Shown here: positions 1 through 64,000 of the stretch, piece by piece | Position numbering within the stretch: the first letter of the stretch is position 1 | Layout of the letters: every line of letters starts with the position of its first letter | The notes under the pieces: generated by a model | What the model was told of the DNA's origin: nothing | The model's input: only the letters and a program-made list of their open reading frames with translations | Databases searched by the model: none | Translations under genes and position numbers: made by a program | Source: Gekko japonicus | Taxonomy: Eukaryota | Direction of reading: 5' to 3' | Assembly: GCF_001447785.1 (NCBI RefSeq) | Contig: NW_015173680.1 | Coordinates: 650,557-714,556, forward strand | DNA length: 64,000 nt

Positions 1-24
1 CTTTTAGCCAGGTACTGAAAAGTC

Positions 25-2460
25 ATAGAACCATAGAGTCGGAAGGGACCTCCAGGGTCATCTAGTCCAACTCCCCTGCAAATGCCGGAAATTCACAAAT
101 ACCCCCCACCCCCAGTGACCCGTTTTCATGCCCAGAAGATGACAAAAAAACCTCCAGAATCCCTGGCCAAACTGGCCTGGAGACAAATTACTTCTTGACC
201 CCAAAGTGGTAATCAGCATTTCCCTGGGCATGTAAGAAGGGGCAACAAGAACTAAGCACTGATGCAACCCTTCCTGCCCTCCCTCTCATGACCTGCCTAA
301 GTTCACAGATTCAGCATTGCTGTCAGATGGCCATCTAGCCTCTGTTTGAAAACCTCCAAAGAAGGAAAGCCCACCACCTCCCGAGAAAGCCTGTTCCACT
401 CAGGAACCACTCTGTCAGGAAATTATTCCTAATGTTTAGCCGAAAACTCCTTTGATTTGATTTCAACCAATTGTTTCAGGTCCAACCTTCCAGGGCAACA
501 GAAACCAACTCTGCACCATCTGTATACATAAAAGAAAGTCCCCTCACCATAAAATCAGCGTCCAGGCCAAACCGCTGGACCTAGAGACACCAAATTCGGG
601 GAGAGCACTCCTACCATGGCGTAGGTGCTCGCTAAGAAGGGATTTTCAGAAATTCGACCCCTAAGTGGGTCAAAACGGGGGAAATGTGTTCCGCCCATTG
701 ATTCCTATGTGGCTGCCAGGCGCCTGTCTAGGGTTGCCAAGTCTTGAAATCTTACCGGTGGGGGAGGCTCCGTTCTGTCCGGGAGCAGGCTGTGTGCGCG
801 CCGCCGCACCATCACCGGAAGTGATGTCAGACGTTGCTGACGTTGGGGGCGTGGCCGAGCTCGTCGGGGGGGAAACATGGTTCCCCNNNNNNNNNNNNNN
901 NNNNNNNNNNNNNNNNNNNNNNNNNNNNNNNNNNNNNNNNNNNNNNNNNNNNNNNNNNNNNNNNNNNNNNNNNNNNNNNNNNNNNNNNNNNNNNNNNNNN
1001 NNNNNNNNNNNNNNNNNNNNNNNNNNNNNNNGCTTATGGAGAGATAGTAAAGGACATTTCTAGGAGCCATTTCAATGCGTGCCTCCCTCATGAACCTGAA
1101 GAAATGTCCACCACATCACCACTCCCTCACACCAACCCCCCCTCACACCTCTCACCTCTTACTGCCCCCAAGAAAGCTCCTGGCAAATGTCGAGCCAGAT
1201 ACACCAACACTACAAGGAGGAGGCAACTTAGGAATGTGGCAAAGACATTTGCACATAGTACTCCTGCAGTGCACTGAGTTGCACAGGCCAAGTACCAGCA
1301 AGATCACCCTGAGGTGCTCAGAACAGCACAGTCTCCACATGAGCAAAACAATCCAGGAACACAAGTAGAGAGGCCATCACTTTCGTGGAAGGTGGCAGGA
1401 GTTGACTTAACAGCTTCTTAAATGGACAGTTCTATGTGGCCTGCTCCAGAGTGAGCTCATCAAGCAGCCTGGTGATCCTAGCACCTGAGGGCAGAACCAT
1501 CAATGTGTTCTAGAGAGAGGTCCTTCAGTAGAGGGAAAAAAAAGTACGTATGTCTCACTTCATTTCTTACACTACAATCTTCTCTGTTAGAATTCCTACA
1601 ACAAATGCCACATTTCAAATTTAACATCATCAGTATTATAACTGGATTTACGGAACTTAAATACTGTAGCAAAGCACGGGTAGCAGGCTAGTTCTCTATA
1701 TGACAGCCCTTCAAGTACTTAAGGATGGTTATCATATCACCTCTGAGTCGTCTCCTCTCCAGGCTAAACATACCCAGCTCCTTCAACCTTTCCTCATAGG
1801 ACTTGGTCTCCAGACCCCTCACCATCTTTGTTGCCCTCCTCTGGACACATCCCAGCTTGTCCATATCCTCCTTAAATTGTGGTGCCCAAAACTGAACACA
1901 ATACTCTAGGTGAGGTCTAACTAGAACAAAGTGATACCATCACTTCACGTGATCTAGACACTATATTTCTGTTGATGCAGCCCAAAATTGCATTTGCTTT
2001 TTAGCTACTGCATCACACTGCTGATTCATGTTCAGTGTATAGTCTACTAAGATCCCTAGATGCTTTTCGCACATACTACTGCCAAGACAAGTCTCCTCCA
2101 TCCTATAATTATGCATTTGAGTTTTACTATGCAGAACTTGACATTTATCCCCATTGAAGTTCATTTTATTTGTTTTAGTCCAGTTTTCCAGCCTGTCAGG
2201 ATTATCCTGTATCCTGACTCTGTCTTCTGTTGTATTTGCTACGCTTCCCAATTTAGTATCTGCAAATTTAATAAGCATTCCCTCTATTCCTTCATCCAAA
2301 TCATTTATAAAGATGTTGAACAAAACAAGTACCAGGACAGATCCTTGAGGCACTCCACTTGTCAGTCTTCTCCAAGGAGATGAGGAACCATTAACAAGCA
2401 CTCTTTGGGTGCGATCTGTCAACCAGTTACAGATCCACCTAACAGTAAGAGGATCCCAAC
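25..2460 (-). mobile_element. CR1 LINE, 5'-truncated, split by a Helitron (CR1 parts 25-518 and 1692-~2460)
   Basis: ORF 1961-2422 encodes CR1 RT motifs (SGVPQGSVL..LFNIFINDLD..KFADTKLG). CR1 3' tail (catagaa) at the window start. The two parts rejoin cleanly across the insertion. Confidence 0.88.
519..1691 (+). mobile_element. Non-autonomous Helitron
   Basis: 5' TC(TGTATACATAAAAG), 3' CTAG preceded by a degenerate hairpin (CTGTAGCAAAGCACGG), inserted between host A518 and T1692 with no TSD. Contains an N gap at 887-1031. Confidence 0.75.
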
Positions 2461-2813
2461 CACACTGGATCCTATTACTGTTAGGTGGATCTGTAACATA
2501 GTATCTTTCTTGGAATCAGATGCTAGAGGCAAGTAATGTAGGACAAGATTATCTGTGACTTTCCTGAGGTATCTGATCAGAGCAGAAAGATTTGTAGTCT
2601 GCTTCCTAAGACAATTTTTACGTTCTCTAAGGGCATGGGGCGTTCTGGTGGCAGCTGGGCCCCTTTATGCAAAGCTAAATGAGATGGGGGGGGAGAGGGA
2701 ATCTCCCAGTTGCCGTGACACTCCCACATTGTGCCTTTTGAAGGCCATCTGGCTCCTGCTTTCTCCACCCTCATGCCTCTGCCAAGCCACAGCTTTCTCC
2801 TCTTTCCTTTCAG

Positions 2814-5800
2814 ATCCCAGAGGTTACAGTTTGATGTTTCCTCACCAAATGGCATCCTGCTCTTTCGGGAGACAAGTAAAATGATAACTACCTATGGTGA
2901 GTACTGGCAGCTGCTGGACTGCTTTCTAAACTCACTGACAAAGCAAAACAAGCAGAAAGGAAAAAGAAGGCCTTGCCAAATGCACATCAGCAACTCAGCA
3001 TCTCCCCTCCCATAAACACTGAAGTTCAATAAGGAGTGAATTGGGAAGCAGGGCTGAATTTGGGAGAGACAAAATTCACTTGCTCCACCATGGTTATCTA
3101 GCATGATCCCATTTTTCCCCCTTTTGAATAAACCTGCCATGGATTATTCCAACACATGGTCACATATAATTTGAAAAGAGTGCTTCAGAAACAGGATTAG
3201 TCAAAAGGGGAAGCAGAGTATAAAGTGGATCAGATCTATTCAAAATGTCTGGAAATTCCTTAAATCCATAAAGATTTCAACTCAGACTGTATACAGAAGA
3301 ACATACTGCTTCACAAAACACATTCATTTTTGGAAATAACTGTTAAACAGATTCATGAAGGATAGGTCTGTAAATGGCTGTTAGCCATGATACATAAATG
3401 GAACCGCTGGAGTGGATCCGACCACTACCAAAGTTTGTTTGTTTGTTAAAATATTTATATCCTGCATTTCCTTTTGGCTCAGGTTTAGAGCACTCCTCCA
3501 ATTTAAATGGTTCTTCCAAGGTTACTTGGAAGTTGGTTGGATTTACCTCACTATGGCCAAGGGGCATCATGGCTTGAAGCCACACCATTTTCTACTAACA
3601 GAAGGCAGTTCCATCAGTAGCACACAGCAGCTTATTGAGCTCCCTACCATGCTGCTTCTGGGGGGGTGGAGTGCCCTCGGGGAAAATGGGTTGGACCCAG
3701 GCTAAATTTTCCATCAGCATAACAGAGATTTCATGCTGCCCCTCCCCCACTGGAGCCCACTGACCTCAACAAAATGCTGCTCCTGGAGATGTGGGAGACC
3801 CTGAGGAATGACATGAGGGGGGTCTGCAGTGCAAAGGGAGAATCAGTGGAAATTGTCCATTTGATCTGAATCCAACCCAGTATGAGGGACAGATTAGGAG
3901 TCTGCAATAAGAAGGCGAAATTGGCAAAAATCCATGTCCCCCTGCTGGTGGAAAACAGTGTTTAGGTCCACCCCCATAGTTCTGAAAAACAGTTACTGGG
4001 GAAAAACAGCAAGAGGAAGTTCTAGCCTCAGTGTCCTGCTTGCAGGTAGGGATCTACATTCAGTTCGTCCGAACCGAATGCACCCCTGAAAATGGCCCAT
4101 TCGGACCCCTTTCGGGCTGCTGCAGACAGATTCGGATTCTCTGATCTGAATAGGCTTGCTGCCGAATTGCCACCAAATTTCAGCAGCAATTTGGCCCCAT
4201 TATATCCTATGGGCCATTGAAGTCAATGGCGAAAACATGGGGTATATTCTGGGGGATGGAGGGGCGGGGGTTTGAGGGAGAGGCTCCAAACTCGTAGGGT
4301 AGCTGCTGGACCCTCTCCCCAAGATACCACCCAGGTTTGAAGAACATTGGACCAGGAGGTCCAATTCTACAGGCCCCCAAACAGGTTGCCCCTATCCCCT
4401 CCATTGTTCTCTATGGTGGGAAAAAAGTATAATGGGGCTGAAATTGATATTCGACTGGCTGAAAGACTCCCGAATGGGCCGAATTATTATTTTTTTTCAC
4501 ACCCCTAATTGCAGGCCTTCTAGAGGCAACTGTTTGGCCACTCCAGGAAACTGGATGGTAAATTAGATGGATTTTGGCTATAATCCAGTGAGGATCTCAG
4601 ATTGTGGGGGGGGGGTGGACTAGATGACCCTGGGATCCCTTCCAACTCTATGATTCTATGAATGATCTGAAGCAGCAGTATTATGTTTTTGGTTCTGAGA
4701 TGTGCCAGCGTACTTGGTAAAAGGTCCTGACACTTTGTCTTTAAATTTCCTTCTAAGTACACCTTAATAACTAGTGAAACACCTTAGCATTATCTGACAT
4801 ATTGGTGCTCCTGACATGCTTTTGCAGGAAATCGAATCCTAACGCTTGGGGAGGTTCCAAAAGATCAAGTGTATGCCTTGAAGCTTAAAGGGATCTCCAT
4901 CTGCTTCTCAATGCTGAAGGCTGCACTAAGTGGCAGCTACGTCAACTTCGGTGTCTTCCGTCTGTATGGGGATGATGCACTAGATAACGCCTTGCAAACT
5001 TTCATCAAGCTTCTGCTGTCCATCCCACACAGTGATCTTTTGGTAAGCTAGTACAACAGCCATCATATCTCAGGGTAGTCCCACAGCGTTTCAGTTCAGG
5101 CTCTCTGAGCCCACCCCCTTTTTATTCAGTGGCTGCCAGCCATGATATTTTATAGTACTGTGGATGTGCACAACCGTGGATATGCACAAACATAATTTTT
5201 AGTGCATACTCAACTTAGACCTTTCCAATCTCAAGGAGAGACCCCTTATCCTGGGAGCTTTTTATAACATTGCTCTGGATCAGTAAGCCCATTCATTGCT
5301 GAGCAGTCGGGTTAGAACAGATAAAAGGAAGTACTTCTTCACCCAAAGAGTGATTAACACATGGAGTTCACTGGCCACAAGAAGTGGTGGTGGTGGCTAC
5401 AAGCATGGACAGCTTCAAGAGGGAATTAGATAAGCATATGGAGCAGAAGTCCATCAGTGGCTACGGTATTAGCCACAAGGTATACATAGGAACTCTCAGG
5501 CTGGGGCAAGTGATGCACTGTATTCTTGGTGCTTGGGAGGGCTTCTAATGTCCTGGCCCCACTGCTGGACCTCCTGATGGCACCTGGTATTTTTGGCCAC
5601 TGTGTGACAGAGTGTTGGACTAGATGGGCCTTTGGCCTGATCCAACATTGGCTTTTCTTATGTTATGTTCAGTTGACATGTAGAGTTATGGAATGGAGCA
5701 CGCCAAGTTTGGGCTATCGCAGGAAGCCTGGAAAAGGCTTCTCTATCAGAGTTGACATGTAGAGTTATGGAGCATGCCAAGTTTGGGCTATCACAGGAAG

Positions 5801-8800
5801 CCTGGAAAAGGCTTCTCTATCAGTGGCTTTCCAATGCTTTGAGCGTTATGCCTTGTATTTCCATATCCACAGCTTTTGCAGGGCTATTTTCATTCAAAGG
5901 CCCAACTTGACTCCTGACCTAGAAGACCCTTGTGTGCTTTTGTGCCAATGAGGACTCCTAGGAAGCCCTCTAAGAGACTTTCTTAGGGCTCCTAGGAAAC
6001 CAGCCTTCCTAGGCAGAGCAGTACAGCAGAGGGCTGCCACTTGTGTCTGCTGAGAGCTGCATTCTAACTGATACATGAGGGGCACCAGAATGATGCTGCT
6101 TACGCTTGTCCTAAGAAAAATACCTGGGCTGCAGGAGGGGGAAATTGACCTTTGAACAGATCAGCAAATTATGTCCTGTGTATACATAAAGGAAGCCATA
6201 TGCCTGGCAGAAGTGCTTTGCCATTTCTCATCTTCCACCTTAACATTTCTCAGTTCCTAAACACCTTCTCATCGAGAGTGAGGCTCCAAGTGCTCCTTTA
6301 TCTGCTGGTGTTTCACGTAGGTCTGCAGTGGCAGATGCTGCCTTCATCTTTTAAAAATGTCCTGCATAGCCAGTGAAGGAGAGCAACTTTTTGAAAAATG
6401 ACAACCCAAGATTAAGAACTGTAAGGAATATATCAAATGTTAGCAATTTGCAATGCAATAGCTGACCCCCTTGCTTGGACTCCTAAACAAACACGAAGCG
6501 GCATCCAGTTCTCTGGGGAAAAGTAGGAGGGAGGGGACTCTGAAAGCTGTGGCTTCTGAAAAGGGATGCATTACAACTTGACCGTATATGTACTGCACAG
6601 TGGTTTGTATACTCCCTGTCTGCAGTCAGCATGCAGTTCTAGTATGCCAGAACGCGCCCTGCTGGGATAGCCACTCATGGCCACCCTTTTCCATCCATTC
6701 TTTCTCTCTGCAGGATTATCCCAAGCTCAGCCAGTCATACTATTCCTTACTGGAAGTTCTCACCCAAGATCACATGAACTTTATAGCTAGCCTGGAGCCT
6801 CACGTAATCATGTATATTCTTTCTTCCATTTCGGAAGGTCTCACAGCACTAGGTGAGTGTGCATATTTTTCCTCCCCCTCGGTGTGTTTGAGCACAGCAA
6901 AGGCTCCGGGGAATCCCAAAAACTCATGTGGCAATGGTGAGGAAGGATAGCTGGAGAAGTATAGGAAGACAATAGCACCAAAGAAATGGGAGTTTTGCTG
7001 TATATGTGCCCCTCTCTAGCTGTCCAAGTTCAGAGGCATTAACACCATGTGGCTGTGTAGCAGAATCTCAAGCCTACCAACAGCACCCAGATTCTGGCTG
7101 TTTGTGTCATACAGTGATCTAAAACATTTTAAAAATACGTTCTATATATTGCATTCTCAAGGTTCTAAAATCAGTAAAATCCAGGAAAACTAGAAGATTC
7201 AATAAAAACTGCATGCAGTAAAGCTTAAAATAAGCCTGTTAAAAAGCAGCAGTGATAATAAGACACATTGTCAGCAGCAAGAACCCAAACAAAAAGCACC
7301 AAATTTGGGGGCAGGTGAAGGAACAAACATACTTATACAGCAACAGAACCAACCCAGCAGTCTGCAAATGCCTGGACAGAAGCAAGTTTAATTCGGCACT
7401 GAAAGTTCAACAGATTTAGCACAGAACAAGGTTTGAGTCCAGTGGCACCTTTAAGACCAACAGAGTTTTTATTCACGGTATAAGCTTTCGTGTGCAAGCA
7501 CACTTCCTCAGATTTAGCACAGGGCATTCCACAAAGGCAGCCCTTTGTCTGCAAATGCCTTAGTCTGCATGGAGCTGGGCTTCTGATGATAGTTGTAACT
7601 GTTGGGCATGCTCCTATGGATTTGGTTTCTTGAAGAAGCTGTCCATCTTTTTGAAACTTCTCTATGTATGGTGGGTGGCACAGGCAGCACCATGGATAGG
7701 TATTATTCTTCCTCCTCCAAAAAAAAAAAAAGCCAGATTTTTCATCAATTTCAGTTGCTTTTGCTGGCTGACATGTGACTTTTTATTAAAGGCTGATGTT
7801 TTCCCATGGATATGTTCACATTGGCTGCTTTCTGTAACCTGTTCTAGTAAGTTCTACATAATGCGTGTGCAGCCAACACTTAATACTGCAAGCTCCCTGA
7901 TGTGCAGGTGTTTTGAGATTTTAGTGCTAATTGTAATACCCCTTAACCCAATCTTCTTGCCTGTCCTTAATTCTCTGCCATTTCTTCATTTCCACCCTTC
8001 TTCATCTTTACCAAAGGATTAACATCTTAGAAGATTGCTTTGGTCTGCAGCATTCCTTAACAGACCCTTTTTCAGACTTGTTCCTCTGCAAACCACAAAA
8101 CCCACCTCAGTATTCAAAGAATCTCACATTTGTGATAGAAGGTGGGCATGCACTGTAATGGATTGCAGCAGTGTTGTTCTGGTGCATACCTCACCTTAGA
8201 TGATGTTGCAATGAGGTATTTGGCTGCCTTCGCTGTATCTTTTAGCAAGGGCCCAGCTAAATATGGTGGGCCCTAAGCGTTCCCAGTCACCTGTAATGCT
8301 GAAGTCATCCTACTCCATCCCTCTTTCCTGTCCTTGTAGACACCATGGTTTGCACAGGCTGCTGCTCCTGCTTGGACCACATTGTCACCTATCTCTTCAA
8401 GCAGCTCTCTCGCAGCACCAAGAAGAGGACTGCGCCACTATCCCAGGAGAGTGATCGATTTCTGCACATTATGCAGCAGCACCCAGAGATGATCCAGCAG
8501 GTAAGGGCCAGGCAAGTAATGCTGACTGCCAAGGAGTGGTAATCTTTTAGGGGACCCACATAGGATATTTGTGGTCATGTGGCTGTCCAAGGCCTTAGCA
8601 GATCAGTCTTACTAGGAGCAGGAAGTCTGTCCAAGAGCATCACAAAATACAAATTACCACCCACCCTTCATACACGTAGCTACCTACTTGCCTTGTTTTT
8701 CCCTCCGGCTTGTTCTGTGCATGCTTGAGCGAGGAGGGTATTGTTATTGTAATATAACTAGATTGCAATGCAGTCTATAGGCACACCCTCTGCAAGGCAT

Positions 8801-11631
8801 CAATAAATCATAAGAGCACCAAGGGGGTGCTTTAAGTGTTCTAGGGGGTAGCCGTGTTGGTCTGCAGTAGAGTACTTCGAGTCGAGTCCAGTAGTGCCTT
8901 AGAGACCAACAAGGTGCTACTGGACTTGGATCTGTTCTTTTAAGTGTGATACCCTCCATAAGGGAATCAGTATATGGAAGAGGCCTTCAAGCTTGCTTAG
9001 TGCACATATGCATCCCTTCCACAGCCACCTGTTGGTAAGCATGAATAGCACCAGTGACTGGAAGCTTTTTCTTCATAAAACAGTATTTCTCCCCATAAAC
9101 GAGCAGTGATATAGCACCTGTGACTTGACTTCCAGATGCTGTCAACCGTGCTGAATATCATCATTTTTGAGGACTGCAGGAACCAGTGGTCCATGTCTCG
9201 GCCTCTGCTTGGGTTGATACTGCTCAATGAAAAGGTAGCTCTTCCCCTGTGCCTCCCTGTACATTTCTGACCTAGGCTTGGATCCTAAGCCTTGCTTTCA
9301 CTCACCCTGACCCTTGTCTGTGACAGAGGTGCTGCTGCTCTGCAGAATGCATGCCAGTTTGGTGTAGTGGTTAAGAGTGGTGAAGTGTAATCTGGAGAAC
9401 CAGGTTTGATTCCCCACTCCTCATGCAGCTGCTGGGTGACCTTGGGTCAGTCAAGGTTCTCTGAGAGCTGTTCTCTCAGAGCTCTCTCAGCCCCACCTGC
9501 CTAACAGGGTGTCTGTTGTGGGGAGAGGAAGGGAAGGAGATTGTAAGCCACTCTGAGTGAAGCAGAGTATAAATCCAGTCTCTTCTTCTTATGCTAGGAG
9601 CTTCAGTTCAGGCAAGACCAGTGTCTCCGTGAGCTGAAAAGTGCCTGATGTCAGAGATACATGCTACACAGCAGAGGACTACCTCTGCTACAGCCAAAGG
9701 GCAGCAGAAACAAGGCTTAGGATCTAAGCTGTAGCTATGTCAGACTGAGTGTTCTGAAGGTGACATTTCCTTTCAGCACTCAGTCCTTCGATGTCTAACT
9801 CCATATGCCTTTCTTTTCCCCACTCCACCCATTTTGTTTTCCAGTATTTTTCAGACCTAAGGAACAGTATAGTAAACAGCCAGCCCCCTGAGAAACAGCA
9901 AGCCATGCATCTCTGCTTTGAAAACCTCATGGAGGGTATTGAACGCAATTTGCTCACCAAGAATCGTGATAGGTCAGTATCTCCTTTGTGCCTCAGAGCA
10001 GCCTGCATCACTGCAAAGCAAAAGAGCTAGGCCCTCTCCAAAATGCTTTGCAGGAGCCACGGCACCTTGGGAGAGTCTGCTCTTCCAGAGCCTCTCTTGT
10101 AGAAGCAGCGTGGCTTAGAAATCATTTGAGATTGTGAGCTGTATAGAATTTCCTGGACAAGGATTTGCCATGTTCAGAAATCTTATTTGAGGACAGAGTA
10201 AGGAGTCTGCATGTGCCCCACCTTACAAATGTTTGCACACAGTATTTAAAGCATCCTCTTTTTGCCCCACAAACCCATTTCACTGAAGTAGACAAGCACT
10301 TCCTAGCAGGCAATGCCCTAAGCAGAAGAATTTATCATGCTGCTGAAGTGTCTAAAGGCAGATCCCATGATGCAGTCTAAAAGGATTGGAAATGCTTATT
10401 CTAGCAAAATTATTCTGAGAAATGGAGGAGGAAATATCAACAGTGTTCTGATCTTCTTAGAAGGAGAAACAGTTGCTGCAGGTTTAGACATCCCCATTGT
10501 ACAGAGATGCACCCTGGAGTTTTATACCCACATATCAACCAACAACAAGATTTATCAAAAGCTGGAAGTATTTTCCTAATTGTAACAGCAGTTCAGCAAT
10601 GGGAGAAACTGCCTAGGGAGACGGTAGAAGAATTCCATTCCAAAAAGACTTGGAAGAACAATTATACAGGTATCATAGGAAGCCACCTTGTACTAAATCA
10701 GGCCATTGGTCTGGTTGTCTCAGTACTTTGTATTCTGAATGGCAGCCACTCTCCCTTGCATGTCAGAGGCAGTATTGAACCCAAAACCTTGTGCAAAGAG
10801 GTTCCAAATTCCAGTAACAGCCCCTAATTTGTGGATACTCTTGGAAACAAAAAAATTCCTTTACACCTATTTGATTTTATAGTTGGCATGATTATATGTA
10901 GAAAATTCAGATCAGGAGTCTTTCAGAAAACCCTTAAGTTAAAAAAAAAAAGATGAAATGGGATAGAAATAGTGTGAACAGAAGCAGGTAATGTTAATTT
11001 TGGGCAGGGCCAGAAACTGTAGGGAACTGTAATCAAAACCACAATCTCACGATTGGTAAAAGATCTGCTTTCAAAATTTTACTTCTCAATCATAAGGGCT
11101 AGAAATGCCTGTTGATCTCATAAATGAAAACGGAGAGCCTTCCAGATCCAACTTCACAGCAAAATTGCCAGCCTGAAAACCCAGGGAATAATCAGATCTC
11201 TTTCAAGCAATCCTAGAGGAAACTCATGACAGTGCAAGATCAGTCCTGTCATTTTGTGTCTCAAGGGCTTCCTTTATACAAAGTAGAACGGTTCCTTGTA
11301 GTCCTGTTGTGGACAAACTGGTTAAGAATCCAAGGACAAAAAGCAACCAAAATAACACAAAGCTGTGTTCAAACTTTCAAGTCGTGCACACTGTTTTGCA
11401 TAATTTTATAGAAAGGCATTACATGGCTTTTGGGTTTTCCTCTGAACCACCACAACTACCTGCAATCTGTGATTAAGGGGTGGTTTCTTGCCTACACTGG
11501 GTCTTCCTAACACAGCTTTGGCTTGACTCCTTGGCAGGTTTACGCAGAACTTGTCTGCATTCCGTCGGGAGGTAAATGACTCTATGAAGAACTCCACCTA
11601 TGGGGTAAACAGCAACGACATGATGAGCTGA
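2814..11631 (+). CDS. XPO7: Exportin-7, 3' part (last 7 coding exons; 5' exons lie upstream of the window)
   Basis: AG/GT-bounded exons 2814-2896, 4828-5042, 6714-6852, 8340-8500, 9136-9234, 9845-9972 and 11538-11631 splice in phase. The product reads [49 protein letters not shown]...[23 protein letters not shown]...[30 protein letters not shown], essentially the vertebrate XPO7 C-terminus as recalled. Confidence 0.97.
4047..4507. mobile_element. hAT-type non-autonomous DNA transposon
   Basis: TAGGG...CCCTA termini with an 8-bp TSD, CTTGCAGG/ATTGCAGG (1 mismatch). Confidence 0.7.
5305..5668 (+). mobile_element. CR1 LINE 3' end fragment
   Basis: Encodes [17 protein letters not shown] (CR1 ORF2 end), then the 3' UTR and a (ttatg) tail. 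Near-identical to 63418-63701. Confidence 0.75.
5671..5823. repeat. Two-copy ~77-bp tandem duplication
   Basis: agttgacatgtagagttatgga...gaaaaggcttctctatcag occurs twice (5671-5749 and 5750-5823). Confidence 0.85.
7420..7512. mobile_element. Penelope-like element terminal fragment
   Basis: gagtccagtggcacctttaagaccaac...aagctttcg motif typical of reptile Penelope ends. Related pieces near 8840-8940, 40460-40540 and 43480-43600. Confidence 0.5.
9353..9590 (+). mobile_element. tRNA-derived SINE (Squam3-like)
   Basis: A box TGGTGTAGTGG, B-like GGTTTGATTCC and a (CTT)n tail. Confidence 0.7.
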
Positions 11632-12945
11632 CGTCTCGTGAGAAGGCTCTCTCTGGCGTGGGCCAGGGAGGTTAACTTTTCCGATGGAAAGACAAAAGGG
11701 CATTTCTGATCCCTGCTGGTCCCTGGGGCTAGGCTGCAGGAGGAGGGGGTGTAAAAAGTTCACCAGGGCAATGGGGGCTTGTGTTTCCTTGGGGAGGAGA
11801 GATGGGAGATTAGCATCTCCCCGTGTGAATGTCGGAGAGGAATCCCAGTGTCCTGCCGCAGCCTGCCTTGTATAAACATGTACATTTTTTCATAACATTT
11901 TGAACAAGGTTTATATTGACAGTTTAAAAAAAAGTGTGATTGAAATTTTTACAGAGTTTAGTGCACCAATGCTGAAGTGAGGGTTGTGTGTGAGTGAGGA
12001 AGCTGTGTCTCCTGGTTGCCTGCAGTGTTACTGGACCGAGGGGGTATGAAAGGGCAGAGTTCTATTTAGTGACAAGTGTAGAGAGGCAAAGTGTAAAATT
12101 CCAAATGTATATTTTTCTTATACATCCCTTTAACATACATCCACTTGTCCTTCCTCTCCCCCCCCCCCCATGTTGTTATGAACACAAAGCCATGCCATGT
12201 TATGTGATACTCCTAAGAGTGTGTTCCTCCCCCTCCCCAAAAAACCCCTACTCCTGCCTCGCCAGCCACAGGAAGGCTGAGCTGGTATGTCTCCGCCTCT
12301 TCCTTAGCCCATTGCACCAGCCTTTCTCCTTTCAGTTCACGTGAAACTCCCTTGTTTCTCAGCAGCTGGGAAATGTGTGGGGCTGGGGGGCTGAGCTAGT
12401 TTCTCTCCGCCCCAATGGAACTGCTTGTCCTGCATCCCCAGCCCTGAATTTCTTCAGAGGCTCTCTGTGCACTATCTATACTGACCACGTATGAGTCTGC
12501 ATTGAGAACAGTGGGGCTTGATGTAGGCTGTTCCCAGGGAGGGTTCTTACTAACAAAGTCAGCCTAGCATGATGTGTAACAAAATCCCTTAAGATAAGCC
12601 CACTTTTTTTTTTCCAGTACCGCAACCTCATCATCATCAATATTTTGGGTATTTAAATTCTCTTAGAGGAAATTATTGGGGGAGGGGGGGAAACCTGTCT
12701 GCCTTGTACTTTTCCCACTCTTCTTGCTGCTAGTTCTGTGCACCCCCTAGCCCAGCTCTTAACCTTCTGTCTGGTTTCTCTTTCCAGATAGCACCACCTC
12801 AATTTTATTTTTTGTTCTTTCCTCTGGCGATTGTGTGTTGGGTCCTTTTTGCGTGAGCAGATTGCTGGATGACTTGTAAGGGTGTTTGCTGCATACAGTG
12901 TAAGCATTGTGGCTGCAAATAAACTTCAGTGGTTTCTACTGAGCT
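11632..12945 (+). other. XPO7: XPO7 3' UTR with AATAAA at 12918-12923
   Basis: Follows the TGA at 11629-11631. AATAAA is followed by GT-rich sequence. The end coordinate is approximate. Confidence 0.6.
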
Positions 12946-14179
12946 GTGTGGAGCCATGCTTGTGTGATATGAACCCACGGCCATGAACTAAGAGGCAGCT
13001 ATGGCTGCACACATAGTGACTACATGCCAGCAAGCCTACTGCAATCTCAGTTCTACTATATATGCTCATTCAATCCTGCTCATTTAGGTACAGTGCTAGA
13101 GCAAAAGTTCTGGAGAATACCTTTTTAGGTGTTCAGAGAACAGCTGCCTCCCAGGCTTCTTACACACCTCACCTGATGTAAAAGGATCATTCAACCTGAG
13201 TGGGGAGTTCTGGGTCTCTTCCCTTTGTACTTTAGAACTGCAGGTGTTCCCCCTTTTCATAGAACAGAGTATGAATCACAAAGCAGTGTGCTTAATATAG
13301 TACGGTACAGGTCTTGGAAGTAGTGGCTGATGTCCAAACTTGAGCTGCTACCATGGAGTTGCTAAAACTCTAGAACAAATGTGGAGACTGCCATCTAGAG
13401 GGGGAGGACAGGAATGCTGCTTGTCTCCCCCCACCTCATTTGCAGCAAGTTTCTGAAAGTGCTACAGTTCATACTTTAAGCAGTCAGTACTTTTAACACA
13501 TAATTTATTCAGCTGTATGACATAGGAATTTGATGAGTATTCTGACATTATAAAACATGGGCCCAAACTAAGCTCACATAGATGAGTTCTCTACTTCAAC
13601 CCTACATTAATCTTTAGATTGAATTCTGCTCATACTTATTCAAAAGGCTCACTGAACTGTGCTTACATTTTGATCCCATGCCTGTTTACTTGGAAAAAGA
13701 TCTTGCTGTGGCCTGTGAGCAAGTGCTCCCTTCTAAACTGGATGGCAAACACAGCATTACATGTAGATCTTGCAGCACCTCTGTAGTTCTGGGTACTATA
13801 TGTAGTATGGTGGTTTTGTTAGACATCAGTGTCCTTGTATCAGAGTGGCTATGATCAGTGCCCAGCTGTTAAGAAGAATGCTCTGCCATTTAAGTATTCT
13901 GTGTATCTCTGAAAGGATGTGGGATCCAGCCCAGCTAGAACACGGTTCCTTCTGACTTTTATTCAGGATGTTTAATGTTGAATTCATTTCCAAAATATTG
14001 AAACTCCAGAAGAATCGACTGCATTCTCGGCCCATCCCCAGCAGAGCCAAGATTTAGTTCATTTTGGCATCTTAAGATTGGTCCAGCACCAGTTGCAGGG
14101 ATAGTCACTTTGCTCAACTGAAACAAAACCATGATCCCTTTGAGTTTATTTATTGGCCTGTGTCTGATATCTGAAGGCC

Positions 14180-15847
14180 TCACCCAGAGCTAGCTTCTTC
14201 TTGGAATGAACTAGCTTCCTTAGCCCTGTTGTAAACAACACTGTTGTAGCCCTCTCGGTTACGGGCTATTTCGATGGCGAAGAACTGGATCCTGGTGGCT
14301 GAAAAGAAAAGTTTTCTTAGGGCAAGCAAGTTTGGTTCTCATGCCAGCTTCCAAGTAATAAAATTCCTTTGCACTGTGCTTTCCCCACACACACACAAAC
14401 ACACTCTAAATATGGGCAATACAGTCACTCCTTCGAAGGAGAACAGTAGCAAACCAAGAAGACTGGTGATGTGAGTACAGAAAGTTGTTGTAAGCACCCT
14501 TCACTTTTCCCAGCAACACAACATTTTCCCCCACCACGTCCAGAACAATGAACAAAGGCTTCCCCAGCAATAACCTCTTACCTAATACAGTGTTTTCTTC
14601 CGTGTAACCTTTGCTGCAATCCAGCCGTAGAAGAGTGCCGTAGTTAAAGTCTTCAACTACCCCATCAAATTGTAAGCAGAAGGGTCGCCATTTCTGAACA
14701 GAAGAGCTGGGATTAGCTTTCAGATCTAAAGGAGAACTTCCCAGCCACCGACCTCCTACCTCCTCCAGCACCTACCTCTTTAGCAGGTTCAGATTTAAGA
14801 TCCTCAGGATCAAGGACATCAATTTTAAGGTCTTTAAAGCTCTTCCTGAATTCTGTATAAATCTGGTCATCAGCTTTGGTAAGTTTCAGGAACTTGGGAT
14901 CAACTGCAGAAATGAGCTACAGCAGAACACATGCCAGGCATGTAAGAGATTAAATGAAACTTGTAAAAGAGCATATTAGCTTGCCCCATGATGAAGGCAA
15001 GACAGATTGTAAATTGTCTACAGTCTGTCTACTGGGTGGTAAACTAAGAAAGGCAAGCCCCAGCATCCCCTCCTCTAAACTTGGAAGTTGAACTAACCAT
15101 ATTAACAAAAGAACTGAGCTTGCATTCTTGCCACAGGTGACAGCTCAGAGCAAGAGCTGTCTGTCCTTGGACACACTGATCCACAAGGCAACTTGTTAAA
15201 ATTACAGCAAGTGTCTCCTTGTTCAGAAAGTTCTGCAGTTGTGAGGTATACCACCCCACTCCAACAAGAGCACGAGTGGGAGGAATTTAGTTCTTTTGCA
15301 GTCTAAAGGGGCTGTCGACAATAATCCAGAAGAGAGAGTAATCGCACCGGGGAAATAAGGGAGTGACTAGAACATCTGAGGATGACCGCCTGCAGTGGTG
15401 CCTGCTTTCGGGCTGAGACCCTAATGAAAGCGGGCCCCATGAGACACTAGAACCGCCGATGGTCCCGCCCGGGGCGCGCAATGGGGATCTCCCCCCCCCC
15501 CCCTGCGGCGCCTACTTACGTTACCGTAGACTTCGGCGTGCTGGTGCGCCTTCATGGCCCACAGCATCTCCACGGCGGGCTGCAAGTACACGTAAAGGGA
15601 CAAGTCAAGTCTCGCCGCCCGCAGGCCAGGAACCCATTCCGTGCCCTGCGCCATGTCCATACTCACATCGTTGCCGAAAGCCTCGGCTGGCAATGAAAGC
15701 GCCGCCGCTGCTTCCCGGACATCCTGCAAAGGGAACAGAAGCAAAGGCGAGCGTGAGCAGGCAGAGAAGAGAGCGATCGCGAGGACGGGGGATGCCGTCA
15801 CGGCCACTCACCACGGCACTCAGGCCGCCTCCCGCGTAAGCCGCCAT
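14180..15847 (-). CDS. PBDC1: Polysaccharide biosynthesis domain-containing protein 1 (CXorf26 homolog), complete, 6 exons, 174 aa
   Basis: Minus-strand exons 15847-15812, 15723-15667, 15579-15520, 14916-14776, 14693-14582 and 14298-14180, all GT-AG. Product: MAAYAGGGLSAV-DVREAAAALSLPAEAFGND-PAVEMLWAMKAHQHAEVYGN-LISAVDPKFLKLTKADDQIYTEFRK...KE-KWRPFCLQFDGVVEDFNYGTLLRLDCSKGYTEENTVL-ATRIQFFAIEIARNREGYN...SG*. Minus-strand AATAAA at 14145-14150 and 13958-13963. Confidence 0.95.
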
Positions 15848-16900
15848 GCTGCCCTGTCGCTTCCGGCGCGTTCTGAGCGCATGCGCTGCTCGGGCAAGAG
15901 CGCCTTCCACCTCCCAGTCCCACTGGTGGGCGGGGCCGAGAAAATGGAGGGCGCGCGGCGGGCACGTGGCTGGCGCCGTCGGACTCCGCTAGCTCCCCAG
16001 ATGCCGCTGGGACCGTCGCTCCGGGAAAGAGCCAGGAGACGGCTGGCTAGTGGAGGCTGGGCTGTAGGGACCTCAGGAGGCCCCCGCGAGCCCGTCAGTC
16101 TGAGGGAGGGAGCCGCCTCCGAAGTGCAGCTAGGCGAGGAGGCGTATGAGGCCCCTGCCCTCGGTGAAGGGGGTGGAACGTGCCACGGGCCTGGCTAGTG
16201 CCGGGCGAGAGCGGGCGGCCTGTCATTACTTTCCTCCAAGAATGGTCTCTAGGCTGGGAAAGGGGCTGAGGGAACGGCCGGGGAGCCTGCATCTCTCCCC
16301 CCCCCCCCCCCCCCCCCNNNNNNNNNNNNNNNNNNNNNNNNNNNNNGGGCCCGCCCCTCTTCCCCCCCCCCCCCCAACGCTCATCGACTGGGAAGCTGCG
16401 CTGAGAGAGATTTGGGGGCGGTTATTGGGTTCCCGCTTGTCGCCTGGCAGCTGAGAGGGCGGTGCGGCGAGGGGCGAGGTCGCTCCAGTCAAGTAGCCCT
16501 AGGTAAGCGCCCCTAAGTCAGTTCCAGCATAAGCTCTCTGGGCCGCGGCCCTCTGCTCCAAAGGCACCACCTCCTCCTCCTCATAGGTTTGGTTTAAAGG
16601 AAACGCCGGCTGAGGCGAAAGCACTTGACCGGGCTTTGGATGTGTAGCAAGCAACCCACTGTGAACCAGCCGCTGCGCGACGACAAAGTCGCACGGGTCA
16701 CCAGCGCCACGTTTAAATCGAGCCGCGGGCTTTCTCTGTCTGGGGGACGATGGTGCTACACACGTGGGGAAGTCCTGCAGCCACCCCTCCCGGGCCTGTC
16801 AATTCCCTCCCTCTGTCCCTCCTCCCTCCCTGCTAGGTGGAGGTTCCTTTTTTTCTCCAGCTGCTGAATGGCTTGTAGGGACACAATAAAGAAGGTTCTG
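15450..16900. promoter_or_regulatory. CpG island, likely bidirectional promoter region for PBDC1 and FGF17
   Basis: High GC and CpG. NRF1 palindrome GCGCATGCGC at 15877-15886, ETS-type CTTCCGG at 15860-15866, GC box GGGCGGGG near 15928. Lies between the divergent ATGs at 15847 (-) and 17421 (+). Confidence 0.75.
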
Positions 16901-17420
16901 CCCCTCCGAGCATCGAGTCCTGCAAGGCTGACCTTGGCCACGTTATGCTAGAAGTGGCTGTCTCTTTGGCTTGTGGGATCCTGGCAGTTTTTGAGAGCTC
17001 CTGGTGCCCTGAAGCCTCCTGTTGTGTTGGAGGGAGCTGCTGCCAGGCTACAGAAGAAAACTGAAGAGAGAGGAAAGGATCATGTTGTTGCGTGGAGGTG
17101 GGGGCGAGAGGTGACAGAACTACTGAAGACAAATCCTCAAGCGCAGCAAGGAGATGAAAAGAAAAGGAAAACAGGCTGGATCTCATCTAAGCTGTGCTAT
17201 TGGTTTTGTTTCAGGGCCTTTATAAATCATACCTGGGCTATCCAAGAAGTGGGAGGTTTTTAAAAATCTTTTTAAGCGTTTTGCTTGGGACAGAGCTTTT
17301 GCCCTGGAAATGATCAGGCATACAAGCTCATCACCCCGCCAGTGAGACGACTGAAAAAGCTGAGTGCTTTACTTTCATGAATTTCTCTTCTTTCCTTCTT
17401 GACAAGCGGTACCTTCCAGT

Positions 17421-20400
17421 ATGCTGCCTTTAAGCCTTCAGATGTTTTCCATGTAAGCGTTGCCCCTGCCTGCCACTCAGATAGGCATGTGCCAGTCTTT
17501 TGCAAAGAGGTTCAGTCATTATTTTTGCCATTATTCAGTTATGTTTGGTTCATCAGAAAGAAGCAATGCTCCAAACAAAAACCCTTGCATGTTTTTTCTT
17601 TTTGTTTCCACATGCAGATGTTTCCAGCTGCTAGTGCTTTCCTGTCAAACCCAGGTATGTTAATCATATGCTGTTGTTAATAATGTTGATAGATAATTAT
17701 GCATTTGGGGGTTGCTACTCTGTTCTTTTTGAAAATAGGCATATAAAGTCTCAATTCTGTAGTTAGTATGTGGACTGAAAATCACTGTCTGTTTTGGAAA
17801 CTAACAATGCAGTCCTAAGCGATATTACACCCTTCAACTCCATTGACCAGTGGATTTAGAAGGGTGTAACTTGGTTTAGGATTGCACTGTAAAGCAGTGG
17901 TTCACTGCCACCTCTTTCTACTATAAAGCTGGTGAAATGAAGGGCATTGTCTGTGTTTGTGTATTGTTTGAAAAGAAATGCGCTAATATAAGAAGTGGCC
18001 CTTGCTTTGTAGCTATTATGTAAAATAGTAAGGCAATGATAGGCACCTGGTAAATAACCCTGGTTCAGTCCATTTGGATCAGTCCTTCTGGGATAGCAGA
18101 ATCACTTTGCTACTTTAGACTAATATATGTTCTTGCTGTGCCACACTGATGTAAGAGTTGTCAGACTTCAGCCAGGTAATACTTCTGTACAAATTATTAG
18201 TAGCATGCTTGAACTTTCAGAAGGGAAAAATGTTAGTACTACTTTATTTAATGTTCAAAAAGTGAGGTAACTATTTTGCTTTACATGGTTATAAAGGGGC
18301 TGAGTACGATATGTGTGAAGTTCAGTGGATTTGCAGGATGGCCCATATAATGCATATAGTATGGCAAAGGTTCTTTGTAATACTGCAACTAGTAAATATT
18401 AATTGCATGTGATTGACATGGTTCAGATGCTCAAAGCATTTCATAAGCATCCAGCAATCCTTAAAGCTGGCAGGCCAGCATTTTATCCTTGTGCACACTG
18501 TTGGAGGTTTTCAACAGGAAATGTGTCCAGGATTGTGGCCTTTGTGTCCATGGGACTCATATATGTTCCCTTGCTCACTTTAGCCTTCGAACAGAGCAAT
18601 TCATGTCCTTGCTTCTCTTCTTAAAGCAGGGAATGTTACTCAGCCAAAAAAAAGAGAACCAAATCTTTAGCCATTGTCACCTTCTCCATAACTTTTAAAG
18701 ATGCAAGCCCCTTTTAACTAGCATGTTGTTGAAAAGGGGCAGTATGAAAATTGACTTCCATCACCTAGTGTTTAAAAGAGAAAGGAAGTAGTGTAACTTT
18801 GCCAGCAAGGCAGATAATGCTATTTTTTCCACAAGTATGTGGAACCTTTCTAAGGTAAATGTGTTTTTACTTTGAAAGCAAAATGGAAACAGCCTCTGAT
18901 AGCCCCACACACACACACACCACTCTAAAGCAAACCCTTCAAAAGTCCCTGGCAGACACAAAAAGATCTGCAATACAGTCTAGAGTGAAATTGGAAGGAG
19001 CACAATGGCGTCACGGCCTGCTCCCCTTGCCCCCTTCTCCAGAGAAGCTGTGGACCGTCCCCTCCACATTGATGGTGGGCAGCCTGGCAAAGGCTTGAGC
19101 CATGCTTGAGCTGCTGCGTGATGGGCAGCTGTCTCTGGGACCACTGAGCAGCCGTTCTTCCCGTGCCGACATGCTGGCGGTCTGGAAAGACCGCAGAGAA
19201 AGAATTCTGCCCCTTTCTTGGCTAGACCCCTCGTCCCCTTTGTTAGGAAGAGTTGGGGGGAAATGCTTTCTCTGTGTGTGCTGGAACAAGAGGATGCTTC
19301 TCAACAATGTTGCAGAGCTGAATAGGGAAAAGTAGGACTAGACCTGAGATTATGAATGAAGTGAATGCTTGCCAGAAAGCAGTAAGAAGCAGATCAACCC
19401 CCAAAGATGGCTCTTGCAGGAAGCACACTGAAGTGACCACAGACAGGGATTTTTGAATGCTGTTAAAGAGACAGGCACAGGGCATGATATTTGGGGGGGG
19501 GGAATCTCTTCTATCAAGTTATTGCACAAGAGACTTCCCCTTCTAGGCTGTGACTTATGTTTATTGCAAGTTCACTTTTCTGCCACAGCGCCAGTACTCT
19601 TGAGCCATTCTGGTCGGTGGCGCTGCATGGAACCTTTCAGAGTGTTTGTGCCAATATGAATGAGTGTTCACATGCTGTGCTGGCCATAGTGTTGCAGCAC
19701 TCAGCAGTAGTTTGAGGCAAGTGGAGTACAGAAGCATACGCCCATGAGTTTTTGCTTCCAACGAGTGTTGAAGAGTCATTTTACTCCTGTCCTGAGTAAA
19801 ACAGGAATCCTGCAACTCTGTGCGGAACTGAACTTCCATGCTACTGCTAAAGGCAGTATGGCAGAGGAAGCTCTCTACACCCCAGACAACTGGAGCATAT
19901 ATGCGATTGCTTTGTGCAGTAGCCTGCACCAAGGCCAAGAAATGGGTCTGCCTGCATACAAAACGAGACACACACGCATGCCTTTTCAGCGTTGTTTGAT
20001 TTGGCCACCCACAATGATCCCCCCAGCTTGAAAACCTTTGCTTAGCATTGGAGTTCTCTCTGTGTCTCAAACCTATAGAGCATGGAATAGCCAAGCTAAC
20101 ATGCTTGAGGGAAGCCATTGTTCTGCTGGAGTTTGTTTGAGGGCTGAAATGAAATTTTGCTCAGACTTGTTGCTTTTCTCATTTTCAAATTTTGATTTTA
20201 GGATTTGATTTTAAGTGAGCAAGCAAAGATCATTTATCTGAAGTGGATCAGTTTTAAGGCAATAATGTTGAAGTACCTTGCAAAGTTCGAGGCAGGAGAA
20301 ATTGCTTGTGAATTTTATCTTCCAAGTGATTTGGGGGGGGGGGGACACAATTTTCAATAAAATGTGTATGTGGGACTTAAATGCTGCTGAATCTATTCTG

Positions 20401-23400
20401 TTGTGTCTTGCAACAGAACTGCTTCCATCAAGGGCACCAAGGCAAGATATAACTATCCATGAATGGATTTGTTCCCTTGGATCAGTAAGGGCAAAGCCAC
20501 GACTGCTGTTGTCTCAGTTGTGCTTTCTATTTTGAACATAACAGGTGCCTTGCTGGATCAGAGAGTGGTCTATCTAGTCCAGCTGTGTCACACAGTGACC
20601 AGCCAGTTGTCCTGAAGGACCAAAAGGCAAGGCATAGAGGCCAAGGCCTTTCTCTGATGCTGCCTCCTAACATTGATTTGTTTCCATGGTATATGGAGGT
20701 TTTCTTTAGTCATCATGGCTGAGGCCACTGAATCTGTCTAACCTTTTATAGTTCTACCTGTGCTGGTGGCTATCACTACACCCCACTGGTGGTGAATGCC
20801 ACCATTTGATTACTCATTAAGTAAAGAAGTACTACCTTTTGTCCATCCTAAATCTATTGCCCATGAACTTCACTTGGTGCCCCAGAGTTCTAATATTATG
20901 AGAAAGGGTGAAAATGTTTTCTCTTCCCTTTCTCCATCCCCATAGATCAGTGGTATTCACTCCACAGCTCATAGAGAACCACATCCACAGTTACCATCAA
21001 CCAAAAGAGCCACATTTACTTCCTTCCCTGTCATTAGGCCTGTACCTCAGGGAGGCTCGTAGCTTACTTGTTCCTCTGGCAGGAGCTGTTTCAAGGTGAG
21101 AAACATTTGCCAACTAGAACTGCAATGCCCACTTTTCTGAAACTAGGGGCAGGAGCCCTGTAACTATCCTTCTCCTGAAAGTGCTGTGTATAGAGGTTCA
21201 GATCCACTCCTGCAAATACATAACCTCTTGACAGGCAGACACAGAGGGAGGGAAGGAAACGTGGCCACTAACCATTCCACAGCTCACTCAGCAGAGCTGT
21301 CATGATCTGGGTTGTGCCACCAGAGGCCTACTAGGGCCAGGGAGCCTGGCTAGCAGTAAGGGAGGCTGGGCCTACAAACCCCAGAAGGCCTTGAGAAGTT
21401 TTGGCACCAATTTTGACCAATACGGAAGAATAGGGCTGGGGATTATAGGAACTAGTACAAGAGGGAAAGCTGTTCTTCTTCCCAGGGAACAGAGCCAGAA
21501 GGGACTGAGGCTGCTGTGGGGAGGAAACCCTCATCCTGAGGGAAGGGTGAGTCTAAGGCCACTTGATAGTGAGGTAGGGACAATATATATTTAGACACAT
21601 TAGGGCATTTGATTTCTTTTCTTTTTACCCGCTTACTGTTGTTATTCTGCACCTTGTTTGTTTGACCTCCTATAAAATAAACTATTTTCATTGTTCACTC
21701 TCCCTGGTCCTCACGCTTATTATTCAGCCAAAAGGGAGGTCTAAAGGCCTGGGAGGGTGCTCTGGGCTCAGAGGAGCCTGGAACCAGAGTGGTGGCAGTG
21801 TCTGGTGACACCCCACCTGAGCTGTGACATGGTGGCTGTATCGGTGGGATGGACTAATTTTGGACCCTGGTGAGGCAGAGTGCCATTTGGCCTTGGCAGA
21901 TTTTTTGTTTGTTTGTTTTGTTTTTGTTGTTGTTGTTGTTTTGCTTTTGGTCTTAAGGAAGCCCCATTGTTTGAAGGTACTTGCAAGACCAAGTAAGGGT
22001 CTGATAAGGTGTGGTGAAAAGGTTTTGTTTATGTTCTAGTTGTCGGGTCAACTGGATAGTGAGGCAGAGTTAGATAGTGCATGTTCCTCCGATCTGGGAA
22101 AGAAAAATCAGAGGACACGCCTGTTGCCAGACGCAAGACCCGAATAGGGGCTGCAGGTCTCATGTCGGTGGAGGACACAACAGAGAAAACAATGGCATCC
22201 CTGAGTGTAGAGACCTTACGTCTCCAGCTGCAACTTAAGCAGGCAGAGCTTGAGTTAGAGAAAGCAAGGCTGCAGAAAGAGGAGACTGCAGCTAGGATGA
22301 AGATGGAAAGAGAAAAGCTGCAGAGAGAGGAGAAAGAGGCTGCAGCTAGGATGGAGATGGAAGAAGAAAGGCTGCAGAGAGAGGAGAAAGACTGCAGCTA
22401 GGATGGAGCTAGAAAGGGAGAGAATGAAGATGGCATACAAGCTTGAAATGGCATATTTGAGGCCCACCTTCACTTCCTCCAGATGCTGCCGTACAAGGGG
22501 ATAGAAGGAAATATCCTCTGTATAAGGAAGGCTGGATCGTGGAAGGTAGCTGTGCATGATTATACCCCGGTAGCCATGTTTGTGGGGGAAGATTTAGCGG
22601 AGCAGATGACTGTGGAACCCAATGAACCTGAGATGGCAGAAAAGGAGGCCAATCCAGAGGCAGATGTCTATGTGCAGTTCTTAAAGGACTTTGAAGATAT
22701 TCCTGAGCAACCCAGCCGGCAAATCGATGTCTACCAGCAGTTCTTAAATGACTTTAAAGATGTCCCTGAGGGAGCCTAGTCAGAAAACCAATGTCTACAT
22801 AGGTGTTAACCCGTCGTCGGTCTGAGAAGCAGCAGCAAGGTGAGCACACCCCGGCAACTTCTCCAGACCCTGTTGCAGAGCCAATGGTGGTAGAGTCTCC
22901 TCCAGTGACTCCAACTGCATTCCAGAAGGATCAAGAGGAGGACGCCAGCATGGAAGAAGTCCATATCAACTTTGATTCTATGATCCCATCTGGTTTGGGT
23001 GACTTTCCACACAACTATGCTGCTCAAACCAGTGAACAACAGCATCAGCAACCACCCCTAGAACCTAACACTACTGGGAAAACTGAAGATATGGCATTTC
23101 CAAAGTCCTTGGAAAGTAGTTCCACAGCTGGAGCAGAAAAACTGAGAGTTGTGAAGCAGCCTGAAGAGGAAGCAGAGAACAGTAAGCCGGCTTTAGTAAA
23201 TGACCATCGGAGTGGAGGAAATGAGAGCCAGTTGTTCCTCAAGACTGAGTTTGCAGTGCCAGTATAACATTCCATTAGTGTTAGTCACAAAAGTCAACCT
23301 GACAACAGCAGGAGAAGAGAATTTGATAAAGACTCTCTGGAGAGCTCTAGTAGCATGCCAGATCCAGTGGATCCTACTACTGTGACAAAAACATTCAAAC

Positions 23401-26400
23401 CAGAAACAGGCAGTGATCTTTCTGTGTTTGAAGCTTTGAGAGACACCATTTATTCTGATGTAGCTACATTGATATCTCATAACAAAGCTCGCCTTCATGT
23501 TCTAATTGAGCTTTTTCATGAACTTCAGCGGCTTAATTCAGACTTTTTGAGACAAAACGAACTGTATAGGTTACAGGATATAGAAGCCAACACAAAAGCA
23601 GAATGTCCAAAACCTCTGAACTCAATGGCAGGGTTCAGACCCAATTTAGAACTTACTCCCAGCAAAAGCCTTGCTACTACTGATAATGAGACATTAGAGA
23701 AGAGTTTTGACCCAGAAGGATCTGCAGTGCATTAACCTGACGTTGTATGTTGATCAGAATACTGTTTTACTGTTTTATTATTGTTTTTATATGTTAATGT
23801 TGAGTGAGTTGAAAGGGCAAACCACAAAAAAAAAAAGAAAGAAAGAAAGGGCAAACCTGACAGCCCAAATCTTCTGTGCAGACCGCATCTATGGGGATCC
23901 GGGGCTGGACCCCATGATTTGGTCTAGTGGGGGGGGGGTTTTTTTGCCATGATCTGGCCTGTGCCACCAGAGGCCTACTAGGCCCAGGGAGCCTGGCTAG
24001 CAGTAAGGGAGGCTGGGCCTACAAACCCCAGAAGGCCTTGGGAAGTTTTGGAGCCGATTTTGACCAATAGGGAAGTAGAGGGCTGGGGAATATAGGAACT
24101 GGTACAAGAGGGAACCTTGTACCAACCTAGCAGTTCGAAAGCAAGAAATTGCAAGTAGGTAAATAGGTACCACTTCGGTGGGAAGGTAACAGCGTTCCAT
24201 GTGCCTTGGTGTTTAGTCATGCCGGCCACATGACCACTGAAACGTCTTTGGACAGCGCTGGCTCTTCGGCTTTGAAACGGAGATGAGCACCGCAATCCTA
24301 GAGTCGGATTTGACTGGCTTTCGAGCAAGGGAACCTTTACCTTTACAAGAGGGAAAGCTGTTCTTCTTCCCAGGGAACAGAGCCAGAGGGGACTGAGGCT
24401 GCTGTGGGGAAGAAACCCTCATCCTGAGGGAAGGGTGAGTCGTCTAAGGCCCCTTGATAGTGAGCTAGGGACAGTATATATTTAGACGCGTTAGGGTATT
24501 TGATTTCTTTTTACCCGCTTACTGTTGTTGTTCTGCACCTTGTTTGTTTGACCTATAAAATAAACTATTTTCATTGTTCACTCTGCCTGGTCCTCATGAC
24601 TTTTATTCGGTCAAAAGGGAGATCTAAAGGCCTGGGAGGGTGCTCTGGGCCTTCTTGGAGGAGCCTGGAACCAGAGTGGTGGCAGCGTCAGGTGACACCC
24701 CGCCTGACCCTTAACAAAAGCAAACTCCCATGGAAAACATTTCTCCAAAGAGGGGAAGATAATATTCAGAGGAACAGCTTTGTGCAAGGCAAGGGTGACA
24801 GAGATTAGGAGAAGGAACAAGAGAACCTGTTCTCAGAAAACATTCCTGTCACCTCCCCAGTAGCTCCCTCCAAAATGAGAGTGAGGCATTCAAATTCCAC
24901 CAACAGGTAGTGGTGGGAAGAATAAAGCAAAGCTCATCTTTTGGCTACCAACAAGCTGATCAGCAACAAAACAGAAGGAAGAATCAGGACTAGAATTCGC
25001 ACACAACTGGAAAAAGAGACACACAATGGAGCATTTGGAACTCTCCATTGGTCCTGGTATTGAACTCTTTATCCCGGCAGAAAAGGCATAGTTCTGTGGA
25101 ACAGCATAGGCTTTAGCATGCATCACGTCCATAGAATTATATCAAGCCATCATGTGGCTAGCTACAGAATAGTCTTGGAAGATACCCTAGGTACTGCTGA
25201 GGCTCTGCACTGTCATATCCAATAACTGGGAATGCCTGCTTGTGGTTATTATCTATCCAGAGTCCAGTCTTTTTGCTTAACATCCTCCCATGTACCCATC
25301 CCCACTGCTGCAATCATAAGACTAATTACTGCTGCCTGTTGCCTTTCATCCCAGCAAACTGTGTTCTCTATCCTTCCTTCCTGTCTTGTAGTCTGCATGG
25401 TTTATCATACACCAATGTGAAGTGTAATATCAGGGGGATTTTTGACTCCTGAGGAGTCTGCCTGTGAGGCCCACCGTACTCAACCCCAGCATGCCCATGC
25501 TCTGCCATCCCGGTTAGGGTCAGGAGGGCTTCGCAGCCAGCTTCCCCAGTGGAAAGAGGAGAAGTTAGGACACCCCGGCCCTTCCCTTGGCTGACTCACT
25601 TGCCCTTGATCCTGGGTCATGTGTGCGCAGCCTGTTTCCTGCCTGGCCTGGAAAGCCTCCCTTTTATTTGACCTTGGGCCCCACTCTCCTTCCCTGTGCC
25701 CAATCCGGCCCTGGCTCTGCCTCCCTCTGGAGGTGACAAAGGGAGGTGGTCAGTTACCTGCTTCTGAAGCTGCCAGTCTTCCATCTCCCCTTCTTCCTGT
25801 TACTTGAGATGGACATCTTCCCTGTCTTTCAGCCAGGCTCAGTTTGGCTGGCTCTTGTTCCCCCTTGAAGTTGCAAGGCTCCTGTCCCTTGAAAGCTGCA
25901 TTGCCAGGAAAAACACAGGTAGAGCTGCTCCATCAGTGCATGCCCCTGATAGGTTCAGCTGTGGTAGTCAAACAGTTGACTGTGAAGCAGCTTATAGTGG
26001 TGCAAGAACCACGCTAGAGCACAGAGTTGGTAAACACATAGCAAAGCAACTAGATGCTAAGGTACTGCTAATATATTGCCAACAACTGTCAAGGGAAGAA
26101 GGATTGTTAGAGGGACTGTAGTTTGGTGGTGAAGCATCTCCTTGGCATACAGAAGGTCCCAGGTTCAATCCCTGGCATTTCCAGTAAAGATCAGGTAGTA
26201 GGTCATGTGAAAGACCTCTACCCAAGACCCTGGAGAGCCACTGCCAGTCTGAGTAGACAGTAATAACTTTGATGGACTGATGGTCTGATTCAGTATAAAG
26301 CAGCTTCATGTGTACAGTACATATTAGGTGCATGCTGCCTGGGTGGGAAGACCTTTGCAGCTCTCAGAGTTTGAGGCAGGGGATTCCTCCTCCCCCAATT

Positions 26401-29400
26401 ACCTGTGTAGAATGCATTGCCCTGGCATCCCCTGTTGGAGAAGTGGAGGATCCAGGTGAGTGTTTGTGTCATGCAGTGGAATTTCTGAAAGGGCTCTAAG
26501 CAGAGACAGCAATATGCTGCATCATTTTTTGTTTTCCTCTGTAGCTGTTTGTACAGTGTGCTCCCTTTTTGTATGGTGCTCTTTAGGTTTTCTAAGTGCA
26601 TGACATGAGGTTAGAAATATAGCCTTATATCATCTGTGACAGGGAGGGTGTTCTGGTTTGTAATGTTCATAGGAGATCTATGATTGGCTGCAGAGTTAAG
26701 TCATTTTATGCTGGCATATCTCCAGGTTACATGAGTATGGGACTTCGTTTCTATCCTAAAAGCAGTTTGCAGACTGACCTTAAGTTTACACTGTCTGTCT
26801 GCTTTGTAGAGACAATTGTTTGCGGTATCTGTCAGGAATAGAACAAGAAGCAGTGGTCTGAAGTTGTGGAGCAGGCTTACATTAAAGAGGATCCTAATTT
26901 TATTTATTTATAAATTTTATTTATAAACTGCTCTCCCCTGTTTTGCACATGGCTCAGGGTGGTGAACAACAATTCCAACAGACATGATTTCAGGTCAAGT
27001 TAAAAGGGGTAAAACAACAGATAAAAAAAACAATTTTAGATGATGCTGAAAATATACCAGGTTGCAATCTCCCCCCATGGGGGCGAAGAGGAAAGGGATA
27101 GAAGTGCCAGGCTAGATGGAAACAGTTGTAGGGAGAACTGTGTAGGGTCCAGCAGGGCACAGATGTCATTTGGCAGAGAGTTCCACCAGGTCGGGGCCAG
27201 GGCCAAAAATGCCCTGGCTCTAGTTGAGGACAGTTGGATGTTTTTCAGGCTAGGGACCATTTTGAGAGCAGTATAGCAACAGAAGGAAGAATTGATGAAG
27301 CAGCATGTCTGGGATAGTTTCAGGAGGAGGACAGAAAGTCTAAAATGCTGTGACAGGACTCGAGTTGGGCAAGTTGATGCATAACATTAATGCCTTGGAA
27401 AAAAATGCTCAGCAATGCTTAAGATTTAGTTGCTTCACCTTAAGTCAGATTTTACAATCAAAATTTGAAAAATTCCAAGTCTGAGGTTTTGTAAGTTCAG
27501 CCAGTTTTGAATGTCTGTGAAATTTCATTTCAGCGCTACATGTGATCATCTCTATGACTCTGCAGCTCTGCTTTAGGTCTCAGGACATGAAATCCCAAGG
27601 TCAGTGACCAGACAGAATGCTAAAACTCTCTTCCAACTGCTGCCATGGGGTCTTTTCACAAAGTGATGGGAATCTGCTCCTTGAGTGCTGTCATGTTTAT
27701 GTGAAGCAGATTCTGACAGGCTGATCACACTTGTGAAGCAGACCTTGTCTAGGATGTGGCTGCATTTGAAGTACTGTGTGCAAGTGTGCCCATTCCCCGC
27801 CCCCGAAAAGAAAAGAAATTCCACCTGAAAAGAAATATTATAGTGCTGGGAAATCTGAAATCAGCTAAGATGATTAAGGGACTGGTCCATTTCATCTCTG
27901 TAAAGCTTCTTGACTAGGAAGAGGATGAGTGCAGAGAGACATGATTGAAGTTTGCAAAATTATGAACAGTATGAAGAGAATAACTACACATTTTTTCTCC
28001 ATATCAGATAATACTTTGAATTGGTAGTTGTGATCAGTGTTCCCTCAAAACTGAGTTAGTGTGAGCTAGCTCACAGCCTCCGGCTCACACATTTTCTTAC
28101 CCTCCAGCTCAAGAATGATGGCTCCAGAGCAAACTAATTTATATAGTAGCCAAATCGCTTTAATGCCAGTAGCTCAGAAAGTACAATATTTGCTCGCAAG
28201 ACTCCTCAGCTTAGAGGGAGCATTGGTTATGATAGGTTCAGGACAAACAGCCTTTCTTCATAACTTCATACAGCTATACATTCTCAAGATGTGGTGAAGG
28301 CCATTGACTAGACCTGGTCTGTATTTGCAAAAAAAATGAGATAGCTAAGTGTTGAAGTGATAGATTGGATTCTACCACTTCAGGATGCACTTATTGGATT
28401 GGGCAAAGTTCCCCTACATTAATAATTCCTTCTAAATGGGAAATCCAAAATGTGGTACCACTTTGTGGTTTATGGTCCTCATTGGACTGCACTGCTGCAA
28501 ACCTATGGGAACAGGAGCTATACATTCATGTTAAAGTAGGGCACCACGCTAGAAGGACCTAGGATGTTGACCTGAGTGCTAATATAGGCTTCTCAAAATC
28601 ACCCTTGTGGTCTGAAACATCTCCAGTTCTTTTCCATGGGGAACTTCCCCATTTTCTCTAGGAGAATTTCCTTGTTTTCATTTATGGAAAAGGTGGTGCC
28701 ATTTGAATTGCCTGTCAAAATTTGCCATGCAGGCTATCAAAATCTGGAGACAAGCTATTAGCAGTTAGATAGTGAATACTGTATTTAAATAGAATTTTTA
28801 ATGATCTAATAATATTTTATTCTTATTCCTAACATTTTAATGTTTGATATTCTGTATGCATTTTAATGTTTTGCCGGTTGATGTTTTTTCGGTTCTTTTA
28901 TGTATTTGGTCAATGACCGTACTAATAAATATCTAAAATATCAAATGGATTGCCTGTTTCACACACTGTAATGTTCTTGTCCAGCCCGTTTGGGTTCTGA
29001 TTGTTCTCATAAAGACATTCTTGCAATTACTGCAACAAGGAAATGTCACCAGTTTACTGCTCCTCTGTAGCAGTGTGTGAGTACAACATACTGTTAAAGG
29101 GTAACGAATTTGTGCTGTGGTGTGAGAGCATGCAGAAGGTCCCAGATTTGGTCCTTGGTATCTCTGGTGAAAAAAAACTATCTCAAGCAACAGGATTAGG
29201 AAAAACCACAGCCCTGCAGAGCCTCTCCCAGTTCCTGTGGACAGCTGGAGTAGTGGTCTGCCTTATTATAATGCAACTTAATATATTCATGTGATCTGAC
29301 ATTTGCACTGCAAATATATGCCCATGAGGTCTCCCGCCTGGGTGGGATGCCTGCCTGTTTGCCTTGGCTGGCTCCCAGTCCCACCTCCTGGCCATGTCTG

Positions 29401-32400
29401 CAGGGCTGTCCAAAGCAAATTGATTTTATTTTTCCCTTTGTAAACAAAGGGGGAGAATCAATCGTCTCCTAATTTTAACCAGTACGTGAGGGACCAGGGC
29501 GCCATGACAGACCAGCTGAGTCGGAGGCAGATCAGGGAGTACCAGCTGTACAGCCGGACCAGTGGAAAGCATGTCCAGGTGAATGGCAAAAGGATCATTG
29601 CCACAGCTGAAGATGGCAACAAGTTCGGTAAGGAGCTGGTGGCAACGCTTGAGTGCACCTTTGGAGGGACTTTCTGAGAGCCTGGAAAATACCTCTGAGG
29701 GAGGGATGTGGGTCTTAGTATTGGAAAAGTGCACACGAGGTCCTATAAGGTTTCTTAGCCAAGGAAACTTTCACATGACATCTCCTGTGCAACCTGAATG
29801 GAAAAATATGTGGGTGTTGGAAACAGGTCAGGGATAGACCTACCTGGAGTTAATGCAAAATAGCCACCTCAGGTGGTGAACTTTAGTTACCATTAAGGGT
29901 GGCCAAGTAGGTAGATAGCTCTGTTCCAAGGGGTGCAGTCTGCTCTGAAAACAGTGGCATATGCATTCTTGGTCCATGGGTAGCTGTCATGTGAAGATCC
30001 TGTGGACACTTTTTTTGCCCAAGTAAAGTCTTTATAGTCCTTCCAGACAGTGGCCTGCCAGAGATTACGGAGCCACTCAAGAGCCTAGGGAGACTTCACT
30101 TCCAAGGGGACAATTCAGCCTGTAGCCCCCACACCCCTCCCCGCCATGAGGCAGCAGTAGATGGATCTGTTGGTTCCCAAGTCTAGCCCTGGCCTCTCTC
30201 AACACCACACAAGAGTATGGTAGTGAGATGTGCTGTAATGGTTTCAACCACTTGTCACCCCATGTCTAATATCCTCTTTAGTATTTCTGCCCAGTCAGTC
30301 AATACTGCTCAGAAAGCTCTTTGCCTTTGGAATGCCTGTGAAGAAGCAACTGCTCTTTGTGTTGTGAAAATTGGTTTTGAAAAATTGTTCTATATATATT
30401 CCTGCCACAATGTCCTTCTCCCTCTCTGCCTGCCCTCAGCCAAGGTTTCTAGGCCTACAGCGTCCTCAGCTCCTCTAACATACACCTCTCCCTGACAACT
30501 CAGGAACACACCAGCTTTCCCACTTCTCTGGCATACCTACTCGGTCTCCACTGTCTCACCATCTCAGCTGGCTCCTTTCAGTTCTTATACGTTTCAGGGT
30601 AGAAGGCAGCCAGTGACTGCTAGTTCTGCTTCATCCTTCTTACAGCTGCAGACTGCCCTAGAGAGCCCTAAACTTACTGACAGTCTTCAGTTCTGCATTT
30701 GGAAGGGTAACTGACCACAGTATTACAGGAGTGTGGCTGTCTGAGCTGATAGTTGGTGCTTCCCTAGCTCATTCAAACCCCAAAATGTTTAGTTTCAGGG
30801 CCAATGTGCCAAGTGATTCATTTCTCTTGTTCTGCTTGCAGCAAAGCTGATCGTTGAAACAGACACGTTTGGGAGCCGAGTGCGCATCAGAGGAGCTGAG
30901 AGTGAGACATACATCTGCATGAACAAGAAAGGGAAGCTCATTGGCAAAGTGAGCAATGCAATGCCACCCCCTCTATCATCATGAATGTCACGGTTCCTAG
31001 GGCTGTTGACTGATTCAGTCATTTTCATTTGTTAATCATCTGTATTCTGATCGATTAATTGACAGGTTAATAAATGGTGGAGTTCTAAAGGTCTTGAAGG
31101 AAGCATAAGACAAACTCCATCTAGTATACACAAGCTCATTGTTAGAAGTCACAAACATCTCATACCTGTTCTGTGTGACCTTAATAAGTCAATGTGATCT
31201 TAACTCATAGCCCCACTGATTAATCTACTGGCATTTTTGGTTGATAATCCAGCAGTTAGAACTTGCTAGCCCTAAATATTACCAATTTTGCAAGCACCAT
31301 GTATGTGAGTGGTGCTTTAAGAAGTTCAGTGGTACAGCTACCACTTATTTATTTATTTATTCAAATTTATACCCCGCCCTCCCCGCAAGCTGGCTCAGGG
31401 CGGCTTCCAATAAAACACAAATTACATTAAAATACATAATATACAACATGCCATAAAACATTATAAATACAAAGTGCAGGCGGCAGATTAAAATTCATTT
31501 CGATGGTAAGTTGCAGAATCAATTGCCATTGCCCTGGTGTCCACAGATGGCTTCTATCATTAGTCCGTGTAGTTGTTAAATCCACAGGCCGTATTAGTTG
31601 TAATACTCTGCAGTGACCTGCAGTAGCATGAGCCTATAACAGCAGCGGCCCCTACTTAAATGCCTGGCGGAAGAGCTCCGTCTTACAGGCCCTGCGGAAC
31701 TGTAACAGATCCCGCAGGGCCCTGATCTCCTCCGGGAGCTCGTTCCACCAGGTAGGGGCCGCTACTGAGAAGGCTCCGCCCCTGGTAATGGCTAACTTAG
31801 CCTCCCTCGGGCCAGGAAGGGTCAACAGATTTTGCGACCCCGACCGTAGTGCTCTCTCGAGTATATACGGGGAAAGGCGGTCCCGAAGGTATGTTGGACC
31901 CCGGCCATGTAGGGCTTTAAAGGTAAGAACCAGCACCTTGAAACGGACTCGGTATGCTATAGGCAGCCAGTGCAGTGTCCTCAGCACAGGCTGGATGTGC
32001 TCTCGTCTAGGGAGATCCATCAACAGCCTGGCTGCGGCATTCTGCACCAGCTGCAGCTTCCAGATCCGAGACAAGGGCAGCCCCAAGTAGAGAGCGTTAC
32101 AGTAGTCTAGTCTCGAGGTGACCATCGCATGGATCACTGTTGCTAGGTCAGCGCGGCTGAGGAAGGGGACCAACTGCCTGATCAGCCTAAGATGGTAAAA
32201 GGCCGACCTGGCAGTGGCCGCCACCTGGGCCTCCATGGTAAGGGAGGAATCCAGGAGGACGCCCAAACTCCGCACCTCCGGCGCTGGCACCAATGGTGCC
32301 CCCCCCCGAAGGACGGAAGAGGGATCCCCGCCCCTACACCGCCCCGACTCAAGCACAGGACCTCTGTCTTCGCTGGATTCAGCCTCAGTCGACTCAGTCT

Positions 32401-35400
32401 AAGCCAACCCGCCACAGCCTGCAAAGCCCCGTCCAGGTCCTCCGGTCTGGATCCTGACCGGCCGCCCAGCATCAGATAGAGCTGGGTGTCATCAGCATAC
32501 TGATGGCACCCCAGCCCCTGCCTCCGGGCAATCTGGGCAAGGGGGCGCATATAGATATTAAACAACATGGGGGACAGCACGGCCCCTTGAGGCACACCGC
32601 ATTCCAGCGGGTGTCTCCTGGACCACTGTTCCCCCAGCGCCACCCTTTGTCCCTGACCTTGGAGAAAGGAAACCAGCTATTGTAAGGCTAGTCCCTGAAT
32701 CCCCACGTCGGCGAGGTGGTGGGCTAGCAGCTGGTGGTCGACCGTGTCAAATGCGGCCGACAGATCTAACAACAGCAATACTGCCGATCCGCCTTGATCC
32801 AGATGCCTTCGGAGGTCGTCAGCTAGGGCGACCAGGACCGTCTCTGTCCCGTGTCCCGGGCGGAAGCCAGACTGAAAGGGGTCGAGCACGGAAGCGTCAT
32901 CCAGAAAGCCCTGCAGCTGTGTCGCCACCGCCCTCTCAATCAACTTGCCCAAATAGGGCAAGTTAGAGACCGGCCAATAGTTGGCCAAATCGGACGGATC
33001 TAAGGATGGTTTTTTCAAGAGAGGGCGGACCATTGCTTCCTTGAGTGCCCCAAGGAACTGTCCCTCTAATCCCATAGGATGTATTTAAGGTTTAGGCAGG
33101 GCACTGAGGTGTTCCAGTACACATCCCTCCAATTCGGTCTTGCTACTGCCGTGAGAATATTCACCAAGTATATAGCCATAGTGGTGGTGCATCTCTCCAC
33201 ACATAGGGTTGCTCTGTTTTTCCATACCTAGACGATTGGCTTATTGTGGGGCCCCAATGACTACATTCATTGCATCATTTCCACCTGTAGCAGGTTAGGT
33301 CTGATGGTGAATTGGGAAAAGTCTCACCTTGAACCCTCTCAGTGAGTTGAGTTCATTGGTTCCTCCCTTGATGCTATCATGGGGAGGGCCTTTTTGCCTA
33401 CAGGCAGGGCTAAAAGCATCAAGGCAATGGTGTTATGCTGTGTGAGAAAATGCTGGCAGCCAGTAAGGCCGTTCAACAGCTGTTGGGTTTATGGCTTCAA
33501 CTTCTGCAGTGGTTCCATTTGCAAGGCTGCACATGCGGAACTTACAAATCTGGTTTGTCAAGAGGTATGAGTCCAATAAAAAAGCCCCAAGACACTGGTT
33601 TTCAATGCCTAGGGGGGTGGTTAGGTCTCTGCAGTGGTGGCTAGATGACATAACTTGTTGACCATTTTCAAAACTGCCTTTGTATTCCATTTGAGTAACT
33701 GACTGCTAAAGGATTTTTTTCTGTCATTTCAGACAGACCCATTTTAGTAACCAGCTGCTAGCAGAATTTATTGACCTGTTCATACAACCCACTTGCAATG
33801 GGTTGAGCCACTTTTGAGGGAAACTGCTTTTCTCCATTTTCGACCCCTTCATTGCACTTCTGAATCACTGTGGTGTGCTGTTTCAAATGTCCATAGCACT
33901 TCCTACAATGCAGCTTTTCCCCCCACCCTTTTTCACCATGCAAACTTCCTTGGACTTTTTTTTTAACGTTCTAAGGTGAGCACTATAGCTCCATTGAGTC
34001 AGTGCATCTCAATGGTGCCTCTATAGCACTGAATTTTATAGCGGTTTAGCACTATAGCACTCACCTTAGAGCTTTTTTTAAAGTCTGAGGGAAATTGCGC
34101 CGTGACAAAGGGGGGGGGGGAGCACCACTGTTTAGAATGACCATGGCGCTGCAGAAACGGCTCATTAATGCAAGGAAATGCACTGTATGAAACCCCTGTT
34201 CCTGTATAGCTTTACTCAAAATTGGGCCAACAACAAATAACATCCAGTTTAGAACGGTAATGTGAAGTGGGCTGTTTTCAGGGATCCAATTTGGTTTCTG
34301 GGTTCCCCAGGTCACTCTAACCACAGATGCTTCACTGTTGGGTTGGGGTGCCCATTGTAAAGGTTTTTCGGTGCAGGGTTGGTGGCCTTCAATGCAGACT
34401 ACTTCCCATATTAATCTCCTAGAACTTCGTGTGGTGAGATTTGCCCTTACCTCTTTTTCAGATATTCTTGGGCAAGAGGGTGTTGATTCAAATGGACACC
34501 GCAACAGTATATTATTTCAACAAACAAGGAGGCATGGGTTCCTGGAGGCTTTGCCTGGGGGGCAGTAGCAGTTTGGGAAATAGCTATGAGCATTGGAGCC
34601 CTTCCAAGGGCCAACCACGTAGCAGGGACTTCAAATACAGAAGCAGACAGACTGAGCAGGGTCTATCAGACCAACTACAAATTGTCTGTCCAGCACAGAT
34701 ACATCAAGGTGATTTTTGACACACGGGGGTATCCTCAGGAGGACCTGTTTGTCATGGCCAAGTCCAACAAAGCACTAGACTTCTGCTCCCTAGCGGGCAG
34801 CGACCCAACTTCCCTGAGGGATGCATTCCAGATCCCTTGGTCAGGCGCACTCTTTCATGCATTTCCTCCCTTCCCTCTCCTAAGCAAAGTTGTAGGGAAG
34901 ATGGTGGCCGAGTGGATGGATGGCATCCTAGTAGCTCCCTTCTGGCCCTGCCAGATCTAGTTCTTAAAGCTGTTCCACTTAGTGGGCACAGACTGCATAT
35001 TGTCCCACCCCCACCCCACCTCAGACCTACTGATGCATGGTCCATTGGTGCACCACGATGCAGCACAGCTACATTTGACACCATGGAGTGCCCCTTCTCC
35101 CAAGGAGTAAAAGATAATCTTGCTTCAGGCCCATGAACCCTTTGCAAGATATTCTTCTGACAGGAAATGGGCTCATTTTGAGTCCTGGGTGTCTGCTAGG
35201 GGAGAGTGCCCTTTTACCTGCCCATTAGCATCAGTGTTGGAATACCTGTTGTTGTTAGCACAGGCTGGTTTAGTAGTGTCTTCGGTAAAGGCCCACCTAG
35301 TGGCCATTGCCATCTCCATGAGGAGGTGGCAGGGAAGTAGTGTTTTTGGCCATAAGTTGGCTCAGTGTTTTTAAAGGGGCTGACCAATGTTTTTCCCCCT

Positions 35401-37737
35401 ACACCCTGGATTATCCCTCAGTGGTCGTTGCCTTTGGTATTAGCCAGACTGATGAAACCACCCTTCGAACCTCTAGCTTTCTGCTCCTTAGCTTTACTCA
35501 CAAGGAAGGTAGAATTCTTAGTGGCCATTACATCAGCCAGAAGAGTCAGTGAATTGGCGGCTCTGAGGGTTGATCCTCCTTTTCTCAAAGTATTTAGTGT
35601 GAGGGTTGTATTACACCCGGGCTTAGACTTCCTGCCTAAGGTAGTTTCCAAGTTCCACCTAGCACAGAAATTGCCCTATGGAGCTCTTCCACCAGGCATT
35701 CGATTAGGAGCCGCGTAAAACATCCGAGGAGCAGCCCTGTGCCCTGGCACCACCCCCTATAGGGGGTGGTGGCCCTGGTCTTACCACCTTTAGCATGCCC
35801 TCACCGCATAAATAAGTAGGTCAACAGAGCTGGTGTGGGAATACCATCATGATTGTCACCTATGGAGTACTGTTTAATCTTGAAATTTCTGCTCTCGCAC
35901 TTTATCTGAATATTGTTCCAACACTTTAGGATAATTGATTTGTTTAGGGTTTTTGGTTGTTTTTATGATGGGTTTTAATTGTATTTATATATGCATTTTA
36001 TGTAAGCTGCCCTGAGCCTGCCTTGAGAGGGAGGGCAGGGTATAAATCAAATAAATATTTTTTCCCCACTCCAAATTCGGAAATGGAAAAGGCCCTACAT
36101 ACCCTCGATATTAGGCGGGCCCTCCTTTGCTATATAAGTAGAACCAAACCATTTTGTAAAAACAAAGCACTATGTATTTGTTATTGGGGCCCAAAAAAGG
36201 GCAAAGCTGCTTCAGCCCAGTCCATGTCCAGATGGGTAGTTGCTGCCATCCATTCCCACTACATGGCATCCAGAGAACCATGTCCCCTCGATGTGAAAGC
36301 ACACTCCACTTGAGCGCAGGGATCGTTCGCTGCTTTTAATTGATGAGTTCCCCTGTTGGACATCTGCAGGGCAGCAACCTTGTCGACAAAGGGCATGTTT
36401 GTGAAGCACTATGCTTTAGACCTTCAGGCGAGGAAAGAGGCAGATGTGGGCAAGGCTGTACTGCAGGCTCTGTTCCAGTGAGAGACTCACCCTACCTCCT
36501 CTGGTGAATAGCTCACTAATGGTCCCAATGTGGGGCTGCACGAGAAGACAGAAGATGAAAACAGAGTTGCACTTACCTGTAACTATTGTTCATCGGCATC
36601 TTCTGTGCAGACACACATTCCCTTCCTCCTGCCCTGCCGTGAGCTCTCGCAGGGTCTAAGTGCCATGAAAAGGGGCTCACGGCAGCTTAGCAGGAACTGA
36701 GGGAAATGGTGCATTGGGAGGGAATCCCACGCATGCACCAGCTTCAAAAGGGGCAGGGCGCCCCCTCTTGAGTTTTTTTAGCTAGAAAGAAAATGTCTGC
36801 AGCTGGCCTGCACGGGCGCAGTCCCAATGTTTGTCTGCACAGAAGATGTCGATGAACAGTTACAGGTAAGTGCAACTCTGTTCTCCATGGGTAGGGCGTT
36901 TGAACTGGGCCTAGCTCCAAAGATTAATGGGATGCAGGGCAGAGCTATGCTGTGCTCTTGGGTGCTTTTCACATGCATGTGCACCAGTGCGCTGCTAGAA
37001 CTGTTTCTGGACAATGCATACCAATTCACTAAAAAAAGCCCCACCCAAAGGGTCATAGTCACACACTGCAAAATGGGATCACTCCACATGTCTGAGTGTG
37101 CATGTGAAAGCCCTTGTATTACGTCTTATACCTCCCTCTCATTGTTCAGAGCATCTTGGGACTTGTAGTTTAGGAGTGCTGAAAATTGCCCTCGGAGCTA
37201 CAATTTCCCAGGCTCCTTGAGAAGAGAATTACTATTCGGTCTGTAGTGTATACTTGCCAGACTAGAATCTGTACAGAGCAGCAACAGAAGGAGCAGCTGG
37301 TCACGGGCCCAAGGTGAAGGTGGTTCACAGCTCTGCTCCAATGAAAGCCCTCAAAACTGCTTTCTTTGGTTGTGCAGCATCAGCCACCTTCTGAAACCCA
37401 GCCTGCAACGATATCACGTCTCCTTTTTCCACCTCCCCAGATGAATGGAGAGAGCAAGGACTGCGTCTTCACTGAGATCGTTCTGGAGAACAACTACACT
37501 GCTTTCCAGAATGCCCGTCACGAAGGCTGGTGCATGGCATTCACTCGCAAGGGCCGGCCCCGCAAGGCCTCCCGGAGCCGGCAGAACCAGCGTGAGGCTC
37601 ACTTCATCAAGCGCCTCTACCAAGGCCAGTTGCCGTTCCCCAACAATCCCCAACGCCAGAAGCAGTTCGAGTTTGTGAGTTCTTCATCCCCAACTCGGAG
37701 GACAAAGCGCACCCGTGGACCCCGTACTCAAGCTTAA
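17421..37737 (+). CDS. FGF17: Fibroblast growth factor 17, complete, 5 coding exons, 216 aa
   Basis: Exons: 17421-17452 ([11 protein letters not shown], least certain), 17618-17654 ([12 protein letters not shown], 37 nt), 29450-29627 ([44 protein letters not shown]...), 30842-30948 ([36 protein letters not shown]) and 37441-37737 (..[60 protein letters not shown]..). Total 651 nt with consistent phases. Candidate AATAAA at 38635 and 39153. Confidence 0.95.
22965..23720 (+). pseudogene. PCM1: Intronless PCM1 (pericentriolar material 1) fragment inside the LTR element
   Basis: One reading frame with a single stop (23265-23267): [124 protein letters not shown]. This matches recalled PCM1 motifs ([16 protein letters not shown]; [20 protein letters not shown]; ELTPSESLATTDDETFEKNF). 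Confidence 0.9.
24115..24343 (+). mobile_element. Sauria SINE (5'-truncated) inserted in the 3' LTR
   Basis: (ACCTTT)n tail and a 12-bp TSD TACAAGAGGGAA (24103-24114 / 24344-24355). Absent from the 5' LTR. Confidence 0.88.
26118..26312 (+). mobile_element. tRNA-derived SINE (Squam2-like); related copy at ~29105-29292
   Basis: tRNA-like head with B box GGTTCAATCCC and a conserved 3' end, gtataaagcagcttcatgtg. Confidence 0.55.
26898..27262 (-). mobile_element. L2 LINE 3' fragment
   Basis: Minus-strand [18 protein letters not shown] (L2 ORF2 end) plus a (ttta)n tail. Confidence 0.65.
28035..28225. mobile_element. hAT-type MITE
   Basis: TIRs CAGTGTTCCCTC / GAGGGAGCATTG and an 8-bp TSD GTTGTGAT/GTTATGAT. 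Confidence 0.75.
31345..33075 (-). mobile_element. L2 LINE, 5'-truncated, ORF2 RT region with frameshifts
   Basis: Minus-strand ORFs 32677-33075, 32182-32643 and 31652-32356 carry [43 protein letters not shown] and [10 protein letters not shown]. (TTTA)n tail at 31345. Confidence 0.92.
33080..36885 (+). mobile_element. DIRS-type tyrosine-recombinase retrotransposon, decayed and 5'-truncated
   Basis: RT remnant (FGL..RIFTK, PYLDDWL, ~33110-33250), RNase H ([25 protein letters not shown]), methyltransferase-like domain (DAFQIPW..AFPPF..LVAPFWP) and YR ([33 protein letters not shown]). Inverted repeat 36560-36619 / 36826-36882 at the 3' end. Confidence 0.9.
35677..36056 (+). mobile_element. L2-type 3' UTR fragment inserted in the DIRS recombinase gene
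   Basis: Ends tgtaagctgccctgagcctg...gggtataaatcaaataaata. The YR reading frame resumes after it. Boundaries are approximate. Confidence 0.6.
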
Positions 37738-39982
37738 AGGGCCGCACAAGCCTCTGCTAGCCCCTCCTGCAGTTTGTGTGTTGGCTTTCTGTCTGCTGCT
37801 GAGTGCCAGGGGCTGCATGTCAGAGACCATGCTGCCATATACAAACTACCTGGTTCCCTATCACAGCTGACTGACTTCTCTATTTCCACATTTTACAAAC
37901 ACTTTTATACTTTGGTTCTAGTTGGCACAAAGGAAAAAACGTCAAGCTGAGCAAAAGAACACTGGGCCCGGGATACTTGGTGCAGACAAAAGCCCAGGTA
38001 TTGCATTTCCCTATCCAGGGAGTTTGTGACTTTTGGACTTNNNNNNNNNNNNNNNNNCCCAGTGGTGGCCATTCACAAAAAGAGGAGACCCCTTACTGTA
38101 TGCTGAGAGCCTAGCAGTGGTTTGCTGTGCAGACTGAACACCAATTATCCAATGTGAGACCAGCTATAGATCTTGTCTTCACAAAGATAGGCCTACTGTA
38201 AGGGTAGAAAGAAATCTGCTGGCAAAGCCTTGGAGAGCAGACAGTGGAGGTGGAGTAATAGCTACAGGGTGAATGATAAATAGCACCCTGCCCTTCTAAA
38301 CAGGCGGGATTGCGTGGAAGAAGAAGAGAGGCTCTTCTGGCCCAGGTTTCAAGGCGAGAGCAGTGGAGAACCCCATTTGCCCTTTCCCCCCCCTAAATAA
38401 GGTATCCTGGCACTGAACACGAGTCATGATGTGGGGAAAGCTTGTCCCCTTGTTTTGGAAGGGAAGTCCTCAGCACTTGTTCTCATAGTAGCTGGACTGT
38501 TGCAATGGCCTTTGTGAGTTATTTATTTGGTGTTAATGTGCTGCCTTGTGTCTGGTTGTTCCAGGCAGAATGGCAGGATCCCAGGTGGCTCTGCCATGAA
38601 GCAACTGCTTCTTCAGGTGGCAGCTTGTTGGCAAAATAAAAGGCAGCAAAGCAGTCAGAAAAATTCTAAGTGTAATATTTCCAGTATCTACTTCTTGCAG
38701 GAGTAAGTATAAGTAGAAGCAGTCCCATCAAAAGGCAAGGCAAGCAGATTTTGGAAGTCATTCCAGGGTAGCAGAGCAGAAGACTGACCCATTGTGGACA
38801 CAGTCCATTGGTTCTCCTGCACAAGCCCTATTCAAATGAACCTCAGGTTTCAATGGAGCTTGCACATAGAATAGATTATGTTCCCAAGGATTTGTAGGAG
38901 TGGAGAGACTGGGTTTTCCATTTTCAGCACCACGGTGTCTTGTGCTACTCCTCAAGAGTTGTTGGCCTGTTTGTAAATTACCTCCTTGGGAAACACCTAC
39001 CCAAAGATCTCTGATCTTATGAAGAGCGAGCTCAAATTACCTACATTTTAGAGAGAAAGAGGCTATTCCTAGGATTGTGTCTTCTGGGCACAGTTGCTTT
39101 CTTTAAATGGTAATTGAAGCTGTTTTAGACCTAACCATTAGAATTTCATTAAAATAAAAAATACTTTCTTAACATTTCACATTTGGGGAATGGTTCCCTT
39201 TTTGCTATCCTTACCTTGAATACAGCAAGGTGCCTTATACTGAATGAGGCTATTGCTCTGTCATGGTCAGTAATGTCGGTTCTGAGCAGTAGTAATTCTC
39301 CAGGGCCTCCAGTTTTTACAGCGTTTTCCTAGGCTGCTGCCCATGCAATGCAAATGCCAATGTCATGTATCAGCCCTGATGCACCAGTTTTCATTGTGTT
39401 CTGACCACCTCATGTGCCAACTTCCAGATCTGCAGGGTAAGCAGCAGCCACAGGGATGGGGATATGTTGGTCAAGACAGGGCTATACGTCTGTGGCTCTC
39501 TGAGAAGCCTGGCTGTCAAGAGTTTGGTGAGGAGCTGAGGGTTCTTTGTTAAGAATTCTGTCACCCAATTCTGATCCCTCTGTGGCTGGAGAAGACAGCA
39601 GGGCTGCCAAAGCCATTTCAATCCATAGGGGCTGCTAAAGCAGTTTAATGCATAGCCGTGGATTCAGTATTAAGTGAACCAATTTCAAAAGCAGCCTCAC
39701 ATAAATAGCACTGCAGCAATCTAACCAAGATGGGATGGGGTCAGAGCATAGGTTACTGGGACCAGATCCTCCTCTACCTTCTAGAACATGCGTGTACATC
39801 ATTCACACTGTGGCTTTTGCACCTTGGGAATGGTGTTCATTAAACCCTTGCAGTAGCTCTTAACAGGCCACCATCCCAAGGAAAGTCCACTGCTTCAAGA
39901 AGGACCACTTCTTAATGGGTAAAACAGTGCCTTTTTGAACTGCGTGACTGGGAGGAGCCAAAACCAGAAATAAAAATGGAAG

Positions 39983-40170
39983 GACCACTTCCACACTGTC
40001 ATTTCTGTCACTTGTTTTTCCCTATTGCTTTGCCCCCCCACCCCACCCCTTTTCCACATGTGTTTTGCTCCCTTTGGGACTACTAGAGAGAGCAAAACAC
40101 ATTTTTTTGGGGGGGGACCCTAAAGCAATAGGGACAAACGAGTGACAAAATGACAGTGCGGAAGTGGCCA
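39983..40170. mobile_element. Short fold-back MITE
   Basis: Inverted termini ccacttccacactgtcattt..gtcacttgttt / aaacgagtgacaaaatgacagtgcggaagtgg. A related terminus is seen at ~41210-41245. Confidence 0.55.
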
Positions 40171-40554
40171 CTACTCTGTGAGGTATGTTAGGCTGAGAGA
40201 GGAGGACTGGCCCAAGGTCACTAAGAGAGCATTATGGTAGAGTAGAGATGAGAATCTCTCCTCTCCTGGGTCAAGAGTAGTGTTTAAAAAAAGACCAGCA
40301 AGAAAAAAATAGCATTTTGGAAGCTCTTCCACAAAGTTATTGAATCGAGTCATTGCAATTTACCCTTATCCTTATTTCCTTGCTTAGACACTCCTTTCCT
40401 TATTTATTCATATCATTCATTTTCTTCTCCTTCTACCCCTGAATACTTCATTAGTTATAGGATAAAAGTAATCTTTAAAGTGCCACTGGACTCCTGTCTT
40501 ATTCCGCTACGGCACAATAACATGGCTACGCATTTGGAATCTTCATTAGCTACG

Positions 40555-41195
40555 GATTTTTATAAGTTTCCAAAGCTATAATATCCTTTTTAAGGTGTGG
40601 TGACCAGAACTGCACACAGTATTTCAAATGAGGTCGCACCATTGATTTATATAGGGGCATTATGATATTGGCTGATCTGTTTTCAGTGCCCTTCCTAATA
40701 ATCCCCAGCATAGCATTGGCCTTCTTTATTGCAGTCACACACTGTCTCGACATTTTCAGTGAGTTATCTGCTACAACTCCAAGATCTCTCTCTTGATCAG
40801 TCTCTGCCAGTACAGACCCCATCAATGTGTATTTATATTTAGGATTTTTGGCTCCAATGTGCATCACCTTACACTTGGCCACACTGAACCCCATTTGCCA
40901 TGTTGACACCCACTTGCCCATCCTTGACAGATCCCTTTGGAGTGCCTCACAATCCTCCCTGGTTTTCACCACCCTGAACAACTTCGTATCATCCGCAAAT
41001 TTAGCCACTTCACTGCTTACTCCCAACTCCAAATCATTAATGAACAAGTTAAAAAGCAGTGGACCAAGTACTGATCCCTGCGGTACCCCACTGCTTACCA
41101 CCCTCCACTGAGAAAATTGTCCATTTATACTCACTCTCTGTTTTCTATTAATTAGCCAGTTTTTGACCCATAAAAGGACAAGTCCTTTTATCCCA
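40555..41195 (-). mobile_element. CR1 LINE ORF2 fragment
   Basis: SGVPQGSVLGPLLFNLFINDL..KFADDTKL..LYKSMVRPHLKYCVQFWSP. Confidence 0.92.
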
Positions 41196-44089
41196 TGCAC
41201 AAGTAACAAAACGAGTAAACAAAAATGACAGTGCAGAAGTGTCTGCCCTGTAGCTCCTTGATAGATGCCATATTTTGCATAAAGTGTTTCCACAACAGAC
41301 TTCCACTTGATCAAGCGCAGCTACAAAGGGACTTGAGGCAGGATCAGAACCCTTCTCACTGAAAGTAGCTTGCTGGTGAGCTGTAGCTGTAGAATGTGCT
41401 CCAGGCCCTTTTGGAAACCTATTTCTTTTTGAGTCCCAGTACTTGGTGCTTACAAAAGTTGAAGAACCTTGGGAGGACAAAACTGTCTAAACCCCCTCAG
41501 TTTAAACAGCAAAAGAAAGCAGTCAGCCACATGTCTGTGAATCTCGTCAATTATACCAGTCTTGTCAGACAAAAGTCTGGGCCCCTCTTTCCTCTATTGA
41601 ATCACCTTTTATTTGCAAACTCAAGCCCACAATAGCTGGGGCAAGAGGCACCGTCTTTGGAATCTGGCAGCCTTTTACTAGGTCTTAGTGGGGTGTTACC
41701 TGCCGGAAAACTCCTCAAGGCACGGAAATGAGGAAAGCTTATCCAGCTAACCTTTTGAGAGCTTGTGGGCGTTTTGCTGAGATCAAAGGCCTGGTGGAAA
41801 TGGAGGTTGCAGGACCGGGCCTCCCTGAGCCTGTGCCAGCAGCAAGGTTCATTGTTTGGAGCCCCTTGGAAAGTAGCAAGAGGACTGTCCAGATAAGAGA
41901 AAAAGAAGTCAGTCCCCCATCTATTGGCTTCACATTTTAGAGGTGGGGTGGGGGCTTTCAAGCTTTTCTACACATTCAGCCAGAGGCCTGAGGTGTCTCA
42001 CTGCCTGGGATCAACCAGGTTGCAAGGATGGGGAACAGTTATAAGGGCTTTGCATGCTGCAAGCAAGAGTCCTCTGTTCTGTGATCATTCCAGGCAACGA
42101 GAATTAATTTGTGTTCAGTGGAAGTGACCAAGTGCCCCTGCCTGAATGCACCTCCGATGCCATTGCCACATCCCACTGGATAGTGCTTTTTTCTTCAACA
42201 CCTACAATTGTTAAGATGCTAAAGCACCCTTGTGGGCTTTTGAGGCTGGGTCCTGTGGAAAAGATCCCTGGGTGCAGGGGGAGAGGTCATTTTCAATTAT
42301 TATATTCCTGCTCATGGCGNNNNNNNNNNNGCCTGCTGCTGCAGCCCTTCTCAGTTCCCCCCAGTGCTGCCCTTGGGGGTTGCCTGCCCCCCAGAAGCAG
42401 GATTTCAGCCTGCAGCAGGAGTGGCAATGGTGAAGTCACACTTCCATGCATACAGTTTAGAGGGCATCCAACCCTTTGTCCATCCTGCCTCTGGACCTTA
42501 TTGAGGGATGACAGTGCTGGTTGTGATGACATCCCATATTTATTAAAGGCCTTTTTTGACAATCTGTTTGTAGTGTCCTAAAGACAAAAGTGACATTACC
42601 CATACAAGTCAGCAAAGTGTATTGTATCAGGGCTAATGCAGGAACAAAGGGGAAAGGGGATATTTGGACAAATTGCCAGAATAGTTCCGCATGCAGTGTG
42701 CCAACTAACCCTTTGCTGTGGTTTCTTTCACTGTGTTTTTGATCTAGCTTGGTCAGTTAACAGCTTCCCTCACTCCCTCCCCAAGTCTCCTTGCTTGCCA
42801 TCAGGAAGAAAGCAGACACAGGGTGTTACATTCCTCTTAGCTAGCTGCTGTTAATGGATGTGTTCTCCGTGACCAATTTTAATCATTACTTACAACTGAT
42901 TGTGTTCTTGACCTTTATTGCTGCTTCTTGCAATGAGGCACCAGGCTAGTTGTGTGAAAAGGGACTTGGTCTGCTGCTGGGGAGGGGGGCTCTATCTGTC
43001 ATTGATATCAGCCACTGTGGTTCCTGTTTCCAGTGAGCTGCAATTCAGGTCAGAAACCTTCTGACAGAAGCAAACTAGGTCATCCACCTGACTCCAGCAG
43101 ACTGTGGCTGCCTTGTTGGTCCCAAAGGGCTAGAGACAGAAGTTGCTGTACCCTTCACTGGGCCAGCTGAGGTTGGTGGAAGGAATGAGCATACGCTGAG
43201 ATGCCAAGAATTCTTCATCAGGCAATGGAACAAAATTTCCGGCTAATGTTAAGCAGCTGGATTGTCAGTGACTGAAAAACCCTTGTATTGATAATGACCT
43301 AAAGAGGTGCATGGTACTAGGTAACAATTTTTTATTCCCAGCATGCTGAGCACAGTCTGATACCAGATGGCCACACCCTGTGCCCACTGAAGTCGGCTAA
43401 GCATCCCAATGGGATCCTGTGGTGTCCAGACAAACCATGACCACCTGAAAGATCCTTTTTTGCTCCCCCTGCCTTTTGTTTAACATCCAGTCTGATGAAG
43501 AGTTCATTAGAACCTAAAAGCTTGCACAGTTTTGTGTTAGTTGGGTTTGTCCTAGTAAAAGGTATTACGTTCCTTTTTTTTTTGCTATGAACCAACATGA
43601 CGATGTTTAACCAACTTCCAGAGGAGCAGCCATGTTAGTCTATTACAAGAAAAATTACAAAAAGATCGAATCCCACCACCTTGCTTCTGTGAAACCCCTG
43701 GCTATGCATTCTCCTAACAGCAAACTTAAGATGGTGCATTTTAAAAAATGCAATTTTACACACTTTGTGGGTACAATTTCCTTAGGTTATGTTTTCAGTG
43801 ACAACCCGTTGCTCAGATCAGAAATATCCATGAAAACAACAAATGGGGAGTTGAGCGGCCACACACCTGAACGCACACGCATATATATCTTGGCCTTTGG
43901 TGAATAGGTTTTTTTGTTTGTTTTTTTAAAGGGCAGATCAGCTTCTGCAGACATCGCAAAGTCACTGGACCGCTTCCCCTCCCCCATCAATCTCCCCTCT
44001 AATTGCTTTTTTCCTGCTCACAATACGGACGAGCAAGAATTTTAATCCTGTAACTGGGCCTCCAAAAGCCATTCACAAAGCGACACAAA

Positions 44090-44780
44090 AACAACGGGGC
44101 TGGGGCGGGGCAGGGGGAAATTATAACAGTTTGAGTTCAATGAAGCTTTAAGGCAGGAGGGAAACGGGACACCCAGCAATTGCCGCGGACAATGGCCGCT
44201 CCCAGGTGTGCCGTCGGCGGGGAATTAGCACCGGGCCCGGCGTGGTCTCTCGGCTTCGCCGGCCGCCGCCACCGCCGCAGCTTCNNNNNNNNNNNNNNNN
44301 NNNNNNNNNNNNNNNNNNNNNNNNNNNNNNNNNNNNNNNNNNNNNNNNNNNNNNNNNNNGGGCCCCCGCGCCGCCCTTTTTTGTGGGGGGGGGGGGGGGG
44401 CTAAAAGCATAGCCGAGGGTGTCGGCCGGACGGATTTTCCTCGGCTCGCAGACCCGCCCCGACGGCCGCCGCCGTTTCGCTCTCGACTGCGCGGATTAGG
44501 GAGCGCGACGCCGGCGCGGAGGGGCCCCCCAGGCCACCCACCCAGAGCCGCGCAGGTGTGCAGGGCAAGCCGGCGGCCTCCTCGCTTGGGGGCCGTCGGG
44601 AACTCCTTGAAACAAAGAGCCGGCCTGCTTCGTGAGGCCAGACTAGGCGGAGAGGGCCCTGGGTACATCCGCCAGAGTTGCGAGGCCGAGCAAGGCGCAC
44701 CCAAAGAGGAATGGTTTGGCCAACACGGGGGGGGGGCGCTACTCACCACCACCACCCCTCCCAAAAAAGCCGCAAAACAG
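44090..44780. promoter_or_regulatory. CpG island (contains an N gap)
   Basis: GC/CpG-rich, with GGGGCGGGG and a TATAA-like motif near 44100-44126. Target gene unknown. Confidence 0.55.
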
Positions 44781-45769
44781 ATTTTCTCCCCTTTGCTCAA
44801 GGTACACACTGGTGCGCCTGCTTTTGGTGGTCTCCGAAGGCGACAAGGACCTAGAGAAACAACGTGGTGGCATATGGGGCCAAAAGGCAGTGCATGCAAG
44901 AGATCTGGTCTGTCACTGTTTTATGCAGGATGCCAGATTATGCAGCGTAAAAGGACTACTAGTCATGGCAGCCCCACCAGGTGGTACACCAGGGCACTAG
45001 GCTTGCTATGCTGATTTAGAATCTTGTCCGATCTTGGAAGTTAAACTGGGTCGCCCATATTTAGTGCTTGCACAGGATGCTGCCAAGGAAGATTGGAGTA
45101 GCTACGCAGAGGCAGGCAATGGCAAGCCACCGCTGAACACCTCTTGCCTTGAAAACACCACGATGGATCAGCATAAACTGGCTTCATCTTGACAGCATTT
45201 TCCACCAACCCCAGTGCAAGAGAAACCGTCACTGTAGCTGAACCCTAATTTAATAAACTCCAGTCTAGCAAGGTCACTAACGTTTCCCTCTAAAATTTTC
45301 TTTTATTTTAAATTCTGGTGACTTTCGAGTCAGCAGCAGAACCCTATTTAAAAGTGAAAGATTATCCCACAGGCTTTGAAATATTTACTTTGCTTATAGT
45401 CTGCCTTTTTATATATATATATTTGTGTCCATTTATGTATCCATTACAATATCTGAAGCAGAGGAGAGGGATCTAAGACCGGGAAAAATGTTCATCTTCA
45501 TGGTCTCAGTACCATCCCACATGTGGGTCAGCTGCAGAAAATTCTGGAAGATTGGAGCATGAGATGCTCCCCACCTTTCCACGCTTTCTTTTGGGTCATG
45601 TGAGGAGACATGCCATAATTTATTCTTCAGTTCTTTCATTTCTCTGAGGAGAAAATACTTCTTTTTCTTCCATTGTTCAGCTATGTCTATTTCCATTGAT
45701 GGTGCAATGTGAGGCAAAAATGGCACAATCAGATGACCATTCACGGTCTCTGCTGTGCTTGGCAGAACA

Positions 45770-46110
45770 GCAAGATGCTGTAGATGTTCAGTTTGCAAAC
45801 AGTTTACTCCCGATGCTAGAAATAATATTTGGCTCTTTAGATATAGAAATATCTTTATTGTTTACTCACAAAGAACTTCCAGGTTTAGAAATGAACTTCC
45901 AGGATTTTAATATGCTGCAATGATAAAAGGACAGAAATTATCTGCTCAAACTATTTTCCACTGGACAGTTTCCCACATAAAAGTGTGCTATGAAGTGGCA
46001 AAAGTAGACTGTCAACTGGGAATCCATGCTCACTTAACCCGAGCACGGGGACATTCTGCTTTTCTGCAAGGAATTGCTGTAGAGACCTGGTCTTCCAGGC
46101 TTGAGAGTCA
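45770..46110 (+). mobile_element. Old DIRS tyrosine recombinase remnant
   Basis: KGQKLSAQTIFHW..IKVCY..GIHAHLTRA..TWSS parallels the YR C-terminus at 36190-36420. Confidence 0.65.
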
Positions 46111-46611
46111 CTAACCATGAGATCCAATGAGCTGCAAGATGTGACAGGAAGTAAAGTGACATCAGATTCATAAGACAGGAAGTGGGAGCATTAAGAGTTA
46201 TGAGCTCATCAGTGTCAAGGCCAGGATCAGGAGCAGCAGACCAAAAAAGCTGGTTAGAGGTAACACAAGCCAGGCACATTCCCCCGTCCACAGGCACAAC
46301 CTCCAAATTCCAGGGAGTTCCCAGGCCAGAGTTGCCATCCCTACTTGCAACCCACCTGAAGGTCTGCACCCATGGGTCCCCACACCACTGCTGCAGCTAG
46401 AGAATATTGGCAAAGCTGCAACACGGAGGAGGAGAGTATCTCAGGTGTGTACAGCTCCCACATGTGATTGCACAGATAATCACCCTGATGAGCCACAGCT
46501 AAATGCAAACTAAGTCAGCATTGCTTTTTTGTGAAGCCGTGCAAAAGGATATGAATGGATGAACAGGAGGAAAGGTGCCTTCATTTTTACACATTCCAGT
46601 TCCAGGGGGAT

Positions 46612-47483
46612 CAGGGCCGGCTCACCTGCTAGGCAAACTAGGCCTTCGCCTAGAGCGTGAGCCGGCCCTTGGGGCGCCAAACTGGACCCACCCCCGCCAA
46701 AGCCCCCCAGCCCCTGCCAAAAGCTTTGCATCTCCCTGGCCGCTGTCGCCGCCGCCTCTTTCTCCCCAAGTCCGGCAAGCACTAAGCTTGCCGGACTCGG
46801 GGCGAAAGAGGCGGCGGCGGTCAGGGAGATGCAGGGCTTTTGGCAAGGGTGGAGCTGGGCACCTCCCCAAAACTGTGCCTCCCTCTCCAAAAGCACCACC
46901 CAAGGCACCCCGCATGTCTGTCCAGAAGTGGGCTCCCCTATGACCCACAGCGGCCTGGCCAGCCTCTCGGCAGCAGCGGCAGCCACTCAGCGGGGCTGGG
47001 GCTGGCTCAGGCAGCCCGTCTTCCAGTGGGGGCTCGGCCCGGCCCAACACACCTACCCCGGCCGGCAGCCGATCTGCGCAGGTGCAGAAGCTGCTGTCGC
47101 CGCCACCAGCCCCGGCTGCATGCTCACCCGGCTGTCTGTCGCCCGCCCGCCTGCTTCGGGGGCTCCCTCGAGCCTACCTTCCCGGGCGCCTCCTGCCTGC
47201 TGGGCTGCCACTTCTCAGACAGGGAGGGGCGCCTTGGGCGGGGCCAAGTTAAGTGGGACGCGAGGGAAGGAGGGGCGGGACTGGCGAGACCCTGACCCTG
47301 CCCGCCCACCAGGCGGCTCCCTCCTACCTCTCCCAAATCCCCGAGCCGGCCACCTCCCCACTCCTCTCCCGCCCAGCGGCTCCGGAGAGCAAGGAGGCGG
47401 CCAGCTGGGAGGTCTCCAGGCCCCACCAGGAGGTTGGCATCTGCGCCTCGCCTAGGGCGCAGAAACCCTTCGGGCCGGCCCTG
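46612..47483. mobile_element. GC-rich hAT non-autonomous element
   Basis: TIR CAGGGCCGGC / GCCGGCCCTG and an 8-bp TSD AGGGGGAT/AGAGGGAT. Confidence 0.8.
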
Positions 47484-47576
47484 AGAGGGATCTACCTGCA
47501 AAAGCTCCACCTACGACGTCTTCTTGGAATAGATTCACAAAGAAGTGTAGCTGTTTTGATAAGGTAAAATCTCTAA

Positions 47577-47785
47577 TGGCCCAGGCTAGCTCGATCTCAT
47601 TAGATCTCGGAAGCTCAACAGTGCCGACTCTGTATTTGTATGGGATGGGAGACCACCAAGGAAGTCCAGGGTTGCTAGGCAGAGGCAGGCAATAGCAAAC
47701 CACCGTTGAATATCTCTTGCCTTGAAAACCCCTTGCTGGGGTCACTGTAAGTTGGCTGTGACTTGACAGCACTTTATACACACAT
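47577..47785 (+). mobile_element. 5S rRNA-derived SINE (copies also at ~45050-45205 and 63826-64000)
   Basis: Head resembles 5S rRNA (gatctc..agatctcggaagct..ggatgggagacc). The body and tail (aggcagaggcaggcaat..cttgccttgaaaaccc) are shared between copies. Confidence 0.7.
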
Positions 47786-49063
47786 ACAAAATCTTTAATC
47801 CAGCCTTGCTAAGAATACTGGTTGTAAATGAAGTACGAAAAGGCCAGATAAATTAACATTAAAAACAATGGAAGGCACATAAGGAAACGGAACTTGCAAT
47901 TAACCTGCAAACAGGAAAACATCAAAAGTAGACCTGGACATGGGATCTGTGCTTCTCCTACCATGTGCAGGCAGCAGAGGGCACCAGACCATCTTGTACA
48001 CGCCAACTGAGTGGACATTACAGGGTGACCTGTGTGTGGTGGTATGTGTCATTCTTGTCCGCACACATTGTTTGCAGGGGTGAAGTGGGGTGGCCATGCA
48101 CCTACCCATGATTAAAGTGGATTATGTTTAGAGTACTCCGTATGTTATATATGTCCTTTAATAAAGAGTATGGGTGCAGAGCTGGCTCCAAACAGTTTAG
48201 CACCTGAGGCTGAAAATTCAAATGAACACACACAATAATCAATGTGAGGCACAGACCACTGATATGTTCTGCTGAAATTAATGGAAGTGGTGAATGCTGT
48301 TGAAATGAATGGAGCTTTTGCATGCTCTTGCTTTACAGCTCTGGTTCGTTTTCATTGGGGCTTTTGCAGGAGACTTTCCCAATGAATTGTGCCAATGGTG
48401 CACCAGATCCAGGGCCAATGAGGAGAGGACAAAGGGGAGAAAATTCTAGGGGGTCCATGGAACTGAGCAAACCATGTGACCCTTGCTCTGCTGCCCTGCA
48501 TGGCATCCAAAATCTGCCTGTGCACTGCCCAGAAATAAGCATCGGAGGCTGGGGGAAGCTCTTCTTCCTTCTTCAATTACATTAAATTTATTCCCCACCT
48601 TTCTGTTAAAAAGGAACACCCAAAGTTTCTAACACACATAATCACCTTGCTGTGTGACAAAAGGGCGGGTGGTGCCAGCTAAGGGGCAAGTCAGCCCATA
48701 TGCTGTGAACTCAGAAGTGCGTGTCATGAGAATGCAAGCTGTATCATGCCCAGAAAGAGGAGAGACGGTCAACCTTTGGTTATTCTTCCACTGCCCAAAC
48801 TGAGCACCGACAAGGGTAGCAGTTCCATGGTGAATAGTCCCCATTAACTGGATGTGTGAATGCCTCGTAGAGAGCCAGAATATCAAACGAGGATCGGAGA
48901 GACCCAGGTTCAAATTCCATACTCTGACCTGGAAGCTCACCTGATGACCTTGGGCCAGTCACTCTCTCAGCCTAACCTACCTCTCAGGGTTGTTGTTATG
49001 AGGAGAAAATGGAGTAGGGAGGAACAATGCTGTAAGCTGCTTTGGATCCCCACTGGGAAGAAA

Positions 49064-49307
49064 GGTAAAGGTAAAGGTTCCCTTGCTCGAAAGCCAGTCG
49101 ACTCCAACTCTAGGGTTGTGGTGCTCATCTCCATTTCAAAGCCGAAGAGCCAGCGTTGTCCGAAGACATTTCCGTGGTCATGTGGCCGGCATGACTAAAC
49201 ACCAAGGCGCACAGAACGCTGTTACCTTCCCACCGAAGTGGTACCTATTTATCTACTTGCAATTTCTTGCTTTCAAACTGCTAGGTTGGCAGGAGCTGGA
49301 ACTAGAG
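49064..49307 (-). mobile_element. Sauria SINE inserted in an older tRNA-SINE (~48860-49340)
   Basis: (AAAGGT)n tail on the + strand and TSD ACTGGGAAGAAA (49052-49063 / 49308-49319). Confidence 0.85.
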
Positions 49308-51358
49308 ACTGGGAAGAAAAGTGGGGTCTAAATATCTAAATAAAGATCTGAGAATCCAATTGCAACTTGGAGCTTCAAAGCAGCACATGGCGCGGGGTGG
49401 GGCTGTGCCCACAAGCACGAGGCTCATTGGTGGGGGGGCATTTCACTCCCTGCCCACCCTCCCTCACCAACTAAAGTCTTGCCAGAGTGACATCACAAAC
49501 CTCCCTGTGCCGGGATGCCAGTGTTCGATTCCTGCCCTGGTTTGCCCGCTGCAACTGTGAGTGTGCAGACTGGGGCAAGGTGTCCTTCCCTTGGGGTTGC
49601 TCCTCCTAGGCGATGAGGAGGGAATGAGGCTGGCTATCGGAGGACTGTCTGACTGGGAGGGGGGTGGCTGTCTGCACCGAGATTTTGCCTCCCTCCCTCC
49701 GCACCACCCTTGCCATTAGTTGGGCAGCCAGAGAGGAAGAGGGAGCTGTTGGCTGCGTCTGTAGCTGCTGCAAATTATCGGTTTCCTCCTGCTTCATTTA
49801 GCTGCTGCCGCTGCTCATCCCAGCCGTGGGTTGCGGAGGGAGGGAGGGGGAGAGACTGTCGGTCGCGGTGGCAACCAGCAGCAGCCAGGCTGAGATGCTG
49901 AGAGCAAGGATGGCGCCTCCAGGAAGGACAAACCTGCCCACAGCTGGGCCTGGTCTCCTCTGAAGGTAGGGTAGGCCTGTGGCAGGTGGACTGTCATTGC
50001 ACAAGGGCAGCCAGTGCAGGGGCAGGGGGCCTTGGTTATCTCTTTTTTAAAATACATGGCTAGGAGCAAAGGATTAGTCGTTTGGTGCCTGCAGGAGTGC
50101 CTGAGAGAGCAGGACTCCGATCTGGGTGCAAGAGGTGCAGCAGCGCAGGGCCTGTGCTTGCACATGATGCTCATGGTGAGATTTTTTCTCCCTAGCAAAA
50201 TAGGCAGTGGAGAAGAGAGTGATGCATGCGGGTGGATTCAGAAAGCTGTCTGTGGCTGTTCATAATTTCAGCATATTCTGTATGTGTGTGTGTCTAGCAA
50301 GGGCAAGTCCCCAAACTGCTTTCAGCATTCGAAATGTGCTAGAGAAAAGCCCATTTTTCTGGCCTCAACCCCCCAGCCCTCTTCTCCTATGCCTTTCAGA
50401 GCCTGGACCAGGAGCCCCCTTAAGCCAAGGTGACCTTAAGCTCCATATGAAGCCCCCTTGAAGCTGAGTCTTCCTTTGTGGACATGCAAGTGGCATCATG
50501 GACCTGCTAACCCAAGCAGCCTGTCTAGATGGATCCTGGCATTGGAACTGGGTCCTTTGACTCTTTATGCTGGGAGTGTTCAAGGCCCAGGATCTGTGTG
50601 GAGTGCTCAAAGGCAACTGATCCTCAGGGAGACAGGTTGTGAGCCCCAAGAAGTTATGGTTCATTGGTCCTCTGGATGGTGTGAAGGTTCTCCTTCAGAA
50701 CCCGTAGCTTTCTTACTGATGATCCTTCTTGTTGATCCTCCTTTTGAGAAGCTATCTGAACAGGTCTCAAATCAGAGCCACGCCTGTACCACTCAGGTGA
50801 CTGTCTGATTTCAGTAGGGCTTTCTGGTGTGCTGTGCTCCATGGGGCAAATCTGTCTGTCTCCTATCTGCTCTGATACTCTTAATGATGCAAACACCCAC
50901 CACTTCAGACAGTGACCGAGTCCTTTGCCTCTGTTTTTGGCTAGTGGAAATGAGGAGGTGCTTTGCACAGTAAGGTGATGGGCAATTTGCTCTCAGGCTG
51001 GTAGTGACAGCAGTATAAGAAGGAACGCCTGATATCTGCTCAGTCAAAATGGGATGCAGTGGGGGCTTCTCAGTTCCAGCTATTGTAAGTGTATTTTGGA
51101 TTGCCACTTCAACCTTCTGCTTTCTTGTGGAATGCCTGGAGCCCCAGGTCCCAGAGCTAGAACGCATCCAGGCTGATGTGCTGTGAACTTGGGTACTGTG
51201 CTAATTGGGGACCCCTATTATGGGATGCCCCAGCCAGGGAAGAGCCTTCAGTCATTTTTAAATCCAAAATTCATTGTAACTCAAAAAGTGCAAACTGCTG
51301 ACCACACCCAAACTGTCCTGCATCTTATTGATCTACAGGTGTGAAAACCAGAAAGGGA

Positions 51359-51548
51359 GCCCATGGTTTCTGAATATCAGTTGAGGCCATGCAGGAAGCT
51401 GCATTTAGAACTGCTCAACAACTTTCCTGTGCTTTCTAATATACATGTGATTCGCCCATGGTTTCTGAATATCAGTTGAGGCCATGCAGGAAGCTGTATT
51501 CAGAGCTGCTCAACAACTTTCCTGTGCTTTATAATATACATGTGATTC
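51359..51548. repeat. Two-copy 95-bp tandem duplication
   Basis: gcccatggtttctgaatatc...catgtgattc occurs twice, with few substitutions. Confidence 0.9.
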
Positions 51549-52399
51549 CGGACGTGGAAAAAGATAGGACAAGCTTGTATGCCAAAGAAAAGAAGGAAGG
51601 TCTTGCAAAGATCTCAGCTTTGGCACAGCGCCTCAAATTCTGTGAACACCACATTTGCAAAAGAGGCTGATCAGGCTGAGACCTTGTTTTCCTTCTTGCT
51701 TGCAGATGGAGTTTTTGCAAATTCCTTTTGCCTGCTACTTACTCGAACAGACTAATATTCACCTGAACCACAGGGAAGTCTGGAGGGATGAGTATGTGAG
51801 GTGGCTGGGCTGCCCTTTCCCAAAACAGGAAGAAGAGGGGGACATAATTTTAACCCCAGTGGCTTTAGCTCGGTTTGGCATAAAAAGAGGGCTTTAGAGC
51901 ATGTGCAGTATTCTTCACTAGTGAATAACCACAGTATACCTGACCAGTGGTTTGTTTTTGTTGCATCACAGCTACTTGTGGGGCTGCTTTGATTCCATGA
52001 CAGTTATATAGGTTTTAGGTGCCTCTGTATAATTACCTTGGGTTATAAATGTCTTAAATGAACAAATGTCCAGGTCAGAAGAGGCAATCCCCCAGTATTC
52101 TTGCTTGCGCTCTGGTGCTTCTGGCTTTAGAACTCAAGTGAGCATTGATGGAAGGTGTGCTGGGGTCTTAATTATTATAGTAGATCACTGGGGCGTAATG
52201 AAGAAGATAGCTTTGTATTTCTTGGAAATGATTAAATCTGGAGATGGAAACAGACCTCACCCCTGGAAGCTGCCTCGTCGTATTTCTAAAGGAGTGCATC
52301 TGAGCATGTGCAGGCAGGCTTTCGCCTCCTCCGGGTTGACCACACCCTGCCCCACACCGTTGCAATGTGGGGAGGCTTCCTTCCAGTCCCGGCACCTTT

Positions 52400-54430
52400 C
52401 TTCTCCGAAACAAAGCAGGCCTTGGCAGCCCACAGCCCGGGCTCTGCCAGCTTGCGATGGGGGGCGGGGTAGGGGGGGTTCCTATGCACGTGGTGTCTGC
52501 CGGCCATCTCGCGGGTGGGGGGAGACAGGTGCTTGGGCCCGATCCTCAGACCCGGAGGGCAGCGCGGCCAGTCAGGGGCTGCCTGGCTCTCTCCTTCCCC
52601 GCCGCTCCCCCCGGCTGCTCCCCGGGCCTTGCCTCCAGCCGGGCGCGCCCCAATCCTGCTTCGTCACCGCGCCGCTCGCTCCGTCTCCTCTCCTGCGTTC
52701 CCGAGCGGCCAGCAGCGCCAGCCCAGCCGCGCTGGAGGGGGCGGGCAGAGGGAGGTGGCGGCGCGGGAGAGGCGCCTCTGGTCTCGCGCGCGCCCGGAGC
52801 GGCCGCCTTTGCCGTCGGTGCTCGGCGCGGTCCGTCTCTGTCTGCCTGTGTGCCCCGTGGGCCGGCCGGCCGCTCTGCGCCCGAGGGAGGGGCTCGCCCT
52901 TGCTGCTGCCGCCGCGGGCCCGGCTTGGTAAGTGGCGACGTCTCGACTGGGCGTGGAAGCGAAGCCGCAGCGCCGCGCTTTGGGGAGAGGTGGCGAAGCC
53001 CCCTTTCGGGGCCAGGAGGCGCCGCGGCCTTAGCCGAGCTGGCGCAGAGGCAGGAGGAGCTGCTGCCCCGGTTGGATTTCCACCTGTCCTAGAGCGCTGG
53101 CTGGCCGGGCGGCCGGGGGGGTGGGAGAGAGAAGGAGGAGGCTGCGGTTGCCTTTTGGGAAGGGGGCGGACGGGGCTGCCTCTCGGTCCCTGCGCGCTGT
53201 TCCTCTGGCCCCGTCGTCGCCTCTCTGCCTTCGCTCCTGTTCGTATTCCCTCGCTCCGTCCCGTCTGTAGGGGGCAGCTGGCCGAGGGACGGGCCAAGCG
53301 GCCCCAGGAGCCTCGCCGCCGGGGCCCTGCCCTGCTCGAGGGGGTTCTCCCGAGGCTGGGTGCCCGAGCTTGCTTTGCGCGCCACCGGTCGGGGGAAGGA
53401 GCCAGCAGGTCACCTCCGGATTTCGGCGTGTGGGTGTCAAACGCCCAGGGGGTCTCCCCCGTACTGCGGGGGCCGTGCCGGAGGGCGGCGTTTCATCACC
53501 TCCCATTTTCCTCCAGCCCTTTCGCTGCCGGCAGAGGGAGAGAGGAGCCCGGCCAGAAACAACGTTGGCAGCAGAGCTTTGAGGGAAGTTGGAGGTTCCG
53601 AGGGCGCGTCCAGCTCCGGGCTTTCCCGAGTGGGCCCCCAACGCCAGGTCGCGTCTTCACTTCCTCCAGGAGAGGCGGTGGCTGAGCCGGCCGTGTGTCC
53701 CGTCGCCGGGGGCCAGATCAGCCTGCTGACGTTACTTGGGGTCCGGGGGGGGGCTTTCCCCGTCAAAACGTAGTCCCGCCGATCCCGGAGGCCCGTCGGG
53801 TTTCGCAGCATGGAGCGGGAGTCTCCCCCGCTTCCCCCGTCAAAACGTAGCCCCGCCGATCCCGGAGGCCCGTCGGGTTTCGCAGCATGGCTCAGCACCC
53901 GCCCTCCTTCTTCGACGACGTCCAGCAGGTGCCTCGGCTGGGCGTCGGCCGGCCCTTCTCCAAGCGCGCCAGTTCCGCGCACCGCCAAGCCTTCCTGGGA
54001 GGCTCGGGAAAGGAGCCGCAAATGGCTCCGACGCCGGAGCTCGGTTGCGCGCTGACGAGGCGGGCGCCCGTCGGGGACGCCTCCTGATCGGTCGCGCCGC
54101 TGTCGGGGCCTGGGGAGGCGCGCTTGGCTGCGAGGTGGCCTCCGCCCTGCCCTGCCTTGGCGCGGCTTTGGCTCCTTGTGACCTGCGAGGCGGGAGCTCG
54201 GAGCACGCCAGCCAAGCCGGCACAAAAGCCTTTGCACCGCTGAAACTCTGGCTCGGGGGCCCTGGGAGTGGGTTTGCTCTTCGCGCTGTTTTCTGGGGTT
54301 GCGCCCTTCAGACACAGGGCGGCGGGGCGTGTTTCTCAGACTTCGAGCCCTGCCCCCGACGAGTTGAGTCTGAATGCCGGCAGGAAAGGAGCGACGGGAG
54401 AGGCTGCCGGGCCAAGCAGAGGAGGATGGC
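52400..54430 (+). promoter_or_regulatory. Large CpG island with a candidate non-coding first exon ending at 52927
   Basis: Very high CpG and a strong donor TG|GTAAGT at 52927/52928. The downstream gene is probably DMTN, by synteny only. Confidence 0.65.
53757..53890. repeat. ~57-bp direct repeat (period ~77 bp) within the CpG island
   Basis: tccccgtcaaaacgtag.cccgccgatcccggaggcccgtcgggtttcgcagcatgg occurs twice. Confidence 0.85.
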
Positions 54431-55340
54431 ATGAAGGCGCTGCCAAACGTCTCTCGCTCCCAGGCCTGACCTCCTCATCTTCCTCCAAGGAGCTCCCAAC
54501 ATTTCCACTTGAGCGTGGAGGGAGGGGAACAATTTCAGGGTGTGCCTGGGAGGGTCTGGCTAAAGCTTTCTTCCAGTCTTGTTTTGCCTCTGATTCCCCA
54601 CCCCCCCCCAAAAAAAAACCCCAATCCGGCTGTCTTTTTCTTCTAAAAGGAGAAATTGGCAGGCAAGTGGGACCCCTTCACACCTGCTGTTTCTCCACAT
54701 TAAACGACCTCCATACAGTCCACCTGGACCATCTGAGGAGCTCAGATCTGAGCTCAGGGCTCCACCACCTGAAGCTCCCTGCACCCTAGATGCACACTGT
54801 CCTGGACATTCTCTCCGTCTGATCCACCAAGCAGCTGTTTTTGGGCTGACAGGGTTGGGTTTGTCTCCCTCCAAGCCTTGGGTGGCTCTTGTGGGTCTTC
54901 TGGGAGGCACAGACTTCCTCTGGTCTCAGAGCAAACTGTTATTGTGTCCCCTGTGTGGAATGGTGATTTGGTGTATATATAGGGGGAAAGGCACTCCAGA
55001 GTGGATTCAGGCTCTTAAACGCACTTGCCACAATAAATGTGGTCATCTTTAAAGCTCCACCAGACTCTTTGGGTTTGTAAGCACAGTGTCCCTCTGCACA
55101 GTTAGCAAGCTGAGTTAGTCCTTCTAGGGGGGAAGATACAAAGTGAGGGAGGATGAACAAATACAGGGTTGTGTACAAAATATGCACATCAGAAGCGGGA
55201 ACTCTGATTCCTCTGGGGTATCGCTGTTGACTGCCTTACTGAGGTGTGCCTGCTGTGAGTGGAGCTGGGTTCCTAACGCACGGTAGCTGGGGAACCTCAG
55301 GATCCTCTCTGGGTGGCTTTTTTGTGGGGGTCTGGGGCCA

Positions 55341-55964
55341 TGTTTGGTACCTTTCCTGGGGTTCCTTCCGGCTACGCTTCGTGAGCCGTTAGAAGTCTTT
55401 TGTATTGTCTGTGACAGATGAGCAGCATTTGAGAAGCATCCACCTCCTGCAGCTGAGAGGAAAGGTCTCGTAATGCGTGAGACCAGTTAGCTTGGCATAA
55501 GAGGACACAAGGAACAGGATACATTCACATAGGAGAAATAAGGCCAGCAGTGGCCCATGCAGCCCAGTATAATCCGTCCTGACTGCTTTCCTTGCAGTCC
55601 CCAGCATCTACAGCTAAAAGCAACAGGTACCAGATAACAATGTACCTGATGCTCTGTTTGGTACCTTTCCCGGGGTTCCTTCCAGCTACGCTTCGTGAGC
55701 CCTTAGAAGTCTTTCGTATTGTCTGTGACAGATGAGCAGCACTTGAGAAGCATCCACCTCCTGCAGCTGAGAGGAAAGGTCTCGTAATGCGTGAAACCAG
55801 TTAGCTTGGCATAGGACACAAGGAACAGGATACATTCACATAGGAGAAATAAGGCCAGCAGTGGCCCATGCAGCCCAGTATAATCCGTCCTGACTGCTTT
55901 CCTTGCAGTCCCCAGCATCTACAGCTAAAAGCAACAGGTACCAGATAACAATGTACCTGATGCT
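55341..55964. repeat. Two-copy ~312-bp tandem duplication
   Basis: Units 55341-55653 and 55655-55964. The duplicated ORFs 55389-55607 and 55703-55918 are nearly identical. Confidence 0.92.
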
Positions 55965-56039
55965 GAGACCTGGGAGAGCCACTGCCAGACATAGTGGCCA
56001 ATACTGATCTTGACAGAACAGTGCCCTGACTCAGTATGA

Positions 56040-57110
56040 GGCAGACTCATCATGTGTTCCGGTGTTTTTCTTAGCCCTTACCCAGCTGTTATCCAGGCAA
56101 ATATGACGTGACTGCTGAGCTCTGCCCCTTCTCTGTGATCCATAACCCTCCTGGGTCTCTGTTTAAAGCCGAAAGAAGCACTGGCAGAGGTGGAAATGAC
56201 TGTGGCATACAGTTTGGTCTAGGTGCTCAAGAAAAATGGGTTGGCAAGAGGGAGGGCAGGCACAGGTAGTAGGAAAACAGCTGAAGTTGTGTGTGTCTTC
56301 GGGGTATCAACCATGTGGTAACTTTAATATGCAGCACAAGAGTTGAGACACACTGGCTGCACATTGTGAACAAATTCTCACTAATTAAGAAGAAATGTTT
56401 AGTTAAAAGGATTTCATACCAACAAGTGATATGCACAACTGTTTTGTTGCCAGCTCACCAGCACAACTGTTTTGTTGCCAGCTCTGACTTTCTCTTGAGT
56501 TCAGAACAAGTGGTGCAGGGCCATTCTTGATGTTTCTGGTGATGTCAGGGGGTGTGGCATATGCAAATGAGTTATGCTAATGAGCTCCTGCACATCTTTT
56601 TCTACCAAATGACCCCTGGGCAGACTCATCATGTGTTCTGGTGTTTTTCTTAGCCCTTACCCAAGCCAGCAGTTATCCAGGCAAATATGACGTGTCTGCT
56701 GAGCTCTGCCCCTTCTCTGTGATCCATAACCCTCCTGGGTCTCTGTTTAAAGCCGAAAGAAGCACTGGCAGAGGTGGAAATGACTGTGGCATACAGTTTG
56801 GTCTAGGTGCTCAAGAAAAATGGGTTGGCAAGAGGGAGGGCAGGCACAGGTAGTAGGAAAACAGCTGAAGTTGTGTGTGTCTTCGGGGTATCAACCATGT
56901 GGTAATTTTAATATGCAACGCAAGAGTTGAGACACACTGGCTGCACATTGTGAACAAATTCTCACTAATTAAGAAGAAATGTTTAGTTAAAAGGATTTCA
57001 TACCAACAAGTGATATGCACAACCATTTTGTTGCCAGCTCACCACCATGAGAAGGCAGCTCTGACTTTCTCTCGAGTTCAGAACAAGTGGTGCAGGGCCA
57101 TTCTTGATGT
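56040..57110. repeat. Two-copy ~490-bp duplication with an 85-bp spacer
   Basis: Units ~56040-56533 and ~56619-57110. The duplicated ORFs 56291-56530 and 56875-57117 are nearly identical. Confidence 0.92.
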
Positions 57111-60100
57111 GGGGTAACCTCAAGCCTAGACTATTTGTTGCCTTGTAGATGTGGGACTGTCCTGGAAAACTGTTTGAATGCTTCAGTTGCTTTGCTTTAG
57201 TCCACCTGCTGGGTGGGGCCTGAGGGGCGTATGTTACCCAGCATACCAGCATCTTCGTTGTTTTCCAGTCACACTTCAGGGTGCCTGTTTTATTTTACAG
57301 AGTTGTGGGGCCAAGGGGTTTCAGACTTTGAACACTGGATTCCCCTCTTCACCCTGTTGCATTATCCATGATCTTCCAAGAGGAAATTACTTTATCCCAG
57401 CCAGCCATGATAAATCAAGCCTATGTATGTGGGAAATGCATGGAGACGTTCTGACATTTTCGAAGCCCTCTGTTGAAAGCATTTCTAAGAAGCAACATAA
57501 GACCGTGTCGTATCAGGCTTTGGATGTCCATTGCTAAGAACGAGGAATCCCAAACTGGAATTTTGTTTAGTTTTCGATCTGGCAGGTTATCTTATTCCCT
57601 CAGGTTTATTATTGTGGCTTTGTGAGCAGAATGGCCTGCCCCAAGGCCTCAGGATGCAGAGCGTTATATTAATGTGACTTAATGGTAGCATGTAGTGGCC
57701 AATGCAGCTTCCACGTGGTCGTTTTTTTCTTAAATCAAATCTATGTGTTTCCCTCAGTCCATATGTGTTTGTGAAAGAGCCATCATTCTGCATTATATCC
57801 AGCAATCCAATCTCCATCCCTAGGAAATATAAGCATAATTTCCCTTTGTACTCTAATTCTCAAGTTTATGGTGAAGGATAGAACAACAAATGGCATTCAG
57901 CAGTGAAAGTTAAATGGAGCCTCCATAGCCAATAGCAGACTACTTCTCAGTGCCAGTTGAAAATGAGGAAAGCTACCAGCTTCTCAGAAGCAGAATGTTT
58001 GCTGAGTCCCTATGCATAATGAGCCTCTGTATAGCTATGCATGGATCTTGTCCAGAATATCAGACTAGGTACACTGAGCCTTCATCCCACAGGACAATTC
58101 TGATCTGTCTTGCAACAGGAGTAGTGTGGTGCACTTCCTGCACATTCAAAACATCCAACTCACATTGTGCTTGTTTTGGGGTACAGAGAGCATGGAGTTG
58201 CCCCAGGACTGGCAGACTGACAGTGAGGACTTTTGAAACATCCAATAAAGGTGTCTAATGCTCAGGGGAGCGTAATAAGATGCAATGGAAAAAAGGAGTA
58301 GGCAAGATATTTAATTTGCTGAAGAAACTCACAGTTACCATTAAAGTACTTCCTCGTAGCCTTGCCACTTGTGTTCTGAGCATCAAGAGAGTAGTGTGCT
58401 CGCCATGGAAGAGCCACAGGAAAAACAGCACAAAAGTTGGCAACTTTTTACATACTGACTGCCCCATACATGAACTTGCTGATGCTCAACTAAGATCACA
58501 CTGCTGGTCTAGAAGAATCACTGAATTGGGTAAAGAGCCACAGGAGAAGTGAGAATAGCTGCTTTGCTCAGTGGTTCCACTCTTGGGCCGTAGTTACCCA
58601 GTGGGAAGGGTCAGGGTTACATGCACAAAGGTGCCTTAGCTCTTGTCTGCACAAAAGGAACAATGCCCAGCTTCCCTGCAGTTTAGGGGCATTAGGGATG
58701 CATGAAGCCTAATAAGTGTTTAAGTGGGACAGTAGAATAGCAGAGCCAACCAGCCCTGCAAAGATTAAGGGAAAGGAGTCTCAGCAGGCATCAATGTGAA
58801 CGTGTTGGAGGATATGTTGGAGGGAGGTGGCTGGTAATGTGGTTTAGCCCAGAATGGAGCTACATAAGTGCCCTAATCTGTATTTTGGGCACCTCTTTGC
58901 CGTTGCCTTGCTACAAAGACATTTAGGAAATGTCATCCTGCTCTCAGCTCTTCCATGTTCCGGACATTCAGATCCAGAGTTTTGGGACAACAGCACTGAA
59001 ACTGGCTTGCCAGGAAGCTGGTAGGGAAGGTTGAAAGGTCTGTTTTTTCCCACCCTGCATGCTTCACTAATGCAGCTTGGACACAGACACAGACGCACAC
59101 ATGCTGGGTGCCAAGACTGGACAGGGAAGCCAGCAGTCGGCTGATAACATTGTGCCAGAAGGACTCCTGAGAATGTATTAGGGGGGGGGGGAATGTTGTC
59201 TGCTGGAGGATCTGAATTGCCTTTGTGTGTGCAAGGACTTGATGATTTCTTCCCTGCTTGCCTCCCATTTGTTAAAGGTAAATGTGGTTCCATTCTGTAC
59301 AAAAGAAAGCCAAATTCTTTGCCATAAGAATGTAAGGCAATGATTTACATTATGCCAAATAGCTGTCATTGTGCATATCACCATAAACTTCTGCTCTTCT
59401 GTGCTCCAGATGTTTGGATGCAGCATATCCAAAGGGCCAAAGCCTCCCTTCTCTGCCTTACCAGGTCTTCCTCTTCTGACCCCCCAGCACGGAATGGTGG
59501 ACTCTGGGAATCTTTGCCCAGTGCCTCATCTGCCAGCTCTGGCCATTAAGCTGGGACGAATTCCAGTGGGTGATAGGAGAGAGATCCTGCCACTAAGATC
59601 TGAGGAGTGCAGAACTGATGGCATTTTTACAGAAGCACTGGTAGAAGTATTAGAAATTATTGGTTGTTTTAAATTGATTTGGAGCCTCACCAGGTTCTCT
59701 GGCAACTATTAAGCATTTCAAGTGGAGAAGAGGCAAGGTGTTGTGCGTCTTGGCATGACTGCAGGTCACTTGGGTGCTCTCTGGGAGAGGAGGCAGGTTG
59801 GTCAGGCTGTGAGGTACTGACAGTTTCCATGGCTCTGCCCAGGCAGATGGCTCCACATCCCTATGTTAAGCCTTGGCGAATCCTTGGACTCTAATAGCCT
59901 TTTTGTTGCGCAGGCTGTTTTCCTTCTGGTTCCCATTGGAGGAGCACGTTGTCAATTCAAGGAGGGGGAGAGGCTGCCAGGATCCTGTCATGGCTTCTGC
60001 ACCCAGGCTGTGTTGAACCTGGCCACGGTCAGGCGTCCCTTTAGTTTTGCAGCCCCAATTCTGCCAGTCGGGGACAGTATCTCCCCACACACACCTCGTC

Positions 60101-60399
60101 TGACATGCACAGTGAGCAGGCTAATCCCATTTTAATCTGGGATTACACATCACGTGTCCCTCCTCCCTGTCAAATCCAAACTGCAGCTTGGTTTCCTCTC
60201 CAGATCCAAGCCAAGCCAAGGGAATGCTCTGAGCTCCCTGGCTGGGAGAGAACCTTCCCCGCTCTGTGAACTGTGCTGCCGACTGCTAGTTTGCGTGGCC
60301 GATGGTCTTTGGTATCCAAATTAGGGATATGGAAGAGCCAAAGGGTGCCCCCCATACCCAGTAGAGAAGACCACAAGGCACAGGGACGTTCTTCCGCAT

Positions 60400-61100
60400 T
60401 CGTCCTACTGAACGGCCTCTTGCATTGGTTTAAGTGGGCCTGCGCAAGGGAGCGGGGGGGGGGTGTCCGCGCCCCACGAGGCGGCTTTGCGACCTTTAAC
60501 AGCCACTTCATCCGGACCCTCTGGGACGAGGCCTTCCCCGGCAGCAAGTAGGGTTTGGACAATCTCACAGGCCCTTCGTGGTTGTAGGTCAAGGCGCCGC
60601 CGCCGCCTCCTTCTTGCAATGGGGGGGGGGGTGCGTAGAGAGAGAGAGAGAAGAAGAAGCTGCAGGGAAGCCCGTTTTACGCGCGGTAGCTGCTGGCCAG
60701 AAGCCGGGGCGCAGCGCCTCGCCCGCTGCTGGGAGTTGCTTGGAAAGCTTGTTGGAAAGGGCTGTTGAGCGCGAGAGAGGGAGGAAAGAGCGGTGGCTTC
60801 TCTCGGAGCCCTCCCCTCCCCTTCCCGGGTCAATTCCGCTGGAAGCTTCCGCGGCCCCCCATTGCAGCCGGCCAATTCTGGCAGGTCAGGAACTGGACGG
60901 ATTAGCCCCGCCCCGCGCTCCCAGAGCAGATGGCGGGGCGAGAAGGGAGGGAAAGTGGCGAGTCTTGCTCCGGCCGCTCGCAGCTGCTGGATTAACCTCA
61001 CCCTACCTCTCTCCCGGGTGTTGCAGCCGCAACGTGACCCGCCAAGGCGAACGCGGCCCAGCAGCCATTTCCTCCGGCCTGCCAGGGGGGCTTCACAGGC
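60400..61100 (+). promoter_or_regulatory. CpG island, candidate alternative promoter
   Basis: GC/CpG-rich with a GA-repeat and a possible donor AG|GTCAGG at 60884/60885. Confidence 0.5.
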
Positions 61101-62707
61101 ACACAGAGGTACTCCGCTCCCCACCCCTAAACACATGTTTTTGCTACCACGTAGTCGTGGGCAATGTTGGCCTCATGCACAGACGAAATAAACTACAGTT
61201 TAGGAGCTCAGATCCTAAAGGACTGCTGCTCAGTACATAAGAATTACTAAACTGCCCCCCCCCCCCCTTCTAGGGTAATTTCAAAACTGAAATAGTTTGG
61301 GGTCACCACAGCCTGTCTGAATCCGACTCTGCTCTGAGTCTGTAGGGAAATTCACTTTAAATCTACAAAATGAGCACCACTGGAAAAGCCCTGAGAGGCG
61401 TTTCCTCCCAGATGCATGGGGAGGTGACTGTTCCTTTGCAGGCCTCTGTTTGGTGCAGCCAGTCTGGGACTCGCTCAGACTCACTCCTGCAGTTTTGTCT
61501 TGCTGTTACGGTTGCCAGCTTTTGCGATGCCCAATTCTGGGAAGGGAGGCAAAGCCCAGAGCCACTGTGGTGGTGGAGCCAGCAAGTTGAGGCTGTTAAT
61601 CTCAGATGTACAGTTTAAAAGAATGGGGGTGGGGGTGGTAGGAACCCTTTGCAGCCCTTTGTTTTTCTGGCAACTGGCCCCAAAGTCAAAATAAAGAGTA
61701 CCCTAGGAGAGAGCTGAGCCCTGCTCACCAGTGTCCCAGCCCCACACTCTGCCTGCCCTTCAGAAACAAGCTACTTGGCCTGGAGTCAGCTTGGCACTGC
61801 CAAGAGGTGGCCAGCGGGTGCACTCTGTGTTGGCTGCTTGGTCCACCTTTCTAAAGGGTAGAATTAGACCAGAACTGACATGGGGGGGGGGGAGTTGCCC
61901 TCTAAGGATCCTGGTCGCATTCTTCCTCCTCTGTATGGCTGTTTCCATGCCATTAGCTGCCCCATTAAGATGTCATTGTCTCTAATGGGCTTAGAGGTGG
62001 GACTGGGAGGGGGAGGAGGTGGTTCCTTGAGCCTGCCTCTTGCAATGCAAAACCCGTGAAAACTTTGTGTATTGAAGCCCTGGGCCACTTGGAATCAGTA
62101 CAAACCTCTCAGTTTCTGTGATGCAAGACCCTGTGTTCCCCCTTAAAGGTTATTCTTAGTTTAAAACAATCACCCTCTCCTGAACCCATGTTACATTTGT
62201 TTTCAGTTCATTCCCTTCTGCCTTCGTGTGGTCTGTTTACTACAGAGATGCTGTCTCTGTTTTGTATTATTATTATTAGTCTTTATTAAGGATGTGAGGC
62301 AACTTCCTCTCTTCAGCAAGTATGGTTTTTTTGTTGTTGTATATTCTGCCTGTCTTCTTCCATTTGAAAGTCAAGGTGGCATATACTGGGGAGCTGTTTC
62401 CAGGGGGGATCTCCCACCCAGGCACCAAGCAGACCCAAACTGGTTTAGCTTCAACAAGGAGGCTGTATCATGTGTCTGCCTGTTTTAAACTATGTCATTT
62501 GTGATCTTGCACTAAATTGGTGCTTTTTGTGTTACAACAAGTGCATAGATGAAATGCCTGCACTAACTTTTCTGGCAAGTGTGGCCCTCTATTGAAGCCC
62601 TAAATATGAAGAGGTGCTACAGGACATATGCGATACTTTCCCACCCAGACCATAGCATGGTTGTACTTACAATCATCATGGAATAAATAGCATGGTACTG
62701 GAAAGGC

Positions 62708-63059
62708 TGCCTGCGGTGGCTCAAGTGGTTAAGACGCTGAACTGCAGGCTGTGGAAGGTCAGTAGTTCAGCAGTTCGAGACCCGAGTGTACCGCATGACG
62801 GAGTGAGCTCCCGTCTCTCGTTCCAGCTCCTGCCAACCTAGCAGTTCAAAAGCAAGAAATTGCAAGTAGATAAATAGGTACCACTTCGGTGGGAAGGTAA
62901 CAGTGTTCCGCGCGCCTTGGTGTTTAGTCATGCCGGCCACATGACCACGGAAACGTCTTTGGACAGCACTGGCTCTTCGGCTTGGAAACGGAGATGAGCA
63001 CCGCAACCCTAGAGTCGGACTCGACTGGCTTTCGAGCAAGGGAACCTTTACCATTTTTT
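62708..63059 (+). mobile_element. Full-length Sauria SINE
   Basis: tRNA head (TGGCTCAAGTGG, GTTCGAGACC), ACCTTT tail and a 12-bp TSD TACTGGAAAGGC (62696-62707 / 63060-63071). Confidence 0.9.
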
Positions 63060-63417
63060 TACTGGAAAGGCAGGCAGGAGAATGCTCTGACTCTCTGCCA
63101 TCACCTAGCCCAGTGGTCCCACAAGCTACAGCTCCTCTCCAGAGATGTTATCAACACCTGCTGCCTATGCCATTTGTGGTGTCACAAGTTGTTCACCTGT
63201 ACTTTGCACATTTGGAAAGCGACACATATCCTGGAATTCTTTCCCTCTGTGCAGAAATGGTCTCTCCATGTAGGAATGGCTGTGTGCAGAGAAGCCCTTT
63301 GCTCCCCATGGTTGTGACTTTCTCCCACATAGGGGGGCTGTTCTGTGTGGGTGATGTGTGTTGTGGAAGGGCATTTACTGGCTGGCAGGAGAGCTCATGT
63401 ATGATATTACTAGCTGG

Positions 63418-63701
63418 CAGGAAGTGGTGGTGGCTACAAGCATGGACGGCTTCAAAAGGGAATTAGATAAGCATATGGAGCAGAGGTCCATCAGTGGCTA
63501 TTAGCCACAAGGTATAGATAGGGGCTCTGGGGCAAGTGATGCTCTGTCATCTTGGTGCTTGGGGGGGTCAACAGTGGGAGGGCTTCTAATGTCCTGGCCC
63601 CACTGGTGGACCTCCTGATGGCACCTGGTATTTCTGGCCACTGTGTGATACAGAGTGTTCGGCCTGATCCAACACTGGCGTCTCTTATGTTCTTATGTTC
63701 T
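63418..63701 (+). mobile_element. CR1 LINE 3' end fragment
   Basis: Same family as 5305-5668, with a (ttatgttc)n tail. Confidence 0.75.
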
Positions 63702-64000
63702 TATACTGGAGGCCATGCAGGTGAATTGGTCCTAAGGACTAGAAGCACTTGCCGTAGACTCTCGTTAAGTCCTCATCCACTTTGTGCATGAGGAATTATC
63801 CTCCTTTATTCCTATCATGCTCTGACCTGGGTGGCCCAGGCTAGCCTGATCTCATCAGATCTTTGAAGATAAGCGGTGTCAGCCCTGGTTAGTGCTTCAA
63901 TGAGGGACCACCAGGGAAGTCCACAGTTGCTAGGCAGAGGCAGGCAGTGGGAAACCACCGCTGAGCATCTCTTGCCTTGAAAGCCCTTCAGGGTCACTGT

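Follow-up and report, generated by a model that had tools for sequence, protein, structure and literature searches.

The element described here occupies positions 21298..24716 of the window, by which we mean the whole 64,000-nt stretch that was analysed, and all coordinates are window positions (table 1). The initial annotation had described paired LTRs, a PBS, a PPT and a nearly matching target-site duplication around the interior, and each of these parts was located, the PPT being a G-run at 23929-23938. The two LTRs are about 90-92% alike (K2P 0.070); the 3' LTR carries 241 additional nt, with a 12-nt duplication, and the repeat inserted in it is presumably a Sauria/Squam1 SINE. The start of the gag coiled coil, the protease remnant and the linker are present as annotated, although in this copy they are interrupted by stops at 22399, 22444, 22777 and 22800 and by frameshifts, and a single shared frame covers only the linker and PCM1. 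The linker (LTRRRS...), the last 160 nt of which show 95.6% identity to the relative L051, does run in frame into an intronless PCM1 sequence with one stop (TAA), and the fusion terminates at 23733-23735. The PCM1 piece is discontinuous, however, since 330 nt have been deleted in frame at 23401/23402 (the remainder of exon B, exon B2 and exon B3 minus 2 nt), and the description "without frameshifts" applies to the PCM1 part of the window copy only. Integrase, RT and RNase H are absent from the window copy, as had been claimed, apart from the last pol codons that survive at the 3' junction. The window copy is dead and falls in the subfamily with the most extensive deletions.

Table 1. Features of the window copy and its target site (window positions).
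Feature	Position	Strand	Remark
Left target-site copy AGAGC	21293..21297	+	right copy AAAGC at 24717-24721; 4/5 match
5' LTR, 532 nt, TG...CA, AATAAA at 21676	21298..21829	+	
PBS-like sequence (TGGTGGC...)	21830..21850	+	identical placement in six further copies
gag N-terminal coiled-coil region, 54-nt repeats	22192..22531	+	interrupted in the window copy by stops plus a frameshift
Joint of 957-nt in-frame deletion	22531..22533	+	capsid/SCAN, zinc knuckle and most of protease gone
Protease C-terminal remnant and protease-integrase linker	22533..22962	+	includes 63-nt duplication at 22663-22770
Junction after loss of 99-nt GT...AG segment	22962..22963	+	segment retained in L056
PCM1 exon A, entire	22963..23146	+	host C4963:827988-827805
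PCM1 exon B, first 255 of 362 nt	23147..23401	+	private stop 23265-23267
Joint of 330-nt in-frame deletion	23401..23403	+	2-nt shared word CC
PCM1 exon C; Pfam PCM1_C begins here	23404..23576	+	
PCM1 exon D, 18-nt deletion private to the window copy	23577..23687	+	
PCM1 exon E, first 31 nt	23688..23718	+	return to element at shared word AGGAG
Last pol codons in another frame, then 3' untranslated part	23719..23944	+	
3' LTR, TG...CA	23945..24716	+	
Short high-copy repeat inserted later into the 3' LTR	24103..24355	+	between two 12-nt copies TACAAGAGGGAA

The identification of the captured sequence as PCM1 stands: the piece matches Pfam PCM1_C (E 2.6e-38), and its closest database relatives are squamate PCM1 proteins. 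The loss of introns is equally clear, as the PCM1 part consists of five host exons fused at the splice sites of the PCM1 gene on contig C4963, to which it is 87-92% identical.

The window copy belongs to a family with at least 78 distinct non-host loci scored and about 150 candidates; the 78 loci are made up of 40 scored of 149 and 38 new ones among 70 matches scored of 148 candidates. Identical junctions recur in many dispersed copies, the 5' join falling precisely at exon A in 32 of 33 and the 3' join being common to 33 of 38, and the non-autonomous LTR family with a host PCM1 fragment that the initial annotation had proposed is thereby borne out. Flanks differ between copies, perfect 5-bp TSDs border L004, L040 and L050, and many copies have the PBS-like sequence and the PPT where these would be expected. 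The tRNA-end motif matching the PBS-like sequence occurs 11 times; at the two loci with this motif that were checked, no tRNA was called. The long form was found at nine non-host loci among 12 candidates and is greatly exceeded in number by the short forms. In the tree, from which L049 was excluded because of too few sites, the long copies are basal and the short copies, L035 excepted, form a single clade (100%). The 957-nt deletion is exact in 10 copies (962 nt are missing from the window copy and 966 nt from L030), and in L050 the loss of PCM1 is larger than the 110-codon (330-nt) deletion. The LTR age range leaves out L019 (K2P 0.141) and L030 (110 nt), which are probably not true pairs. 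Two apparent open frames of 747 and 682 codons among the copies proved to be runs of N. Protein searches returned no annotated whole gag-PCM1 fusion (40 matches among 8000 scored; none of four candidates), which is weak evidence on other species.

The origin of the carrier is indicated by a PCM1-free relative (L043-L045), which encodes SCAN, an integrase (H2C2/rve/SH3) and then RT-like frames. In L043 the SCAN domain is recognized by Pfam (E 2.1e-08), and in L043 and L044 the Pfam integrase follows directly after the protease linker, with putative RT and RNase H-like frames downstream, spotted by eye from known motifs. The SCAN-like capsid region is present in the full-gag copies of the family and deleted in the window copy. 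The SCAN-like capsid and the order protease-integrase-RT/RNase H are shared between the PCM1-free relative and Gmr1-like Ty3/gypsy elements (bioRxiv 10.1101/2025.03.03.638093), whereas the PCM1 family lacks integrase, RT and RNase H, and the subfamily of the window copy lacks capsid and zinc knuckle as well. The PCM1 family is confirmed as a non-autonomous derivative of a Gmr1-like Ty3/gypsy element, with spliced PCM1 exons standing in the place of integrase, RT and RNase H.

The course of the capture can be followed from L056, the single unspliced copy found, which retains 26 nt of the integrase start and 73 nt of PCM1 exon Z. The switch between them lies at the word TCCC(g/t)TCAG (8/9 shared) and falls at a codon end in both frames. 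L056 has the 3' join of the family and shares 16 of the 17 informative differences that set the whole family apart from the host. In the tree it takes a weakly supported basal position; its exon-Z part is interrupted by a later 293-nt repeat. These junctions show that reverse transcription left the element RNA at this word, 26 nt into integrase, and continued on spliced PCM1 mRNA for about 1.2 kb, from the last part of exon Z up to nt 31 of exon E. It returned at AGGAG in the last pol codons, so that PCM1, in frame with gag-protease, took the place of integrase, RT and RNase H. Capture by template switching, as initially suggested, is therefore supported, but the present-day 5' join would stem from a later splicing step and not from the capture. 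The captured chimera would have had the element donor GTGAGC 99 nt upstream of the acceptor-like end of exon Z, which, with 16 of 17 pyrimidines followed by CAG, exceeds any of the eight true acceptors compared. This new 99-nt intron, with an element donor and an exon-end cryptic acceptor, was very probably spliced out, and the spliced RNA would have given rise to nearly all copies; the segment is gone in 32 of the 33 copies examined. Because a 2-nt GT repeat also flanks the removed segment and the donor is variable (GTGAGC only in L056 and the nearest relative, L051; GTGAAC, ATGAAC and GTTCAA in farther relatives), the 99 nt may have been lost by deletion instead of splicing. Both the primary junction and the 99-nt loss preserve the frame. 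Successive subfamilies arose by the in-frame deletions of 330 nt in PCM1 and 957 nt in gag-protease, by the 63-nt duplication and by gag/LTR exchange with another lineage. The existence of the family and this history of capture are held with high confidence.

What does the PCM1 piece contribute to the element? Length changes common to at least three copies preserve the frame in seven of seven cases, compared with six of 37 among the private indels of PCM1 (p 4.5e-5, Fisher), although one of the seven, +6 nt in 19 copies, may instead reflect a loss in the reference relative alone. Clade-level frameshifts were not observed where 5.3 were expected (p 0.014), and the gag start region, ranging from 213 to 320 nt, has a length that is a multiple of 3 in nine of 12 copies. 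Frameshifts common to two copies number three in one comparison (one of them an alignment artefact) and one in another; a +43 shift common to L016 and the window copy was rejected as an alignment artefact. When real codons are scored no stop is common to three or more copies, the apparent "shared stops" having been a product of scoring single sites; by itself, the depletion of stops is a test of low power. On these grounds, an open frame was quite likely selected for. It might be argued that the chimera was amplified by pure hitch-hiking on its LTRs, primer site and packaging signals, its in-frame joins being due to luck and codon-periodic microhomology. A PCM1 omega of about 1 agrees with that, as do the deletions at short shared words, which tend to keep the same phase in coding DNA, and the independent events are few; nevertheless, the contrast between shared and private indels, the missing clade-level frameshifts, the in-frame primary junction and 99-nt loss and the gag-start lengths all speak against it, and we regard it as unlikely.

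Any such selection on the frame does not extend to the amino acids of PCM1. Omega of the PCM1 part is 1.05 for private and 0.94 for shared changes, so that the purifying selection expected of a domesticated retrogene is not seen, and the PCM1 frame is open in eight of 30 copies, about the level of neutral decay. In gag and the linker omega is 0.26-0.46, values confounded by recombination with helper lineages. A fusion that was once translated, as the initial annotation supposed, is supported, but since the amino-acid divergence is neutral, it is no pointer to a working PCM1 domain. The PCM1 piece is best read as a translated passenger, whose open frame would have been favoured in cis, rather than as a working PCM1 domain. 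The enzymes of helper elements presumably moved the copies and, because translation acts in cis, RNAs open from gag to near the 3' LTR would have been preferentially copied, with the PCM1 residues as neutral filler. The effect in cis could consist in RNA stability against nonsense decay or in co-assembly via the retained gag N-terminus. As a whole, the explanation by capture, splicing, deletions and a cis-favoured open frame is rather probable, and for its last component the patterns lean towards cis-acting translation rather than PCM1 function.

That the PCM1 piece itself was useful to the element, for example by bringing the fusion protein and its RNA to the centriolar satellites or, in germ cells, to the region of the centrosome, or by interfering with host PCM1, is improbable. 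PCM1 is retained in every subfamily seen, and the first 109 PCM1_C positions in nearly all scored loci; amino-acid changes on clades are mildly depleted in exons A and B (25:14 against 161:37; p 0.03 in one test out of three), and the family-wide PCM1 differences from the host are N7:S8, a ratio that includes host-lineage changes. However, exon C, the most conserved part (98-100% in the host), varies freely on clades (N9:S3), the stem of the short forms has N22:S4 in PCM1, and 110 codons were lost, with a larger loss in L050. Furthermore, in human numbering and as far as the cited part of the source goes, the piece includes no more of the second self-association region than its tail and is without the LIR (bioRxiv 10.1101/2025.07.27.666075). 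No solved structure covering it was found. A gag-fused PCM1 tag might have drawn element RNA to the satellites or the centrosome region and so aided its spread, with the constraint relaxed after the first burst; this, too, is improbable, but if true, a vertebrate retrotransposon would have spread by borrowing a host organelle-targeting segment.

Two other accounts concern the capture itself. The 5' join could have been spliced from an element in a PCM1 intron to the true acceptor of exon A, as in oncogene transduction, L056 being a later recombinant. The exact start at exon A in nearly all copies and the donor-like GTGAGC of L051 would fit this account, which was our initial reading and was dropped once L056 was found; it is very improbable, given that L056 joins exon Z to integrase at the shared word and bears the family's own differences, that its formation by recombination requires a second capture from an identical mRNA, and that no LTR remnant was found in 20 kb of the host PCM1 gene. 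A one-off retrocopy insertion, the alternative named in the initial annotation, here taken as a LINE-made copy fallen into an LTR element, or a segmental duplication of one locus has next to no probability: the PCM1 piece is bordered by neither a poly(A) tail nor a TSD of its own and substitutes for pol without interrupting it, the A-run at 23824-23845, a private A-rich insert of the window copy, begins about 105 nt beyond PCM1, is accompanied by a 12-nt duplication of its own and is missing in five of five other copies checked, and the copies differ in flanks and carry 5-bp TSDs.

LTR-mediated gene capture is already known, in the cases taken here from Tan et al. (2016, PMC5131818) with one to few copies. 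In those retrocopies, which include maize Bs1 (one to five copies) and human FAM8A1/HERV-K, internal ORFs have given way to part of a spliced mRNA, both switches lie at short shared words, poly(A) is absent and copying is repeated as a non-autonomous element. The PCM1 family is alike in all of this, with TCCC(g/t)TCAG at the 5' switch (L056), AGGAG at the 3' switch and shared junctions. It differs from the cases in the cited portion of that survey, in which reptiles are not covered, in its copy number of at least 78, its structural subfamilies, its Gmr1-like carrier, the secondary splicing and the preserved intermediate. Mouse IAP 1-delta-1, as described in part of PMC6466679 (citing Saito et al. 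2008), is likewise non-autonomous and internally deleted, has one fused frame and outnumbers fuller forms, and in the PCM1 family, too, internal deletions preserve one open frame. The IAP fusion is gag-pol only and is reported to act in cis, whereas the distal frame of the PCM1 family is a host gene piece and its cis effect is deduced from indel patterns rather than from measurement. Human SVA_F1 (PMC3287187) similarly gained a host exon (MAST2) via a splicing step and reached at least 84 copies, but it is a non-LTR element moved by LINE-1, with one 5' exon and without a gag fusion frame. Chicken Soprano/ENS-1-ERNI, according to the cited part of PMC13320278, is a vertebrate LTR family with a non-gag/pol/env interior frame and dozens of broken copies, as in the PCM1 family; it is reported as functional for the host and its parent gene is not named there, whereas in the PCM1 family the parent is obvious and nothing points to a host function.

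One capture in a vertebrate thus gave a family whose copies number at least 78 and probably about 150. The PCM1-free relative, the primary chimera in its unspliced form and every later derivative coexist in one genome; no precedent for such amplification with a recorded intermediate was found in the literature searched. The coexistence of intermediates makes two questions testable from sequence alone. First, are non-autonomous LTR RNAs selected for an open frame whatever the encoded content; second, how does a captured exon end turn into a splice acceptor, rewriting the junction to mimic capture by splicing? Junctions should accordingly be read with caution, as secondary splicing can imitate splicing-type capture.

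In the RNA data the element-type signal is low. At position 22975 the host letter is carried by 115 of 115, 26 of 30 and 21 of 36 reads in X13, X14 and X12, respectively, and the libraries seem unstranded. In X1, which we guess to be RNA, two contigs at a depth of about 3 span the linker/exon A joint and the 330-nt joint. The family also scatters PCM1 coding pieces through the genome, and such pieces are present in two predicted host gene models.

The element found in the window carries a piece of PCM1 between paired LTRs, as the initial annotation had claimed, and the near-matching 5-nt flanks of the element read AGAGC on the left and AAAGC on the right. The proposed in-frame linker-PCM1 sequence with one stop is likewise present (table below). 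That PCM1 is the best match is evident from the Pfam domain PCM1_C (E 2.6e-38), from squamate PCM1 proteins being the best among 1343 database hits, and from the alignment with residues about 1093-1237 and 1342-1451 of a lizard PCM1. The host has a single intron-bearing PCM1 gene on the minus strand of contig G000:C4963, with exons lettered Z, A, B, B2, B3, C, D and E in order; RNA-seq loose ends back the joins Z-A, B and C-D. The window piece has lost the introns of this gene, consisting of exons A, B (first 255 nt), C, D and E (first 31 nt) fused at the host GT-AG boundaries, with 87-92% identity to the host. Because stops and frameshifts disrupt gag, the protease remnant and the linker upstream of PCM1, the window copy is dead.

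Features of the PCM1-carrying element and its surroundings in the window
Feature	Position or length	Strand	Remarks
LTR element	21298-24716	+	window copy
5' LTR	532 nt	+	90-92% alike with 3' LTR, K2P 0.070
3' LTR	772 nt	+	includes a later insertion of 241 nt
Linker, then PCM1 frame	22803-23735	+	one stop inside
A-rich insert, 22 nt	23812-23857		flanked by two AAAGGGCAAACC copies; private to window copy; looks like a tail-only retroinsertion
High-copy short repeat	24103-24355		within 3' LTR; 12-nt flanking duplication; read depth thousands-fold in RNA runs; presumably a Sauria/Squam1 SINE
RT-like LINE fragments	1961-2515, 31652-32676, 40550-41320	-	taken to be CR1- and L2-like
Frame	34487-34960	+	in our reading resembles the RNase H/methyltransferase region of DIRS-type elements
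GC-rich stretch	52000-55000		up to 0.67; about 28 kb from element; probably a CpG-island promoter

Multiple copies with the same junctions, the proposed sign of an amplified family, were found in this genome. All 40 loci scored among 149 candidates of the DNA search matched at 83-94%, and of 148 candidates in the Pfam search 70 were scored as matches; two of these are the host gene, and every non-host one lies within profile positions 1-112. The tables of both searches hold at least 78 distinct non-host loci, and 42 loci were inspected at sequence level. The linker meets the first base of exon A exactly in 32 of 33 copies, and the 3' join is common to 33 of the 38 copies where it is visible. 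Perfect 5-bp TSDs in three copies (L004, L040, L050) and flanks that vary from copy to copy indicate separate integrations. The LTRs of seven pairs diverge by K2P 0.033-0.070, and the closest short copies are 3.7% apart. Judged from these sequences, the family is an old burst, now apparently extinct, with an age of roughly 10-35 million years at an uncertain rate of 1-2 substitutions per billion sites per year.

One hit, L043-L045, came from a pattern search for linkers that lack PCM1 behind them; it is the nearest PCM1-free relative among four compared. Its gag with a SCAN domain is followed by zinc knuckle, protease, integrase, and then RT and RNase H-like frames; this order plus SCAN defines Gmr1-like elements, as outlined in bioRxiv 10.1101/2025.03.03.638093. 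In the 160 nt that precede the junction, 30 copies of the family match this relative at 90.7% on average and up to 97.5%, and at the 3' side of the capture AGGAG is common to exon E and the last pol codons. A motif like the 3' end of a tRNA, complementary to the PBS save for a 3-nt bulge, occurs at L059, L060 and nine more places; ARAGORN and Rfam made no tRNA call at the two motif loci checked.

The one copy with a different 5' junction, L056, has the long PCM1 form and matches the relative 29 nt further. It runs 26 nt into integrase and, at TCCC(g/t)TCAG, where a codon ends in either frame, switches into exon Z, through the end of which it reaches exon A. The segment absent from all other copies (26 + 73 = 99 nt) starts with GTGAGC, the relative reading CC|GTGAGC at the junction site, and ends with 16/17 pyrimidines and CAG, preceded by TTCAC, which we take to be a branch-like motif. 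L056 shares the 3' join and 16/17 informative family-wide differences from the host, and it lies at the tree base with weak support. In the simplest history, two template switches would have captured PCM1 mRNA, as in the LTR-mediated capture described in Tan et al. 2016 (PMC5131818), and the 99 nt would have formed a new intron, removed from the chimeric RNA before reverse transcription. A plain deletion would also be allowed by the 2-nt GT repeat at this segment, and against splicing speak the single unspliced copy and a donor that is weaker in farther relatives. The in-frame junction of the initial annotation stands in 32/33 copies; if splicing, still the simplest history, is accepted, it is a product of the later loss of 99 nt and not of the capture itself. 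Two later insertions were observed in L056: an AT-rich dispersed repeat of 293 nt (L056:1105-1397; 190 candidates genome-wide), which took the place of 24 nt of the exon Z part, and about 400 nt in the linker (L056:534-936) with a 13-nt duplication.

Long copies, which hold all seven exons, are basal and 5-7% from the host, and short copies, lacking 330 nt, group in a single clade (100% support), with L035 as the exception. Among 12 candidates for the long form 9 are non-host loci, so most copies, by a wide margin, are short. Gag identity to the relative is about 75% in six short copies versus 87-89% in long copies, and their LTR type also differs, the mark of an exchange with a different lineage of helpers. 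The subfamily to which the window copy belongs afterwards lost 957 nt of gag-protease. L057 and L035 break the strict order of subfamilies, which points to recombination between copies. L050 (G000:C12328) has an extra in-frame PCM1 deletion, from exon B nt 79 to exon C nt 53. The 110 codons absent from the short form (from the end of exon B to B3, C4963:825776-823855) contain a run rich in lysine and arginine that looks similar to a nuclear localisation signal.

Is it the frame or the protein that has been under selection? On the one hand, PCM1 omega, estimated from 39 copies at non-CpG sites with transitions adjusted for, is 1.05 for private changes and 0.94 for those seen in at least 4 copies; the short-form stem has N22:S4, clade-level and terminal N:S do not differ (p 0.25), and exon C has N9:S3, though it is 98-100% conserved between lizards. 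Exons A and B have a mild deficit of amino-acid changes (p 0.03, uncorrected). On the other hand, length changes found in at least 3 copies are all multiples of three (7/7, versus 6/37 private PCM1 indels), clade-level frameshifts number 0 versus 5.3 expected (p 0.014), no stop is common to 3 or more copies, and the frame is kept by the primary junction and by the 99-nt loss alike. PCM1 is open in 8/30 copies, near neutral decay from an open source, and in L050 no stop interrupts 457 codons running from gag into PCM1. Gag and linker omega is 0.26-0.46 for shared changes, values hard to read because helper recombination confounds them. Frame-keeping is upheld by the indels and stops, and amino-acid constraint is not upheld by the suggested dN/dS analysis; the frame appears to have been kept open while the PCM1 residues were free to change.

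Such a pattern agrees with selection acting on translation as such. Between the fusion stop and the 3' LTR lie 210 nt, so the 3' untranslated part is short as long as the frame is open, and this could shield the RNA from nonsense decay. Alternatively, the gag N-terminus that the element still has could assist in getting its own RNA into helper particles. The precedent for selection on translation is mouse IAP 1-delta-1, with a gag-pol fusion that works in cis according to the account in PMC6466679. The PCM1 residues themselves are less likely to have had a role, because by human numbering the piece takes in the start of PCM1_C and no more than the tail of the second self-association region, as mapped in bioRxiv 10.1101/2025.07.27.666075. 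RNA reads over the PCM1 region carry mostly host letters, with a minority that do not in two runs, and two contigs bridge element junctions; the libraries look unstranded.

Full-text searches of the non-subscription literature turned up no PCM1-carrying retroelement, and a repeat library may already contain the family without a name. SVA_F1 has a similar copy number but is non-LTR (account in PMC3287187), and the LTR family Soprano/ENS-1 has a foreign frame, for which the account of PMC13320278 names no parent gene. The amplification of captured PCM1, the apparently preserved intermediate and what looks like frame-only selection make the present family notable. Two predicted host proteins source-labelled gecko (P0138 and P0142) contain pieces of it: a ZNF277 model begins with gag coil, linker and PCM1 exon A, matching L050 at 86% over 58 aa, and a PTGFRN model terminates in the PCM1 tail of the element. 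Real exon use is one possibility, annotation artefacts another.
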